64,000 bases of DNA. Source: a virus (lineage: Duplodnaviria > Caudoviricetes). Made by a program: the position numbers and the translations under genes. The stretch covers positions 32,001 to 96,000 of the IMG/VR virus record IMGVR_UViG_3300049988_000245; one strand, written 5' to 3'. The notes under the pieces are model-generated. The model was not told the origin of the DNA. It did not search any database and worked only from the letters and a program-made list of their open reading frames with translations. This document shows, piece after piece, positions 1-64,000 of this stretch; within the stretch, counting starts at the first letter, position 1, and each line of letters opens with the position of its first letter.

Positions 1-180
1 GACGGGGAGAAGCGTCCGCGTCCGATCAAGGCGTTGGAGACGATCCCGGACGAATATCACGACGTTGTCTACTTTGGTGATAACGACAACGAGCAGACCG
101 TACAGGAATTCTTCGACGAATGATTTAGGGATTCCATAAGGGCGCATGGTAGAACGGATTGTTCATCAATCGATTCTCCC

Positions 181-798
181 ATGGCCCTTGTTAATACTGA
201 CATCGACATTGACTTCGCGAATCGTGATCATGCCCTGAAGGGGCTGCATCATATTCCAGCCACCGTTCGGGATTCGATCGGACGCCACACCCGGCACGTC
301 TCGGGGGTCTATTTCCAGCCCGTCCCGATCGACCCCCTCAGCGGGCTGTCCGCGTACGCCTATGACGAGGCGGCCGAACGCGGCTATTTTAAAATCGATT
401 TCCTGAACAACTCGATCTATCAGGGCATTCGGGACGAAGCCCATCTGGACGAACTCCTCGCGAAGGAAGTCGAGTGGGAGTTATTTGATGAATCAACCTT
501 CGTGGAGGAGCTTCCTCATATTGGGAATCACTTCGGCACAGTCCAATCGATCAAGCCGCGCTCGATCGAAGACCTCGCGGTGATTCTCGCCCTGATGCGT
601 CCGGGCAAGCGCTACCTGATTGGTCAGCCCCGGTCGAAGGTGGACGAGGAAATCTGGAAGCCTGACCCGAAGGGGTACCACTTCAAGCGCGCCCACGCCA
701 TCGCATACTCAGTATCCATTATCGTGAAACTCCATTTGCTTATTGAACAGCTTGGTTCTTCGATCGATGCGGAAAAAGCCAACGATGCCCTCTTCTAG
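181..798 (+). CDS. DNA polymerase III alpha-subunit (DnaE)-like short protein
   Basis: Motifs DIDID, RHxSGxY, GYFKIDFL, RPGK and FKRAHAIAY recall the DnaE palm/fingers region; ends in TAG. Confidence 0.7.
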   Translation: MALVNTDIDIDFANRDHALKGLHHIPATVRDSIGRHTRHVSGVYFQPVPIDPLSGLSAYAYDEAAERGYFKIDFLNNSIYQGIRDEAHLDELLAKEVEWELFDESTFVEELPHIGNHFGTVQSIKPRSIEDLAVILALMRPGKRYLIGQPRSKVDEEIWKPDPKGYHFKRAHAIAYSVSIIVKLHLLIEQLGSSIDAEKANDALF

Positions 799-1165
799 CC
801 TACACGCGGGCTATCCCCGGTGGGGGGACGATCTCTACTTGGTCGGCGACGTGTATGATTCTGAAACGAGCAAGCAGATTTGGACCTGCCTGATCATGCG
901 AATCTATGATCACGAGAAAGACCTCGATCGTGGCCGATTCGAAAATTTCAAGCGCGAAACTCGGGAGTTCACCGTCTCGTTCAAGCTGACCAATCAGTCC
1001 CAACCCTGGGCCACCCTCATCGGACCGATGATCAACTGGATCGCCGAGATCGGCAATCAGCCATGGAGCTTGGACATCGACATCCTACACGTGGGCGAGG
1101 GGCGGTTCGACTTCAGCTTCGACGAACTCGATGTGGCGACGATGTTCAAGCTGGTGTTCGCATGA
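785..1165 (+). CDS. small-domain paralog family member (AxxFK-W family)
   Basis: MINWIAEIG...FDFSFDELDVATMFKLVFA; likely ATG at 785 within track ORF 743-1165. Confidence 0.6.
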   Translation: MPSSSLHAGYPRWGDDLYLVGDVYDSETSKQIWTCLIMRIYDHEKDLDRGRFENFKRETREFTVSFKLTNQSQPWATLIGPMINWIAEIGNQPWSLDIDILHVGEGRFDFSFDELDVATMFKLVFA

Positions 1166-1404
1166 ACTACCAGTTCGACGTCGAGAGCGCGTGGTTTCCC
1201 GTCCACGAGAGCCCGAAGCCGCGCAAGGATTGGTTCCGGAAGCGCTACGAGGTGCTGGCCGAATGGCTGGACGAAAACACCCCGGAGTGGAAGTTCAGGG
1301 CGGAACTAGACAATTACGAGTACGACTCGATCTACTCGTTCTATCGAATCGTCGTTCAGTTCGATGAAGAGGATGACGCATTCCTCTATAAGATGCGCTG
1401 GTGA
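1162..1404 (+). CDS. small-domain paralog family member
   Basis: ATGA overlap with the previous gene; LAEWLDENTP...QFDEEDDAFLYKMRW. Confidence 0.7.
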   Translation: MNYQFDVESAWFPVHESPKPRKDWFRKRYEVLAEWLDENTPEWKFRAELDNYEYDSIYSFYRIVVQFDEEDDAFLYKMRW

Positions 1405-1439
1405 TTCTATAGGGTGTTTATAAGGCTTTAAATAGCTTT

Positions 1440-1884
1440 ATGACCTATCAGAACCCTCCCCGTGGCGGTATCGTCCAGCCAAACTCAAAGCATAGCTATC
1501 GTGTCAAGTTTCGCGGTGGCTTCATCGATACCTCGGAATCCTACCTTGATTTCATGCAAAACATGATCTCGGTAGACCTAGACCTTGTCGCGAAGCGCAT
1601 CACCCTGGTGCCGGGACGACATTCTGGCGCTCGCCTCACAGCATATCGCAAAAATGCTGAAGCTGTCTGAATCCGATATCTGCATCGAGCATCTGTCGAA
1701 CTGTGCCGACGTGGTCTCGGTGAAGTCGTTCTCTCACTGCGAGGCGGTCTCGCACACGTACAAGCTCGATTATGCCGAGGCGGGTGCTGCCACACACACG
1801 CTGGTGTTCTCCTATTACGACTTTCGCACCTATCTGGCGCGCAAGCCCATCGATCCGGTTGAAGAGTTCGATCCGGTCATTTAG
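1440..1884 (+). pseudogene. tail-tube (gp19)-like protein split by a frameshift near 1605-1612
   Basis: Frame A gives QPNSKHSYRVKF...ITLV; frame B continues CRDD...ICIEHL...YKLDY...LVFSYYD. The joined length is about 148 aa. Confidence 0.4.
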
Positions 1885-2144
1885 CACCAGCGCATCTTGA
1901 AATCGAACGCGTCGATTTCTTCGCGGAACATGATCTTTGGCGCCTCATGGTGCCAGAGCTTCTTTCGCTTCATCCGGTCCTCACACCACTGGACGACCTC
2001 AGAGAACTCTTTGGGCAACATACCTCTAGGTCCGATGAACCGGTACGGGTAATGACGATCCAAAGGAGACCCACCGATCCACCGACCGGTCTGGCGGTCA
2101 TAATAGTTATAGCTCCCTCGTTTCATCTCGATGAATTTTAGCAT
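1881..2144 (-). CDS. small-domain paralog family member
   Basis: MLKFIEMK...VVQWCEDRM...IMFREEIDAFDFKMRWC. Confidence 0.7.
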   Translation of the reverse strand: MLKFIEMKRGSYNYYDRQTGRWIGGSPLDRHYPYRFIGPRGMLPKEFSEVVQWCEDRMKRKKLWHHEAPKIMFREEIDAFDFKMRWC

Positions 2145-2145
2145 C

Positions 2146-2589
2146 TCAGTACCACTGCATCTTGAACCACATGGCTTCGTTCGGGTCCTCAAACCACAGG
2201 ATCGCTTCGGACAGTTGATGATCCGAAAACGGCAGCATCGTCCATTGCGAGACGAGATTCGACTTACACCATTCCCGTACGTCCTTACGCAGGGAATGCC
2301 GCTTCGCCAAACCATCCAAGATGGACCGCGCTGATCCGTAGAGTTCTCGCCGTCCATCCGCCTCCAGATTGAGGCGCGCCCCTCCGGCGTACCGAATCTC
2401 ATGATCCTCGTGAAACGCAGCGAGGCGAGCAGCATAATCCTGGCTCGCAAGAATGCGCCGTTGGTGTTCTTCCGCTTCCCGTTCGATCCACTGCTGGGTT
2501 TCATACCGCGCCGCCTTGACCCCGGCAATGACGAACGTGATTAGCATTCCCATACACAGCAGGAAAACAATGAATCCTGCCACGTTCAT
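2146..2589 (-). CDS. paralog family member with N-terminal transmembrane segment
   Basis: Hydrophobic N-terminus; VREWCKSNL...WFEDPNEAMWFKMQWY. Confidence 0.65.
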   Translation of the reverse strand: MNVAGFIVFLLCMGMLITFVIAGVKAARYETQQWIEREAEEHQRRILASQDYAARLAAFHEDHEIRYAGGARLNLEADGRRELYGSARSILDGLAKRHSLRKDVREWCKSNLVSQWTMLPFSDHQLSEAILWFEDPNEAMWFKMQWY

Positions 2590-2655
2590 TTGGGGTCCCT
2601 CCGACTCAGGAGAAGCTGAAACATCGTCGAGGACGGGTCCATGAAATCTCCAAAC

Positions 2656-2681
2656 AAAAAGCCGCTAGAACTCTAGCGGCT
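2656..2681 (-). terminator. intrinsic terminator
   Basis: GCCGCTAGA/TCTAGCGGC stem with an A5 run on the + strand (U-tract on -). Confidence 0.6.
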
Positions 2682-2706
2682 CAATGTAACCCAATCCATA
2701 TTAATT

Positions 2707-3084
2707 TCAATCAGGACGACGAAGTAGGGTTACCTGCCGCTTGCGAACACGTCGAGCGATCGTCTCCTGAAGCGAGACCGAGGGTCCAGAGATTAGGTTA
2801 AAGTCTTTTCGGGCGAAGTGCTTGAGGAAGGGGCGGAACTGGCGGAACGTGGGGTCCTTCGTGAAGATGTTGATCGGCACCATACGGTTCGATCCCCACC
2901 ACCATGCCTCTCCAAAACGAAGAAACAGAGCCCGCTGAGCTTCATCTGGAATCAGGTCAAGCACATACATCGACAGCAACTGATTGTCGCTATTCTGAAT
3001 AATACCCAAATAATGCGTTTCCTGTAGACACCCGTAACTAAGGAACGGGAATGTCTCTAGAATCTTCTCAATTCGTTCATCCAT
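2707..3084 (-). CDS. conserved jumbo-phage hypothetical protein
   Basis: Clean 125 aa ORF with WWWGSNRMVPINIF; TAAATA on the - strand upstream near 3112. Confidence 0.6.
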   Translation of the reverse strand: MDERIEKILETFPFLSYGCLQETHYLGIIQNSDNQLLSMYVLDLIPDEAQRALFLRFGEAWWWGSNRMVPINIFTKDPTFRQFRPFLKHFARKDFNLISGPSVSLQETIARRVRKRQVTLLRRPD

Positions 3085-3198
3085 CTCATTGTACGCCAGT
3101 TATGTACTACTATTTAGTTAAGCGTACTCAAGCTACAACTTTATTAAATCTTACAACATAATCGGCCCCTCAGCCTCCTATATTGATCTGACATAAAT

Positions 3199-4086
3199 AT
3201 GACTATGTCGGTCGTGCACGTCTATAATATTCCGCAAGTTGTAATCCTGTGCACCGGCACTGGAGCCAACACAATGAACTTTCCTGTTTCGCGAACGGAC
3301 ATCAAGCTGTCCAAAAACGTCGAGAATGTCATCGATATCTACGTTCGTGACATAGATCGAAAGCCTACTGCACCGGGCGGCATTCTGACGCTGCGAATCT
3401 TAGACCGCAAGAATCGTCGGGTTGTTGCATCCGCACCACTACTGCTGGTGGACCCGAAGAAGGTTCAGTACACCGCGACAATCTCTGGTCTCGACCTAAT
3501 CGAGGTCGATGTCGGGTACTACGACTATGTGGTCTCCTATACGGCCCCGAACGGATTGGAGAGCCTACTCTTCACAGACCGCGACCGGACCGAGATTTCC
3601 ACCGCCGAGGTCCGTCAGGGGCCGTTCCCCGATTACGTCGATGCGGTTCTCCTAACCAAGGACGGGATGCTCTCCCGCGATGTGACCACGCTGTATTCGG
3701 AGCCCCTGGATGGCGCCGCACGCGTGCGCAACGTCTCGGGAATCTCCTCGTTCGTCGTCCTGGGCAACCACTACACGGGCAAGATCACCGTGCAGGCGCT
3801 GCTCGATGCGATGCCGACCAACGATGACACGCAGTGGTTCGACGTAGCCTCGTACGAGTTCGACGATCTCACCGGGAATCAGGCGTTCACGTTCGAGGGG
3901 AACTTCGTCTGGGTCCGCTTCAAGCTGACCGACCGTTTGCCCTTGGTGATCCCGAAGGATGACGGCTGCTGCACCTCGTGCTTGGTCGGATGCCCCGAGG
4001 ATGACAAGCACAATTCACTGACCACCCCGATCGACTGGCCCGCCGAGACTCAGGTTGGTCTGCTTGAGATTCAGTTTAGAGCCTGA
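3199..4086 (+). CDS. putative virion/baseplate structural protein
   Basis: Beta-rich; CATAAATA late promoter at 3192-3199. Confidence 0.5.
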   Translation: MTMSVVHVYNIPQVVILCTGTGANTMNFPVSRTDIKLSKNVENVIDIYVRDIDRKPTAPGGILTLRILDRKNRRVVASAPLLLVDPKKVQYTATISGLDLIEVDVGYYDYVVSYTAPNGLESLLFTDRDRTEISTAEVRQGPFPDYVDAVLLTKDGMLSRDVTTLYSEPLDGAARVRNVSGISSFVVLGNHYTGKITVQALLDAMPTNDDTQWFDVASYEFDDLTGNQAFTFEGNFVWVRFKLTDRLPLVIPKDDGCCTSCLVGCPEDDKHNSLTTPIDWPAETQVGLLEIQFRA

Positions 4087-4088
4087 AG

Positions 4089-4547
4089 ATGCGATATTTC
4101 GACCTACTGGAAGGCCAGACAAAATTTCATTTGAGCGTCGCTCCGCAAGACCAGAAAATCTGCATTCGGGCTCTGCGCGTCGCCACAAAGATACTTGCTG
4201 AGCGAAACTTAGCTCACATTCTTGATTGCGAGATACGTTTTTCGCCAGATCGTTCTGAATACTGGAGGGAACGCGACATCATCATTATCGATTCGCGTCG
4301 TGATGCCGAACACATGGTCAACTCCTTGCTTCATGAAGCAGGGCATCGCTTGCAGATCACAAGTTTCTCTCTACTCAGAAATTTAAAGCTTATATTTGCT
4401 CACTTTAGAGGAAAGCTCGCACCAAACGATTACTCTCGCCAAAATCACTACGAGTTGTTCGCAGAACTATTCCGTCTCTGGTCGCTTAACGAGCTTTCTG
4501 ACGAAAAGTCTCAATGGATGACAGCGGTCATCTCTAAGTATACCTGA
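4089..4547 (+). CDS. HExxH metallopeptidase-like protein
   Basis: LLHEAGH and ELFAE motifs. Confidence 0.55.
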   Translation: MRYFDLLEGQTKFHLSVAPQDQKICIRALRVATKILAERNLAHILDCEIRFSPDRSEYWRERDIIIIDSRRDAEHMVNSLLHEAGHRLQITSFSLLRNLKLIFAHFRGKLAPNDYSRQNHYELFAELFRLWSLNELSDEKSQWMTAVISKYT

Positions 4548-4990
4548 TGCCACGCCGTTCCCGCCCAAAGCGCACTACCAAGACCGTATCCCACCGCGTC
4601 CCACCGAAACCCGCAAGCTGGTTCTGCGATCGTGGCACCTGTCGGTTCTGCGGCGAGCCGATCATCGAGAACGGTAAGGTCAACGGCCGGAAGCACTGGC
4701 ATACGCCATGCGCGCTCGTCTGGAATGTAATGAACAACCCCTCGGAGGCGCGCCTCCATGTGACGCGCCGTGAGAACTTTACCTGCGAGGAATGCGGCTA
4801 CCACAACGTGGACGGTCGATTCGAGGTCGATCACATCAAGCCTCTATTTGAGGCGAAGGGCGACCCCACCTATTGGCAATCACCCAACCTGATGCTGCTC
4901 TGCCTGGATTGCCACAAGATCAAAACCAAGGCCGACATGATCCGGTTTCGAGCGATGATCACCTGCGATGATCCGTTGACACCTGACTGA
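4547..4990 (+). CDS. HNH endonuclease
   Basis: CxxC pairs; EVDHIKPL...NLMLLCLDCHKIKT. Confidence 0.85.
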   Translation: MPRRSRPKRTTKTVSHRVPPKPASWFCDRGTCRFCGEPIIENGKVNGRKHWHTPCALVWNVMNNPSEARLHVTRRENFTCEECGYHNVDGRFEVDHIKPLFEAKGDPTYWQSPNLMLLCLDCHKIKTKADMIRFRAMITCDDPLTPD

Positions 4991-5003
4991 ATCAGTGTAC
5001 ATT
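4976..5003 (+). promoter_or_regulatory. phage early-type promoter
   Basis: TTGACA-N16-TACATT followed by CATCAG; same layout at 7 other sites. Confidence 0.65.
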
Positions 5004-5028
5004 GAGTACATCAGCAAGGAGAGCCCGC

Positions 5029-5310
5029 ATGTCGATCGAACGCGCTATCCGCTACGCCACCTCGCGCATGGACGCCGGGCGCGTCGCTCGTGATTATGGC
5101 GAGTTCTCCATGTGGCGCAGCCGAATGAAGTGGCTTCGCGAGAAAGTCCGCCTCTACAAGTCCGCAGCCGCTGAGATTGCTCGGGACGAACTCCACATCC
5201 TCGTTGAGGAGAATGCTCGCCGGTCTCCCGACCTTCACCCGAAAATCCTCGCCTACCGGATCAGGTCGTCCGCTGCGGCCGAGGAAATGCTTTTGAGACT
5301 CGGCGGATGA
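5029..5310 (+). CDS. hypothetical protein
   Basis: AGGAG RBS directly downstream of the promoter; overlaps the next ATG. Confidence 0.55.
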   Translation: MSIERAIRYATSRMDAGRVARDYGEFSMWRSRMKWLREKVRLYKSAAAEIARDELHILVEENARRSPDLHPKILAYRIRSSAAAEEMLLRLGG

Positions 5311-5609
5311 AGTTTCGCCCGACCAGCCCGACCATGTTCATGCTGGACCTACCATTCGTCGGACCGAACGAGTGGGAATCCAAACTGATCCGGAAGAACG
5401 ATACCCTCAAGGCGGTATTCGACGCTGGCTGGTGGTGGTGCGTCCGTCAGCATGGCGAGCCGAAGTCGATTGGAGTACGCGATTCCGACGATGACTGGAT
5501 TTGGTCGTTCTTCGGGTTCTATCCCCTCCGGCGCGAAGGAACGCTTCGTTCAGGCATCTACTTCAAGGACCCGAATGCGGCGTTCCACTTTCGGCTGGCC
5601 TGCTGTTAA
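5307..5609 (+). CDS. small-domain paralog family member
   Basis: GWWWCVRQHG...IYFKDPNAAFHFRLACC. Confidence 0.65.
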   Translation: MKFRPTSPTMFMLDLPFVGPNEWESKLIRKNDTLKAVFDAGWWWCVRQHGEPKSIGVRDSDDDWIWSFFGFYPLRREGTLRSGIYFKDPNAAFHFRLACC

Positions 5610-5628
5610 CCATCTCGAATCAACTTAG

Positions 5629-5656
5629 TTGACGTTCTCCTGAGTTGCTGTACATT
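5629..5656 (+). promoter_or_regulatory. phage early-type promoter
   Basis: TTGACG-N16-TACATT; TTAACCAT at 5606-5613. Confidence 0.65.
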
Positions 5657-5683
5657 GTGGACATCAGCGCAGGAGAGACACCG

Positions 5684-6151
5684 ATGTCCGACAACAAGCC
5701 CACCCGCATGATTCACGGCGCCGAGCAGGGCAAGATGGTCCGCGCCGCTCTCAAGCAGGCGTTCCCCGGCATCAAGTTCTCGGTGACCTCGAAGGGCGCG
5801 ATCAACGTGTCGTGGACCAACGGCCCGACCAAAAAGGCAGTTGCGGCGATCGTCGATACGTTCCGGGGCGGCGACTTCGACGGCATGCAGGACTTGATGA
5901 TCCCCCGTAACACCTACCTGGGTGACGAGCAGATCAGCTTCATCAACGATTGCGTGTTCTGCGACCGCACGATCACCCCGGAGTTCATCGAAACCACCCG
6001 CAAGGCCCTGGCGACCCTCGACGGGCAGACCGTGTGTGATCTGCTCAACCAGTCGCCCTTCCCGAACGAGCAGGACGTGGCCAAGCGCATCGCCTACATC
6101 CTCCCGGTGGTCGTGGCCCAGCCGGTCAATGGGCTCCCCACGGTGAAGTGA
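5684..6151 (+). CDS. LPD29-like (large polyvalent protein-associated) domain protein
   Basis: VRAALKQAFPGIKFSVTS...VSWTNGPT...FDGMQD. Confidence 0.65.
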   Translation: MSDNKPTRMIHGAEQGKMVRAALKQAFPGIKFSVTSKGAINVSWTNGPTKKAVAAIVDTFRGGDFDGMQDLMIPRNTYLGDEQISFINDCVFCDRTITPEFIETTRKALATLDGQTVCDLLNQSPFPNEQDVAKRIAYILPVVVAQPVNGLPTVK

Positions 6152-6305
6152 GGAGAGACCCGATGACCTACGAGTTTTACCCAACCATCTCCACCTACGG
6201 GTGCCATGCGATCGTCTACCGGCCGATGGAACGGATTCGGCCTGGACCGGAATGCAACGAGTCCACGCGTATCTGGATTTTCCCGGATTCGAATCTCGAC
6301 GACGA

Positions 6306-7004
6306 TTAGTACCGGCCACCCCAACGATCGCCGTTATCGCGCTCCCGGTACTGCTGGGCCTTGTGGTTGTCCAGAATCTCGATCACGTCCTTCGCGCAGA
6401 CCGGATCGGTCACGACAATCTCGCCCGTAACCTTCTGGAGGAAGTTGCGCGGGCCGATGTCGATGGCAAACTGGCTGGCGTCGTAATTCGAGATGAACGA
6501 CCAGAACTCGTACAGCAGATGATTCTCATCCTCTGAGAAGTGCACGCACGCCTCGCGCACGCAAAGTTCGTGGGCCTCGCGATTGCTCATGCGGTAGCCG
6601 AACTTCGCCCGAGCCTTGCTCAGCACGTCGCCGACCTCCTTGCAGGCGCGGCGCACCAGCCGGATGTTCGGTCCGGAAATCTTCTCCAGCTTCGGCATCT
6701 CCAGCACGATGATCTCGATGTCGCGCATTTCCGGCACCGGGTGCATGTGAGAGTCGAACGCGTCGATGTAGCGGGCAATCCCGCAGTCGCGCATGTACTC
6801 GGCCTTGATCACGTCGCGGGTGAAGATCAGAACGGTCTCCGGGTCCTTCTCGAACACCAGACTGGTCATACCGCGACCGAGCAGCTTCAGCCCACGGTAC
6901 TTAGCCGGAATCTCACGCTTCCACACGGCAGAGGCGCGCGGACCCTCGTCTAGAATCTCTTCTTCAATAGCAGATTCGTTGATTAGGTTGATGAACTGTC
7001 TCAT
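6306..7004 (-). CDS. protein kinase-like protein with capsid-targeting-like leader
   Basis: LLGRGMTSLVF Gly-loop, DIGPRN catalytic-loop-like and VVTDP motifs; leader MRQFINLINES; TAAATA upstream. Confidence 0.6.
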   Translation of the reverse strand: MRQFINLINESAIEEEILDEGPRASAVWKREIPAKYRGLKLLGRGMTSLVFEKDPETVLIFTRDVIKAEYMRDCGIARYIDAFDSHMHPVPEMRDIEIIVLEMPKLEKISGPNIRLVRRACKEVGDVLSKARAKFGYRMSNREAHELCVREACVHFSEDENHLLYEFWSFISNYDASQFAIDIGPRNFLQKVTGEIVVTDPVCAKDVIEILDNHKAQQYRERDNGDRWGGRY

Positions 7005-7026
7005 GCCAATATTTATTGATAACAAC

Positions 7027-7058
7027 AAAAAAGGCACCGCATCATCGCGGTGCCTTTT
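7027..7058. terminator. bidirectional intrinsic terminator
   Basis: A6-GGCACCGC-loop-GCGGTGCC-T4. Confidence 0.7.
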
Positions 7059-7144
7059 CTCTGGCGTCAGACTGCTTTAGGTTCGGGTAGCAACTTTCTG
7101 TAATATATCTTTAATCTCAAGGACTGACAATTTCTAAATAACCG

Positions 7145-7789
7145 ATGTTATATTCTGTTTATAAGATCAAGAACACCCTGAACAATAAGGTATACATTGG
7201 AATCACAAGACGGCCAATGAAGATTCGGTGGAAGTGCCACGTCGGCGATGCCCGCCGGGGATCGAAATTTCATTTCCATCGTGCTATTAACAAGTACGGA
7301 TCGGATTTTTTTCAAGTCGAGATTCTTCTGTCTGGATTGACCAGCACTGAAGCTGGCGAAGCTGAAATACGTTTGATTCGAGAGCATGACTCTTACCGCA
7401 ATGGATACAACGAAACACAGGGCGGCGACATCGTTGAATGGTTCGAGAAGGCAACCCCCGAGGTTCGATCGGCCATAATTGAGCGCCGACGCAACGGGTT
7501 TCTTCGATATCTAGCTGCACGGTCTGAAGAAGAGATTCAAGCTCATCGAGATCGCACCGCCGAACAGTGGAGGAATCAGGACCCCATAGACCGAAATGCC
7601 ATGTCGAAGAAAATGGCATCTCGAAAGGCAAAGCGGTATCGTGTGACATCACCAGAAGGTCTCGTCACTGATGTACTGAATCTCAAGGCGTTTTGTCTGG
7701 AGATGAATCTTAATCAGAGTCATATGACTGGAGTCGCAAAGGGGCGTCTTCGATCATATCGTGGCTGGAAGGCTGAGTATCTTGATTGA
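7145..7789 (+). CDS. GIY-YIG homing endonuclease (Seg-like)
   Basis: SVYKIKNTLNNKVYIGIT, EAE, NGYNETQGG; visibly AT-richer than the flanks. Confidence 0.85.
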   Translation: MLYSVYKIKNTLNNKVYIGITRRPMKIRWKCHVGDARRGSKFHFHRAINKYGSDFFQVEILLSGLTSTEAGEAEIRLIREHDSYRNGYNETQGGDIVEWFEKATPEVRSAIIERRRNGFLRYLAARSEEEIQAHRDRTAEQWRNQDPIDRNAMSKKMASRKAKRYRVTSPEGLVTDVLNLKAFCLEMNLNQSHMTGVAKGRLRSYRGWKAEYLD

Positions 7790-7801
7790 GTAGCATTTTT
7801 A

Positions 7802-8872
7802 ATGTCATACGTCGAAAAGCTTATTAGTGATGACTTCGTTTGGACCTCGATAACGAATCATGTAACTGGTCCGCGTAAGCGTAACAGCGGTGGTGGATTC
7901 CATATCAACTGTCCCATGTGTACGTCCCGTGGCGAAGGCGTTGATACGCGTATGCGTTGTGGTGCCAAGCCTGATCAGGGCGGCGTGGTGATCTTCTGCT
8001 TCAACTGCTCGTTCAAAACGCGTTGGAAGCCCGGCGAACTCCTCTCCCGCAACATGCAGGCGTTTCTCCAGGCGATCGGCGTCTCCTCGTCTGAGGTGGC
8101 CCGGCTGAATCACAAGGCGTTCACGTACCGCTCGATTTTCGAGAAGAGCCCGGACGCGATGAACCTCATTCCCGAGGTGACCCGCCCGAGCTTCCATACG
8201 ACCCCACTACCGGACGGCGCCAAGTCGTTCGAGGAATGGGCTGCAATGGCCGAACCACCTCAGGATTTCCTTGAGGTGGCCGACTACCTGTTCTCGCGCG
8301 GTGATGAGATCGCCCTGTCCTCGACGTTCTACTGGACGCCCGAGCCGGGTCGGCATGACCTGAACCGCCGCGTGATCATCCCGCTGAGGTTCGAGGATCG
8401 CATCGTCGGGTATACGGCCCGACACATCGATAAGGAGGCCCGTCCGCGCTACCAGATGCAGACGCAGCCGAACTTCTTGTTCAACTCCCACGCGCTCACC
8501 GCACCGAAGCGTAAATACGCCGTCCTCGTGGAAGGCGTCCTCGACGCCCTCGCGATCGACGGTGTCGGGCTCCTCGGAGCCCATCTCAACCCACAGCAGA
8601 TCGCCTGGATCAAGAGCCACGGCAAGCAGGTCATTCTGGTCCCCGATCGGGACCGACAGGGTGCCGCGCTGATCGACGTGGCCCTGGCCAATAACTGGCG
8701 GGTCGCGTTCCCGGCTTTGAAAAGCTCCGGAGGATCGTGGTGGGAGGAGGATGTGAAGGACTGCGCCGAGGCCGTTAAGCGATACGGCCGGGCGTGGACT
8801 CTTCTGTCAGTTATTGAAAGTTCGACTGACAGTAAGCTAGAGATCAATTTGAAGCGCAAGTTTTACGTCTGA
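7802..8872 (+). CDS. DNA primase (T4 gp61-like)
   Basis: Zn-finger CPMC...CFNC; TOPRIM motifs VEGVLDA and PDRD...G. Confidence 0.9.
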   Translation: MSYVEKLISDDFVWTSITNHVTGPRKRNSGGGFHINCPMCTSRGEGVDTRMRCGAKPDQGGVVIFCFNCSFKTRWKPGELLSRNMQAFLQAIGVSSSEVARLNHKAFTYRSIFEKSPDAMNLIPEVTRPSFHTTPLPDGAKSFEEWAAMAEPPQDFLEVADYLFSRGDEIALSSTFYWTPEPGRHDLNRRVIIPLRFEDRIVGYTARHIDKEARPRYQMQTQPNFLFNSHALTAPKRKYAVLVEGVLDALAIDGVGLLGAHLNPQQIAWIKSHGKQVILVPDRDRQGAALIDVALANNWRVAFPALKSSGGSWWEEDVKDCAEAVKRYGRAWTLLSVIESSTDSKLEINLKRKFYV

Positions 8873-8940
8873 ATTTCTAAAGCATCATTTTCGCAGAATC
8901 GCTCATTTTATCTGTCCGTTTGCTAGGAAAATAATAATCA

Positions 8941-10434
8941 ATGAATACCAATGAACAATACTCGTCTGCGATTCAAGAAATGCTGTTTCAATATATGATC
9001 ACGGACACTAATGCGTTCCTGATTAGCCGTGGAATTATCAAGCCAGAATACTTCCATGACCGCTTGAAGTCGGCGGTTCGCTACGTCCTTGAGCACACCG
9101 AGAAGGGTCGGCCGCTACCGAGCCCTGAGATGATCACCGCCTATACGGGCGTGCCGGTAAACAAGTTCGTCGATCCTCACCTGCATTACGACTGGTACAT
9201 GGAGAATATCGAGGGATTCGCCCGTTACAAGGCCCTCGAACTCACCATCATGGAATCCGTGGACCTGCTGGAGAACGGCGAAGGCGGAGAGGTTGAGCGT
9301 CGCATCAAGGAGGCGATGTCCATCTCCCTTCAGACCGATTTGGGCACCGATTACTTCCACGATCCCCTGGGTCGGCTGGAGCGGATGCGTGACCGGTCCA
9401 ACTACGTCAGCACGGGTTGGAAAGACCTCGACGATAAGCTGCTCGGAGGATTCACCCGTGGGGCGCTGAACGTCTGGGCGGGCGGCTCTGGATCGGGCAA
9501 GTCCCTGTGGCTCCAGAACATCGCCCTCAATTGGGTCTTTGCCGGGCTCAACGTGGTCTATTTCACGCTGGAGCTTTCCGAAGACCTCGTCTCGGTGCGC
9601 CTGGACGCGATGGTGTCCGATCGCGGCACCAAGGACGTGATGCGGGACATCAAGGGCGCGGCGGTTGCGATCAAGGCCCGACACAAGCGAGCCAACGCGC
9701 ACCCGGACAACAAGCCGGGCACGCTCATCGTCAAGAAGATGCCCGAGGCGGGCACCACGGCGAATGACCTTCGGGCGTTCCTGAAGGAGTTCGAGATCAA
9801 GAACGGCTACAAGCCGGACGCCCTGGTGATCGACTACCTCGATCTGATGAATCCGAACAACCGGAAAATCGATGCGACCAACGCGTTTGCCAAGGACAAG
9901 TACACATCCGAGGAGATGCGCGCACTCGCGGGTGAGTACAATTGCCTTCTGGCGACGGCGTCGCAGTTGAACCGCCAGTCCGTGGAGGCGACCGAGTTCG
10001 ACCATTCGCACATTGCGGGCGGCATCTCGAAGATCAATACGGCCGATAACGTGTTCGGCATCTTCACGAGCGCACCCATGCGGGAGCGCGGTGTCTACCA
10101 GATTCAGTTTCTGAAGACCCGCTCGTCATCCGCCGTGGGATCGAAGATCGAGCTTCAGTACAATCCCGAATCCATGCGGATCACCGACGCCGATGGCGGG
10201 GAGGCCGAACAGCGCCCCCTCTCGGCAGAGGAGCAGCGGGCCACGGCTCAGCGAATGGTTGCCGAGGTTCAAAAGCCCGGCACGTTGCCGCGCGGGATGT
10301 CACAACAGAGATTCGAGAATCAGGCGGAGCTTGCCAAGCCTGCCGCAGAAGCACCACCGAGTTCGGCCAGCGGCAAAGACATGCTCGCGCTGATGGCGAA
10401 GCTGAAGAATAACAACAAAACGAACGATCGCTGA
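8941..10434 (+). CDS. replicative DNA helicase (DnaB / T4 gp41-like)
   Basis: Walker A GGSGSGKS; TLELSE; VIDYLDLM; TASQLNR. Confidence 0.92.
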   Translation: MNTNEQYSSAIQEMLFQYMITDTNAFLISRGIIKPEYFHDRLKSAVRYVLEHTEKGRPLPSPEMITAYTGVPVNKFVDPHLHYDWYMENIEGFARYKALELTIMESVDLLENGEGGEVERRIKEAMSISLQTDLGTDYFHDPLGRLERMRDRSNYVSTGWKDLDDKLLGGFTRGALNVWAGGSGSGKSLWLQNIALNWVFAGLNVVYFTLELSEDLVSVRLDAMVSDRGTKDVMRDIKGAAVAIKARHKRANAHPDNKPGTLIVKKMPEAGTTANDLRAFLKEFEIKNGYKPDALVIDYLDLMNPNNRKIDATNAFAKDKYTSEEMRALAGEYNCLLATASQLNRQSVEATEFDHSHIAGGISKINTADNVFGIFTSAPMRERGVYQIQFLKTRSSSAVGSKIELQYNPESMRITDADGGEAEQRPLSAEEQRATAQRMVAEVQKPGTLPRGMSQQRFENQAELAKPAAEAPPSSASGKDMLALMAKLKNNNKTNDR

Positions 10435-10458
10435 AATTGCCAACCGACTAAATAGTCG

Positions 10459-10740
10459 ATGATGATGGAAGAATCAATGCGTAACTTCATCGTTCTCGCC
10501 GAAGCTTATATTGCAGCACCAGAGGACGATGTGGTTGAAACCGTTCAGGAGACCGTGGTTGAGCCTGCGCCGAGCGCATTGATTCTCCACGATCTCGATA
10601 TTCTTGTCACGCGCATGCGCACGTTTATGGAGTCCGAGTCGGGCGATTTCGGTCTGGGCGTGGAGACGGGCATGCAACAGGCGGCAGATATGATCGATAA
10701 TCTGATTCGTCGATATAATACAGGTGATCACGTTGAATAA
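10459..10740 (+). CDS. putative head-associated protein
   Basis: TAAATA at 10449; leader MRNFIVLAEA. Confidence 0.5.
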   Translation: MMMEESMRNFIVLAEAYIAAPEDDVVETVQETVVEPAPSALILHDLDILVTRMRTFMESESGDFGLGVETGMQQAADMIDNLIRRYNTGDHVE

Positions 10741-10987
10741 GAAATTCTCTGGTCTACTCGAAGAGTTGACGAACTATGCACCAACGCGAGATCGCGATCT
10801 ATTCATTGAAAGTCGCGCCCAACAGGTGATTGCGTCAGCATCACATCTCATCAATCTTATCGATGAGAACTACGACGACCAGACTGCGGATGAACTAAAA
10901 CGCAGACTGTTTAACTCGATCAAGAGCGGAGACGAAGGCAAGTTCCGCAGAAAGATTGGACAAATTCGCGAATCCAAGAAGGGGTAA
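10724..10987 (+). CDS. conserved jumbo-phage hypothetical protein
   Basis: Coupled ORF in the late cluster. Confidence 0.5.
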   Translation: MITLNKKFSGLLEELTNYAPTRDRDLFIESRAQQVIASASHLINLIDENYDDQTADELKRRLFNSIKSGDEGKFRRKIGQIRESKKG

Positions 10988-10992
10988 ACTCC

Positions 10993-12120
10993 GTGAAGAC
11001 TGACGAAGAACTCGTAAACGAGATCATGGAAGCCGGTTACGGCCACTCCAAGCCGAGCCTTCTCGGCACGGCGGCCCATTACGGTGCAAAGATGGCCGCC
11101 AAGGGTATCTACAAGGGCGTCAAGGCGGCCAAGAACGCCTACGACAGCCACCCGAACGTGCAGATGGCCAATCAGGCTGAGCTTCGTCAGAACGTCTACA
11201 GGAAATTGAATCAGGATTTCGCCCATTGGGAGCAGCGCATCTCCGGCTCGACCGGCGTTGAGCCGACCGAGGCAAATCTCCTGGCCTTCGCCAAGGAAGT
11301 CTACGGGTTCGATGCCACTTCGGTGCTGAGCACGATCCGGACCGCACCGAAGACGGCTACTACCCCGAAGGCGGCGCCTGCCGCTCCCGGTAAGGCTCCG
11401 GCGGCCCAGGCTGGGGAGATCGCACCCGCGCCCGCACCTGCCGCCAAGAACCCCAGGGTCGTGCAGCAGGACAAGGACGGCAAGCCGTTCTACAAGCACG
11501 ATTCCCGTGGGATCAACTTCGACGATCCGACGCTGAATGATCCGACAAACTCTCCGATCACCACGAACCAGCAGCGCAACCAGCAGCGCTTCCCCGAGAA
11601 GCCCCAGCAGTCCAAGAAGGGCAAGCCACACAAGAAGGAGTCGATCGATCTCTCGAAGTCGTTCAGCCAGATCGTCAAGGAGGCGGATGCGGCGGCGGTG
11701 AAGGCTCAAGCGGCCGAGACCGACAAGCTCAATACCGAGCAGACCCATGCGTTCTTCGACGGCATGGCTCGCCTCGTCCTGGGCAACCCCCAGATGGCCC
11801 AGAACTTCATCCAGAACGGCCAGATTGGCGCACCAACGGCGACGAACACCCAGGCGAGCGCTCCCGCGCAGAAGGGCGCTGGCAAGGCTCCTACGGCTCC
11901 GGCTGAAGCTGGTCCGGGCAACTCCGCACTCAAGGCGGAACTGAACAAGATCATCACCAAGATGGGTGCAAAGATCGACCCCTCGGTGATCCAGTCGCTC
12001 ACCGCGAAGCTCAAGGAGACGCCCGACCTGAAATCGGCCGTCGATCTGGTCGATTCTCCCCAGGAGATCGCAGCGGCCCGTGCCATCATGATCGCCGTGA
12101 TCATCGCGACGGAAATGTAA
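10993..12120 (+). CDS. putative internal head protein, Ala/Pro-rich
   Basis: GTG start with RBS; low-complexity linkers; late cluster. Confidence 0.5.
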   Translation: MKTDEELVNEIMEAGYGHSKPSLLGTAAHYGAKMAAKGIYKGVKAAKNAYDSHPNVQMANQAELRQNVYRKLNQDFAHWEQRISGSTGVEPTEANLLAFAKEVYGFDATSVLSTIRTAPKTATTPKAAPAAPGKAPAAQAGEIAPAPAPAAKNPRVVQQDKDGKPFYKHDSRGINFDDPTLNDPTNSPITTNQQRNQQRFPEKPQQSKKGKPHKKESIDLSKSFSQIVKEADAAAVKAQAAETDKLNTEQTHAFFDGMARLVLGNPQMAQNFIQNGQIGAPTATNTQASAPAQKGAGKAPTAPAEAGPGNSALKAELNKIITKMGAKIDPSVIQSLTAKLKETPDLKSAVDLVDSPQEIAAARAIMIAVIIATEM

Positions 12121-12722
12121 TGGATTTCCTCAAGACCCTCTGCGAGAGCAAGCTATTCCCCTCGCAGAAAAGCCTCGAATCTAAGTCTCGCTCGCAGATC
12201 GCCGATCTCGCATTCCGGTACATCCTGATCTTGCGGATTCTTCTGCTGGAAGAGGAGACCCATGATTTCGCCAAGGGCTACGTGAAGAAGTCCGCCGAAT
12301 GGGGCAACTTCCACAAGTGGCACCCGAACGCGAACGACTTCTATCTACTCCTTCACGGCCTGTCCGAGGTCGATCACCCGGCAAAGACCAAGGATCACTT
12401 TCCGCTCAACCTCGATACGATCCAGCGCTGGCTCAACGCGCTTGGTCGTGGCCAGGGCAACGAGGCGACCACACGCCGGATTTTCATGCGGCTCGACTCC
12501 GACCTCAAGATTCAGAACCAGACACTGCGCGGCCAACGCCGAATCGTGATGAATTGGGAAGACCAGACCACGCGCGAGCGCGCCGATACGTCGGAGAAGC
12601 TGTTCAAGGCCCTTCGGCACGATGCCCCGCGCAGCGAGATTCTAAAACCCCTGATGAAGATCGTCGATCAGTATCAGAAAGAACGCGACGACGAGATTAA
12701 CAAAACGGAGACCGACCAATGA
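12120..12722 (+). CDS. hypothetical virion protein
   Basis: Coupled start; MDFLKTLCES leader. Confidence 0.5.
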   Translation: MDFLKTLCESKLFPSQKSLESKSRSQIADLAFRYILILRILLLEEETHDFAKGYVKKSAEWGNFHKWHPNANDFYLLLHGLSEVDHPAKTKDHFPLNLDTIQRWLNALGRGQGNEATTRRIFMRLDSDLKIQNQTLRGQRRIVMNWEDQTTRERADTSEKLFKALRHDAPRSEILKPLMKIVDQYQKERDDEINKTETDQ

Positions 12723-12931
12723 ACGTACAAGACCTTCTTGGTCGTTCGATCCGCAAGGTGATCGAGAACGCCACGTCCGGCGCTACAAGCGCGGCCAGCA
12801 TCGCAACCAGCACCGCAGGCACCGGAAAAGGTGCAATCGGTGTTGGATTCGACCCCAATGGGAACAAGGGAATCTACCAGGGCAAGCTGAAAAAGCAGTC
12901 CTCCAAAGGATCGAACATTATTCGTCGATAA
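12719..12931 (+). CDS. small putative head protein
   Basis: ENATSGATSAASIA low-complexity motif; ATGA overlap. Confidence 0.5.
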   Translation: MNVQDLLGRSIRKVIENATSGATSAASIATSTAGTGKGAIGVGFDPNGNKGIYQGKLKKQSSKGSNIIRR

Positions 12932-12996
12932 TTGTCACCCCTTTTAACCCTTTTGCATAAATACTTTCACAACAACCTTTTGATGAGGTAATTCAC

Positions 12997-13329
12997 ATGT
13001 ACGCAAACAAGGTCAATGGTAAGGTTTTCGCAGGCGACTTCCTCGGCGCGAATCTTCAGTTCTACGCAGTCACCACTTCGGTTGACATTACCGGCGCTTC
13101 CGCTCAGTCGCAGGCTGCTCTGGACAAGCTCGTCGAGGTCATCTCCCTGAACGGCCAGCCGGTCATCATGGGCGCCCCGACCGGTACCGGTCCGTACGTT
13201 CTGCGCTTCGCCGTCGAGCACACCAACGCCTGGGGCGACAACGCCGCTCTCGTTGCCGCGATCAAGCAGCACGCTCCGGTTGAGTTCGGCGCGTCCACCA
13301 CGACCGCCGTCATCGGCGAGACCCTCTAA
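12997..13329 (+). CDS. putative abundant virion structural protein
   Basis: CATAAATA at 12956, GAGG RBS, strongly biased codon usage, own terminator. Confidence 0.6.
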   Translation: MYANKVNGKVFAGDFLGANLQFYAVTTSVDITGASAQSQAALDKLVEVISLNGQPVIMGAPTGTGPYVLRFAVEHTNAWGDNAALVAAIKQHAPVEFGASTTTAVIGETL

Positions 13330-13357
13330 GTCAATACTCCCTAACGGGAATTGATTG

Positions 13358-13386
13358 AACCCGGCGCTTCGGCGTCGGGTTTTTTT
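13358..13386 (+). terminator. intrinsic terminator
   Basis: ACCCGGCGC-TTCG-GCGTCGGGT followed by a T-run. Confidence 0.85.
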
Positions 13387-13393
13387 ATAAATA
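13386..13393 (+). promoter_or_regulatory. T4-type late promoter TATAAATA
   Basis: Exact T4 late consensus ahead of a virion gene pair. Confidence 0.7.
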
Positions 13394-13418
13394 CAGTAGA
13401 ATTTAATGTTGAGTACCC

Positions 13419-13574
13419 ATGATTATTCACGATCTATTTGAGCTTGCATCACCAAAGCCCAAGCATGTTTGGTCCAAACGCGGGAAAGCGGTTGAGAAGC
13501 GTGTCGAGCGCGAGCCGGATACGCGCATCACGGGTCGTACTCAGCTTGCTGTGAAGGACAATAAGAATGGCTGA
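13419..13574 (+). CDS. 51 aa basic small protein (not in the track)
   Basis: MIIHDLFELASPKPKHVW...; follows the late promoter and overlaps the next start. Confidence 0.5.
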   Translation: MIIHDLFELASPKPKHVWSKRGKAVEKRVEREPDTRITGRTQLAVKDNKNG

Positions 13575-14430
13575 TTCTGACGCAATCAACAAGGCCGCCA
13601 AGCTGCTCGGCATCGACCGGGATGAGGTCACCAAGCGGATGGAGAAGATGCCCGTCAACGCGGTGATCGACGCACTCGATGCGGTTGCATCCGGTGACGA
13701 AGAGCGCGTTCGCGAACTCCTCGGGAATGATGTGGATGAGGACGGCGGTCTGGAATCTCCTGAGAAGAACGTCGAGGATGACGACGAGTTCGAGATCAAC
13801 CCTCTCTTCATGAAGCGGAACAACGCGAAGAAGAAGCAGTCCGAAAAGGAGGTTGAGGAGGAAGCCTTCTCCCCCAACATCGGCGACGAGGTCCGTGTGA
13901 ACGGAGAAGAGGGAATCGTTAAGGTCGTTCATGGCCCGAATGATACGACCGGCGTGATGATCGACGGTCAGACTACCATGGTTAAGAAAGCACAGGTGAA
14001 GCGCGTGAAGACTCAGGAAAGTGTTATTGAAGAAGGTCTAATGGGAATGACCCCGATGATCGACCTGCGTCGCATGCAGGAACTCGCCGGTATGACCCCA
14101 GGGGCGTCGCCGCTCTCCCCAGGTCGTGTGGACTTGGCTGGTTCCTCGGATGCCGTGGAAGGCCCTCCAGCGCCCGTGGACGCCGTCGAGGTGTCTGTGG
14201 AGCCCGCACCAGCACCGATTCCACCGATGCCCGCCCCTGTGGCTCCTACGGCGGCTCCTGAGGCGAATCTGACCGCTGTTAGCATCGACGGCGTCATGTC
14301 GTCGTTCGATCAGATCGAGGCGGCTCTTCCGAACATCGCTCTGGGCGACGCCAAGACGGTCCGTGAGCGCATCAATGCGATCATGGCCCTGCTCAACGAA
14401 GGTCTTGACGGTCGCAAGCGCAAAATCTAA
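13567..14430 (+). CDS. acidic head scaffold/core-like protein
   Basis: Very acidic with low-complexity segments; late cluster. Confidence 0.45.
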   Translation: MADSDAINKAAKLLGIDRDEVTKRMEKMPVNAVIDALDAVASGDEERVRELLGNDVDEDGGLESPEKNVEDDDEFEINPLFMKRNNAKKKQSEKEVEEEAFSPNIGDEVRVNGEEGIVKVVHGPNDTTGVMIDGQTTMVKKAQVKRVKTQESVIEEGLMGMTPMIDLRRMQELAGMTPGASPLSPGRVDLAGSSDAVEGPPAPVDAVEVSVEPAPAPIPPMPAPVAPTAAPEANLTAVSIDGVMSSFDQIEAALPNIALGDAKTVRERINAIMALLNEGLDGRKRKI

Positions 14431-14704
14431 ACCCCCGCTGGGCTCCGGCCACTGTGCAAAAGCATACGCTCGCCCTGAATTGACAGGGGGTCCCCGGTGA
14501 GTAGCTACCTCGAAACCGGGATGGGAGTTTTTCAATTTGACTGTTCCGAATCTACGGAATAGTCTGACTAGGTCACCCAGGCAGGCACTGGATTCGTCCA
14601 TCCTCCACCAGTGAGCTTACACAACGGTCGCTCGGTGAGTTGCAACCTCGAAGCCGAGATGTGGGTATTTGTGAGGGGGTTTGGCCGCAAGGCTGGACCC
14701 CCTT
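14431..14704 (+). ncRNA. candidate structured ncRNA with twin palindromic-loop hairpins
   Basis: Two covarying copies of CGGTGAG-palindrome-CCTCGAA-RCCG, UUCG and GCAA tetraloops; G-U pairs favour the + strand. Confidence 0.55.
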
Positions 14705-14709
14705 AAAGT

Positions 14710-15042
14710 TTACAGGCACACCCTGAGCATGACGAAGTCGCGCTGGCAGTCTTCGACGGAGCCGCCGAACGAGGTCACGTCGAATCCCTCACCGCTGAAG
14801 AGTCCCCGGACGCCCCAGGTGGACGTGTAGAGGCGTTGGGTCCAGTGGCGGCGCAGATCGGCGATCACCCATATTCCCCCAGCATAAGCCTTCCAGCGAC
14901 GAGCCGAATACTTGCTCTTTTCGTAGTCCGAATGAGCCTTGGGAATCGCGTTCATCAGCCCGGTGAAATCGAGTGCCGCGATCTCAGGCGGCGGATCGAT
15001 GTACTTGAGAGCGTACGAGGGTTTTGGTCTGGTCTCTGACAT
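14710..15042 (-). CDS. hypothetical protein
   Basis: 110 aa ORF ending at the RNA candidate. Confidence 0.5.
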   Translation of the reverse strand: MSETRPKPSYALKYIDPPPEIAALDFTGLMNAIPKAHSDYEKSKYSARRWKAYAGGIWVIADLRRHWTQRLYTSTWGVRGLFSGEGFDVTSFGGSVEDCQRDFVMLRVCL

Positions 15043-15071
15043 GCCTCATTATAAGGCATGTCGTGAGGAAA

Positions 15072-15683
15072 TCAAACCTTACGCTTGGTGACGAAGAAGC
15101 GGCTTTCCTCGAACTCGATCTCATATCCCCAGGTCCCGAGGCTCTGGACCCATTCCTGAACGTTGCCACCGCCGAATACCTGGGCGTCGCCATCGTCAGT
15201 GATGTATCCGACCGTGAATCCCTTATGGACGGCCTCGGACATCCGCGCGATCCAGTAGGCTTTTCCCGCCTGGGTATGAGTCTTATCCGAGAGGATCGTA
15301 TCGTAATTCTGAATCATCGGTCCCCAGAACATCTTCTGGGCGATATCTTTAACCGGGCAATCGGGTGACTTCCACAGCATGTAGGTTGAACAGCACCGAC
15401 CAAGACCATCGAGCTTGTAAATTTCGTACTGCGCGGTATAGCAGACCTTCTTGTTGACGATATCCAACAGGAAGAGTTCGCCCTCATGCTCCTCAACAAT
15501 GTTGCCGATCACATAGTGATCATTCTCCACCAGGGGATTGTATTGGCTTCGAATCAAGCGCTGATACTCTAACGTGTTCACCTCCGGGTGATTCACGTTG
15601 ACATCATCGGCCTGAGACTGTGGGACGAGTGCTGGCATCTCCGTAAGCGGGACGACAGCTTCCATAAGATCGCGCATATTCAT
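15072..15683 (-). CDS. putative packaged protein, GNAT-like motif
   Basis: Leader MNMRDLMEA; SDKTHTQAGKAYW; TAAATA on - near 15689. Confidence 0.45.
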   Translation of the reverse strand: MNMRDLMEAVVPLTEMPALVPQSQADDVNVNHPEVNTLEYQRLIRSQYNPLVENDHYVIGNIVEEHEGELFLLDIVNKKVCYTAQYEIYKLDGLGRCCSTYMLWKSPDCPVKDIAQKMFWGPMIQNYDTILSDKTHTQAGKAYWIARMSEAVHKGFTVGYITDDGDAQVFGGGNVQEWVQSLGTWGYEIEFEESRFFVTKRKV

Positions 15684-15691
15684 GCGCTTAT

Positions 15692-16549
15692 TTATCGGAA
15701 TCCCAATTGCAAGTAGGTCGCCATGGTCTCACTCGACGCCAGCATGAGCAGCCGATACATTACCGGAACCTGCGGGTACACCGGCTCAGGCGTATCGATA
15801 GCGATTTTCTTCTGGGCCAGGAAGGCTTTTTGGATCGGCTCGCACAATGCGTAGGTCTCGGCCTGATCGTCGTTTCGGAATCGGCATACGACGGCACCTC
15901 CCCCGAGGGTACGGACGACAAGAAGCTCGAACGACGGTAAGGCGCGATCGTCCTTCAGGTAGCGTTTAAGGTGAAGCGTTCGAGCGTTTGACAGCCGATC
16001 ACACAGGGTAAAGCCGTCGTCCGGGCGGTAGCCGCGATCCAGCACCTTATTCAGCGGGTTGTGCGCGGCAGCATCTCCTTCGATCCAGCCCGTATCGGCG
16101 ACAAACGGCTGCTTCTCGGCCTCTAGCAAGGCCGCGCTGACCAGCCGGGCGGTTTCTGAACTGATCTGGGCAAGTTTCTTCCGTTCTTCCTTAGCGAAAT
16201 AGCCACGTCCGGTTGACCGTAGCGCCGGGCGCGGCTTCTGCAATTGAAACCGCCCATACGGGTCGCGCAGCCACGTCTCAATCCGGGCGTCCTCCAGAGA
16301 GGGCGTGGGTAGAACATGGCGATTCGCAGTCAAGACAATCCGCCCTGATGCGGTGATCTCGAACGCCGTGTGGGTCTTATTCGCGTAGACGACCCGAGTC
16401 TGTTTCAGATGACCATCGTGAACGAGCTTACGCAGGTCGCGATTGGTCGAAGCCATCCCACCCTGACAGTTCACCTCGATCGGCTTGGTCTCCGCCTTCG
16501 ACAGAAGCTCAACCCGGCGGACCAGAGACCGGGCCTTATCTGCACTCAC
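15692..16549 (-). CDS. hypothetical protein
   Basis: 285 aa ORF coupled to the upstream gene. Confidence 0.5.
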   Translation of the reverse strand: MSADKARSLVRRVELLSKAETKPIEVNCQGGMASTNRDLRKLVHDGHLKQTRVVYANKTHTAFEITASGRIVLTANRHVLPTPSLEDARIETWLRDPYGRFQLQKPRPALRSTGRGYFAKEERKKLAQISSETARLVSAALLEAEKQPFVADTGWIEGDAAAHNPLNKVLDRGYRPDDGFTLCDRLSNARTLHLKRYLKDDRALPSFELLVVRTLGGGAVVCRFRNDDQAETYALCEPIQKAFLAQKKIAIDTPEPVYPQVPVMYRLLMLASSETMATYLQLGFR

Positions 16550-16752
16550 GAGGTGGTCTCCGGAAAGATCGCAAATCCGCCATCATGGGAGTCGGTATCG
16601 GAAAAATAGAACCCTCCGAGGTCATGTCCAGCCTCGACACGCTCGGCGATATTACGCAGAAGTCGCGACGCAACAGCAGCGTGCTCAGGTCCAATGACTT
16701 CACCCTCGCCAATGACGACGGAGACTTCAAGCTTGATACGGGGCTTCTTCAC
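16546..16752 (-). CDS. hypothetical protein
   Basis: 68 aa; GGAG RBS; overlaps the next gene. Confidence 0.45.
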   Translation of the reverse strand: MKKPRIKLEVSVVIGEGEVIGPEHAAVASRLLRNIAERVEAGHDLGGFYFSDTDSHDGGFAIFPETTS

Positions 16753-16853
16753 GCGACGATCCTATAGTGATTCAGATTACAATCCCACAAATTTCAAATT
16801 TGGTCAAACCGTTTTTAAGATGGTAAATAGTAGTAGTTAATGAAAGGTCAGAC

Positions 16854-17606
16854 ATGCTTACTGTTGCGTGCGTATTTAAGACATTTACCCAGGGAATCTA
16901 CGGCGGCGCCTATAACGATGCTTGGATTCAGAAACTCCAGAGGAGCGTTGCCAAGCACCTGTCGGTCCCGCACCGGTTTGTCTGCCTCAGCAACAGCTTT
17001 ATCCCGCATGTGGACGTAATTCCTCTCCAGAATGATTGGGAAGGTTGGTGGTCGAAGATCGAGATGTTCCGTCCCGGCCTATTCAAGGGTCCGGTTCTAT
17101 CGTTCGATCTTGATGTTACAGTGTTGAGTTCGATCGACCACATGGCCGGACCGTTTCCGAACATGATGATGCTCCGGGATATTATCCCGACGATCAACAA
17201 CTCTACCTGCATGTGGTGGGACGCCTCGGACCCCGCATACGGTAAGATTTACGAAACGTTCAAGGCCGACCCGGATGGGCTGAAGAAGAAGCACCACGTG
17301 TTCAACACGCAGTCGATGGGAGACCAGGGCTTCATCAACGAGATTGTCACCGGCCAGGGTAAGCAGATCGACATTTGGCAGGACAAATTCGGTGACGAGC
17401 AGTTCGTACCATTTTCGTTCTTCAGCCGTTTGAATCCGATCATGAACGATATTAAGCCGTCGCCCGATCCATTCTCGTTCCTTAATACCCTGAAGGAACC
17501 ACAGATGAATCCAGAACTTCAACGGGCCAAGCTAGTATACTGCCTTGGTAAACCAAAATTTGATTCTTATAATGATCTTGTTGTTGTTAAAAAGAATTGG
17601 GTGTAA
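16854..17606 (+). CDS. glycosyltransferase (GT-A fold, phage type)
   Basis: TVACV, HRFVCLS, WWSKIEMF, FDLDV (DxD), GDQGFI; TAAATA at 16824. Confidence 0.7.
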   Translation: MLTVACVFKTFTQGIYGGAYNDAWIQKLQRSVAKHLSVPHRFVCLSNSFIPHVDVIPLQNDWEGWWSKIEMFRPGLFKGPVLSFDLDVTVLSSIDHMAGPFPNMMMLRDIIPTINNSTCMWWDASDPAYGKIYETFKADPDGLKKKHHVFNTQSMGDQGFINEIVTGQGKQIDIWQDKFGDEQFVPFSFFSRLNPIMNDIKPSPDPFSFLNTLKEPQMNPELQRAKLVYCLGKPKFDSYNDLVVVKKNWV

Positions 17607-17671
17607 GATAACATGCTATCAGGATCACATATATTTGACAATGTGACTGCTGATATATTCATTTTTTATAC

Positions 17672-17679
17672 TATAAATA
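17672..17679 (+). promoter_or_regulatory. T4-type late promoter TATAAATA
   Basis: Directly upstream of the fibre gene. Confidence 0.7.
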
Positions 17680-17703
17680 CTTCGCAAATATTTGAGGTCA
17701 TTA

Positions 17704-20700
17704 ATGAGAATCACCGGAGGAATCAAGCCGTTCAGCCAGCAGAAGGTGCGGCTTGGGCAAACGTCGGGTGTTAAAATTGATTGGGACAACCCAACGGGAA
17801 CGCTTGGATCGGTCAACGCCGGAGATGCTTTCAACTTCAATTTTTCTGCCCGCTCATCCGACAACAACGTTGTCAGGTTCTACCTAAAGTCTGGCTCTCT
17901 GCCGGATGGTATGACGCTGTCTGAAAACGGGACGCTGTCGGGGACATCAAACTCTCCGGGCATGTATGCGTTCGTCATCAAGGCGGTTGCAGGTCTCTTC
18001 TCTGTCGAGCGAACCTTCTCAGTCCTCACGAAGGCTATCACGGTCGCTTGGACCTCTCCAGCCACGCTCGGTACGATTCCAGCTTCTATTTCCACCCTGA
18101 CGACCCTGTCCGCAACGGCATCGGATGGCGGCGCGGTCGATTACCAGTTGGTTTCAGGAAGCCCGCCCTCGGGAATGGAGTTTGTCACTTCTGGTGCGGT
18201 CCTTGGCAAGCCCAGCACGGGAGGCACGGCGGCTTTCACCGTTCGAGCCACTCGAAAGGCCAACATCTTCACCGACCGTACGTTCACGCTTGCGGTTGCG
18301 GCACCAATGATCACGTGGACCACGGGTTCGCTTCCGATGACCACCGGAGGAAACGTTTACGATCAAACCGTAGTCGCTACTTCCAACCAAACAAACGCGG
18401 TCCTATCGTACTCAGTCGTTTATGGATCGCTGCCCGCTGGACTTAGCCTTAACTCGGCAACAGGTCGAATCACGGGAGCAGCGTCGAACGTCGGTGGCTC
18501 CTCGGTATTCCGAATTCGTGCGAACGACGGGTATACGTATCTGGACAAAGAATTCACCATTACGGTGAATGAAGACATCATCTCTTGGAACACCCCGTCA
18601 GGCTCTTTTGCTTCGCTCAATGGCGGACAGACCTTCATGGGTACACTCGCGTCTGTTTCTAACATCACAGGCCGTTTGGTTAATCAGTATCGGGTCGTAT
18701 CCGGCGCACTCCCTGCGGGATTGACCCTCGACCCCGTTTCGGGATCGATCTCGGGAACTGCGCAGAACGTCAACGGCCTGTCATCGTTCATCGTTCGTGC
18801 ATCAGACGGGTTTGGATTCGCGGATCGCTCATTCCAGATCACAGTTCTGGCCGACGTCATTACGTGGCAGACTCCGACCCAGGTTACATTCAACGCTGGG
18901 GATGGCGACACGAGCATTCAGCTTAATGCGACTGCGCTTTCTGGAAGCCCAATCACGTATACGGTCGTCTCGGGCACGGTTCCAACTGGATTCTCGTTCA
19001 ATCCCACGACGGCGATTATCAGGGGATCGTCCAGCACGACAGTAACTTCGGCGATCACCATTCGGGCAAGTAATTCGATTACTTCGTCTGAGCGCACGTT
19101 TACGGTTTCCGTCAACGGGGCGCCGGTCTGGTCAACCGTCTCGGGCTCGATCGGTTCGGTTCTTCCGGGTCAGCAGATCAGCTTCTCGTTGATCGCATCC
19201 GATCCGGACGGCATTCAATCATACACGGTCATCCCAGAGGGGTCGCTTGCCGAAACCGTGTCGATTCGCAAGATGGGTAACACCGGCTACCTAACCGGCA
19301 CATTCCCAACTCCCTCGGATCAGTTCCCGCCCACATGGACGACGGATCGTGCCATTCCCACGGTCAACGAGGGCGTGATTCAGCCCATCTCGCTTGCTGC
19401 GGCGCCTAGCTCGGGACGTACGATCTCTCGTTACCTCACCGTGGGTGGCACGCTGCCCTGGGGTCTGGCGATGGCCGCAAATGGTGTCGTATCTGGCTCG
19501 GCTTTCAACCAGATTGACGAGCCCTTCACGCCACTTGCTCCCGCCCCGTTGTTTGCGACTGCGACCGACCTTGGCACGAAGTCCGAAGGCGATTCAGTTT
19601 CCCTAACGATGAATGCCACCTCGGTCGCCGGTAGTTCGATTTCGAACTACTCGTTCGTATCTGGAACCATGCCATGGGGAATCGTTCTGAACGGCTCTAC
19701 CGGTGTGCTATCGGGTACGATCGGCGACATCGAACCGGTCTCTGAAAATGTTGCAGCCGGTCCGGCACCCCGTTGGATGACATCCAATGCGGTCTCTCTG
19801 GCCGTCTTGAACGAGAACGATCCCGTCTCGGGCGTGAAGTTCGAGGCCCTGTCAAATTCCGCGTCGGGTATCCGTGGGTACGTGCTTCAGTCGGGTGCGC
19901 TCCCCTGGGGACTTACGTTGAGCGCAAACACCGGAGACGTCTCGGGTAACCTCGTGTTCGATCTCATGGACACGCCATTCGTATCTGCGCCCGGTCCGAC
20001 CTTCATCACGGCTTCCGACATGGGCACGGCCAGTGAAGGAACTCCGCTATCCGCAACGATCAAGGCGACACCCGTCACCGGTAATGCCGTGACCTCTTAC
20101 GCCCTAGTCGGCGGAATCCTCCCATGGGGTATCACGGTTAATTTGAACGGCGTGATCTCTGGAACGATCGATAACATCGAACCAATCTCGGACGCCCCTG
20201 CGAATCTTCTGCCTCCGACGTGGATGACCAACGCCTCGCTGCTCTACTCGGGTGACGAGAACTCCACGTTCACCATGAACGTCTCCGCGACCCCGTCGAG
20301 CAATCGTACGGTAGTGTCCTACAACATCGCCAATGGTGCGATTCCGTGGGGCGTAACGCTGAACAATCTTGGTACTCTCTCGGGCACGATCTCGAACATC
20401 GAACCGGTCCGTGATCCCGTTGTGATTCCGGAAGGCCCGATCTGGCAGACCTCGAATGCGACCGTGCTGTTCGCGGGCGACGAAATCATGTCGTTCAACG
20501 CTACCGTAGTCGCGAATTCCGCTACGAATACGGGCATCGCCGCATACACGATCACCAAGGGTGGAGCCCCGTGGGGCGTCTCTCTCAATTCGAAGACCGG
20601 CCAGTTCACCGGAAACGTTACGTTGATCGAGCAGGACGACCCGTTCGTGGTCACGAACACTCCGGTATTCGTAACCCCGGCGGGTAGCCTGGGTACGGTC

Positions 20701-21831
20701 GATGAAGGCACTGTCATGACGACGCCAATCATTGTTACGCCTGGACCACGCTCGGCCCCCGTGAGTGGTTATTCGGTTGTTGCTGGCGCGATCCCTTGGG
20801 GCCTCACTCTGAGCCAGACCGGTGTCCTTTCGGGAACGATCGATAACATCGAGCCGATCGTCGAAATGACCGCGAATCTTAATCCCCCGGTATGGCAGAC
20901 GAACGCCGCAACCCTCTACTCGGGCGATGAGCTTAGCTCATTCTCGACTACTGTGATGGCGAACGCCGCGACCAACAAGACCGTCGTTTCGTACACCGTC
21001 ATGAATGGGACGATTCCGTGGGGAACGACCCTGAACAGTGCGGGCGTCCTCACCGGAACCATCTGGGGAATCGAGCCAGTATCCGATCCAGTGGCGATTC
21101 CGGCTGCTCCAGTCTGGATCACCGCAAACACCTCGGTGCTCTTCTCGGGTGACGAGATCATGCCGTTCACCGCCACCGTGGTTGCGAACTCCGCCACGAA
21201 TACGGGGATCGCCGCCTACATGATTGCGAACGGCACCGTCCCCTGGGGCGTAACGCTGAACTCGAAGACCGGTCAGTTCACCGGCAACGTGACGCTGATC
21301 GAGCGCGATGACCCGTTCATCGTGACCACCCCGCCGGTATTCACCACCCCCGGCGATCTGGGGACGGTCAACGAAGGCGCTCTGATCTCTCAGAGCATCG
21401 TGGCGCTCCCAGGGGCGGCTTCCATCCCTGTGGCTACCTACGCGGTCTCTGGTGGAGCTATGCCGTGGGGAATCACCCTGAGCCCATCTGGTACGCTATC
21501 TGGAACGATCGATAACATCGAGCCAGTCAGCGAAGGAATCGTTCTTGGGACACCCCCATCGTTTACGACTCCGGCGGGCTCGCTCGGAACGTTCTCGAAC
21601 TCAGCAACCGTCAGCACCTCTGTGAGTGCGACTCTAGCAGGTTCATCCATCTCTTATGGAGTTCAATCGGGCACGCTTCCTTGGGGTGTTGTCCTAAATC
21701 AAACGAACGGTTCTATTTCTGGATCATTGAATCCTACTGATGATTCAAATCGTACATTTGCTTTCTCAATTAGAGCTTTTTCGTCAAATGCAGGTTATAT
21801 TGACCGTGCATTCTCTATTACTGTTCAGTAA
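17704..21831 (+). CDS. Ig-repeat (He_PIG/cadherin-like) fibre protein
   Basis: About 17 repeats of WxT...Y.vvsGxLPxGlxL..xGxlsG; about 10 central repeats lack the final beta-hairpin. Confidence 0.8.
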   Translation: MRITGGIKPFSQQKVRLGQTSGVKIDWDNPTGTLGSVNAGDAFNFNFSARSSDNNVVRFYLKSGSLPDGMTLSENGTLSGTSNSPGMYAFVIKAVAGLFSVERTFSVLTKAITVAWTSPATLGTIPASISTLTTLSATASDGGAVDYQLVSGSPPSGMEFVTSGAVLGKPSTGGTAAFTVRATRKANIFTDRTFTLAVAAPMITWTTGSLPMTTGGNVYDQTVVATSNQTNAVLSYSVVYGSLPAGLSLNSATGRITGAASNVGGSSVFRIRANDGYTYLDKEFTITVNEDIISWNTPSGSFASLNGGQTFMGTLASVSNITGRLVNQYRVVSGALPAGLTLDPVSGSISGTAQNVNGLSSFIVRASDGFGFADRSFQITVLADVITWQTPTQVTFNAGDGDTSIQLNATALSGSPITYTVVSGTVPTGFSFNPTTAIIRGSSSTTVTSAITIRASNSITSSERTFTVSVNGAPVWSTVSGSIGSVLPGQQISFSLIASDPDGIQSYTVIPEGSLAETVSIRKMGNTGYLTGTFPTPSDQFPPTWTTDRAIPTVNEGVIQPISLAAAPSSGRTISRYLTVGGTLPWGLAMAANGVVSGSAFNQIDEPFTPLAPAPLFATATDLGTKSEGDSVSLTMNATSVAGSSISNYSFVSGTMPWGIVLNGSTGVLSGTIGDIEPVSENVAAGPAPRWMTSNAVSLAVLNENDPVSGVKFEALSNSASGIRGYVLQSGALPWGLTLSANTGDVSGNLVFDLMDTPFVSAPGPTFITASDMGTASEGTPLSATIKATPVTGNAVTSYALVGGILPWGITVNLNGVISGTIDNIEPISDAPANLLPPTWMTNASLLYSGDENSTFTMNVSATPSSNRTVVSYNIANGAIPWGVTLNNLGTLSGTISNIEPVRDPVVIPEGPIWQTSNATVLFAGDEIMSFNATVVANSATNTGIAAYTITKGGAPWGVSLNSKTGQFTGNVTLIEQDDPFVVTNTPVFVTPAGSLGTVDEGTVMTTPIIVTPGPRSAPVSGYSVVAGAIPWGLTLSQTGVLSGTIDNIEPIVEMTANLNPPVWQTNAATLYSGDELSSFSTTVMANAATNKTVVSYTVMNGTIPWGTTLNSAGVLTGTIWGIEPVSDPVAIPAAPVWITANTSVLFSGDEIMPFTATVVANSATNTGIAAYMIANGTVPWGVTLNSKTGQFTGNVTLIERDDPFIVTTPPVFTTPGDLGTVNEGALISQSIVALPGAASIPVATYAVSGGAMPWGITLSPSGTLSGTIDNIEPVSEGIVLGTPPSFTTPAGSLGTFSNSATVSTSVSATLAGSSISYGVQSGTLPWGVVLNQTNGSISGSLNPTDDSNRTFAFSIRAFSSNAGYIDRAFSITVQ

Positions 21832-21848
21832 ATTTAAAGGATCAATTT

Positions 21849-22910
21849 ATGGCGACTTATAACTTTACGATTCGCGCTACCGATAACGTTGGCGCCTATG
21901 CGGATCGCAACTTCTCGATCAATGTCAACAACACGATTTATGACCGATTCGTTGCTGTCGGCAACGCCGGTCTCGCCCGTTCACCCGATGGTGTGAATTG
22001 GCTTTGGGAAGCTGGTCTGTCGGGAGAGGGCGTTGCTTTTGGTGGCGGCAAATGGCTGGTTTGGAACGGCACAACGTTTCGCTCTTCACCCGATGGAACC
22101 TCTTGGACCAACTATACCCCGACGTTTACCGGCGCGAGCGTTGGTGGTGTCTCCCGTATCAAATACCGTATCGCGAATAGCACGTGGGTCGCGCACACTT
22201 ACTATTTCAATGGGTCGAGCTATTCATATGATGAATTTAGTTCCACCGATGCCGTAACATGGGCGAGATCAACAAATATCTTTACCGGCGGTGGCAACAC
22301 TCTGTCGTATGCAACCTGTGACTTCGATCATGACGCCGCAGGTAATTGCGTTGCTTATCTCAATGGTGGAGCAACTTTCTACAAGCCAGCCGCTTCATCT
22401 ACATGGACAAGCCAGTCAATTAGCGGCCTCGGTCAAATTTCTGCCAGCACTTTTTGGGGAAATGTTCGAAACTATAACGGCTTGTGGATCATTTCGGCTG
22501 GCTCATCAAACGTTGCCACGTCAGTTGATGGTACCAATTGGGTCGGGCGCGCCACCGGTGCCGCTCAGTATGGTCTGCTGTATCTGAACGGTCGAATCCT
22601 TTCTCTTCCTACGAATACTGGAGCCAACACGTCCGCGACAATCCGAGAAAGCCTTACTGCGGGTCGTTCATGGGCAGGCCGCACTGGAGCAACTGCATCC
22701 AATAATCTTCCGTACGGACTGCTTACCGGCACGGGTGGAAATACGTATAAGCAGCCTATGTGCTATTTCGGCGGCACGCTACTGGCTCACTCAAACGGCA
22801 ACACTGCACTTTCTAGAAGCGTGGATGATGGTCTTACGTTTACGAGCTTTGCACCGGCCGGTTCATCAGGGGTATTCAACGCAATTGCTGCTCGTGACGG
22901 TATTAGCTAA
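21849..22910 (+). CDS. beta-propeller (BNR/Asp-box) adhesin with N-terminal Ig hairpin
   Basis: Repeated SxDGxxW Asp-boxes; begins MATYNFTIRATDNVGAYADRNFSINVN. Confidence 0.7.
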   Translation: MATYNFTIRATDNVGAYADRNFSINVNNTIYDRFVAVGNAGLARSPDGVNWLWEAGLSGEGVAFGGGKWLVWNGTTFRSSPDGTSWTNYTPTFTGASVGGVSRIKYRIANSTWVAHTYYFNGSSYSYDEFSSTDAVTWARSTNIFTGGGNTLSYATCDFDHDAAGNCVAYLNGGATFYKPAASSTWTSQSISGLGQISASTFWGNVRNYNGLWIISAGSSNVATSVDGTNWVGRATGAAQYGLLYLNGRILSLPTNTGANTSATIRESLTAGRSWAGRTGATASNNLPYGLLTGTGGNTYKQPMCYFGGTLLAHSNGNTALSRSVDDGLTFTSFAPAGSSGVFNAIAARDGIS

Positions 22911-22928
22911 GATTTTGAGGTAAAATAA

Positions 22929-24092
22929 ATGGCAACCTATAACTTTACAGTCCGTGCGATTGATAATTCTGGTGCATTTTCAGATCGCAACTTTGCGATG
23001 ACTGTGAATAACACTCAGGTAGATCGTTTTATCATTTCCACTTATAATGGATTCCTTCGTTCTACCGATGGGACTACTTGGAATCTCGACCAGAATATTT
23101 ATAGCGAACAGGTTCGTTGGGAAAATAACCAATGGATTGGATACTCGTCAAATGCGTACGCCTATACTGGAACTATTCGCACATCTGTCGATGGCTTGAA
23201 TTGGAAAAGCATCACACCCACAGTTCCCTTCAGAGCGGCAATCACTTCGACTGAAGGATTTAGCAACCTTTTGTTTCAGGGTTGGAATTCTATCAAATAC
23301 CGCAAGGGTGCTTGGAGAGGTTTTGCGATCGTCTATGCAACACTCAATTCTACTGGTGTGGTTTGGTACTTGTACGAAGAGTACTCATCTCCTGATCTTG
23401 TTAATTGGACTCCGGTGGGACAAGTAACTGCCAGAGTTGGTACGTCGGTAAATCTTGGCAACGGCGTTGTGGACTTTGATTATGATCCTGCTACGGATAC
23501 GACTGTGGCGTTGTTTTCTAATTATCAACAAGGCGGATGTTTTGGTTATCGTAGAGTTGGCACAGGAGCTTGGGGAAATATTTATATCACAGGTACCAGC
23601 CTGGGAGGTACTGTTCCCCTAGAGTCTTCACGAACCGGTTTTACTTCTTCGACCAGAACAGGAAAAGTGTTCTTCCAAAACGGCGTATGGATTATTTCGA
23701 TCGGTGCGATTCTTGTTTGGACCAGCACGGATGGGAATAATTTTATTACGCGAGACCTGTCTATTTCTTCGGCTGGTATCGGTAATGTGATATACTCGAA
23801 CGGTCGGCTACTTGCATATCCGATGAACTCAACGGGCCTAACCAACCCGCTTCTGCAAAGCACGAATGCGGGCCATACTTGGACAACCCGACCGATCACT
23901 TCGACGCAGAAACTTTTGTCTACTTTTACTTCAAATCAAATGAATCGCCAGAATATTGCTTCCTATGGTGGCACGATTATCGCGATCTCGCCAGCAGAGG
24001 CAAACATCGTCGTTTCGAAGGACGACGGTTTAAACTGGTCTCTGATTAATGTGGGTGGCACTCCAATTAGCATCGCCTCCCGCGAGAGCTAA
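22929..24092 (+). CDS. second beta-propeller adhesin with N-terminal Ig hairpin
   Basis: SxDGxxW repeats; begins MATYNFTVRAIDNSGAFSDRNFAMTVN. Confidence 0.7.
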   Translation: MATYNFTVRAIDNSGAFSDRNFAMTVNNTQVDRFIISTYNGFLRSTDGTTWNLDQNIYSEQVRWENNQWIGYSSNAYAYTGTIRTSVDGLNWKSITPTVPFRAAITSTEGFSNLLFQGWNSIKYRKGAWRGFAIVYATLNSTGVVWYLYEEYSSPDLVNWTPVGQVTARVGTSVNLGNGVVDFDYDPATDTTVALFSNYQQGGCFGYRRVGTGAWGNIYITGTSLGGTVPLESSRTGFTSSTRTGKVFFQNGVWIISIGAILVWTSTDGNNFITRDLSISSAGIGNVIYSNGRLLAYPMNSTGLTNPLLQSTNAGHTWTTRPITSTQKLLSTFTSNQMNRQNIASYGGTIIAISPAEANIVVSKDDGLNWSLINVGGTPISIASRES

Positions 24093-24158
24093 TCCATACA
24101 ACTCCGGGTCCTACGGGACCCGGAGTTTCCGCCTACTGGAGGCTGAAAATGGAGAGAG

Positions 24159-24422
24159 TCAACCCCATCGCATCTTGAAGGCGAACGCGTCATTCTCATC
24201 GGAAAAATAGAATGCGTCGCCTGCATCGATCCAGCGATTGCAATAGGTGGACCTGTGGGACGGGTACAAGACGGGTCCGAACTGCTCCGTGCACCACTCA
24301 ATCATCTCGGGGCTGGCCCCGTCATTAGTCCAGATCAGATGAGGGAATTGCCGATAGAGGTTCTTTTCCCTGATGGCTTGGCGCTTGGCCAACACGCTAT
24401 CCCAAAGGCTCATCAGCCCCAC
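24159..24422 (-). CDS. small-domain paralog family member
   Basis: MIEWCTEQFG...FYFSDENDAFAFKMRWG. Confidence 0.7.
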   Translation of the reverse strand: MGLMSLWDSVLAKRQAIREKNLYRQFPHLIWTNDGASPEMIEWCTEQFGPVLYPSHRSTYCNRWIDAGDAFYFSDENDAFAFKMRWG

Positions 24423-24631
24423 CGCATCTTGCAGGCAAATGCCGTATTTTTATCGGTGAAGTATAGACGCTGGCACTTCTCGGTCGAGTCATATGCCAGC
24501 GTCCACTTACCCTTTTGTTCGGGAAGAGTTAACCAATCCCGAACATAACCGAGATACTTGATTTTCTCTCGATCGAGGATGAAGCTCTCCGGCATCTCGG
24601 TATGTCGATGATGCGGGAGATACTTCGCCAT
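24413..24631 (-). CDS. small-domain paralog family member
   Basis: VRDWLTLP...LYFTDKNTAFACKMRWG. Confidence 0.65.
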   Translation of the reverse strand: MAKYLPHHRHTEMPESFILDREKIKYLGYVRDWLTLPEQKGKWTLAYDSTEKCQRLYFTDKNTAFACKMRWG

Positions 24632-25104
24632 CAGATGACGCCGTGCGCCTTCAGGAATGCGATGCACTTCTGCGCGTCGCCGTCGTACCGATAGGCGCGA
24701 CCCCCTGCCTTCTCCCACCGCTTGGTGTTCTTCGACATGTCGTCCACGAGCCAGTCACCGGGCTGCTTCATGTGAAGAGCCTTGTTCTTGGACAGGCAGG
24801 TGATGACCTTCTTGTGCGCGAAGTGGCCATTGGCCCACCACGACATCTTGGACTCGGCAGCGCGCTCGTAGTCCCCCTTGGGGCATCCGGTGAGGACAGT
24901 CGGCTCGACATGCTTGATCGCGTCCCAAAGCTCGATCGCTCCGGGCTTCATCGGCATGTGGGACCAGAACGTGTCCGAGGCGTTCGCCTTGGCCCACATC
25001 TCGTCATCATTCATATCTTTTGGATATTGGCCGAACAGATCGAAGATGTGCTGGTCGAAATCCGCAAAAACGCCGTCAGAATCTACGAATAAGTGGTTTG
25101 ACAT
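24631..25104 (-). CDS. HAD-family 5'(3')-deoxyribonucleotidase-like protein
   Basis: LFVDSDGVFADFD, VLTG, K, LVDD motifs. Confidence 0.8.
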   Translation of the reverse strand: MSNHLFVDSDGVFADFDQHIFDLFGQYPKDMNDDEMWAKANASDTFWSHMPMKPGAIELWDAIKHVEPTVLTGCPKGDYERAAESKMSWWANGHFAHKKVITCLSKNKALHMKQPGDWLVDDMSKNTKRWEKAGGRAYRYDGDAQKCIAFLKAHGVI

Positions 25105-25181
25105 AATTCCTCCAAAGTCAATTGATGTGCGGATTAAGCACCGTTGTCAACCCTGGAGGCAATTTTCGTGTTACGAAAAAT

Positions 25182-25910
25182 TCACTTGCGGCGAGTCAGT
25201 CTGTCGAGTTCCGCATTCAGGTTGATCACCTTCGGGCGGGAGCCATATGGCTTTCCAGAGATTCGAGCGCGTTCCTGCTCATCTCGGAGCATGGATTGAA
25301 TCTTCTTGATCCGAGCCTTGACCGTTTCGTCTTCTGATTCGTTTTCCACAAGAGCATCATTCAGGTCGGTAATCTTCGGAACCGGGAGTTTTCCACGCTC
25401 CGCGACCATCGCAACCTCCTCGACACCGCGCATGAGGTATTCCTTACCACCCGTGGCGGTGCGGACCTTCAGCGCACAATTCTGAAGCTCGCCGCCCTGG
25501 TCCTCGAAGAACACGCGCATGAGCTTGATCAACTGCGACGCGCTGGCGCCCTCGAAGATCATGTACTGATTCGGGTTGTTCCGATTTTGAGAGGCAACGC
25601 GAATCCAACCTTTGGCGCAGACCGCGTTCATCACGACAGGGTCGCGATCCTTGCCGGTGGCACCATGAAGTTCCTCGGCGGTGACACCGAACTCTTCCGG
25701 GTTCTTCATGACCTGCTGGACGTGGTTGTTGATGCCCACAACAGGGACGAACTCGCCGTTGGCGGAATTGTACCAGCTACGGTAGGCGTACTTGTAAGAG
25801 AGCTTCCAGGCCGCCTCAAGTAGGGACTGGTACTTGCGGCGCTGTTCCGGCTGATGCTCAGCGGCTTCTGCTGTCGAACCAAGTAGGTTCAAAATGCTAC
25901 GAATGTCCAC
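25182..25910 (-). CDS. putative packaged protein
   Basis: GTG start MDIRSILNLL; TAAATA on - near 25943. Confidence 0.45.
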   Translation of the reverse strand: MDIRSILNLLGSTAEAAEHQPEQRRKYQSLLEAAWKLSYKYAYRSWYNSANGEFVPVVGINNHVQQVMKNPEEFGVTAEELHGATGKDRDPVVMNAVCAKGWIRVASQNRNNPNQYMIFEGASASQLIKLMRVFFEDQGGELQNCALKVRTATGGKEYLMRGVEEVAMVAERGKLPVPKITDLNDALVENESEDETVKARIKKIQSMLRDEQERARISGKPYGSRPKVINLNAELDRLTRRK

Positions 25911-26088
25911 AAATAGGACTCCCAAAATGAAATGACTTAATATTTATCCGTTTGGGAGGTTTGGACGGGCTACCAGCCCCACCCAGGGGGCTGGCCCGGT
26001 TTTCCCAGGGAGGGCCAATGGCTGTCCCTGGGTCCTGATGTCGGGGCCGCGTAACTCCGGAGAGCAGAGGGGGCGCACCGACTATTCG

Positions 26089-26319
26089 TCATCCATGCAT
26101 GATCGCGATAACCGCCTGGGTCTCATCGCGGTACCACACCCGAATACGGTACTTGTCGAACGGCTCGATCACCTGCTTTGCGCGGGTAGCCCATTCGATC
26201 TTGTAGATATGCGTGAACCTCTGGAGGTAGTCGAGGGCGTCGAACAGATTTAGACCGACCAGATCGAGGTCGTCCAGGGCACATTGAAGCCCATAGTTCT
26301 TCTGCATTTCCGCGTTCAT
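26089..26319 (-). CDS. hypothetical protein
   Basis: Coupled to the GNAT gene stop. Confidence 0.45.
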   Translation of the reverse strand: MNAEMQKNYGLQCALDDLDLVGLNLFDALDYLQRFTHIYKIEWATRAKQVIEPFDKYRIRVWYRDETQAVIAIMHG

Positions 26320-26873
26320 GCGGCCACCACGTGGGCATTGTACCCGACATAGCGGAAAAACAGCTTGGTTCCGTAGGAGAGCCACCCCAGATTCTCTTCC
26401 GAGAGCGCCTTGTACGTGAGCGGGTAATCGACCGGCTTCAGATCGACCGTCGCAATGGCCGTCTCATGATCACGCTCGATCACGAACCCGAGGGCGAGCA
26501 GGCGGCGCATCATCCAGCGATTCTGGGTCAGGCATTGAGAAGAGAATCGTTTGGCACGAAAGCGGGACCATTCAACCGCTCTGGCCAGGAGGTTCGCGCC
26601 GTTTCCGGCTTTCCGGAAGGGCTCTTCCACGGACAGGCCGAGGTCGGCGGTTCCGTGGGCAAACGCGACGTGCGCGGCGGCGCGAAGCGTACAGTTTTCG
26701 TCGAAGAATCCGAAAATCGCGTCTTGGGTCAGATCGATCCCAGAGACATACCGGTTGATAGCCTCGTCCGTAGTGGACGATTCGAATCGCATCATGCGAT
26801 CGTTATAATCGAGGCGCTTCAGATGCTCCTCAAATTTCCACCGCTCCATAGGAAGCAGCATACGAATGGTCAT
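26316..26873 (-). CDS. GNAT N-acetyltransferase (host-like)
   Basis: LGLSVEEPFRKAGNGANLL (motif A); NRWM. Confidence 0.75.
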   Translation of the reverse strand: MTIRMLLPMERWKFEEHLKRLDYNDRMMRFESSTTDEAINRYVSGIDLTQDAIFGFFDENCTLRAAAHVAFAHGTADLGLSVEEPFRKAGNGANLLARAVEWSRFRAKRFSSQCLTQNRWMMRRLLALGFVIERDHETAIATVDLKPVDYPLTYKALSEENLGWLSYGTKLFFRYVGYNAHVVAA

Positions 26874-26973
26874 TGGAAATGCCTCGAAAAATAGCTGAGT
26901 ACCGCTGGGGAAAGCGGAGTATTTATTCAACTACATTTCAAGGCGCAGCCGCAATATTTTCGCGACGTGAATT

Positions 26974-27342
26974 CTAGTTGGCTGGATCGTTGTAGTAATT
27001 CGATACGTACTGGAAGTCGTCCGCCGACATCCGAATCTTCCCGTCCTTCGCGCCGATCGCCAAGGCGAGCAGGACTTTCATCTCTCGGATGTGGTGACCG
27101 TGCCAGTAATAAGTCGCGTTCACACCTGCGAGTTCTCTGAGATTCTTGTCGGCCTTTTGGGTCGCTTGATCCGCCGTGAGGGTCACATCGAGCCCGAAGA
27201 ACTTGCGTGGCTTACTGTACTCAGCGATCCTCTCCTGACGCAACCGGACGCGCTCGGCCTCCCGCCACTCGATGGCGTCTTTCAGAGCCGCAACAACGCG
27301 CGGGGCGCTGACTTCGGCCGAGGTGAATGCCTTGTCGGTCAT
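26974..27342 (-). CDS. hypothetical protein
   Basis: GGAG RBS before MTDKAF; TAG stop. Confidence 0.5.
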   Translation of the reverse strand: MTDKAFTSAEVSAPRVVAALKDAIEWREAERVRLRQERIAEYSKPRKFFGLDVTLTADQATQKADKNLRELAGVNATYYWHGHHIREMKVLLALAIGAKDGKIRMSADDFQYVSNYYNDPAN

Positions 27343-27575
27343 CTGTGCTCTCCATAGTCGTTGAATTCGATCCGGCGGGTCTTCCAGGGCTTCCACATGA
27401 GGAGATCGGCGCAGCAGAAGCCGACGCCCCCGGCGAGGTAGGAGTACCAGTTGATCCCGCCAGCCGCCCAGGGAAGCCACGAGATGGCAAAACCGATTGG
27501 CGCGGTCACCGAGGTTCCGATGAGGAATAGCGCGGTCTGCCGGTAAATCTCGTACTTGAGCGGCGTGTTCAACAT
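27339..27575 (-). CDS. small membrane protein
   Basis: Two hydrophobic segments; directly downstream of the tRNAs. Confidence 0.5.
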   Translation of the reverse strand: MLNTPLKYEIYRQTALFLIGTSVTAPIGFAISWLPWAAGGINWYSYLAGGVGFCCADLLMWKPWKTRRIEFNDYGEHR

Positions 27576-27597
27576 GAAATACCCCGGATGAATAAAA

Positions 27598-27672
27598 TGG
27601 CGTCCCCTCAGGGATTCGAACCCTGGATCGCGGAGTTAGAAGCCGCTGCCTTAACCGCTTGGCTAAGGGGAC
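27598..27672 (-). tRNA. tRNA with CUA anticodon (amber suppressor-like), Gln-type D-arm, encoded CCA
   Basis: GUCCCCU/AGGGGAC acceptor, G73, D-arm GCC-AAGCGGUUAA-GGC, anticodon arm GCGGC-UUCUAAC-UCCGC, T-arm CAGGG-UUCGAAU-CCCUG. Confidence 0.85.
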
Positions 27673-27678
27673 ATACGG

Positions 27679-27752
27679 TGTCTCTGGTCGGGCTCGAACC
27701 GACGACCAATGGAGTTAGAAGCCACCGCTCTGACCAACTGAGCTACAGAGAC
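27679..27752 (-). tRNA. second tRNA with CUA anticodon (amber suppressor-like)
   Basis: GUCUCUG/CAGAGAC acceptor, A73, D-stem GCUC/GAGC, anticodon arm GUGGC-UUCUAAC-UCCAU, T-arm GUCGG-UUCGAGC-CCGAC; CCA not fully encoded. Confidence 0.85.
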
Positions 27753-27881
27753 ATCCCGTACTTATGTGCTAAACGATCCGGTGATTTTCGTCAAACCAAT
27801 CTGATCTGGATGGTTAACGACCCACCTGAATCTCAAACGATTGCCGCTTAAATATTAGAGACATCCAACTGAGGTATTACC

Positions 27882-28004
27882 ATGGATTCACTGTTTAACG
27901 TCTTCATTGCCGACAAGCTGATCTTCTACCCGTTCGCCGCACTGGTGTTCTACTTCCTCTGCCTCGAAGCAGTCCACAAGACGAAGATCGTTCTACGTCG
28001 CTAA
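27882..28004 (+). CDS. 40 aa hydrophobic peptide (not in the track)
   Basis: GAGGT RBS, TAAATA near 27849; MDSLFNVFIADKLIFYPFAALVFYFLCLEAVHKTKIVLRR. Confidence 0.45.
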   Translation: MDSLFNVFIADKLIFYPFAALVFYFLCLEAVHKTKIVLRR

Positions 28005-28011
28005 AACGACA

Positions 28012-28042
28012 AGCCCGACCAAAGCAATGCTCTGGCCGGGCT
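28012..28042. terminator. hairpin between the convergent peptide gene and pqqA
   Basis: AGCCCGACCAAAGC/GCTCTGGCCGGGCT imperfect stem. Confidence 0.45.
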
Positions 28043-28086
28043 ACACTCAGTACGACGTACAGTTCCGTCGAATTTGTATTGCAGTC

Positions 28087-28176
28087 TTAGTTGAAGGTGT
28101 CGATCTCAGCCGAATCGTAGCTGGTGACTTCCATACCAACGCAGACTTCCTGAACGATAGGGGCAGACCACTTCAT
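28087..28176 (-). CDS. pqqA: pyrroloquinoline quinone precursor peptide PqqA
   Basis: MKWSAPIVQEVCVGMEVTSYDSAEIDTFN (29 aa, ExxxY intact); AGGAG RBS; TTGAAA-N17-TATTAT promoter upstream. Confidence 0.93.
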   Translation of the reverse strand: MKWSAPIVQEVCVGMEVTSYDSAEIDTFN

Positions 28177-28348
28177 AGCGTTTCTCCTTAGTGACGTATG
28201 TTAACGTCTCGTACATAATAAGGTTGCGCGCAATTCTTTTCAAGCACAAAGATTCTTAGGAAATCATTATTTTCGCATTCCCATCAAATGATGAATTTTG
28301 CGACAAAATGCCATCTTTTGATGCACCCCAAATATCTGATTTTGGAGA

Positions 28349-28468
28349 TAACGGGCGTCCGCATCGACCCTGCTGCACATGGTGTTGCAGGCGCCCGGAC
28401 CGCTCCCAGAGTCGTTTTGGGAGCGGTCACTAGGGGGTCAGCCAACCTAAGGCTGGACGCCTCCGTTA
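28349..28468 (+). ncRNA. candidate multibranch structured RNA
   Basis: Closing stem TAACGG-GCGTCC/GGACGC-CCGTTA; 11 bp inner hairpin; G-U pairs favour +. Confidence 0.35.
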
Positions 28469-29041
28469 CGCGGCGAGAGCCACATCCTTGACCTCCTTCG
28501 GTGTGATCCGAGCCGAACCGTCTGCGTTCAGTGTCAGCGTACAGTGGCGGAAACGGATCGCACCCTTGGTGGAGGGGTGATCGGGGGTCTCTCGGGTGGT
28601 CCCGGTGGTGGCCGAGAAGTCCACGTGATGGACGTAGTAGGATTTGCCCTTCGTCTTGAGCACCCAGGCGGGGAGCGAGGGGAACTCAATCGAGCCCTTG
28701 TTGAAGTGGAAGTCCACCATGGGGCAGTTTTCCACCGTCAGGGGGAAGCTTGCCATCTGATCGGCCATCTGCTGGTCCATCGCCAGGATACGCGCCCAGC
28801 GCTGCTTGGCCGAGTCGAGAAGCGTCATCGTCTTGAACGCCATGATGGATTGGAAATGAAGCTCGCGCTGGAGCTTGCGCGTGGCATCCGCACCGGGGTT
28901 GGTCCGGGCCATCCGCTTGAGCTTCGCCCGATCGGCGCGAATCTTCTTTGTCTGGTGCGCGTAGAGGGCGCGCCACGTCTGGCGCCAGGACTTGTACTGC
29001 TCGGGGGTGGTGAAGGTCGGGTGCATTGCGTGAGCGGACAT
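28466..29041 (-). CDS. hypothetical phage protein
   Basis: AAGGA RBS before MSAHAM; C-terminal YYVHHVD...TRETPDHPSTKG. Confidence 0.55.
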   Translation of the reverse strand: MSAHAMHPTFTTPEQYKSWRQTWRALYAHQTKKIRADRAKLKRMARTNPGADATRKLQRELHFQSIMAFKTMTLLDSAKQRWARILAMDQQMADQMASFPLTVENCPMVDFHFNKGSIEFPSLPAWVLKTKGKSYYVHHVDFSATTGTTRETPDHPSTKGAIRFRHCTLTLNADGSARITPKEVKDVALAA

Positions 29042-29051
29042 GGTCGATTCC

Positions 29052-29333
29052 TTACTGTGTGATCGTGGGGTTCTTGATTCCGGCCCACCGAATACGAAAA
29101 TGGAAGGCCGTGTTCTCATCGCTGAAGTAATACAACTCGTATCCATCAGCGTGGTACCAGTATCCGGGCTGATCGGTACACCATTCCCGGAGTTCTTTAC
29201 TGTAGTTGAAGTTCCTTTTTCCCAAATAGACTTTGTGGACTTTTCCCCACTTCTTTCGAATGTGGTTAAGGAGAAAATCTTTGTGCCGCATCTCTGGTGG
29301 TCGGTTCTCGTAATTCGTCATGATCACTTCCAC
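29052..29333 (-). CDS. small-domain paralog family member
   Basis: LREWCTDQPG...YYFSDENTAFHFRIRW. Confidence 0.7.
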   Translation of the reverse strand: MEVIMTNYENRPPEMRHKDFLLNHIRKKWGKVHKVYLGKRNFNYSKELREWCTDQPGYWYHADGYELYYFSDENTAFHFRIRWAGIKNPTITQ

Positions 29334-29956
29334 CTCAGTGTGTACATGATCGCGTCATGCTGGTACTCGAACGCGATACCTACGGTGGTGGAACAGCCCG
29401 AGGCCCATCCCACACGCTTGTGCTGGCCCATGCAGGTGTCGGCCAACCAAACTTCGATTTCCTGAAGCTTCTTCACGTCGAAGCGGATGACCTTCATCAG
29501 GTACCAACTTGGGTCGATCTGGAGCGTCGCCTTCAGGGAGGCCATCTGCGCCTGATCCTCCCATTTCTCAGTGCCGACGAAGTTCGAATCCGTGTAGCCG
29601 TATTCGCCCGGCTCCCACTGATCCGCCTCGGGTAGCGCACAGATGCGCGTCAGGCCCTCGTGGAGCTTGGCGAGCAGTTCCGGGTCATTGGCGTTGCCTT
29701 CTTCCTCGAACGCCACGCCAGGGCTGTCGAAGGTCACCTGAAGGTAGGCGTCCTTCGTGAGGGAGAAGAACAGGGAGGAATTGTACTGACGGTCGATCGA
29801 ACACCCGATCTCGGTGTCCTCCGCGTCGAGTTCGGCGTCGTCTGGTAGGGCTGGAAGGCGGGCGAGCAGAGTCGCCCAATCTCTTTCGAGATCAGTCATG
29901 GAGGTCTCCGGAATGTGATGGGGTTGAAACGCAGAAACGCCCGCCGCCGGAATCAA
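29324..29956 (-). CDS. paralog family domain fused to an acidic N-terminal domain
   Basis: IEVWLADTCMG...IAFEYQHDAIMYTLRWK. Confidence 0.6.
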   Translation of the reverse strand: MIPAAGVSAFQPHHIPETSMTDLERDWATLLARLPALPDDAELDAEDTEIGCSIDRQYNSSLFFSLTKDAYLQVTFDSPGVAFEEEGNANDPELLAKLHEGLTRICALPEADQWEPGEYGYTDSNFVGTEKWEDQAQMASLKATLQIDPSWYLMKVIRFDVKKLQEIEVWLADTCMGQHKRVGWASGCSTTVGIAFEYQHDAIMYTLRWK

Positions 29957-30102
29957 CCGGTGACGAGCGTCAGATAGGCAAACTGTGGGCGAGCAGGCGA
30001 AACGGCCGGTGATCCGGGCCAGGAACGCGATGATCGCGGAAAGGCGGTTCTACAAGGTCATGAGGGGAATCTAGCGCAGCCGTGTCGGACTGGCAATATG
30101 AT

Positions 30103-30540
30103 TTATCTGCCTGTGCACCACGTAATTTTGAACTGCATCGCGGTTGCCAAATCCTCGAACAGATAGTGTTTGCGAACGGCGTCACCTCGCCAAAGCGTAG
30201 GTGGATTCCCGGCAATGGCGCGAGACCCTAGGCGCTGCCTCATCGTGCGCTCATCCGTAGTCAGATCGACGAGCGTTTCCCAGCGCTTTACCACACCGGT
30301 TCCGCAATCATACGCCCAGCTTTCAGGCGTATCGAAGCCGCTAGATCGAGATGGGAAGCGGCGCGTTGTCATGAACCTATCGAGACGAGAAACTTCGTGG
30401 AAATGGTGTTGATTCTGGATCAGCGCGATAACCTGTGCATCCAAATCCCATTCGTCTGCCCACATGATCCGGCAAGGGTTTGGTCGGTCTCGGTCGCCAC
30501 GCTCGGTGCGCCAAACACCATCCGAACCCTGCCACCACAT
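30103..30540 (-). CDS. small-domain paralog family member
   Basis: Ends YLFEDLATAMQFKITWC. Confidence 0.6.
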   Translation of the reverse strand: MWWQGSDGVWRTERGDRDRPNPCRIMWADEWDLDAQVIALIQNQHHFHEVSRLDRFMTTRRFPSRSSGFDTPESWAYDCGTGVVKRWETLVDLTTDERTMRQRLGSRAIAGNPPTLWRGDAVRKHYLFEDLATAMQFKITWCTGR

Positions 30541-30752
30541 CAGCGTGCCTTTACGACGAACATCCTACCCACGGAATCCCGGTGTAGCGTATCACCCTTA
30601 CGACAGACAATGCGGCCCTCCCAATCGTGCACGATGATCTTTTCGGCATCAGCACCGAAATTCAGAAAGATCACCCACCTGGGCCATTCGCTCGTTGGAG
30701 TGTCGGTGCCCGGATAAACCCAGGAGACTGTAGGAAGCGTGCTCATCAACAT
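30540..30752 (-). CDS. hypothetical protein
   Basis: Coupled 70 aa ORF. Confidence 0.45.
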   Translation of the reverse strand: MLMSTLPTVSWVYPGTDTPTSEWPRWVIFLNFGADAEKIIVHDWEGRIVCRKGDTLHRDSVGRMFVVKAR

Positions 30753-30782
30753 ACAATAATTGGCTTAAGCGTTTACGGACAA

Positions 30783-30796
30783 TATTTATCTAAATA
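30783..30796. promoter_or_regulatory. back-to-back TAAATA late promoters
   Basis: TATTTA (30783-88) and TAAATA (30791-96) between divergent genes. Confidence 0.55.
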
Positions 30797-30819
30797 AAAG
30801 CATTGTTTAGGAGAACACA

Positions 30820-31476
30820 ATGCATTCGATGCGAGAAATCATGACGCTCATGGAGGCACCTCGTAAGAAGGCCGCTGCCTTCCCGACCGTCAATCCTGAC
30901 GAGCTTCTTGGACGCGTGATGAATCTCATGGCCGTCCTCCAGGGCATGAACTTCCAGTTTACCGCCGATTGGGTCTTCGCCATGGTAGAGCAGGCCAAGC
31001 AGCAGAAGCTCGCGTTCGAGCGCCAAGCGGCGGAGGATCACGAGCGCTACGGGGACGAGCACGACCCGGCAGATTGGACCTTCGACGTGAAGGATGCCTA
31101 TCGGGACCTCGCCGAGCCGTTCTACCGTAAGGCCACCCACGCGTTCAACATTCTGGCGGACGCCCAGGTGGCCCAGCGGGTCTATCAGGACTCCATGGTA
31201 ACCAACCCGGACGACCCCATGGATATGGTCGAAGATTCCGATTACCTGCGTTGTCTCCAGGCTCAGCGGAATCTCGGACAGGCGATCGAGGCGATCAATC
31301 CGTCTCGCCCCTCGACGTTTGTTGCCGTGCTCGACGGCATCGAGAGCGTCCTCCAGACGTTCAAAAGCGCAATGAGCGGGGGCGAGCAGCGTATTCCACC
31401 GGAATGGCTTGATAGTGTGGAAAAGGAACTGGAACATCTTCTCCCACTAATGCGTTTTACTCTTAAGAACCTTTGA
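30820..31476 (+). CDS. putative packaged helical protein
   Basis: AGGAG RBS; leader MHSMREIMTLMEA. Confidence 0.55.
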   Translation: MHSMREIMTLMEAPRKKAAAFPTVNPDELLGRVMNLMAVLQGMNFQFTADWVFAMVEQAKQQKLAFERQAAEDHERYGDEHDPADWTFDVKDAYRDLAEPFYRKATHAFNILADAQVAQRVYQDSMVTNPDDPMDMVEDSDYLRCLQAQRNLGQAIEAINPSRPSTFVAVLDGIESVLQTFKSAMSGGEQRIPPEWLDSVEKELEHLLPLMRFTLKNL

Positions 31477-31502
31477 GGCTTTAGGTTTGACGAATTCCAA
31501 GT

Positions 31503-31531
31503 AAAAAGGGCGCCCGGCGGGGCGCCCTTTT
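31503..31531. terminator. bidirectional intrinsic terminator
   Basis: A5-GGGCGCCC-loop-GGGCGCCC-T4 between convergent genes. Confidence 0.75.
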
Positions 31532-31579
31532 CGTTATACGGGAATGCGTATATTTGGGTTTTATACGGATTTGCGTATA

Positions 31580-32074
31580 TCAGTTGGATTCGTTCAGCCA
31601 GGGCGCAACGACGTGGACCACGTTGCCGTACTTGCTCAGGTGTCGCTCCATGGGTCCGCCGATCTTCCCGTCCGTGAGGATGAACGAGAGCGTGTGGTCG
31701 AACTCCAACATGCCACGGTGATCGAAGAAGCCGTCCGTGAACACGAACACCTTCCGAACCCCCTGGGGACCGTCATGATTCCGAACAAAGGTTAGCGGAG
31801 CAGCGATGTTGGTCCCACCCCCACACTGGAGACCCTTGACGCGCGTCAGCACATGGAAGTTGCCGGTCACGTCGAACACCTCCAGCACGGATGCGTCGAA
31901 CGTGCACACAACGACACGCTTCACTCCGTGGGCGATGCAGGCCAGGGCGATGTTCTTGAACTGTGCGGCCACGTCGTCGAAGCGCGTGGCACCAGAAACA
32001 TCGCAGGCCACATAGATGGTTTCACCCTCTGCAACTCCCGCGAGGTCGAACGCCTTCTTGATCGGTGTGTCCAT
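31580..32074 (-). CDS. vWA-like domain protein
   Basis: DVSGA (MIDAS-like), GGGTN, VFTDG. Confidence 0.75.
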   Translation of the reverse strand: MDTPIKKAFDLAGVAEGETIYVACDVSGATRFDDVAAQFKNIALACIAHGVKRVVVCTFDASVLEVFDVTGNFHVLTRVKGLQCGGGTNIAAPLTFVRNHDGPQGVRKVFVFTDGFFDHRGMLEFDHTLSFILTDGKIGGPMERHLSKYGNVVHVVAPWLNESN

Positions 32075-32133
32075 GGTATCCTCAGTGTTGGGGCGGTAAT
32101 TTCGTCGTCGCTTCCATGTAAAATCGCATTAGG

Positions 32134-32283
32134 TTAAAGGCGGAACCGCTGCATCATGGCAACGCGAATCTGACGGGCCTGCTCGGCGGCGGCGATCTCG
32201 GCCGCACTCACGGGGGCCTTTTGGGGCGCGGCCGGGACAATGATCTGGGTTGCGGTCGAGTTGAGCGTGACGGTGACGATCAT
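32134..32283 (-). CDS. small hypothetical protein
   Basis: GGGAG RBS downstream of an early promoter. Confidence 0.45.
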   Translation of the reverse strand: MIVTVTLNSTATQIIVPAAPQKAPVSAAEIAAAEQARQIRVAMMQRFRL

Positions 32284-32310
32284 GGCTGGGCTCCCGTTGC
32301 TGATTCCCCT

Positions 32311-32338
32311 AATATACACCTATCCGTCAGAACGTCAA
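32311..32338 (-). promoter_or_regulatory. phage early-type promoter
   Basis: TTGACG-N16-TATATT followed by AGGGGAATCAGCA, the same leader as at 43975. Confidence 0.7.
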
Positions 32339-32505
32339 CTAGGGTTGGTGTGAAAGAATCTCTCCTGAATCGTATTAACCAAAAAAATATTGGAAATCCC
32401 ACGATCTCAAGATATAAATACCCCCGTGATCAGATTCACTGGTCACCTGTAGGCAGTAAAGACCTCGCAAGTCGGTGAGGCAGTTGAGACCTACTAAGGA
32501 GAATC

Positions 32506-33147
32506 ATGACTAGAAAGCGTTCTGCGCAGCGCGTTGCTGTGCCCACAACCGTACCAACAATCATCGAGTTCATCATCGACGAATCCGGCTCCATGGGGTC
32601 CGTGGTCGATGAGACGATCTCAGGATTCCGATCCTTTCTCGATGAACAAAAGGCCGCTCAAGGTAGCGCCCTCCTCTCCCTGACAAAATTCGAGAGCAAT
32701 AATCTCGTCACGCCTTACGTCGATCTTGACGTAAACCTCGTACTGCCGCTGACCCGTGAGACGTTCGTCCCGGCCGGTGGCACCAATCTTCGTGATGCAC
32801 TCGGAAGCCGAGTCCGGAACGTCGAAGAGCGGATCAAGAGTTGGACGAGCCCGCCTCAGGTGCTCGTCGTCCTCCTAACAGATGGACAGGACAACCAGAG
32901 CCGCCAGTACAGCACCCCTCAGGTTCGCGACATGATCGCCGCCCACGAGGCTCAAGGCTGGACCTTCGTCTACCTGGGATCGGATTCACGCGCGCTGGAA
33001 GCCGCCCAGGCCATGGGATTCCAGCCCGGCAATTCGAAGAAGTTCGAGATCAACGAGATGCACAAGACGATGGAGACACTGTCCCGCGCGACAACCGCGT
33101 ACCGGGCCACCTCCACCGCTGCTGCTTCAACCTCATTTTTTGCCTAA
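32506..33147 (+). CDS. vWA domain protein
   Basis: DESGSM, GGTNLRDA, LTDGQDN; TATAAATA at 32413. Confidence 0.85.
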   Translation: MTRKRSAQRVAVPTTVPTIIEFIIDESGSMGSVVDETISGFRSFLDEQKAAQGSALLSLTKFESNNLVTPYVDLDVNLVLPLTRETFVPAGGTNLRDALGSRVRNVEERIKSWTSPPQVLVVLLTDGQDNQSRQYSTPQVRDMIAAHEAQGWTFVYLGSDSRALEAAQAMGFQPGNSKKFEINEMHKTMETLSRATTAYRATSTAAASTSFFA

Positions 33148-33161
33148 GGGAGTCATTAATC

Positions 33162-34199
33162 ATGCGTACGAATAACGTCGAACTCCGCGTCGTGGTCAAG
33201 AACAAGGCCATCACCGAATACGCCCACAACGGCCAGACCTTCATTGAGGGCCGCGAGGGTTCCAACTTCAACATCACCGTGACCAACCACAACCCGTTCC
33301 GGGTCGAGGCGGTCGTCGCGGTGGACGGCCTGTCCGTGCTCGACGGCAAGGATGCGGGTCCGCAGAGCGACGGCTACCTGCTCGGTCCAAACGAGACCAT
33401 CGCGATCCCCGGCTGGAAGCTCAACGAGGCCCAGGTCGCGGCATTCGAGTTCTCTGGGAAGGGCGGCTCCTACTCCGCGCTCAGCACGGGCTCGGCCCGC
33501 AATACCGGAGTGATCGGCCTGCTCGTCTACCGGGAGCGCTACGTTGCCCCGAACTACGTCCCTCGGACGTTCGTCAGCAGCCCGCTCGGACAGTTCTCCA
33601 CCGGAACCATCACGGCTACCCCTCCGGGATGGATGATGAACAACATCACCGAAACCGATCTCAATACTCTGATCGGTGGGGGTGCACCACTGAACTACCA
33701 CAATACGGTCCCGACTGACGCTCGTATGATGGGCGCGCTTAACGTCGGCGCGGTACAGTCGGCCATGGCGGTCAACCACACCGTGGCCAGTGTTGGTGCC
33801 AGCGTCATGCGGGGAGCCAAGGGTCCCCAGGGGCCGCAGGGTCCCAAGGGCGATGTCGGTGCACAGGGTTCTCAGGGCTCGCCGGGCGTTTCCACCATGG
33901 AGATGGACCAGAGCTTCAACATCTCCCGTGGTTACGAGGGGATTCAGCCACAGGCGCTCGCCGCTTCGGTGCAGAATCTCGGCACCGCCTTCGGTGAAGC
34001 CCAGACGTTCGCCACCACCACGGTGTCGTTCGCCCGTGGCGACATGCAGGCGATGCTCGTGCTCTACTACGACAACGCCCGTGGTCTGAAAGCCCGAGGA
34101 ATCGTCCTAACGCGTACGAAGAAGGACGCGGTACTGGCGACTCCCAACGCGTTTCCCGGCATGAGCGGTTGCACGCCCCCGAAGGGCTGGAACGGCTAA
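33162..34199 (+). CDS. vWA-associated hypothetical protein with collagen-like insert
   Basis: Start MRTNNVELRV; GPQGPQGPKGDVGAQGSQGSPG triplets. Confidence 0.65.
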   Translation: MRTNNVELRVVVKNKAITEYAHNGQTFIEGREGSNFNITVTNHNPFRVEAVVAVDGLSVLDGKDAGPQSDGYLLGPNETIAIPGWKLNEAQVAAFEFSGKGGSYSALSTGSARNTGVIGLLVYRERYVAPNYVPRTFVSSPLGQFSTGTITATPPGWMMNNITETDLNTLIGGGAPLNYHNTVPTDARMMGALNVGAVQSAMAVNHTVASVGASVMRGAKGPQGPQGPKGDVGAQGSQGSPGVSTMEMDQSFNISRGYEGIQPQALAASVQNLGTAFGEAQTFATTTVSFARGDMQAMLVLYYDNARGLKARGIVLTRTKKDAVLATPNAFPGMSGCTPPKGWNG

Positions 34200-35326
34200 C
34201 CCAGCCGCATCCTCTCGATCTCGACCTCCTCATAGGTCATCGGCGTCCCATTCGTGGGTGCCGGTGACCCACCCTGGACCAAATGAGCCAACCGCGCGAG
34301 CGCCCCCATCAGATTGGGATCATTCACGGTCGGCTTCGTCAATACCGGGCTGGGCTTGAAGAACTTCGGTGGCTTGCGCTCGAACTTCTTGTGGTTCGGA
34401 GGCGGCAGGGCTGGCGAGTTCGGATCGAAGTTCTGGAACCCCGCTCCGTTGACGGCTAGATACGTGCCGTCATCGACCTTCTGCCAAATCTCAGCATGCT
34501 TGGATCGCGGCGCCGTCTTCAGGTCGCGGCGGATGTCCCGCATGACCTTGTCGGCCATCCCAAACTGCGACGGCGACAGCTTATGATCGTGGAACGACAA
34601 CGCGTCCCCATCACCATCGACCTCGACGATGAAGAAGTTGCGCTTCAACACCTGCCGGATGAGCCCGGCGAACAGCGACGCCTCCTGAATGCTGAAGGTG
34701 TCCTCCTGTAAGGCTAGCGACATCCCACGAACGGCAAACCCCAGCAGGTACTGCTCCGCTGTGCCCTCCCACTCCTCTGGCTCCTCCGCCGACGACGCCT
34801 TACGCTGCTCAGCGATAAAGCCTTCCTTGTGGATGATCGGGTAGTGGTGCCACCGACCACCGAACGACTCGCCATAGTAAACGCCCGGCATGAAGCAGGC
34901 GAACACCCCCACCTGCCTGGGAAAGGTTTCCAACCACGAGACGCGGTTGTGCTGAAATTCGCAGACCGCTCCGGCGCCGCAGTTCGAGTCCGGTAGGGAC
35001 GGTGCTCCGAAGGCGAAACGGTCCGCCCGGCCGTTCAGCAGCTTGTCCGCACCGTACGCGTTGATCCGGCGAGCCACCTCGGCATCCGCCAGCGCAGACG
35101 TGCGGTAGCAGCCCACGATGTGCGGCGCGAGCGCCGCCACAGGCATCTCCGCCTCGATCATCTCCCTGAGATACCAGTGCAATCCCTCATGACGCTTGGG
35201 CGGACGACCGCGCACGGCCAATTCAGCCGACCACCACGCCTCCATCTTTTTCCCACTGGATACGAACACGGTCCGCTTCGTCCGAGGGTCGCGGTACTCG
35301 TAGACGTACGCACAGTCCTGCATCAC
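34196..35326 (-). CDS. hypothetical protein
   Basis: 376 aa ORF with phage-like codon usage. Confidence 0.5.
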   Translation of the reverse strand: MMQDCAYVYEYRDPRTKRTVFVSSGKKMEAWWSAELAVRGRPPKRHEGLHWYLREMIEAEMPVAALAPHIVGCYRTSALADAEVARRINAYGADKLLNGRADRFAFGAPSLPDSNCGAGAVCEFQHNRVSWLETFPRQVGVFACFMPGVYYGESFGGRWHHYPIIHKEGFIAEQRKASSAEEPEEWEGTAEQYLLGFAVRGMSLALQEDTFSIQEASLFAGLIRQVLKRNFFIVEVDGDGDALSFHDHKLSPSQFGMADKVMRDIRRDLKTAPRSKHAEIWQKVDDGTYLAVNGAGFQNFDPNSPALPPPNHKKFERKPPKFFKPSPVLTKPTVNDPNLMGALARLAHLVQGGSPAPTNGTPMTYEEVEIERMRLG

Positions 35327-35943
35327 CGAATCTCCTCGTTCGCACGGCTGAGGAGCAAACCAGCCACCGATCGTATGGCCGACCCGGTCGCTCGCAGCTT
35401 CTCCCCCAAAGGTACGGTAGGTTTAAACTCTTTCTTTTTAGAATAGAACTCTGCGTTAACAGGAGAGTTAATTTTATATCCCTTACCTTTGGGGGAGGTC
35501 ATCCGGGCGAGGCATTTTGCAGCAATCCAGGCGAACGTCGCCATGAAGTCGAGGCCGAACGTGAAGCGGATGGGGCGGCGCTTGATCCCATTGGGCATCG
35601 TCGGGGTGCGGGCGATGCGCTCGTACTGACCGGCCGGGTCAGGAACACGGTCGAGGAAGCCAATCGCCTCCAGCGTCTTCAGGGCGCCACGGATGCGGTC
35701 CTCGGACAGACCCAGGGTGGCGTTCCCCATGAGGGCACGACGATCGACCGGGAATGGGCGTTTATGCTTGGACGGGACCGCGTTCATGCGAGCGAGGAAC
35801 ACCGCCAGGATGTGGGCGGCCTCGCGGTTCTTGAAGCCTCGGAGTCGGACTTCGAGAAGTTGGAAGAGCTTGCCGGGCAGCTTATAGTTGCCCGATTCCC
35901 GAGCAGGATAGAATCGCAGGCCGTCGCGGGTGATCGGTAGCAT
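35323..35943 (-). CDS. plasmid-type replication/HTH protein (tentative)
   Basis: LGLSEDRIRGALKTLEAIGFLDR winged-helix-like segment; adjacent to the iteron-like array. Confidence 0.4.
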   Translation of the reverse strand: MLPITRDGLRFYPARESGNYKLPGKLFQLLEVRLRGFKNREAAHILAVFLARMNAVPSKHKRPFPVDRRALMGNATLGLSEDRIRGALKTLEAIGFLDRVPDPAGQYERIARTPTMPNGIKRRPIRFTFGLDFMATFAWIAAKCLARMTSPKGKGYKINSPVNAEFYSKKKEFKPTVPLGEKLRATGSAIRSVAGLLLSRANEEIR

Positions 35944-36023
35944 AGGCGAAGATGGCTCCCTTGGATGAAGGCAGCCGTCTACAGAATGCACTTTTCCGGG
36001 CCTGTCAAAATAGCCTGTGCGCG

Positions 36024-36185
36024 GACTAGGTTATTCGTCGCGAGGTATGAGTCAATTGTCGCGTTGAGCTAGGCGTTTTGTCGCGAGGTATGCGTGATTT
36101 GTCGCGCAATGCCCGAATCGTGTCTTTCCCGTCACACTGCGCGACGAATGACTCATACTTGGTATAGGGGATTTGGCGCGCAATC
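36024..36185. repeat. iteron-like repeat array
   Basis: GTCGCG cores at 36037, 36058, 36080 and 36101 (21-22 bp period) plus an inverted copy at 36140. Confidence 0.7.
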
Positions 36186-36267
36186 AGATTCTCGAAGTCT
36201 CCGATAGTCATCGTAGGCGACGGGGCGGTCTAAATATTCTCTGAGCCAATCATCAGAGGATAAAACC

Positions 36268-36687
36268 ATGTACCAGCTTAGCGCCGACTCTATCGGTAAA
36301 CTCAAGGGTGTTCACCCTGATCTTGTGAAAGTCGTCATGCTCGCGATCCAGAAGACCGACATAGACTTCAAGGTCGGCGAGGGTGTACGTACGCTCGCCC
36401 GTCAAAAGAAGCTTGTCGCCGAAGGCAAGTCGAAGACCCTGAACTCCCGCCACATCCCCGGCAAGGACGGGTACGCCAAGGCCGTGGACCTCTGGACGAT
36501 GCCGAACGGCACGGTCACCTGGGTCCAGGCTGATTACGTCAAGCTGTCCAAGCACGTTCTTGCGGCGGCCAAGGAACTCGGTGTAGCGATCCGCTGGGGC
36601 GGCGATTGGGATGGAGACGGAAACTGGCGCGAGGAAGCTTTCTTCGACGGCCCTCATTTCGAGTTACTGACTAAGGTTTACCCATAA
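36268..36687 (+). CDS. endolysin, M15-family L-Ala-D-Glu peptidase
   Basis: EGVRTLARQ, SRH, AVD, IRWGGDW, DGPHFEL. Confidence 0.88.
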   Translation: MYQLSADSIGKLKGVHPDLVKVVMLAIQKTDIDFKVGEGVRTLARQKKLVAEGKSKTLNSRHIPGKDGYAKAVDLWTMPNGTVTWVQADYVKLSKHVLAAAKELGVAIRWGGDWDGDGNWREEAFFDGPHFELLTKVYP

Positions 36688-37285
36688 TCCTTGAATCTTT
36701 AACAAGACGAATCGCTTCTCCTAGAATCTTCATCTCTTCACAGGTGAAGCGATTCCCCCTAGTAACGTTACAACTACGGCATGCCGGTACGACATTGTCC
36801 ACGGTGTGACCGCGATCATTATCGATCCGATCGCAGCCGACGAAGTCATCCTCCGATCCACAATAATAACAAGGCTTCCCATCGATATTTTGGTCAAACC
36901 AGATTACGTCGATATTGTTTTCAAAGCCTTTCAGCTTGTCACGCCTAACATAGCTTCGGACAAGGAATTTCGATCGATCGCGTTCGTATTGTGAATCACT
37001 GACGATCTTACCCTTTGCCGAGCGGGAATATCGAAGAGCCCGCGCCTTAAGTTTGGCATGCTGTTCCGGCGTTAGATTCTCAACCAGTTCCTTTGAACGA
37101 TCTCGACCCTTCTTCCTCTTGGAATGACATGCCAAGCATTCATACCCGACGCCGTACTTTCGCGAAGAGTCGGTAACGAAGAATTCTGGCGTCGCCGCCA
37201 TCTCTTGTTCGCACATATTGCAGATTCGGTTTCCCTCAGTCTTGCAGCGGCGGTGCGCCCGCTTTTTTTTGATTTCCATCCACAC
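36671..37285 (-). CDS. HNH homing endonuclease
   Basis: CYYCG...DRIDNDRGHTVDNVVPACRSCN. Confidence 0.85.
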   Translation of the reverse strand: MWMEIKKKRAHRRCKTEGNRICNMCEQEMAATPEFFVTDSSRKYGVGYECLACHSKRKKGRDRSKELVENLTPEQHAKLKARALRYSRSAKGKIVSDSQYERDRSKFLVRSYVRRDKLKGFENNIDVIWFDQNIDGKPCYYCGSEDDFVGCDRIDNDRGHTVDNVVPACRSCNVTRGNRFTCEEMKILGEAIRLVKDSRIMGKP

Positions 37286-37352
37286 ATTTTAATATCGACG
37301 GGACGTATTGTCGAAATGTAAATCCGGTCTATTGCCTAGACGGATTATTTTA

Positions 37353-37874
37353 ATGTCCTCGATTCCAGATTACGACCATATTTTGCGCGGTCTCTATGCG
37401 AATTTCTTCGACAGCAAGGAACTGTTCGTCCTATTTGCGACAACGACTGTCCGTGACACGATGAAGAATATTCTCGGTTACGAGAGTTCGGTCGCCGACC
37501 TTGAGGCGTGCGAGAAAGCCGTGTTCGGCGTGAGATTCGAGAAGAGCTTTATCAAGGTCGGGGGCTATCCCCGGAAGGTCCAGAAGAAGCGTAAGGGCAC
37601 GGACGACCTGTTCCTTGACACGGTGATCGGCGGACTTCCCCTGGACATCAAGACCACCTTGGGCGGCCAGACTTGGATGATTCCGCACGAATGCGTTGGT
37701 CACTGGTGCCTTTTGGTCAAAGTAGACTGGAAGGTCGAGCGGTTCTCGATCGGGATTCTTAAGGCTGATTCACGGATGCTTACGAAAGGTACGAATCAAG
37801 ACCTGAAGCACTCCGTATCGAAGGAGGGGCGAGAGAACATCCGGTGGATCGACGAGGGGGTGAGCTACGCCTGA
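37353..37874 (+). CDS. NaeI-like restriction endonuclease catalytic domain
   Basis: LDIKTT...WMIPHECVGHWCLLV...NQDLK...IRW pattern of the NaeI family; no C-terminal topo domain. Confidence 0.65.
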   Translation: MSSIPDYDHILRGLYANFFDSKELFVLFATTTVRDTMKNILGYESSVADLEACEKAVFGVRFEKSFIKVGGYPRKVQKKRKGTDDLFLDTVIGGLPLDIKTTLGGQTWMIPHECVGHWCLLVKVDWKVERFSIGILKADSRMLTKGTNQDLKHSVSKEGRENIRWIDEGVSYA

Positions 37875-38070
37875 CTAGGCGTTTCGTCGCGCAATCGAGC
37901 CGTTCGACGGAACGATTCAAATCGCCTCATTTTGCAGGGCGATTCGATCACTAAACCACTGAGAAATAATTACTTTTATGGCTACGCTTCGATTGCGCGA
38001 CGAATTGCCTACAGCCAGTCTAAATGGTTAACCAAGATCGAAAATCGATTGGGCGACAAATGACCTACAC
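37873..38070. repeat. second set of iteron-like repeats
   Basis: TAGG..wTTyGTCGCGCAATCG at 37876 (+), near 37990 (-) and near 38046 (-), upstream of the RepA-like gene. Confidence 0.65.
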
Positions 38071-38174
38071 GACTCCGAGGCTGCATTTCGGTTCCATGAT
38101 AAAAATTTTGGTCAACCAAATTTAGCCTTTGACATTAGGCCGATGACTCGGCATCCCAAAGGCGGGAGAAAAAC

Positions 38175-39320
38175 ATGTCGCAGGTCGTCCGCCTACCTCT
38201 GTCGAATGGCCACGTTGGTGCCCAGGCGTTCCAGCTTCCCTTCCTGAGGCCCGAGAGCGACACGTCCTCGAACAGCATCGGAATCTGGGACCTCACCCCG
38301 TGGCCGGTCCTCTACACGCCTTCGGCCAACCGGCTGGGCGGGAAGTTCTTGGACAGCATCACCCGGACGTTCGACGCGCGCGGGCATTCCTACACGCTCA
38401 CCCTTCGCCCGGCCCGGATCAAGTACCCAGACGGCACCGAGGCGGACGAGTTTCCGGGCGAGCGCGAGGCGCTAGTCGAGATGGCCGTGCGCAAGATCGC
38501 GGCACAGCGGCAGACCCTGGAGATCGAGCGGAACACCGTCTCGGTCACGATCGGCCTGTACGAACTGTTCAACGAGTTGAAGGCCACCGGCCATTCGATG
38601 CGGTACGTCCATATCGAGGAGGCTCTTCGCATCCTCAACGGGACCCAGGTGGAGATCAAGCGGACCGATATCGACGGCGATGGTGATCAGGTGGAGACGA
38701 TCCTGTCCTCGGCGATCTTCATCACGATGGTTCTGAAAAAGTACCGAAAGAAGGAAGATTCGAACGGCGCGTTCATCCAGTTCAACAGTCTGATCACGGA
38801 TGCGATTCGCGGCCTCGACTTCCACGAGATCAACTACGCCCTTCTGATGAAGATGCGCCCGGTCCCCCGGTGGGTGTACAAGCGGCTGCTGCACGAGATC
38901 ATGTTCGGGTCGAGCCCCGATCGACGCGAGCACGTCCTACGGGCGTCGTCGATCCTCGAATCCTCCGGCATGAACGGGTACAAGCGTCTGCGCGACGCGT
39001 TTGACAAGATCACCGGCTTCGTGACCGAGCTTCACCAGCAGGGTGGGGTGATCGACTCGTTCACGATCGAGAAGGAAGAGGTTGGGTCGGGCCGTGAGCG
39101 CAAGACCGCCGACATTCTTTACCGAATTCGGGTGACCGACGAATTCTATGCCCAGGCTGAATCTGCCATCCGTGGGCAGGTCCATCGGATCGAGGATTTC
39201 GAGGCCCTGACGCAGCGCAAGCCCTCCGAGGGCTGGGTGCCGGAGACGACCGCGCTTAAGGCGGGTCTGAAGAAGCGGGTTACGGCGCGGAAGAAGGCCG
39301 AACAACTCAACCTTATCTGA
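38175..39320 (+). CDS. plasmid-type replication initiator-like protein
   Basis: SNSIGIWD, LRPARI, FPGEREALVE, LYELFNELKATGH pattern recalled from plasmid Rep-like proteins; iterons upstream. Confidence 0.55.
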   Translation: MSQVVRLPLSNGHVGAQAFQLPFLRPESDTSSNSIGIWDLTPWPVLYTPSANRLGGKFLDSITRTFDARGHSYTLTLRPARIKYPDGTEADEFPGEREALVEMAVRKIAAQRQTLEIERNTVSVTIGLYELFNELKATGHSMRYVHIEEALRILNGTQVEIKRTDIDGDGDQVETILSSAIFITMVLKKYRKKEDSNGAFIQFNSLITDAIRGLDFHEINYALLMKMRPVPRWVYKRLLHEIMFGSSPDRREHVLRASSILESSGMNGYKRLRDAFDKITGFVTELHQQGGVIDSFTIEKEEVGSGRERKTADILYRIRVTDEFYAQAESAIRGQVHRIEDFEALTQRKPSEGWVPETTALKAGLKKRVTARKKAEQLNLI

Positions 39321-39321
39321 C

Positions 39322-39349
39322 TTGCATTCCTGCGGTTTTGATGTACATT
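39322..39349 (+). promoter_or_regulatory. phage early-type promoter
   Basis: TTGCAT-N16-TACATT-GATGACATCAG. Confidence 0.6.
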
Positions 39350-39373
39350 GATGACATCAGCCGGGGGATTCGC

Positions 39374-39781
39374 ATGGACGTTGCCAACCTGATCGACCGA
39401 GCCGGTCTCGACGAGTACGATCGGGATATTGGCACTGCTGGTCTGTGTGGCGTATTCGCGCTGGCCCTTTACCGGGAACTTCTCCGCCGGGGCGTCTCGT
39501 CGCAGATCGTGTTTCTGTCGCTAGGCGACTGCGGTGACGTTCGCGACCTTGAATGGCGCCACGTTATGATCCGGATCGAGGATCGCTACTACGACGTGGA
39601 TGGCGAAGTCCTGCTCGAACATGCAATCGAGAATTACTGCTGGGGAAATCCGCATCGGAAGACCGCCACAGCGGTGCCCGTGACCTTCAAACAGGCCACG
39701 GACATCCTTCGTGAGTTGCGTCCGTCCGCATACGACCACCGTTACCGGATGATCTGGGGCCGGAAGCTCCGGGCCGCCTAA
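39374..39781 (+). CDS. hypothetical protein
   Basis: AGLCGVFA...HV...YYDVDG, a possible papain-like Cys-His-Asp set. Confidence 0.5.
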   Translation: MDVANLIDRAGLDEYDRDIGTAGLCGVFALALYRELLRRGVSSQIVFLSLGDCGDVRDLEWRHVMIRIEDRYYDVDGEVLLEHAIENYCWGNPHRKTATAVPVTFKQATDILRELRPSAYDHRYRMIWGRKLRAA

Positions 39782-40567
39782 CTACTTCCAGGCCGTCACG
39801 GGGAGACGACGCTTCCAGCCCTGGCCGGGTTTTAGGATGATCGCCGCGACCTCGCGAGGCATCTCGCGGGCATCCTTGAGGTACCTCGGGTAGTTCCAGG
39901 CATTGTAGAGGATTCTCGGTTCCGGATGACGGGCGCGAGACCTCGGAAGTCGATGAATCAGTCGATCGAGGCTTGCGGTCTGCACCGGGGCATGAACGGG
40001 CTCGGGCATCGGCGGAGGTGTGAACTCGAATGCCGCCTGGGCGCGCAAACGAGTGCCCGTGGACTGGCGCGACGATGGCGGGCGGACCAGACGTGGTTCG
40101 CGGACCGGACGGGCCTCACGGGGCTTCCTGGCGCGACTCTGGCGGCGCTCCTCTTCCTCGCGCAGGCGCTGTTCCACCGGATCGACCCAGGTAACGCTCT
40201 GGAGAATTCGGCGCGGCGCTTCGGCGACGGGTTCCGGCTGAGATTCCGGCTTGGCCTCGACCTTTCGCATGGGCGGGAAGATGTCGAGGGAATCGATCGG
40301 TAGGGCTTCCGGCTCGGACTGCTTCTGGAACAGCTTCTCCGCATCGTCGCGGTACCGATTGGAGGAGAAGCTGGGCTCAAATAGCCTACGTTCGGCTTCT
40401 TGGACTGCATCGTACGAGTCGGCATGGATGTCGCGGGCTGGCACGTCATCGAGCGAGGGTTCGTCGATCATCGGGCCGTGATCGTCGTTACCTGCAAAAG
40501 CGGGTCGCGCGGTGGACCGACGTGCAGTGCGCCTCTCCACTTTGAAGTTGGGAGGGGGGCGTCTCAT
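39782..40567 (-). CDS. Pro/Arg-rich hypothetical protein
   Basis: GAGG RBS before MRRPPP; TAG stop. Confidence 0.4.
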   Translation of the reverse strand: MRRPPPNFKVERRTARRSTARPAFAGNDDHGPMIDEPSLDDVPARDIHADSYDAVQEAERRLFEPSFSSNRYRDDAEKLFQKQSEPEALPIDSLDIFPPMRKVEAKPESQPEPVAEAPRRILQSVTWVDPVEQRLREEEERRQSRARKPREARPVREPRLVRPPSSRQSTGTRLRAQAAFEFTPPPMPEPVHAPVQTASLDRLIHRLPRSRARHPEPRILYNAWNYPRYLKDAREMPREVAAIILKPGQGWKRRLPVTAWK

Positions 40568-40667
40568 ATGACCTCGTGAAGGGTTAACTTTGCTGACCGC
40601 TCCTGGCGGTAGATCAGCATATAAGACGCCTTTCTGGTTCTGTGAAGAGGCTTCTCGGAATGCCTGT

Positions 40668-41237
40668 TTACAACCACTTGATAATTGGTTGATCCAAATT
40701 TCCTGTTTCCCAAACGAACCATGCGAAAGCCAACATGCTGGACGATTTCGGCTTGTTCTCGCCATCGCGGTTCATTTTTAACCTGTACGTAAACACGTAA
40801 ACGGTTTTGGGAGGGAATTTTTCGAAGAACGCCTTTCGCTTCTTCCCTTCTAAGAACTGGAGCTTCAGCAGCATCGCCACCTTACCATCAGCCTGCGCGA
40901 GCGAATGCCGGACGAAACGCTCGGCATACTTGTAAGGAGGATTGGTGATGATGTGGTTGACCCGTCGAGACTCGTTGAAGAAGTCGAGCCCGCCTTGGCC
41001 GTATCCTCGGTCGATTAGGTCGGTCGCCAGAACGATGTGCCCGGTTTCTTCCAGAACCTTGCAGATCGCTCCATCACCACACGCTGGCTCCCACACAAGA
41101 CCTGGGAATTCCTCGACCGCGAGCAGCGCTTCCACGGCGTTCCGGGGCGTGGGGTAGAAGTCGTTCTCGGGGCGGCCTTTGGATGTGCCGGAAATGCTCT
41201 GCGCGCGACGCAGACGGATCGCTGAAGTGTCTTCCAT
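40668..41237 (-). CDS. DNA amino-methyltransferase (small phage type)
   Basis: DFYPTP, EPACGDG, ITNPPY. Confidence 0.85.
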   Translation of the reverse strand: MEDTSAIRLRRAQSISGTSKGRPENDFYPTPRNAVEALLAVEEFPGLVWEPACGDGAICKVLEETGHIVLATDLIDRGYGQGGLDFFNESRRVNHIITNPPYKYAERFVRHSLAQADGKVAMLLKLQFLEGKKRKAFFEKFPPKTVYVFTYRLKMNRDGENKPKSSSMLAFAWFVWETGNLDQPIIKWL

Positions 41238-41321
41238 TATAGCGGTATTTATTCCACCGCCTCAGGAGCAACCGATTATTAACCATTTTTCGGTAGACCA
41301 ATTTTCGTTCGACCATACCGC

Positions 41322-41349
41322 TTGACGTTCTCTCAAAACCGCGTATATT
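41322..41349 (+). promoter_or_regulatory. phage early-type promoter
   Basis: TTGACG-N16-TATATT; TTAACCAT at 41279. Confidence 0.65.
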
Positions 41350-41399
41350 CAACTCATCAGCCGCATAGAGACGGCGCCAACACAGGAACGGATCACACC

Positions 41400-42329
41400 A
41401 TGAACACCGCTTTCACCGCCACCTCCGAGATCGCTCTCTCCCTCGCCGCTTCCGCTGCTGAGCGCGCCGCCCAGGCCACCCAGAAGGGCATCAAGGGGAT
41501 CATGACCGGCCGGTCGGACACCTTCCGGGTCAACCCGTTCGACATCGATGTGGTCGCTGGTTTCAACCTTCGCGGCTTCGACTCCGAGGAGGTTCAGGCC
41601 GACCTCGTCCACCTCGCTCAGGACATCAAGACCCGTGGCGTCCAGCAGAGCCTGAAGGTTCGTCTCGACAGCCGTGACAACCGCCTGAAGCTGGTCGATG
41701 GCGAGCGTCGTCTCCGGGCCACCATCTACGCGATCAACTTCCTCGACGCCTCCGACATCACCGAGGTCCCGGTCGTGCTGGTTCGCGGCAAGTCGGACGC
41801 CGACCTGATCGCCGAGCAGTTCGCCTCGAACACCGACGATCTGCGCAAGGACTTCAACGAGGTCGAGCAGGCCAACGGCATCCAGCGTCTGATCGGCTTC
41901 GGCTGGGATGACACGAAGATCGCCGCCCAGACCGGCCTCAAGATGGCCCGTGTGAAGCGTCTCGTGGCGATCCTCGAACTCCCCACGGTGGTGTCCGATC
42001 TGGTTCGTGCGGACAAGGTCTCGGCCACCTACGCCCTGGAGGTGGTGAAGAACTCGGCCAACACCGAGGCTGCTGTCGAGACCCTGGAGAAGGGCCTTGC
42101 GGTTGCTGCGGAGAAGGGCGGCACCAAGGTGATGCGCAAGCACGTCACCCGCGCCGAGACCCCGGCTCTCCCCGGCAAGGCGTCCCCCCGCACGGTCCTC
42201 AAGAGCGTTGCGGAGGACTTCAAGACGGGTGAGGAAGTCGAGTCCACCAACGATGGTGTGACCACGGTGGCCTTCCACTTCACCCCCGAGGTCGCGGCCC
42301 GGATCAAGGCGGCCCTCGCCGGTCTCTGA
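41400..42329 (+). CDS. ParB/Spo0J-like protein
   Basis: LVDGERRLRA ParB box, E.E.A, HTH region. Confidence 0.8.
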   Translation: MNTAFTATSEIALSLAASAAERAAQATQKGIKGIMTGRSDTFRVNPFDIDVVAGFNLRGFDSEEVQADLVHLAQDIKTRGVQQSLKVRLDSRDNRLKLVDGERRLRATIYAINFLDASDITEVPVVLVRGKSDADLIAEQFASNTDDLRKDFNEVEQANGIQRLIGFGWDDTKIAAQTGLKMARVKRLVAILELPTVVSDLVRADKVSATYALEVVKNSANTEAAVETLEKGLAVAAEKGGTKVMRKHVTRAETPALPGKASPRTVLKSVAEDFKTGEEVESTNDGVTTVAFHFTPEVAARIKAALAGL

Positions 42330-42344
42330 TACGAGACCTTGGCG

Positions 42345-42375
42345 AACACCCCCGGCAATCGTGCCGGGGGTTACT
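42345..42375 (+). terminator. intrinsic terminator
   Basis: CCCCCGGCA/TGCCGGGGG stem. Confidence 0.6.
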
Positions 42376-42499
42376 CTGTTGAAAGGGGACCTGTGATGAC
42401 GAAGAGCGATTTCATGTGGGAGTTCGGTCCTGCCCTGTATGGAAGCACCCTGGGTCTCGCTGTCGGTTCGATCCTGCTCGCCGGGTTTTATTTCTTCCC

Positions 42500-42760
42500 A
42501 TGAAGTGGGTCCAGACCGACTTGAAGCGGAACTCCGATCGGTGGGTTGCGCGGTTCAAGCTACCACTCCCGCACGGTCAGCGGGGGCTGGACTACACTTT
42601 TGCTTCTCTGTTTGCTCGCAGGTCACAAGCATGGTGTCTGGAGAATTTTGGCAAGCCCCATGCGAGCCATTCGACGAAGTATCGGTGGCACATGGACGGG
42701 TGGACGGCTCACTTCCGGCATGAGGACGATGCCTTCGCGTTCAAGATGCGGTGGTGCTGA
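42500..42760 (+). CDS. small-domain paralog family member
   Basis: SQAWCLENFG...AHFRHEDDAFAFKMRWC. Confidence 0.7.
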   Translation: MKWVQTDLKRNSDRWVARFKLPLPHGQRGLDYTFASLFARRSQAWCLENFGKPHASHSTKYRWHMDGWTAHFRHEDDAFAFKMRWC

Positions 42761-42794
42761 GGTGGTGTGGATCATTCGAGACGGAGGAACCAAG

Positions 42795-43094
42795 ATGGCT
42801 CGGTACTACCAGTACACCGACATCGTCGTCCCCGGCGTGCGCCGATTGATCGAGACCGACTTCACCGTGTTCCTGATGAAGGATTGCGATGACACCGTGA
42901 TGGGCGATCTCGAAGTGGTCGAGTGGGCCGCCACCCAAGGGGCACCAATCCACGTGGATAACCATTTCTGGAACCACCCGGTACGCCTCGGCAAGGACCA
43001 TAATCATGCGGCGATCGTCGATGCGTTCGACTCAGCCGTTCTCATGATCCGCGACCCCGATCTGGCCATGGCGTTCAAGCTGAAATTCTGTTGA
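42795..43094 (+). CDS. small-domain paralog family member
   Basis: VVEWAATQG...MIRDPDLAMAFKLKFC. Confidence 0.65.
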   Translation: MARYYQYTDIVVPGVRRLIETDFTVFLMKDCDDTVMGDLEVVEWAATQGAPIHVDNHFWNHPVRLGKDHNHAAIVDAFDSAVLMIRDPDLAMAFKLKFC

Positions 43095-43161
43095 GCTTGA
43101 CGCGACCGGGCGATCCGTGTTCGAGAGTTTCGTCGGGCGCTAGTGCCCTGGGGAGCCAGTC

Positions 43162-43377
43162 ATGGTGATGGACAACGACCCGGACGAGAAGCTGATCGGG
43201 CATTTCACGTCGCGATCTTATCATTTGCATCTGTTGCGTGTGAGTACGGGGTACCGGATGGACTCGTTCGATAAGGATGATGTCTCTGGTACGATTTCGC
43301 AGGCACATTATTCCGATCTGCAAAACGCTCAGGTGGCATTCTGTATGAAGCTGCAAGAACTGCTCGCCACGGCTTAA
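43162..43377 (+). CDS. hypothetical protein
   Basis: GGGAG RBS; 71 aa. Confidence 0.4.
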   Translation: MVMDNDPDEKLIGHFTSRSYHLHLLRVSTGYRMDSFDKDDVSGTISQAHYSDLQNAQVAFCMKLQELLATA

Positions 43378-43485
43378 CCATTCTCACGAATTCGGCTTGC
43401 ATTCTTTTCGTTTTAAATCACATTGAGGAACCCGCCAGCTAACCACTGGCTAGTCGGATCACGCTGACCGACGAAGTGAAGCCGA

Positions 43486-43950
43486 TTGGTCTCGGCAAAC
43501 TCAGGCGCCGGTCCCCGGAGGGGACGCGATGGTGGTAGCGAAAGGATGGATAGCGTGGAGCCGAAAGCTAGGAAGCGCCCCGTCCCCACCAAGTATTTCA
43601 CTGAACTGGACGGTGGAATTCCGAAGCAATTCGTCCTCCCCATGACGATCAGGCAGAGGCGCCGAATCATGGGGGATTTTGCTGATTCTCAGAGCTTTAA
43701 TCAGCACTGTTGTGACCTCGAAGAGTGGGGCCGCGAGAACCAGATCGAGTTTCAGTTCGGTCTCCTCTACGACGTTCGTGAACGCTATTCTGCGGAGTAC
43801 GATCGCGTCATGACGGCGAACGATATTCCCGACCACGATCGAGAACGAATCCTCAAGGGCCTTCAGGACCGCGAGGAGTACCTGTTCAACGCGTTCTTCT
43901 TCGATAACCGTACCCACGCGTTCATGTTCAAGCTTCGCTGGTTCGGTTGA
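43486..43950 (+). CDS. small-domain paralog family member
   Basis: LEEWGRENQ...FFFDNRTHAFMFKLRWFG. Confidence 0.65.
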   Translation: MVSANSGAGPRRGRDGGSERMDSVEPKARKRPVPTKYFTELDGGIPKQFVLPMTIRQRRRIMGDFADSQSFNQHCCDLEEWGRENQIEFQFGLLYDVRERYSAEYDRVMTANDIPDHDRERILKGLQDREEYLFNAFFFDNRTHAFMFKLRWFG

Positions 43951-43974
43951 CATCCTACTGAATCCACGTATATT
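43947..43974 (+). promoter_or_regulatory. phage early-type promoter
   Basis: TTGACA-N16-TATATT-AGGGGAATCAGCA. Confidence 0.7.
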
Positions 43975-43997
43975 AGGGGAATCAGCAGGAGAGATTC

Positions 43998-44264
43998 ATG
44001 GCCGCGCTCAAGATCGAGATCAACCCGGATATGGACTCGGTTCGGCGCCGCGCCGCGAAGTCGAACAACGACTGGCTGGTCTGGCGCAACCGCGACGGCG
44101 CCACCTGCGCGGCCCGCCGGTCGCTTCCCGCGATCAAGCAGGCGATGCTGGACTGCGGCACCGGCCGGAAGTTCACCATGTACTGTGCCCGGTCGGTCAT
44201 GCCGATGCTGATCGACTGGCGCCTCGGTCTGATCCTCCGGAACAACACCCGTCGCGGGTACTGA
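43998..44264 (+). CDS. hypothetical early protein
   Basis: AGGAG RBS after the promoter. Confidence 0.55.
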   Translation: MAALKIEINPDMDSVRRRAAKSNNDWLVWRNRDGATCAARRSLPAIKQAMLDCGTGRKFTMYCARSVMPMLIDWRLGLILRNNTRRGY

Positions 44265-44521
44265 TGAGCGAACGGACCTTCCTTCCGGCTGGGGAATCGT
44301 ACCTCACCAGCGTACTTTATCGGGCTCCCGTGGATATGGGCAGTCTGTCCCCGGATTGTAGTGCGATTATAGACTGGCTCGAAGAGGACGGCTTTGAAGG
44401 ATACTACTTCCTAGATAGTCACTCCTCGTACAATACGATTGGCAAACGCGTCTACGTAGATGTCAGCGTACTATTCAGTAACCCCGCTGCGGCATTCAAT
44501 TTCCGCATGAGATGGACTTGA
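44264..44521 (+). CDS. small-domain paralog family member
   Basis: IIDWLEEDG...VLFSNPAAAFNFRMRWT. Confidence 0.7.
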   Translation: MSERTFLPAGESYLTSVLYRAPVDMGSLSPDCSAIIDWLEEDGFEGYYFLDSHSSYNTIGKRVYVDVSVLFSNPAAAFNFRMRWT

Positions 44522-44536
44522 AATCAGGAGATACCC

Positions 44537-45232
44537 ATGGGTGGTTCGATCAAAATCGTGACGCGGTTCTCCAACGGTGAGGTGCAGGGCGACGTTCGCC
44601 ACACCAACAACTTCCCGTTCTGGATTCGCCACCCCCGGTTCATCGAAGGGGACGAGGCGTTCTTCCGCAAGTACGTGGAGATGCCCTCCGAGTACAAGGA
44701 AGGCGACGCCACACTGGCTCCGGACGAGTACGGAGTCGTCGTGATCGACTTCAAGTATCGCACTGTCCACGTGTGCAACAACTACTCTCACCTCGTCAGA
44801 ATTTCGGTTTTCGAACGCGTTCACATGCAGAACAACCAGTTCGGCATCGGCGAGTCCGAGCAGGACGACGAGGCGACGTTCCGTGAGATGCTGGAGAAGG
44901 GTTATCTTTGCTTGGTCGAGCAGAACAGCCTGGGTGATCGACGGGAGATTGAACTCTCCGACGTGACCATGGAAAACTGGAACAACAAGATCGATGCGAA
45001 GTACGGGTTCCAGGCCACCATGAATTCCGACACGAGCTACTCCATCGGAATCAAATACCCCGGCTGGACGATCAAGCAGTACCGGGCGGACGATATCGCG
45101 TCGCACGACGAGCTTCGTCAGAATCTCCGCAACGCGGGCTTCACGATCACTGAAGCGGACGAGCGCAAGTACGTGGCTTGGCGGGACGAGCAGATCGCCA
45201 TGCTGGCGGAGGACGAAGCTCCCCAGGTTTAA
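44537..45232 (+). CDS. hypothetical protein
   Basis: AGGAG RBS; 231 aa. Confidence 0.55.
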   Translation: MGGSIKIVTRFSNGEVQGDVRHTNNFPFWIRHPRFIEGDEAFFRKYVEMPSEYKEGDATLAPDEYGVVVIDFKYRTVHVCNNYSHLVRISVFERVHMQNNQFGIGESEQDDEATFREMLEKGYLCLVEQNSLGDRREIELSDVTMENWNNKIDAKYGFQATMNSDTSYSIGIKYPGWTIKQYRADDIASHDELRQNLRNAGFTITEADERKYVAWRDEQIAMLAEDEAPQV

Positions 45233-45306
45233 CCACGATGCGTTATGCTCATTTCGCGAAATGGGCATAACTGGTATTTTGCGCCATCCATATTGAAGGG
45301 TATACG

Positions 45307-47352
45307 ATGACGATCGAGCGCACCGACCTGATCCCCGGCGTAACCAAGGTTCGTCTGATCGGATACAGCGAATTTCAAAAGTCGCTGCTCACCTTCTGTG
45401 TTGAACCAGCTTCGTTGCGTTTCCGAAACGCGATACCGGCGATCGGTACGGTTGGGGTGGTCGGCGCGTCTTATAATCTGCGGGAAAACTCCATCCCTGT
45501 GCTGTTCGGTGAAGATACCCCGCTGGGCGACAACGAGGTGGACTGCGACCTCAATACGCTGGAAATCATCGAGAACCCGCCCCGGATGGAGCCGTTTCCG
45601 CTCGGTACCAAGGTGAAGCTGGTCAAGGCCGATCCCCGTCATCGGGGCGTGGGTTCGGCCATCCCCACGGTCGGCCTGATCGGCACGATCGATGCGCAGA
45701 CGGCCCCCGCATGGTGCCAGACCGTTCGGTTTAAGGCGACCGATCTCGGCTACGGCTCGCGTGATGATGACGACGATACGATCTGCCTGTACATCCTGCG
45801 CAACTGCCTGGAGCAGTACGTCCCGGTGGATGATGCGCTCCGACAGATCGTCGCCACCCTGAAAGAGGGACCGAAGGAATTCGATCCCGACACGTACCGG
45901 CCCAAGGTCGATCCCGACGCGCTGATCGACGCCCGTGGACATTGGATGAAGACCGAGCCGTTCCTGCGTAGCAGCATGGAGATGTGGTCGGGCAAACACT
46001 TTGACGACAATGTCAGCAGGTCGATGCTGTTCGAGAAAATCGATCTGGAAGAGCATGGCGCGGTCCGGGAGGAAACAAAGCAACTGTTCTTCCTCAGCAG
46101 CGAGTGCTTCGTCTGCCAGAGCAGGTTCGGCTACACCCCCTCGGAGGGTGGCAAGCGCTTCACCGCGTCCACCGAATGCCCGTATCCGGGCGGCATCCCC
46201 GATTACGATGTGCTGCTCGGCGTCCCCTCGGGGCGGATCGTGTTTGCGAACGACCTGCGTGCCCTGGTGGAGATCGAGGAGCCCCGTGGGACCAGCGTGA
46301 ATTCAATGATCGGCCAGCGCCGTAATACGGAGGCACACGCGGCGGCTGGACTGATCATGATCGCCACCGGCAACACCTGTCCGGGTATCTGGCGGCGGCC
46401 CGATGGGACGATCAGTATCGCCAACTTCCGGGGGAATGATCCGCAGGACGATGACGACCACGAGGTCGAGGGCGTGCACACCCCGGTGGAGGAGCGCGGC
46501 GAGGACTTGGGCAGCATCTGCACGGACCTGTGGGACTTCTGCGCGATGGACTACGGGTACTTCGTGAACCGCTGCGCCGCGCTCAACGAGGACCCGAAGG
46601 ATTTCGACATCACGATCGTCGATGTGAAGGCCGGGACCTGGGCGTTCACGGTCCCGAAGAGCACCGGTCGGGACACTGCGACGGAAATCTACTCCACTGG
46701 TCGCTGGACCGATCAGGCGGCGCCGGAGATTCGCCTCCCCGACACAACCCTGTCGGAGACCCTGGCGGAGAGCCAAGCCTGGAAGGGCCTGAAGGATATC
46801 TGGTCGAGCCCGATCTCCTCGAACGGCTACAAGGGCGTCGAATTCGTGCTGATCTGCTTCGGCACCGGCTACGACTGGACCGATGGGCTGCTCCGCACGG
46901 GCACTCGCCGGGAGGACGAGCCGTTCCGGAATCTCACCGACGCCATGCTGGAGCAGCCCCAGGCGGTGCACCCGCTGGACCAGCACGTGCCGGTGTGGCC
47001 GAACTTCGCCTATCCAATGGGGGAAGCCTTCCTCGGTCAGGAGCCGGGCATCTCGCCGATGTTCCCGCTTTCCATGGGCTACGCGAAGGTCTCGAAAATC
47101 CCGCAGAATGTCGATCCGTGGTGGCTCGCGCTCTCGGTCATGTACGTGAAGGCGATGAAGGATCGAACGGACCTATTCATGACCCGCCATGGCTACACGG
47201 CGGAGAAGCAGCAGGCCGGGATGAATCTGATCTATTCGATGCTGCTCGATCTGGTGGAGGTTCGTGGAGGGATCGACTGGATGCGCCCGTACTTCCGGGA
47301 GTGGCTGGCCGTGGATCAGGAACTTCTTCTGAAGAATCCGCCCCATGCGTGA
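45307..47352 (+). CDS. large hypothetical protein with two N-terminal SH3/KOW-like repeats
   Basis: PGVTKVRL...IPAIGTVG and PLGTKVKL...IPTVGLIG duplication. Confidence 0.55.
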   Translation: MTIERTDLIPGVTKVRLIGYSEFQKSLLTFCVEPASLRFRNAIPAIGTVGVVGASYNLRENSIPVLFGEDTPLGDNEVDCDLNTLEIIENPPRMEPFPLGTKVKLVKADPRHRGVGSAIPTVGLIGTIDAQTAPAWCQTVRFKATDLGYGSRDDDDDTICLYILRNCLEQYVPVDDALRQIVATLKEGPKEFDPDTYRPKVDPDALIDARGHWMKTEPFLRSSMEMWSGKHFDDNVSRSMLFEKIDLEEHGAVREETKQLFFLSSECFVCQSRFGYTPSEGGKRFTASTECPYPGGIPDYDVLLGVPSGRIVFANDLRALVEIEEPRGTSVNSMIGQRRNTEAHAAAGLIMIATGNTCPGIWRRPDGTISIANFRGNDPQDDDDHEVEGVHTPVEERGEDLGSICTDLWDFCAMDYGYFVNRCAALNEDPKDFDITIVDVKAGTWAFTVPKSTGRDTATEIYSTGRWTDQAAPEIRLPDTTLSETLAESQAWKGLKDIWSSPISSNGYKGVEFVLICFGTGYDWTDGLLRTGTRREDEPFRNLTDAMLEQPQAVHPLDQHVPVWPNFAYPMGEAFLGQEPGISPMFPLSMGYAKVSKIPQNVDPWWLALSVMYVKAMKDRTDLFMTRHGYTAEKQQAGMNLIYSMLLDLVEVRGGIDWMRPYFREWLAVDQELLLKNPPHA

Positions 47353-47587
47353 GCCTCGATACGACTTCATCCCTCTCAGTCGAGAGGGATACCACTACGA
47401 CCATAAGTTCGTGATTCGGGAAGACGGCGAATTCTTCAGGAGTAAGTACGACCCGATTCCAAGCGAGGTTGTTGCTTGGCTAGAAGAGCACGTCGGTACG
47501 TACGGCTACGACTACACGAATATCGACGGAGATGTTTGGATATCCGGATCGAAGAAAGCGTTCGAATTTCGTATGCGCTGGTGCTGA
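47345..47587 (+). CDS. small-domain paralog family member
   Basis: VVAWLEEHVG...WISGSKKAFEFRMRWC. Confidence 0.7.
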   Translation: MREPRYDFIPLSREGYHYDHKFVIREDGEFFRSKYDPIPSEVVAWLEEHVGTYGYDYTNIDGDVWISGSKKAFEFRMRWC

Positions 47588-47602
47588 ATTGAGGGGCATA
47601 AA

Positions 47603-47851
47603 ATGAGCGAGAACGGAATCGGTATAAGGTCGGACCATTACGTTCGGACCTGGGGCCTTGGCTTTGGTTTCGGTGGCAAGACCGTTCGCTTGACCAACGA
47701 ACAGTTCTGGTTTGCCATGCTGGACGGAAGAATTCGGTACAGCCTGGGCGAGATTGCGCGGCGAACGGTGTGGAATATGACGGTGGAGCAGTACGAGAGC
47801 CAGCGCCATCCCGGCGCAGATGCCGCCTGCATCTCGTTCGACGACGCGTGA
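47603..47851 (+). CDS. hypothetical protein
   Basis: GAGG RBS; coupled to the next gene. Confidence 0.45.
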   Translation: MSENGIGIRSDHYVRTWGLGFGFGGKTVRLTNEQFWFAMLDGRIRYSLGEIARRTVWNMTVEQYESQRHPGADAACISFDDA

Positions 47852-48066
47852 GCGGCTGCAAGTATATCCCGGAGGGGAATGGCTATGGCGTTCGCTTTAT
47901 GCTTCCGGACAGGGATGACTGGAAAGTCGAAGCCCTACGGGAACTCACCAACTGGCTCACCGATGAATTCGGTGAGCCTCATATGATGCGATGGTATCAA
48001 ATGCAGTGGATCATCTATATCCCTGACCCGACCATCGCAATGGCGTTTCGGCTACGTTGGTGCTGA
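47848..48066 (+). CDS. small-domain paralog family member
   Basis: GTG start; LTNWLTDEFG...IYIPDPTIAMAFRLRWC. Confidence 0.65.
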   Translation: MSGCKYIPEGNGYGVRFMLPDRDDWKVEALRELTNWLTDEFGEPHMMRWYQMQWIIYIPDPTIAMAFRLRWC

Positions 48067-48471
48067 CTCGCCGTGGATCGCCCGGAAAGCCTCGCGATCG
48101 ACCGGGAAGATGTTCTCGGTCTCTGAGGTGTCGAACATCTGCTCGTACCGCTCCGGACCGAGAAGCGTCTTGGTCTGTCTCATGAAGCCGGAGAAGTTCG
48201 TTTCGGCCGCGTCGAGGAAACCTTCCGAGGTGAGTTCGCCCCGATCCATTGCCTGACCCAGGCGCTCATGCTCGCCGCGCATCTTGCGTTGGATGGTCAG
48301 GACGTGTTCGAACTCCTCGGGCGTCACCGACACCTTGGTCTGCTCGAACATCGAGTGAAGCTCTTCGCGATCCGTTTGAACGTGACTGTGCATATGCTGC
48401 CCCTGATGAAAGAGGCAGCATATCTGGTTCGTCGGCTTAGATCGATACCTGTCTGCCCAATTCGACGGCAC
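48052..48471 (-). CDS. hypothetical protein
   Basis: ORF downstream of kup; the true start is probably internal. Confidence 0.4.
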   Translation of the reverse strand: MPSNWADRYRSKPTNQICCLFHQGQHMHSHVQTDREELHSMFEQTKVSVTPEEFEHVLTIQRKMRGEHERLGQAMDRGELTSEGFLDAAETNFSGFMRQTKTLLGPERYEQMFDTSETENIFPVDREAFRAIHGESAPT

Positions 48472-50314
48472 GCTCCGTGGGTATCCGGAAGTGCGCCGAG
48501 GCGTCGGCCTGAGCGGTGGACATCCGGACGAAGAGTGCGTCCTGCCACCAGGGCATCTTAGACGCGCTGGAAACCTTCAGGGTGCGCTTGGACAAGAAGA
48601 AGCTCGTCTTCATCACCTCGAACTTCCAGCCCGCCCTACGACACTGCTTGAGCGCCAGGGGAACGTTCGGGACTTCCATGAACCCGAACCGTAGGCGGAC
48701 CCGCAGGAAGCCGTCGTTCAGGGTCTCGATCCGAACGCGGTCTACTTCTTCCACGCGAGGTTCGTCCACCGTGTCTACGGCGAGAATCACGGTGTTCTGG
48801 TGGAGCACCCGGTTGTGCTTCAGGTTATGCAGGAGCGCCGGGGGCACCTCGTCCGGACGAGGCGTAAAGAACACTGCCGTCCCATCGACGCGATTCTTGA
48901 TTGATTTGGCCAGCGTCGGGATATAGTCGAGCAGGTCAAGAGCTTCCTTGCTCTGCTTGGTCGAGAGTAGTTCCGAACCCTTCCGCCACGTGATCATCGC
49001 GACCATCAGGAGAGCGCCGAACAGCACCGGGAGCCAGCCGCCGTCGAACACCTTCAGTGAGTTGGCCGACAGGAACACCATGTCGAGGGCCAGGAACGGC
49101 GTCATCAGCATGACAGCGAGCGGCATCGGGACCCGCCAGACCTTCCAGGCGACGAAGAACGCCAGCAGCGCGGTCATCACCATGGTCCCGGACACCGCGA
49201 TCCCGTATGCGGAGATCAGCGCCTCGGAGGACCGGAACGACAGCACCACCATGACGACTCCGGTGAGCAGCATCCAGTTGATCTGAGGAACGTAGATTTG
49301 CCCCCGCTCGGTCTCCGAGGTCGGTCGAATCACCATTCGGGGGAGCAGCTTCAACTGGATCGCCTGCTGGGTGAGCGAGAACGCCCCGGTGATCGCGGCC
49401 TGCGCGGCGATGATCGTCGCCAGCGTGGCGAGCAGCACCATCGGGATCAGCGCCCATTCCGGAAACATCAGGAAGAACGGATTCTCCGCATGCTCCGGGT
49501 GAGCCATCAGGAATGCGCCCTGGCCCAAATAATTCAGACCCAGACAGGGGAAGATGAAGCCGATCCACGCGACTTGAATCGGAGTCCGGCCGAAGTGACC
49601 CATGTCCGCGTATAGCGCCTCCGCTCCGGTAACTGCGAGGAACACCGAACCGAGCACCAGCATAGAGGCGAGGCCGTGGTGGAGTAGGAAGTCGAGCGCG
49701 TGGAGCGGGTTCAGGGCCGCCAGGATAGCCGTGTTCTCCCAGATGTAGGGAAGACCAACCAGGGCCATCAGACCGAACCACAGGGCCATCACGGGGCCAA
49801 AGAACGTGGCAACTCGCGCCGTACCCCGGCTCTGCACCACGAACAGGCTGATCAGGATGACCAGGGCGAGCGAAACCACGTAGGGTTTGAACGCGGAGGA
49901 GACCAGATTCAGCCCCTCGACCGCTGACAGAACCGAGACCGCCGGAGTCAGCACGGCGTCTCCATAGAACAGGGCGGCGCCGATCATCCCAAGTATCACG
50001 ACGTACTTGGCTCCGCCCATGGCCTTAAACGCCAGTGCGGTGAGTGCAAGAATCCCGCCCTCACGGTCATTGTCCGCCCACATAATGAGGCCGACATATT
50101 TCACCGTGACGGTCAGGAACAACGTCCAGAGGACCAGGGAGACCAGGGAGACGATCAGGTCGGGGGAATGTGCTCCGGCGCCGGAGGCGACCTTCAGGGT
50201 CTCCTTGAGCGCATACAAGGGGGAGGTGCCGATATCCCCATAGACGACACCGGTCGAGCCGAGAGCCAGTGTGAACAGGCCCGCCTTATGCGGGACCGTG
50301 GTGGTGGATGACAT
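48437..50314 (-). CDS. kup: KUP/HAK/KT potassium transporter
   Basis: GVVYGDIGTSPLYA, GEGG-like REGGILAL, GAEALYADMGHF, LLHNLKHN; multiple TM helices. Confidence 0.95.
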   Translation of the reverse strand: MSSTTTVPHKAGLFTLALGSTGVVYGDIGTSPLYALKETLKVASGAGAHSPDLIVSLVSLVLWTLFLTVTVKYVGLIMWADNDREGGILALTALAFKAMGGAKYVVILGMIGAALFYGDAVLTPAVSVLSAVEGLNLVSSAFKPYVVSLALVILISLFVVQSRGTARVATFFGPVMALWFGLMALVGLPYIWENTAILAALNPLHALDFLLHHGLASMLVLGSVFLAVTGAEALYADMGHFGRTPIQVAWIGFIFPCLGLNYLGQGAFLMAHPEHAENPFFLMFPEWALIPMVLLATLATIIAAQAAITGAFSLTQQAIQLKLLPRMVIRPTSETERGQIYVPQINWMLLTGVVMVVLSFRSSEALISAYGIAVSGTMVMTALLAFFVAWKVWRVPMPLAVMLMTPFLALDMVFLSANSLKVFDGGWLPVLFGALLMVAMITWRKGSELLSTKQSKEALDLLDYIPTLAKSIKNRVDGTAVFFTPRPDEVPPALLHNLKHNRVLHQNTVILAVDTVDEPRVEEVDRVRIETLNDGFLRVRLRFGFMEVPNVPLALKQCRRAGWKFEVMKTSFFLSKRTLKVSSASKMPWWQDALFVRMSTAQADASAHFRIPTERAVELGRQVSI

Positions 50315-50378
50315 GTGGGTGATCCATTGGAGGAGGCGACGTTCTACACCTCTCTCATTGGTTCGACCAAATTGAATT

Positions 50379-50987
50379 TCAGGCAGATTCCTCCTCGGGC
50401 GGGGCAATTTTGTACCACCGCATTTTGAACTCCATCGCCTCGTTCGGGTCCTTAATCACCGCGACAACGTTCCGAAGCTGGTTCGACCATCCACCGGTCA
50501 CGACATGCGGACCTCGAATTCGTTCATTCACCCAGACTTCCATCTCCGTGTGTTGGTCCGAGGTCATAGTAGTCTCGATTCTGTAATTCTTGACCAGCGA
50601 CCTGAACCAATCTCGAACCTCTACAAGAGATCGTGGATCAGAGAATGCCAAACGCCATCCGTTAACATTGGACGACATGTCACCTTCGCGTTGCAGTAGA
50701 ACATTTCCATTCACACCATCGACGAATTTTCTGAATTCGGTGTAGTCCCAAAGTTTATTATTGATGTCCAAATCAGTTACTCGAAACTCTTCCCCGAAGG
50801 AGGCTCCGAAATACCACATCCGATAGTCATTGAACGGGTCTGGTAAGCCATGCGAGGGAATCTTCGCCACTCCCTGGAGCGTATTAGCAATTGGCTGAAA
50901 CTCCATGACTCGGGAGTTCATATTGGTGATCTGCGAGTATACCTCTGGGGTGAAGGACACGCGCGGAACCATTATAACGGTACTCAT
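50379..50987 (-). CDS. paralog family member with two tandem domains
   Basis: WRLAFSDPRSLVEVRDW followed by MEVWVNE...VIKDPNEAMEFKMRWY. Confidence 0.6.
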   Translation of the reverse strand: MSTVIMVPRVSFTPEVYSQITNMNSRVMEFQPIANTLQGVAKIPSHGLPDPFNDYRMWYFGASFGEEFRVTDLDINNKLWDYTEFRKFVDGVNGNVLLQREGDMSSNVNGWRLAFSDPRSLVEVRDWFRSLVKNYRIETTMTSDQHTEMEVWVNERIRGPHVVTGGWSNQLRNVVAVIKDPNEAMEFKMRWYKIAPPEEESA

Positions 50988-51017
50988 ATATATACCCCAA
51001 AGCCCCTAAATATGCGT

Positions 51018-51395
51018 ATGAAGAAGCCGCAGAGACCTCTGGTTCAGAGGTTCTTCCACGACATGTTTACCGGACGTGACAACCATACATTCGATATGGG
51101 TCGTATCCTGTGGTTTCAGTCGATTCAAGCCTTCATCGGCCTGTCCGTGTATGCACTGTACAAGGGCGGCACCTTCGATCCCGTTCTCTGGGGCGCAGGT
51201 CTCGCCGCGCTCATGGCATCTGGTGGCGCCGCCCTCGGGTTGAAGTCTGGCACCGAGCCGGAATTTCGTGAGAAGACCCCGATGGGTGATTTCTCCGGCC
51301 GGATCGATGCAGTTCGAACCGAAGTCACCTCGGTTCGTCAGTCGGCCACCTCCATGGCGGCTTCGAAGCCAGACGAGCCAGACGACGGGGTTTGA
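51018..51395 (+). CDS. putative holin-like membrane protein
   Basis: TAAATA at 51007; DMFTGRDNHTFDMGR followed by two TM segments. Confidence 0.5.
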   Translation: MKKPQRPLVQRFFHDMFTGRDNHTFDMGRILWFQSIQAFIGLSVYALYKGGTFDPVLWGAGLAALMASGGAALGLKSGTEPEFREKTPMGDFSGRIDAVRTEVTSVRQSATSMAASKPDEPDDGV

Positions 51396-52438
51396 TTCGG
51401 CTTCTTTCGTCTCGGACCCGTATTGGTCCCGCGCCGAATCGCCTTTATGTGCATAGGTACGCCACCGGGAAGCTCTTTGTAGGCTTCTCCGCGAATCACC
51501 TTATAAACGGCATCGCCGATACCAAGCTCGCGGGCGATCTGCTTCCCGAACACGTATCGGGTCCGATACATCCGCCGGGCCTGGATGACTTGCTCTTCAG
51601 TCAGTCTGCGACGGAATCCAGACGGTCGAAGTGTTGTTGCTCCCGGAACGTCTGCATAGTACCTTCCCGTAACGATATTGTTGATTGTCGCCGGATCAGT
51701 ACCTCCATAGGCGTCACCAAGCTTCTTAAGTGAAATACCAGACGTATACTGAAGCCGAATGAACAGGACTTGCTCGTCCGTAAACTTGCGCGCCTGATTG
51801 CGTTTTACTAGGGCGCCCGGCAGATGTGCGTACAAGCGTCCGGCCAGGATCGCATTAGTAAGATTTCGGGAGAGACCAAACTTGGCGGCGATCTCCGCTT
51901 GAGTGATGTCCTTTTTTGCGTAAAGGCTACGCATCCGCAGGACGTCCTTTTCCGGAATACTTCCGAGGGGCTTCTTTACCGCCCCGTGGATGTCCTTGTA
52001 GGAACGACCGGAGACGATCGCGCTGATCACAGTAGTTGGAGCCTCGAAGTATGCGGCTAACGCAGACTGTGCCCAATTCTTCTCACGGTAAAGATACCGC
52101 ATAAAAACGACTTGATATTTCTTAAACGTCCGGGGATTCTTCTTTATTGCTCCCGGAAGGTATGCGTATGACCGTCCTGAGATGCAATTGGCAACGCGCT
52201 TTTCGGCCTCGCCCATATAGGCAGCGATCTGACTATGCGTCCATCCGGATCGGGCGAGTTCCCGCATGTGCAAGACTTCGCTTGGCGTGAAAGCCTCGCG
52301 ACCAATCCGCACTTGTCCTTCGAACTCGAACTCCAGATACGCACTGATCGCTGCGTCAGACCACTTTTCGTCGGTCAAACGGCGAATCGTAAGAACCTGC
52401 TGGTCAGTGTAATGGATTGTGGAAGGAGGAGTCGGCAT
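51338..52438 (-). CDS. tandem HTH-array DNA-binding protein
   Basis: Five full repeats and one partial repeat of xTxxQVxxxRxxY...lAxxfG...I..G..Y..LPG. Confidence 0.7.
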   Translation of the reverse strand: MPTPPSTIHYTDQQVLTIRRLTDEKWSDAAISAYLEFEFEGQVRIGREAFTPSEVLHMRELARSGWTHSQIAAYMGEAEKRVANCISGRSYAYLPGAIKKNPRTFKKYQVVFMRYLYREKNWAQSALAAYFEAPTTVISAIVSGRSYKDIHGAVKKPLGSIPEKDVLRMRSLYAKKDITQAEIAAKFGLSRNLTNAILAGRLYAHLPGALVKRNQARKFTDEQVLFIRLQYTSGISLKKLGDAYGGTDPATINNIVTGRYYADVPGATTLRPSGFRRRLTEEQVIQARRMYRTRYVFGKQIARELGIGDAVYKVIRGEAYKELPGGVPMHIKAIRRGTNTGPRRKKPNQTPSSGSSGFEAAMEVAD

Positions 52439-52643
52439 GAAATCCCCGTTTGTGAGCGGAGAAACTACCGGGGCTGGCCTTTTTGGTCAACCGAATCTGG
52501 GCGAACAAAATCGATTTTCAAGGGGACAGGCGGGCTGATGAGGCCGAGGTCCCTTCTGCGTAATCAACGCAGTGGCCTGTTGATGGGCCATATCCGGCGA
52601 ACCGGATTCTCTGACATGGTTAGCCTGCCCCCATGGAAATCGA

Positions 52644-52844
52644 TCACTTATCGTTGAGTAGGGAGTTTCGATACCGATTTTCGGCGATCACTTTGTCCAT
52701 CTCGTCGGCGCGCCGCCGTCTATAGGCAGCGATATCGCAATCAAGGGCCGCCGTTCGACGATTCGATCTAACCCAAAGCATCAGGCAGAAAACGATCGCA
52801 GCCAGCGGCGGCCCAAACAAATATACGAGAGATGGGGATATCAT
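52644..52844 (-). CDS. small membrane protein
   Basis: N-terminal TM helix. Confidence 0.45.
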   Translation of the reverse strand: MISPSLVYLFGPPLAAIVFCLMLWVRSNRRTAALDCDIAAYRRRRADEMDKVIAENRYRNSLLNDK

Positions 52845-53395
52845 TGGTGTGACGAGTGAACCTCTGGGAGGCCCGTATTGTGCATGGTCTCACTTGGGGA
52901 AGTCAATTTTTCCCAATCGCCATCCACGGGTTCTAGCACGTTGACGGCAAATCGGCTGTCGTCGAGCACCTGAAGCCAGCCGATCACGTCTTCGCGCGTC
53001 CCTCGGAAGCCGAACTCTCGCATGATCTCGTCCACGATCATCGGATGGGGTCCGGATTCGGCCTCGCCGATCACGGAGATGCTGAGGTGACGGCAGGGTA
53101 CGCCCGGAGCGTGCTCCTCGATCGCGTATGTGGCCTCGTAGCAGGTAGGAAGCTGTACGGTCTGGTCTCGGTCCATAGTGAGCGGCAGGGCGGCTGTGCC
53201 GTTCTCCAACGCTTCCGCGCGGGACTGAATGGTCGAGTACGGAATGATGTTTCGGTGCGCATCCTGAAGGGCGACCGACATGAGGGCACGGGCTTGATTG
53301 TCGATGATGAGGGGGAGCGACATCGTGTTTCCACCGTGAGAGCGCGCCTGTCCCGGCGCTCCCATGACATTCTCACCCGGCCGTGACGAAGGCAA
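52841..53395 (-). CDS. hypothetical protein
   Basis: Likely start MSLPLII; C-terminal CRHLSISV...P.P. Confidence 0.5.
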   Translation of the reverse strand: MPSSRPGENVMGAPGQARSHGGNTMSLPLIIDNQARALMSVALQDAHRNIIPYSTIQSRAEALENGTAALPLTMDRDQTVQLPTCYEATYAIEEHAPGVPCRHLSISVIGEAESGPHPMIVDEIMREFGFRGTREDVIGWLQVLDDSRFAVNVLEPVDGDWEKLTSPSETMHNTGLPEVHSSHQ

Positions 53396-53418
53396 GTCCG
53401 TCGCTTTAGACCAACCAA

Positions 53419-53676
53419 TTAGTCAAGTGCCTCTACGGTCACCCGAACGCGTTTTCCACGAAGAGAGTTAAACAGGGTGTGGGAATCCTCTCGCCCATTT
53501 TCAGACCATGAGCGGAGTTCGACCGAGAACATCCCGTCCGAGTGGGTCTCCTGTGGGGTCATGACGACGACAATCAGGGCCTGCGCGCCGTCGTCCACCT
53601 CGATATGGTCGTGGTCAACAACACCCTTGCGGGATTCGGTTGGGAACACAAACTCGGTTGCGTATCGAATCATCAT
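53419..53676 (-). CDS. hypothetical protein
   Basis: Coupled ORF. Confidence 0.45.
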   Translation of the reverse strand: MMIRYATEFVFPTESRKGVVDHDHIEVDDGAQALIVVVMTPQETHSDGMFSVELRSWSENGREDSHTLFNSLRGKRVRVTVEALD

Positions 53677-53951
53677 TCAACCCATCGGTAAGCGGTAAAT
53701 CGACCTTCTTTATGAGATTCCTCGACCCAACCGGCGTCACGGCAGTCTCGGGCGATTCGTTCGGCCAGCATCACGGCGGCTGTCACAGGACCCCCATGAG
53801 CGCGTAGTGCATGTACGCAGTACTCGGCTACGTCCTTCACCCGGAAGGGTCGCTGGCGCATATCCACGTAGACCTGTTCGACCACCTCCCAGGCGACCGA
53901 TGTGCCCGCAACAACGTAGCGGTGGTCCTTGAAACAATAATCCCGCGCCAA
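53673..53951 (-). CDS. hypothetical protein
   Basis: GGAG RBS; winged-helix-like size. Confidence 0.45.
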   Translation of the reverse strand: MARDYCFKDHRYVVAGTSVAWEVVEQVYVDMRQRPFRVKDVAEYCVHALRAHGGPVTAAVMLAERIARDCRDAGWVEESHKEGRFTAYRWVE

Positions 53952-53970
53952 CGACCCGTTCTCCAGTGAG

Positions 53971-54861
53971 TTATCGGATTCCCGTATACCCGCCGTCGAA
54001 CACCTTGGCCATAACCCGATCGGTTAAAGATTCCACGAAATCGTCCATCATGGAATCAGCGCCGAATAGACGCTTCAGAGAGAAGCCACGCTTCACCTCG
54101 GTGGTGACGCGGAACAGCGGTATGTTCGAGGCAAACGCATGCAGGATCGCGGAATTGCTGTCGCCGAGTTCGTCAACCAGGGTGCCGACATGGTCCTTGG
54201 CCATGAAGTAGTCGCCGTCCATGGTGGCTTCGGTCACCTGGGGGCGAAACCCCTGGACGTGCTGCTTGAACGCCGTGTGTAGCCCCTGGAGCTTGTCGTT
54301 GACCGCATCCTTGTCCTCGTCCGTTGGTGTCTTGAACGGCACCACGGTGCGTTTCATTTTACCGGCGGTGAAGAGTTCGAAGTGCACTCCGATTCGCTTC
54401 AGCGCGTCCTCGAAGATTGGAATTTGACCAACCACGCCGATCGAGCCGACGAACGCCATCGGGTTTGCCACCAGCTTGGTGGCGACGCAGGCCATCATGT
54501 AGCCGCCGGATGCCGCGATCTCATCCACGAACACCGTGACAGGAATCTTCGCGTTGATCAGCCGCTCCACCTGGGCCGCCGCATTGGCGTACGCGGTTAC
54601 GGGGCCGCCGGGGGAATACACCGACAAGTACACCTGGGTGCCCTTGGCACCAGCGTTGACGATCACCGCGTTCACGTCGTGTTCGAGCTTCCGGAAGGCG
54701 TCTTCCTTCGGAATGCGGGTGTCGAACGTGATCAGGAAGATCGGGCCGCTGCTGGTGTTCTTGTTAGCTTCCATAAACACCTTTTGCGTATTCTTGGTGC
54801 CGATCTGTTTGGCCAGCACCTTGGTCTCGTTCTCGATCTTGGTCTTGTACTTCTTCTTCAT
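53971..54861 (-). CDS. sohB: S49 serine peptidase (SohB/SppA-like)
   Basis: SPGG, DEIAASGGYMMAC, GSIGV, TAGKMKRT. Confidence 0.85.
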   Translation of the reverse strand: MKKKYKTKIENETKVLAKQIGTKNTQKVFMEANKNTSSGPIFLITFDTRIPKEDAFRKLEHDVNAVIVNAGAKGTQVYLSVYSPGGPVTAYANAAAQVERLINAKIPVTVFVDEIAASGGYMMACVATKLVANPMAFVGSIGVVGQIPIFEDALKRIGVHFELFTAGKMKRTVVPFKTPTDEDKDAVNDKLQGLHTAFKQHVQGFRPQVTEATMDGDYFMAKDHVGTLVDELGDSNSAILHAFASNIPLFRVTTEVKRGFSLKRLFGADSMMDDFVESLTDRVMAKVFDGGYTGIR

Positions 54862-54883
54862 AGAAAATCTCCGGGTACACATG

Positions 54884-54908
54884 AAAAGGGCGCCCCGTAG
54901 GGCGCCCC
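54884..54908 (-). terminator. intrinsic terminator
   Basis: GGGCGCCC stem with an A-run, similar to the 31503 terminator. Confidence 0.6.
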
Positions 54909-54916
54909 AGATCGGT

Positions 54917-55519
54917 TCAGGCTACCTGACGCTGTGCGTCCGGCGCTGGGAGCTTGCCCCGGTAGTGGTTGGCGATGCCGTAGGTGAGGAAAGCACCACC
55001 TGCGATGGCGAGGAACACCAGGGCGATCAGGATCGGGGCCATGCCGCTATCTTCCTTGTCGTCCGACTTGAAGAAGTCGGTGACCTTGTCGAAGGCGTCG
55101 CCGATACCCGAAGAGGCGTGGTAGATGTTCGAGCCCATCGCATAGGTGTTGTATGCGGTGGTCGCCATGTTGGCGAAGCTCTTCTCCCGGAACATCTCGA
55201 TCCACGAATGGATAGTGATGATCAGGCCGGTGCCGAGCGCAGGGACGATGATCGTCAGGTACCACATCCCCATGAGGGCGTTGTTGAACTTTGCCGACAT
55301 CGGGTGGACCAGATTCAGCACCACCGCTTCGAGGATGATGAGGAGCATCGAGAAGCCGATCGCCGACTGGATCGCGGCCGACCAGATGACGAGGAACATG
55401 AAGGGTCCGTGGGACTCACGCTCCGCCCAGGTCATGCCGACGACGCGGGCATTCATGAACGAGATGAAGGTGTTCCAGAGAACCAGAGCAACGGCGAACA
55501 AAATGTACCAACCAGACAT
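54917..55519 (-). CDS. multi-pass membrane protein
   Basis: Four or five hydrophobic segments. Confidence 0.6.
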   Translation of the reverse strand: MSGWYILFAVALVLWNTFISFMNARVVGMTWAERESHGPFMFLVIWSAAIQSAIGFSMLLIILEAVVLNLVHPMSAKFNNALMGMWYLTIIVPALGTGLIITIHSWIEMFREKSFANMATTAYNTYAMGSNIYHASSGIGDAFDKVTDFFKSDDKEDSGMAPILIALVFLAIAGGAFLTYGIANHYRGKLPAPDAQRQVA

Positions 55520-55596
55520 GGCTAAAATCCTTGTAGAGAGATGCCTATATTGTGTTTCATGAGGACCAAGCGGTCAATTAAAACCGCTTGGAATGA

Positions 55597-55854
55597 TTAA
55601 TGCTCACCCACCCAGCGCATCTTGAATTCGAATGTTTGTTCTGCATTGGGCATAGTAAACGTTCTGTGGTTGGAAACGTACCACCGAGTATCGTCATCGA
55701 TCGATGGCTCGCCAAACCTCTCCTGACACCACTCAGTGATCTCTTGAGTAAGTTTGTCGGCCTCGTTCACGTTCTGAAGACCGATTGGATCGACGAGGAA
55801 TAACCACCAACCGCTCAATGGGTCGAAACCACCCTCCTCGACGATGACTTTCAT
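55597..55854 (-). CDS. small-domain paralog family member
   Basis: ITEWCQERFG...FTMPNAEQTFEFKMRW. Confidence 0.7.
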   Translation of the reverse strand: MKVIVEEGGFDPLSGWWLFLVDPIGLQNVNEADKLTQEITEWCQERFGEPSIDDDTRWYVSNHRTFTMPNAEQTFEFKMRWVGEH

Positions 55855-56042
55855 CGGTTCAGCGCGATCCCGCCGAGGCAGATGGCTGAGGCCCATCCGC
55901 CGCCGCCCAGGATGACGAACCCACCGATCGTCTTGTAAGTATCGGAGGCGTTCAGGCCAGTGTGGATCATCCATCCACCGAGTCCCATTGCGGCTAGACC
56001 CAAGAGGCCAACCCCCAGGACCATGTATGCGAGTTTCTCCAT
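55851..56042 (-). CDS. small membrane protein
   Basis: Two TM segments. Confidence 0.5.
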   Translation of the reverse strand: MEKLAYMVLGVGLLGLAAMGLGGWMIHTGLNASDTYKTIGGFVILGGGGWASAICLGGIALNR

Positions 56043-56105
56043 CGCTTTTGCCTCAGGTTGGATGTGGTGATACGGGCGAGCTTACAAAAAGGGGTCTACG
56101 TAGTT

Positions 56106-56450
56106 TTAAGCGTAGGCGAACCCGAGCAGCAGCAATTCGTCTCGACGGATCGGCTTCGGTAGGCCATCCGCGATGATCACGGCAAGTTCGAACGGCATGA
56201 TCTCGATCGGGAAGTCTTTCTGCATACCGAAGTCGTCCCCGCCCCAAAGGGCGATCCGAACTGTGGTGAGATCACCACTGACGCCGCCGCCATGGATTTC
56301 ACCAACGAAGCAGCGAAGCTCGCCATTGGTGGTCGGATACCAGTCCTCGTTCGTCGGAGCGGTGAATTCGTAACGCTGAGGGATCACGCCGTTCATCCGG
56401 GTATTCCGGTACGGAGGATTCGGAGCGACCTTCGGTGCTTTGCGTCCCAT
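56106..56450 (-). CDS. hypothetical protein
   Basis: GGAG RBS; 114 aa. Confidence 0.45.
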   Translation of the reverse strand: MGRKAPKVAPNPPYRNTRMNGVIPQRYEFTAPTNEDWYPTTNGELRCFVGEIHGGGVSGDLTTVRIALWGGDDFGMQKDFPIEIMPFELAVIIADGLPKPIRRDELLLLGFAYA

Positions 56451-56582
56451 GAATCTCTCCTCAGCGCGAGTAGCGGCGACCGCGTTTGACCGAGCCGTCA
56501 GCGGTGGAGCGGATCGTCCATTCCTTGCCCTTGTCGTGGGTCTCGACAGTCAGCTTGACCTTGCCCCGCTGCTGATGTCATC

Positions 56583-56610
56583 AATATACATCAAAACGCG
56601 AGAGATACAA
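56583..56610 (-). promoter_or_regulatory. phage early-type promoter
   Basis: TTGTAT-N16-TATATT-GATGACATCAGC, near-identical to the 39322 site. Confidence 0.6.
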
Positions 56611-56703
56611 GAGTATAGAATCGATCTGGTTAACGCTCACCAAACCTCATCCGCAGGCCGATGCCGCGAAGCGTGATGAGTGGGGAAGCCATACGTGTCT
56701 CCG

Positions 56704-56967
56704 CTATCCGAAACAAAGTTTGAACGCGACCGCGTCTACCTCACGATAAAACAAGAGATCGACGGAATCTGAGAACTTAGGAGTGTACTTGTATAAAATG
56801 TTGTTTTCGTCCAGCCAAGCCTTAGCTTGGTCGCTGAGGCACGTCTGGACGTGATGACCGAGGACGCTTTTGGCGTTCCGAAGCGCACGATGATCCGAGG
56901 CGCCGTTTATGAACACCTTGACCAGACGAACACTCCCGTCCGGATTAAGAATCGGTGTGAGAATCAT
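56704..56967 (-). CDS. small-domain paralog family member
   Basis: AKAWLDENNI...LLFYREVDAVAFKLCFG. Confidence 0.65.
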   Translation of the reverse strand: MILTPILNPDGSVRLVKVFINGASDHRALRNAKSVLGHHVQTCLSDQAKAWLDENNILYKYTPKFSDSVDLLFYREVDAVAFKLCFG

Positions 56968-57239
56968 GATTCGGGGTCCGCAGGATAAACCTGCCAGTGC
57001 GTGCCGATGACGTAGTCCTTGTAGGGATTCGCCGTAACAGTCTTGAAGCCACCGAGGTAGTCGTAATTCTCCGACTCGTAGTCAACGGTAAGTTCGGATT
57101 CCCACACGCAGACGTGCCAGGATTTCTCCGGACTATGGTTGTTCAGGCTCTCCCATCCGGCGGTCCCGTAGACGAGGAGCTTGCGACCATCCCGTGGAGT
57201 GTTCTGGTCGATCGGGTAGGTGACGCCGGGGACAAACAT
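56964..57239 (-). CDS. hypothetical protein
   Basis: AAGGA RBS; coupled. Confidence 0.5.
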   Translation of the reverse strand: MFVPGVTYPIDQNTPRDGRKLLVYGTAGWESLNNHSPEKSWHVCVWESELTVDYESENYDYLGGFKTVTANPYKDYVIGTHWQVYPADPES

Positions 57240-57243
57240 TTCC

Positions 57244-57453
57244 TTAACCCTCGATGTCCGCTTTCAGCTTAGTCAGGCTAGAGAAGATTTCCCCGCCCTT
57301 TTTCTGTCCCTGCGGGATATACTGAAACCCCGCTTCGGTTCGCTGGATGACACCTGATTTTCGATCGTTCAAGTGCACCACGATCTGCGTATCGCTGATC
57401 CGCGTGTAGCGAATCGCGAGACCACCGCCGTACTTGATCTTTTCGTAAGACAT
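57244..57453 (-). CDS. hypothetical early protein
   Basis: GGGAGG RBS after an early promoter. Confidence 0.55.
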   Translation of the reverse strand: MSYEKIKYGGGLAIRYTRISDTQIVVHLNDRKSGVIQRTEAGFQYIPQGQKKGGEIFSSLTKLKADIEG

Positions 57454-57479
57454 GTGGGCCTCCCGTTCCGATGTGATCT

Positions 57480-57507
57480 AATATACATCGAATTAGGAGG
57501 ATGTCAA
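57480..57507 (-). promoter_or_regulatory. phage early-type promoter
   Basis: TTGACA-N16-TATATT. Confidence 0.65.
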
Positions 57508-57508
57508 C

Positions 57509-58531
57509 TTAGGTGACGACGACGCCCTGCGGACCGGCCTTCACACGGGTGCCGCCCTTCTGCTGGGCCGAGGTGGCGACGAACAGGGCAAGCTCCGGCA
57601 CGCGCGCGCGGATCATCGAGACCAGATCGTGCGACGGGTCAGGGTTTGCCGAGCCCGCACCCGCAGCGGGAGAGCGTCCGGTCACGACGCCGTCGATGTA
57701 CGCCTGGACTTCCTTCTGCTGCTCCGGGTTGAGACCCTTTAGCTGATTCCAGAGATCGAACTTCACGCCTGTGGCGGAATCCTGATACTGGCCGTTCTCG
57801 ACCGTCGCGGAAATCTGCGCCAGGGTGATTTTACCATCTGCGGTCTTCAGCGTGATGTTCTCGACGTACTTCGTCTCGGTGTGCTCGATCGTCCCTTCGA
57901 GGGAAATCTGCGTGAAGAAATCGCGACTCGACGAGACAGCGCCGCCCTGCTTGAACTCGTACTCGGAGATCGCCTTCAGCGCCGCCGCAGCCTTCTTCGC
58001 GGCCTCACCAAGCTCCGGGCTGAGCCCTTCGATCCCGGCGGTGGTCATGTCCACGTTGATTCCGCTTGCCTGTAGCTGCTGAATCACGTGGTCCATGTCG
58101 CCGTTGAACACCTGATCCATCTGCGAGGACGCCTGCTGGGCCGCCGCAGGGTTCGAAGCCAGACCCACCAGGGTGCCGACCATGCCGACGAGGATCGCGA
58201 TGAGCGCACGATTCTGCATGGCGATCTTGCCCACCTTGAGCACCTTTTGGAGCGTGCCTGAGACCTGGGGGTTTTCAGCGAACACGTTCAACGCTTTGTT
58301 CGTGGTCGCTGCGAGGAAGTCATACTGGATATCCCGGTACTTCTGCTGCGCTGCCTTGGCTGTCGCCTTGATCTTGTCCGCCAGCGGGCCTTCCATGAGC
58401 AGGCGAGAGCGGGCGCTTTCCCGTAGGGGGCGGAGAAGGGGGTTCGCGGCGTGGCATTCGAGGAAAAACGAGATCGTCTCGTCTTCGTTCTCGATCAGAT
58501 GCAGATAGGTACGAAACAGGGAAGCGGTCAT
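57509..58531 (-). CDS. putative packaged protein with hydrophobic hairpin
   Basis: TAAATA at 58536-41 (-); leader MTASLFRTYLHLIENE; ALIAILVGMVGTLVGLA segment. Confidence 0.5.
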   Translation of the reverse strand: MTASLFRTYLHLIENEDETISFFLECHAANPLLRPLRESARSRLLMEGPLADKIKATAKAAQQKYRDIQYDFLAATTNKALNVFAENPQVSGTLQKVLKVGKIAMQNRALIAILVGMVGTLVGLASNPAAAQQASSQMDQVFNGDMDHVIQQLQASGINVDMTTAGIEGLSPELGEAAKKAAAALKAISEYEFKQGGAVSSSRDFFTQISLEGTIEHTETKYVENITLKTADGKITLAQISATVENGQYQDSATGVKFDLWNQLKGLNPEQQKEVQAYIDGVVTGRSPAAGAGSANPDPSHDLVSMIRARVPELALFVATSAQQKGGTRVKAGPQGVVVT

Positions 58532-58600
58532 CCGATATTTATGTTCAAATGTCCGGACTAAATGGTATGCCCATTTCATTACACAGCATAGAGATTTGAA

Positions 58601-58831
58601 ATGGCTATTCCAGAATCCAATATCTACAAGATGGACATGAGCAGCCCGCTGAACGAGCCGTTCTATCACTACACCTACGGAGGACGCGGAATGCACGAGG
58701 GTCTGTTCGAGGGAGACCGTTACGTGATCGTGACGAAGATTACCGGACAGGACAACTACGTGTTCGCGAACATCAATACGGGTAGGTTAGTTTCAGGGGT
58801 GCACCCGCTCTCGCGCTTTGTTGCGATCTGA
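58601..58831 (+). CDS. hypothetical protein
   Basis: Short ORF with phage-like codon usage. Confidence 0.45.
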   Translation: MAIPESNIYKMDMSSPLNEPFYHYTYGGRGMHEGLFEGDRYVIVTKITGQDNYVFANINTGRLVSGVHPLSRFVAI

Positions 58832-59162
58832 TAAAATCGTCGGACGATTCCTCGCGTCCGACAACATGCCGGAGCTTGTCCCAAATCTCCTCGGTGAGGA
58901 CCATCGTCGTGCCATCGACGCGGTCGTAGAGTTCCGGGGCGATCTCGCAGAAAATCTCGACGAGAGGATTCCCGCGCATCCGGTCGATGGGGAGAAATCG
59001 ATTCTTCACCGCCCGGAACAGCATCTCGCCGGGATCGCGCTTGATTATCACGTGCGCGCGGAACGATATCGTCGTGCGAATCCGGTCTGCGCCGACGATT
59101 TGTCGGCCCTGACGATTCGGGATCAGCGCGATGATCTGAGGGGGCATGAATCCATGGTCCAA
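58773..59162 (-). CDS. hypothetical protein
   Basis: ORF downstream of the tmRNA. Confidence 0.45.
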   Translation of the reverse strand: MDHGFMPPQIIALIPNRQGRQIVGADRIRTTISFRAHVIIKRDPGEMLFRAVKNRFLPIDRMRGNPLVEIFCEIAPELYDRVDGTTMVLTEEIWDKLRHVVGREESSDDFIRSQQSARAGAPLKLTYPY

Positions 59163-59169
59163 ACATGGG

Positions 59170-59497
59170 TCCGGGGGCCGAAGCCCCCGGTTCTGTTTCT
59201 ACGGTTACCCTACCGCACGAAGATCACGCCGCGAGGCGGACTTCCATGGCAACGTTGTCGTTGACAGATATGTGTTTGAACAGTGCACGCAAACAGTTTC
59301 CTGCGTACGCAAGCCGTGTCTCAGCTTATGTCGCCTCGTGCTCCCCGAAGGAAGTCGATCTCTCTTGCCCCTTCACGCGCAATCGATCCCAAGTCGCCCC
59401 CATCAGGAGAACACTTCATGAAAGTGTGCTCATGGTGGAGGCGTGCGGATTCGAACCGCAGTGTTGCCGCGCTATCTCACAAGGTCTTCAACAGTGG
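59170..59497 (-). ncRNA. ssrA: two-piece (circularly permuted) tmRNA
   Basis: Acceptor piece ends UGCGG-UUCGAAU-CCGCA-CGCCUCC-A-CCA (59433); hairpin IVS 59402-59432; coding piece starts GGGGGCG (59401) with G3-U70; tag VNDNVAMEVRLAA* at 59265-59224. Confidence 0.92.
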
Positions 59498-59499
59498 GG

Positions 59500-59530
59500 T
59501 ATTTATAGCTGAGCGTCGGTGGAGTGTCAA
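59500..59530 (-). promoter_or_regulatory. tmRNA promoter (overlapping sigma70 and T4-late)
   Basis: TTGACA-N17-TATAAATA. Confidence 0.7.
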
Positions 59531-59563
59531 GAATGGTGGAGGCGGCGATATAATAAATAATAG

Positions 59564-60127
59564 ATGAAAACACCGCGTAGTATCTCCACCGTTTGTGCAA
59601 ATTGTTCCGTAGATTTTCTAAAAGCAAAAAAAGAGTACGATCGACAAATTCGGGAGGGAAGATCGTATTTCTTCTGTAGTCGATCTTGTAATACATCCCA
59701 CTCTAACAAGATGGCTTCACCGGAACGAGTGGAGGCAAGCCGTAAAAGGCTTACTCAGGCCCGCCTGGACGGTCTTATCCCGCCTCGAACAAGAGATGAG
59801 TCTTCTCCATATCGTTATTACATCAGAAAATCGAAATGTCGCGGTGTTGAAAGCAACCTCACAATATCCTACTTAAAATCTCTGTGGGAATATCAAGAAG
59901 GAAGATGCGTTTACTCGCACGTCGATTTGATACTTAATGAGTATGTTTCCACCAAGCGGCAGGATATACGATTCCTGGCCTCGTTGGACCGAATCGATTC
60001 GACCAAAGGCTACATCGAAGGAAACGTTCAATTCATTTCTGCTTGCATGAATTACGGCAAAAGCACTTTGACAGACTCGCAGTTTCGAGAGCTACTTGAA
60101 ATATTGAGGTCTTCAAACCGTAAGTAA
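59564..60127 (+). CDS. HNH-type homing endonuclease with N-terminal Zn ribbon
   Basis: CANC...CSRSC; ASLDRIDSTKGYIEGNVQFI; visibly AT-rich. Confidence 0.8.
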   Translation: MKTPRSISTVCANCSVDFLKAKKEYDRQIREGRSYFFCSRSCNTSHSNKMASPERVEASRKRLTQARLDGLIPPRTRDESSPYRYYIRKSKCRGVESNLTISYLKSLWEYQEGRCVYSHVDLILNEYVSTKRQDIRFLASLDRIDSTKGYIEGNVQFISACMNYGKSTLTDSQFRELLEILRSSNRK

Positions 60128-60139
60128 AGGATTTTCCGA

Positions 60140-60310
60140 ATACGGCCTCCTTTGGTCCAGGCAGACCTCTGGTAGGGTTTTCACACGTGCCTGCGCGCTA
60201 CTTATCTGCTGACCGCATCCGGGAAAGTCTCTGTTGTGCGCGCTTCGTATCACCCTCCCTGGTGACAGCAGCCTTGCGGTAGTCCCCCTGTGGGGTCCGG
60301 GCGCGGACAA
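60140..60310. ncRNA. candidate pseudoknotted structured RNA
   Basis: Several WC helices in crossing order within an ORF-poor interval. Confidence 0.3.
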
Positions 60311-60490
60311 CGATTCTGATATTAACCGAAACGTATCTTGAACTCAAATGCTAAGTTTGGGTGATCCAAGCGAAAGCTACGCCTTCGTACCGTAGCGGGC
60401 TACTCCTCGGATTCGATATGCTATCCGTCGCTTCTGCTGTCAAAAAACAAGGGATTAATCTTGATAGAAGGACTTGATTGATCGATTCAA

Positions 60491-62707
60491 GTGATTCATG
60501 ATATTGGTTGTACGAATCTGTCCAACCACGAGATGAGGCTTTTTATGATTCCGTTTCGTTACGCCATTGTTCTGAAGAATCTCACTAAGGCGCAGGTCGC
60601 AGCGCTTTGTATCCATGTCGCGGGTAAAAGATTGAATATGCCTCAGATTTTTAAGATCGCGTTTGATAACGATCTAATGTCGTTGATTGACGTTCGAGTC
60701 GGAGAAGAGCTTAATTCTCCGACTTGGAAGAACTCGTATCAAGGTTCTCTTGCAAACGAGGCCAAGCTTCCCAATTCGATAATTTCTCGATTTGAGAACG
60801 ATGGTCTCATGGAATATGACGTGACCGAGTATTTCGACATCGATTTGAAGAGAATTTTTGGTCCCAATTCATGGAAGGATTATGAGAACGCTTTGAACCG
60901 CGATCCGGAGATTCAAGAAGAAATACAGACTAAGTCGATGCATGTCGCAAAAATGGATTTCTTCATCAAAAATACTCTCGACACTGCGCCGGTTGGTGTG
61001 ATGTTTCGAGAGCTTGTGATGAACGGGATTGAGGCTCCCGCGCCTGAGAGCACTACAGAGAACTATCTCCGGAGAATCCGGATTATGAGCTACGACCACT
61101 TTGGCACACCGAAGGCTATGATCGTCAACAACGGGCGTGGACTAGACCGGTTCGAGATGGACCGGATGATGGCGCTTGCCTATTCCGGTGGAAAGGAAAT
61201 GGGTACCGAGGGTCGGTTGAATCGTGGTGAGGGCGCGAAAATCGCAGCAATGCGATTTAACAGGAACGGACTGGTATGGCAGTCCCGTAAGGGCGTAGGC
61301 CCGGTTTACCAGTGTGGTCTGATGTTCAATGAGGATACGGATTCCTACGGGCGCATCTTGGCTGAGAACGGACAAACCGTATGGCCTGCACCCGAAGACG
61401 ACGCAAACCCTTTTCCTTCTGGCGACTTTGTTCGTGTCATCCTTCTTGGAAATGATGCGAAGCAAGATACTGTTTCAAATCCGTATGGGCAGAGGGACTC
61501 GGCACATACGATCACGCGAGAAATCTGGAACCGCTGGTACAAGTATCCGTCCGTCAAAGACGGCTACCGCCTCATTGTAGAAACCTCCGACAAGGTGAAC
61601 AACCGGTCCGGAAAGGCTTTCCGCCGAGCCCTGTGCCAGCACGACTTTCATCAAAATGCCGCTGCGCACAATATCACCATCGATGTTGTCACCACTTCCG
61701 GAGACGTGAAGATCGAGTTCGTCCGCGCTGAACCCCTTAGCGAAACGTTCGGCAAGACCGCCTATAGTCGGGAGTCAACCGGCGAGAACGGTTCTCGCAT
61801 GGCAATCGTTTGGCGGAACGAGATGTACGACGTTCATGCTCCCGCCAAGTGGTACCTCGAAGCCTCATCATTTGGTTTGGGACCGCTGGCGGCATCTGTC
61901 GGCGTGTTTATCCATCTCCCAGACTCTTTTGACGCTAAGGATGACAGATTCCGGAGCACGCTGGAGTCGGGGGGGCATACCGTTGTGTGCAAAGACTTTC
62001 GCGAAGTCATCTTCAACGCGCGTCCGGAATGGATCAAGAAGGCTGTTGACAAGGCCCTGAAGCAGAAGTTTGATCTCAGCGACGTTAACCAATACCTTCA
62101 GGAGCTTGCAAATTCTCTTCGCCCTCAGGCTCCGGGCGCAGAGGATAATGTCATCGATCTTCGAACCAAGCGAGGCGGCAGCGGGGGTGGGGATTCGGCG
62201 GCTAAACGTCGTACCGGTCTTTTCTCAACGCGCGGGTCCGGTGCCAAGACGGGTACACCGATTGTGGCCCCTAGCGTTCACTGGTCTACGCCGTCCGAGG
62301 AGCCTAACCTGAAGGATCGCGGTGCCTACTTCAACCGGGCGACCAATGCACTCTTTTTGAACGAGAACTATGGCCCGATCAAATCGATCGGTAATCGTAT
62401 CGAGGGGCAAATCTACCCCCCTCGCATCCAGTTGACCGACGAAGGTGTCGTCGAGCTTCGTGAGCTTGCGAAGTACGAGATTTATCGACGGTTGGGAAAG
62501 GCTGTCGGCGAACTGGTGGTACGAGGAATCGCCAAGGCTGGCGAGCAGAACTGGACCGAGGAGCAGATCGATCAGAGTGTTGGTGCTGACGCTTTGACGA
62601 TCAACACTGAGACCAACCGTGATGCCGAAATCGTCGCGGCCATCAAGGCTTCTCCGCAGTACAAGCACATCATGACCAAGGTGTCTGCGGGGCAGGCAAC
62701 GGCATGA
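60491..62707 (+). CDS. GHKL (Hsp90/MORC-like) ATPase protein
   Basis: FRELVMNGIEA, NNGRGL, GEGAKIAA Bergerat-fold motifs; start uncertain. Confidence 0.7.
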   Translation: MIHDIGCTNLSNHEMRLFMIPFRYAIVLKNLTKAQVAALCIHVAGKRLNMPQIFKIAFDNDLMSLIDVRVGEELNSPTWKNSYQGSLANEAKLPNSIISRFENDGLMEYDVTEYFDIDLKRIFGPNSWKDYENALNRDPEIQEEIQTKSMHVAKMDFFIKNTLDTAPVGVMFRELVMNGIEAPAPESTTENYLRRIRIMSYDHFGTPKAMIVNNGRGLDRFEMDRMMALAYSGGKEMGTEGRLNRGEGAKIAAMRFNRNGLVWQSRKGVGPVYQCGLMFNEDTDSYGRILAENGQTVWPAPEDDANPFPSGDFVRVILLGNDAKQDTVSNPYGQRDSAHTITREIWNRWYKYPSVKDGYRLIVETSDKVNNRSGKAFRRALCQHDFHQNAAAHNITIDVVTTSGDVKIEFVRAEPLSETFGKTAYSRESTGENGSRMAIVWRNEMYDVHAPAKWYLEASSFGLGPLAASVGVFIHLPDSFDAKDDRFRSTLESGGHTVVCKDFREVIFNARPEWIKKAVDKALKQKFDLSDVNQYLQELANSLRPQAPGAEDNVIDLRTKRGGSGGGDSAAKRRTGLFSTRGSGAKTGTPIVAPSVHWSTPSEEPNLKDRGAYFNRATNALFLNENYGPIKSIGNRIEGQIYPPRIQLTDEGVVELRELAKYEIYRRLGKAVGELVVRGIAKAGEQNWTEEQIDQSVGADALTINTETNRDAEIVAAIKASPQYKHIMTKVSAGQATA

Positions 62708-63393
62708 CGGTCAGCGTAACCCTCAAACGGGAAGACGAGATTCGAATCGTTTCCCTACACGTCGAGGCTGAGTGGCCTCTGCGGAAAATCGCAGAGACTT
62801 ACAGCACCAGCAATCATCGCGTTAAACGCATCTTGGAGCGCCACGGCGCTCCAATTCGAACCGAAGGCTGGAAGTTGGAGCCACTTTCCGAAGAACGAAA
62901 GAAACAGATTAGTAGTCAACAAAAAGGGCTTCCTTGCTGGATGCGAGGAAGAAAAATGACCGATGAACATCTTCGAAAGATGATGGCAAGTAAGTTGAAA
63001 ACAAAACGGTCTTTATCAGAATATAAAGACCTCGAACGATTGAAAATCCTTACGGGTATAACGTCCAGGCATCGAAAGATGCTGAGCTTTACCGATGAAT
63101 CGCGATTCGCGTTCATTGACAAGTTCTATTTCGATGAAGCATTCAACGCAATATATGATGCTTGGTTAGTAAACGACAAAAATAAGTGGTGGTACCCTTC
63201 GATTGATCATAAAATCCCGAAATCGTTGGGAGGATGTTTCTCCCTCGACAATCTTCAATTCTTAACTTGGTTTGAGAATCGGGCAAAGGCTGATATCCCC
63301 CAGGATCAATGGGAGGAGCTTAAGAGATTCACGAACACAAAGTCGAACCTTTTCATAGAATCCATTCTTGAATCGCGGCGACGATCTAATTGA
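62704..63393 (+). CDS. HNH endonuclease with HTH/NUMOD3-like N-terminus
   Basis: PSIDHKIPKSLGG...NLQFLTWFENRAK. Confidence 0.75.
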   Translation: MTVSVTLKREDEIRIVSLHVEAEWPLRKIAETYSTSNHRVKRILERHGAPIRTEGWKLEPLSEERKKQISSQQKGLPCWMRGRKMTDEHLRKMMASKLKTKRSLSEYKDLERLKILTGITSRHRKMLSFTDESRFAFIDKFYFDEAFNAIYDAWLVNDKNKWWYPSIDHKIPKSLGGCFSLDNLQFLTWFENRAKADIPQDQWEELKRFTNTKSNLFIESILESRRRSN

Positions 63394-63763
63394 CGTAATC
63401 TCCGTCAGCGATACCTGACACTTCCATACGGGCGCGCCATCCTTCATCGAGCGGGCGCGCATCCGTATGAAGTCGGGCTTCCAGTGCATCGTTGTCCGAA
63501 TACACATGCAATACGATTGTATCATAAACCGTATACTTGGTATACCAGCTATCCGGTTTCGTATCGACAACGAATCGAATGAATTCCCAATGATATGGAA
63601 TCTCGCGGTGATCGAGATAGTTCACAAGGCGGTCTGATTCCTCCGCGTGATACCAGTAGGTAGCTCGGAGAGATCGAATCAGACATCCGTCATGGATGTG
63701 GCCGGGCGGGAACGGGTTGAAGTCGGTTCCAAATTCGTGCCAGAAAATCATGAAGCTACGCAC
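63386..63763 (-). CDS. hypothetical protein (divergent paralog-family member)
   Basis: LVNYLDHRE...HVYSDNDALEARLH. Confidence 0.45.
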   Translation of the reverse strand: MRSFMIFWHEFGTDFNPFPPGHIHDGCLIRSLRATYWYHAEESDRLVNYLDHREIPYHWEFIRFVVDTKPDSWYTKYTVYDTIVLHVYSDNDALEARLHTDARPLDEGWRARMEVSGIADGDYVN

Positions 63764-63953
63764 GGCAGGTCGCTCCCCAGGTGAGTCGAAATTCGAAAGC
63801 CTGCTCAGGCGTTACGCTGGCGATCAATTCCTTGCGGCTTTCCCAATTCGGAACAGGCTCGGTCAGAACGATTCCCCGCGCTACACACCAATCCACGATG
63901 GGTTGGCCCAGGCGTTCAAAATCCTCGCGTGGCTGAACGAAAAAGTCGATCAC
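63756..63953 (-). CDS. small-domain paralog family member
   Basis: IVDWCVARG...SVTPEQAFEFRLTWG. Confidence 0.65.
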   Translation of the reverse strand: MIDFFVQPREDFERLGQPIVDWCVARGIVLTEPVPNWESRKELIASVTPEQAFEFRLTWGATCRA

Positions 63954-64000
63954 CCAACCCTCGTCCTGCCAATCCCACTGGTTTCCGTCCCAGGACCATC

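Follow-up and report, generated by a model that had tools for sequence, protein, structure and literature searches.

A lone pqqA gene of Methylobacterium origin in a T4-like jumbo phage

Cyanophages that carry psbA, the gene for the D1 protein, bring a fast-turnover, consumed component of the host energy system rather than a whole pathway into the infected cell; the expression of psbA during infection has been shown experimentally, and both the protein and its pathway are unrelated to PqqA. It is established for the synthesis of PQQ that one PqqA is spent per cofactor and that PqqB to PqqE act as catalysts or a chaperone (for instance Barr et al. 2016, cited by PMC7678222). Coutinho et al. 2020 (PMC7678222) reported a methanol dehydrogenase and PqqA in one Lake Baikal virus, which infects Methylophilaceae by prediction, and a 2026 study counted viral pqqA among phosphate-solubilisation genes (PMC13188868). 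A first-pass annotation of the DNA studied here implied that a phage pqqA was new; this was overstated, since viral pqqA has been in the literature from 2020 on (PMC7678222) and many viral contigs carry it. Our scan of IMG/VR for GFE.TMY returned at least 120 contigs, of which at least 118 hold intact PqqA ORFs of 23–25 aa, with at least 57 distinct peptides. Among the loci listed, no pqqB was found near these Methylophilaceae-type genes with an alphaproteobacterial PqqB query, for which there was no beta- or gammaproteobacterial positive control. The cultured OM43 phage Melnitz likewise has a 24-aa PqqA (MZ577097.1, 76134-76208, plus strand; Pfam 37 bits). Its gene ends 10 nt before a tRNA-Leu gene, is unannotated in the GenBank record, which has a hypothetical protein on the opposite strand instead, and goes unmentioned in the Melnitz paper.

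Viral pqqA itself is thus known. The locus that we describe adds the 29-aa alphaproteobacterial type, a leaf habitat, a jumbo-phage carrier and an origin traced to orphan host arrays, and it is the first alphaproteobacterial phage-borne pqqA in the collections searched.

The pqqA gene and its phage setting

The stretch of DNA analysed, which we call the window, is 64 kb long and spans positions 32001-96000 of a linear IMG/VR record of 265,895 bp. Its minus strand contains an ORF with an ATG start and 29 codons (Table 1), the translation of which matches exactly the 29-aa peptide quoted in the first-pass annotation. The peptide scored above both curated cut-offs for PqqA, with 34.9 bits for Pfam PF08042 (cut-off, 21.1) and 35.1 bits for NCBIfam TIGR02107 (cut-off, 20), which bears out its naming as PqqA. 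Its length falls within the expected range of about 20–40 aa, and the Glu-X-X-X-Tyr motif that it was said to keep is present as E16-V-T-S-Y20. Four differences from Methylorubrum extorquens PqqA had been stated; the operon-type peptide found in Methylorubrum rhodinum and in several species of Methylobacterium is 25/29 identical to the phage peptide, in agreement with that number. The residues W3...P6 are in register with Methylobacterium-type host copies, a few loci having longer predicted N-termini, and the leader appears to be of the type recognised by PqqD. The phage pqqA is confirmed as a real, intact gene, and one that carries a practical caution, as its ORF escapes gene callers.

Table 1 Features at and around the phage pqqA gene (positions in the 64-kb window)
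Feature	Position	Strand	Basis
pqqA ORF, 29 aa, crosslink pair E16 and Y20	28087..28176	-	Translation, profile matches, host alignment
Ribosome-binding site AAGGAG, 7 nt before ATG	28184..28189	-	Sequence; host homology starts at 28188
Sigma-70-like promoter TTGAAA-17-TATTAT	28215..28243	-	Consensus scan
CTTG..ATTGCGCGCAA element inside the promoter	28224..28244	-	Matches host CTTGTATTGCGCCCAA; contains palindrome TTGCGCGCAA
14-bp G+C-rich hairpin followed by UGUCGUUUUA, likely terminator	28012..28042	-	Consensus scan, folding
Convergent hydrophobic 40-aa ORF, no family match, shares hairpin with pqqA	27882..28004	+	
Two tandem tRNA genes, anticodon CUA	27598..27752	-	Rfam tRNA, 64 and 57.7 bits

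The gene had been proposed to form a stand-alone transcription unit, and the ribosome-binding site, the promoter-like site and the downstream hairpin were all located (Table 1). Nine of the 14 pairs of the hairpin are G–C pairs and a T-rich tail follows; the 3′ untranslated region of pqqA has a folding energy of -40.4 kcal/mol (z = -4.8 against shuffles). From these signals together, a unit with a single gene and a length of about 200 nt is predicted, and the convergent ORF is a neighbour outside it. The T4 late-promoter motif TATAAATA is absent upstream of pqqA; this and the sigma-70-type promoter suggest that the gene would be expressed early or in the middle of infection. A scan of positions 27400-28600 against Rfam identified two tRNAs and no other RNA family. 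The two tandem tRNA-CUA genes differ; by our own reading, one combines a Glu-like acceptor stem with an encoded CCA, and the other looks Lys-like. TAG is the rarest stop codon of the phage, ending 50 of the 437 predicted genes. Amber read-through by tRNA-CUA was considered and rejected: the two best TAG candidates look like separate genes with starts of their own.

Matches to PHROG families across the record include a baseplate wedge protein (1106 bits), RIIA, the topoisomerase II large subunit, tail fibres, a virion structural protein, a DnaB-like helicase, ParB and HNH endonucleases. Judged from its genes, the record, which has 56% G+C, is a fragment of a T4-like jumbo phage. CheckV puts its completeness at about 57%, and our results on absent genes cover the 266-kb part. 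Neither a full-length capsid gene nor the large terminase was found in these 266 kb, and Gp23, of the T4 major capsid family, was seen as short pieces only, in small ORFs at 109647-110807 and 176017-176145 of the record; the missing terminase and the gp23 fragments fit a partial genome. The record also encodes a nicotinamide phosphoribosyltransferase (229822-231462, minus strand; PHROG 448, 510 bits), a second cofactor-supply gene.

pqqA lies within a run of minus-strand genes, with the tRNA pair downstream on the same strand. A Pfam search with the ten genes around it gave no family match, and one neighbour matches the phage 5′-3′ deoxyribonucleotidase family. Exact look-up of the upstream neighbour protein returned no match, scans for related loci with two neighbour proteins found no relatives, and megablast of 20 kb against GenBank phages gave no match. 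That the gene sits in a phage holds up, as PHROG matches, neighbours and bridging contigs place viral sequence on both sides of it.

Host origin and a second phage copy

To trace the gene, we relied on a degenerate scan for CVGMEVT.Y with one genome per species, which gave at least 120 loci. Among the matches listed, true PqqA belonged to Hyphomicrobiales or to MAGs classified no further than Alphaproteobacteria or Proteobacteria, with one exception binned as Nakamurella on a short contig. The top-ranked peptides in this list were all from Methylobacterium, with 28/29 residues identical in M. haplocladii and one Methylobacterium MAG and 27/29 in M. bullatum, Leaf108, W2 and E-045. The phage peptide differs from the nearest listed host peptides at K2/T2 and D21/E21, and both variants are natural in Methylobacterium copies. 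DNA similarity between phage and host is limited to the ORF, where it ends at the stop codon, and 12 nt with the ribosome-binding site; the best nucleotide identity of the ORF among the matches listed is 94.4%, to a copy from M. oxalidis.

The closest of the listed host copies lie in tandem arrays of two to four genes, and the 8-kb loci around them contain no pqqB. Mean nucleotide identity to the phage gene, again among the matches listed, is 85.3% for such orphan copies and 81.8% for pqqB-adjacent copies, and 17 orphan copies, but none of the pqqB-linked ones, carry an S4/Q9/V11 signature. Because the nearest copies are unlinked, identity is higher and the signature is theirs, the donor was an orphan-array paralogue, and these comparisons identify the host orphan tandem arrays, not the pqqA of a pqqABCDE operon, as the source. 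The phage gene has no genomic link to pqqBCDE and neither do the closest listed host copies, so such linkage is not strictly defining for PqqA.

The host orphan arrays are themselves stand-alone units: their promoter region is highly conserved, and a terminator follows the last copy. Sixteen Methylobacterium arrays have TATGAGAAATATAAGT...CTTGTATTGCGCCCAA in common upstream of the first pqqA copy, which may be a regulated promoter. The phage element CTTGAAAAGAATTGCGCGCAA lies at nearly the same distance from the ATG as the host CTTGTATTGCGCCCAA, occurs once in the 266-kb record and was absent from all 100 shuffled versions of the window. In a general local alignment, the upstream regions of phage and host scored 23 (null, 17.4 ± 2.5; z of about 2.2), which is not significant alone. 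The promoter element was likely captured along with pqqA, a claim that turns on one 14-nt element. The phage hexamers TTGAAA/TATTAT are nearer the sigma-70 consensus than the host TTGTAT/TATCTT, the host hexamers being an inferred reading.

A single further IMG/VR contig was found with the 29-aa alphaproteobacterial type of PqqA. This contig, IMGVR_UViG_3300049988_000349 (18 kb; 62% G+C over the part examined), is collinear with about 16 kb of our record (30-46 kb) at 35–81% amino acid identity (66% for the helicase), and its pqqA, compared with ours, has another place among the shared genes and the reverse orientation to them. The encoded peptide is 28/29 identical to ours and passes Pfam. 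The alignment of the region upstream of this pqqA with host promoters is significant (33 against 18.8 ± 2.4), its terminator is similar to the host array terminator, and the gene is 96.7% identical to a copy from Methylobacterium sp. J-078 and 90% identical to the phage gene studied. Since each phage copy is nearer a host copy, separate captures or exchange with hosts are more likely than a single ancestral capture. A scan of viral contigs for VGMEVT.Y hit 27 unrelated proteins and no alphaproteobacterial-type copy beyond the one already known.

Between the two phage genes, seven codons differ synonymously and one non-synonymously, over 90 nt and possibly after separate acquisitions; if the two phages acquired pqqA separately, part of the synonymous excess is inherited from hosts. 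At third codon positions the G+C fraction (GC3) is 0.67 in the phage pqqA, 0.83 in host copies and 0.71 in the whole phage, and the three changes specific to the phage gene are all third-position changes to T. These patterns are suggestive of a pqqA that is resident in the phage under purifying selection, 90 nt being weak statistically alone.

The probable host is Methylobacterium, in lineages with orphan pqqA arrays. The first-pass annotation had read the gene as a pointer to its host, and this is upheld by the peptide and nucleotide relatives among the matches listed and by host pqqA contigs in the same samples. These contigs part from the phage sequence exactly at 28084-86 and at 28188, where homology ends, which places Methylobacterium in the samples. 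The window also encodes a permuted two-piece tmRNA (59133-59526, minus strand; RF04321, 77.3 bits; tag VNDNVAMEVRLAA) that is 87% identical to M. bullatum across 101 nt and 72% identical to M. soli across 278 nt; this similarity and the co-occurrence with Methylobacterium pqqA agree with a Methylobacterium host. The G+C content of Methylobacterium is usually well above the 56% of the phage, so the host link rests on gene content and not on composition. Our literature search found almost nothing on Methylobacterium phages; here pqqA allows the host of an uncultured jumbo phage to be assigned from sequence.

Proposed role and alternative readings

We propose that this T4-like jumbo phage infects leaf-dwelling Methylobacterium and captured pqqA from an orphan tandem array of its host, and that the ribosome-binding site and some of the promoter probably came along with the gene. 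The phage peptide would be processed by the host PqqD/PqqE, PqqB and PqqC and a protease, with E16 and Y20 crosslinked and excised to yield PQQ. Each cofactor made uses up PqqA and no other component of the pathway, so PqqA needs continued gene expression. Once a lytic phage silences host transcription, the peptide alone would run out, and pqqA alone would suffice to sustain the PQQ supply in infection and so keep the MxaF/XoxF methanol dehydrogenases, and hence energy generation, going. Profile searches of the 265,895-bp record found no pqqB, pqqC, pqqD, pqqE or PQQ-repeat dehydrogenase, which extends the earlier statement that the window holds no other pqq genes to the whole record, and no methanol dehydrogenase gene was found in the 266 kb; any benefit of pqqA would thus rest wholly on host enzymes.

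In a strain with a higher PQQ yield, pqqA1 and pqqA3 were expressed about 3.5-fold and 4.3-fold above the parent (PMC9851590). Methylotrophs have more than one pqqA copy, and the hosts among the matches listed have two to four in tandem. PQQ is a stable cofactor, and its supply is not known to be limiting within one infection cycle, which counts against the need for resupply. On balance we consider it probable that the phage carries a working pqqA that resupplies the consumed component of the PQQ pathway; its transcription, its processing and the benefit to the phage we infer. A testable idea follows, that the precursor peptide and not the enzyme level may limit PQQ-dependent energy metabolism in infection.

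The promoter element that the phage has in common with the host orphan arrays contains, in the phage, a perfect palindrome, TTGCGCGCAA. It could tie the phage copy to a host methylotrophy regulator, so that expression would be more than constitutive and precursor supply would follow methanol or lanthanide signals, a suggestion that we regard as unlikely. If it were true, then together with the Methylophilaceae phages it would make 'consumed peptide only' a convergent rule for methylotroph phages in two bacterial classes.

The alternative that survives best, itself unlikely, is that pqqA is a neutral passenger, a scrap of recently captured host DNA that gives the phage no benefit and awaits loss. 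Its identity to host copies, 94% at the nucleotide level among the matches listed, would fit this, as would its place in a variable region with tRNAs and genes without known relatives, and so would the finding that each of the two phage copies is nearer to a different host copy than to the other. However, the gene has an intact ORF, ribosome-binding site, promoter-like site and hairpin, its GC3 has moved to the phage value with the peptide retained, and the two related phages both carry pqqA at differing positions. Stand-alone pqqA also recurs in the at least 118 unrelated viral contigs, with peptides that are distinct (at least 57) yet conserved.

The first-pass annotation had also raised the possibility of a decoy or competitor, in which excess peptide occupies the host PqqD/PqqE or peptidase and thereby lowers host PQQ synthesis or diverts the pathway. 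The promoter hexamers, nearer to consensus than those read in the host, could mean overexpression. Yet the peptide is host-like at E16 and Y20, in its W3-P6 leader and in its tail, and the residues at positions 2 and 21 are each natural in Methylobacterium, with no mark of a poor substrate. We hold such a decoy to be improbable; resupply of the peptide by a helper gene fits the data better, because the substrate features are kept and the changes are within host variation and mostly synonymous.

More improbable again is that PqqA serves a phage enzyme and gives a product other than PQQ. The record does encode a radical SAM protein outside all curated families (476 aa; record 10554-11984, minus strand; core at residues 214-305), the best NCBIfam score of which is 40.7 bits against a cut-off of 265 and the N-terminal 200 residues of which gave no match. 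We tried it as a phage PqqE and rejected it, as it scored 19 bits to the PqqE model, for the generic core, against a cut-off of 381. Its gene is 49 kb from pqqA, it has no SPASM domain match, a PqqD-like recognition domain was not found in the record, and the peptide is unchanged from the host PQQ substrate.

The stretch was found in leaf and partly in silage metagenomes from several studies; none of the RNA runs contains the pqqA locus. A 452-nt contig from a run of another study covers 27915-28366 with zero differences, and low-depth contigs from a further study, which belong to a strain with 95-96% identity, cross the 3′ junction from the phage flank into pqqA. Abundant host pqqA contigs account for a depth spike at 28021-28254 and for loose ends at positions 28084-86 and 28188. 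An assembly chimera, in which host pqqA reads were merged into a phage contig, had been named as one way in which the locus could prove false, and the abundance of host pqqA in the same samples and a break inside pqqA in the Logan contigs of one run would be in keeping with it, but it can be set aside with near certainty, given the bridging contigs from other studies, flanks of phage sequence, a related phage with the gene and a pqqA sequence unlike every host copy retrieved.

Comparison with known systems

The nearest relatives of the locus are the orphan arrays of M. oxalidis, M. haplocladii, M. bullatum, M. soli, Methylobacterium sp. J-078 and others. They share with the phage a peptide identical at 27-28 of 29 positions, the S4/Q9/V11 signature, the same ribosome-binding site, the lack of a pqqBCDE link and, in part, the promoter element. 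In contrast to these arrays, the phage has one copy and not two to four, a GC3 of 0.67 and not 0.83, hexamers nearer the consensus, a different terminator and a phage genome around the gene.

The viral examples are more distant. Lake Baikal VP_266 (PMC7678222) also encodes PqqA, with a proposed support of host methanol oxidation, but it carries a methanol dehydrogenase, for which no counterpart was found in the 266 kb of our phage, and its predicted host is of the Methylophilaceae, whereas our phage has the 29-aa alphaproteobacterial type of PqqA. Melnitz and the at least 118 IMG/VR contigs resemble our phage in having a lone, short pqqA with no pqqB nearby, and the Melnitz gene adjoins a tRNA gene as ours has a tRNA pair downstream. 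Their type differs, with an RFGFEVTMY core, low-G+C aquatic viruses as carriers (mean, 38% G+C) and an independent acquisition. Taken together, the alphaproteobacterial and Methylophilaceae cases indicate that methylotroph phages gained pqqA independently in two bacterial classes, and they would widen the range of phage-borne pqqA, which includes aquatic phages of Methylophilaceae, to a Methylobacterium phage; on leaves, this genus is the main consumer of methanol. By analogy, the logic may be that of psbA, with our phage carrying the consumed component alone.
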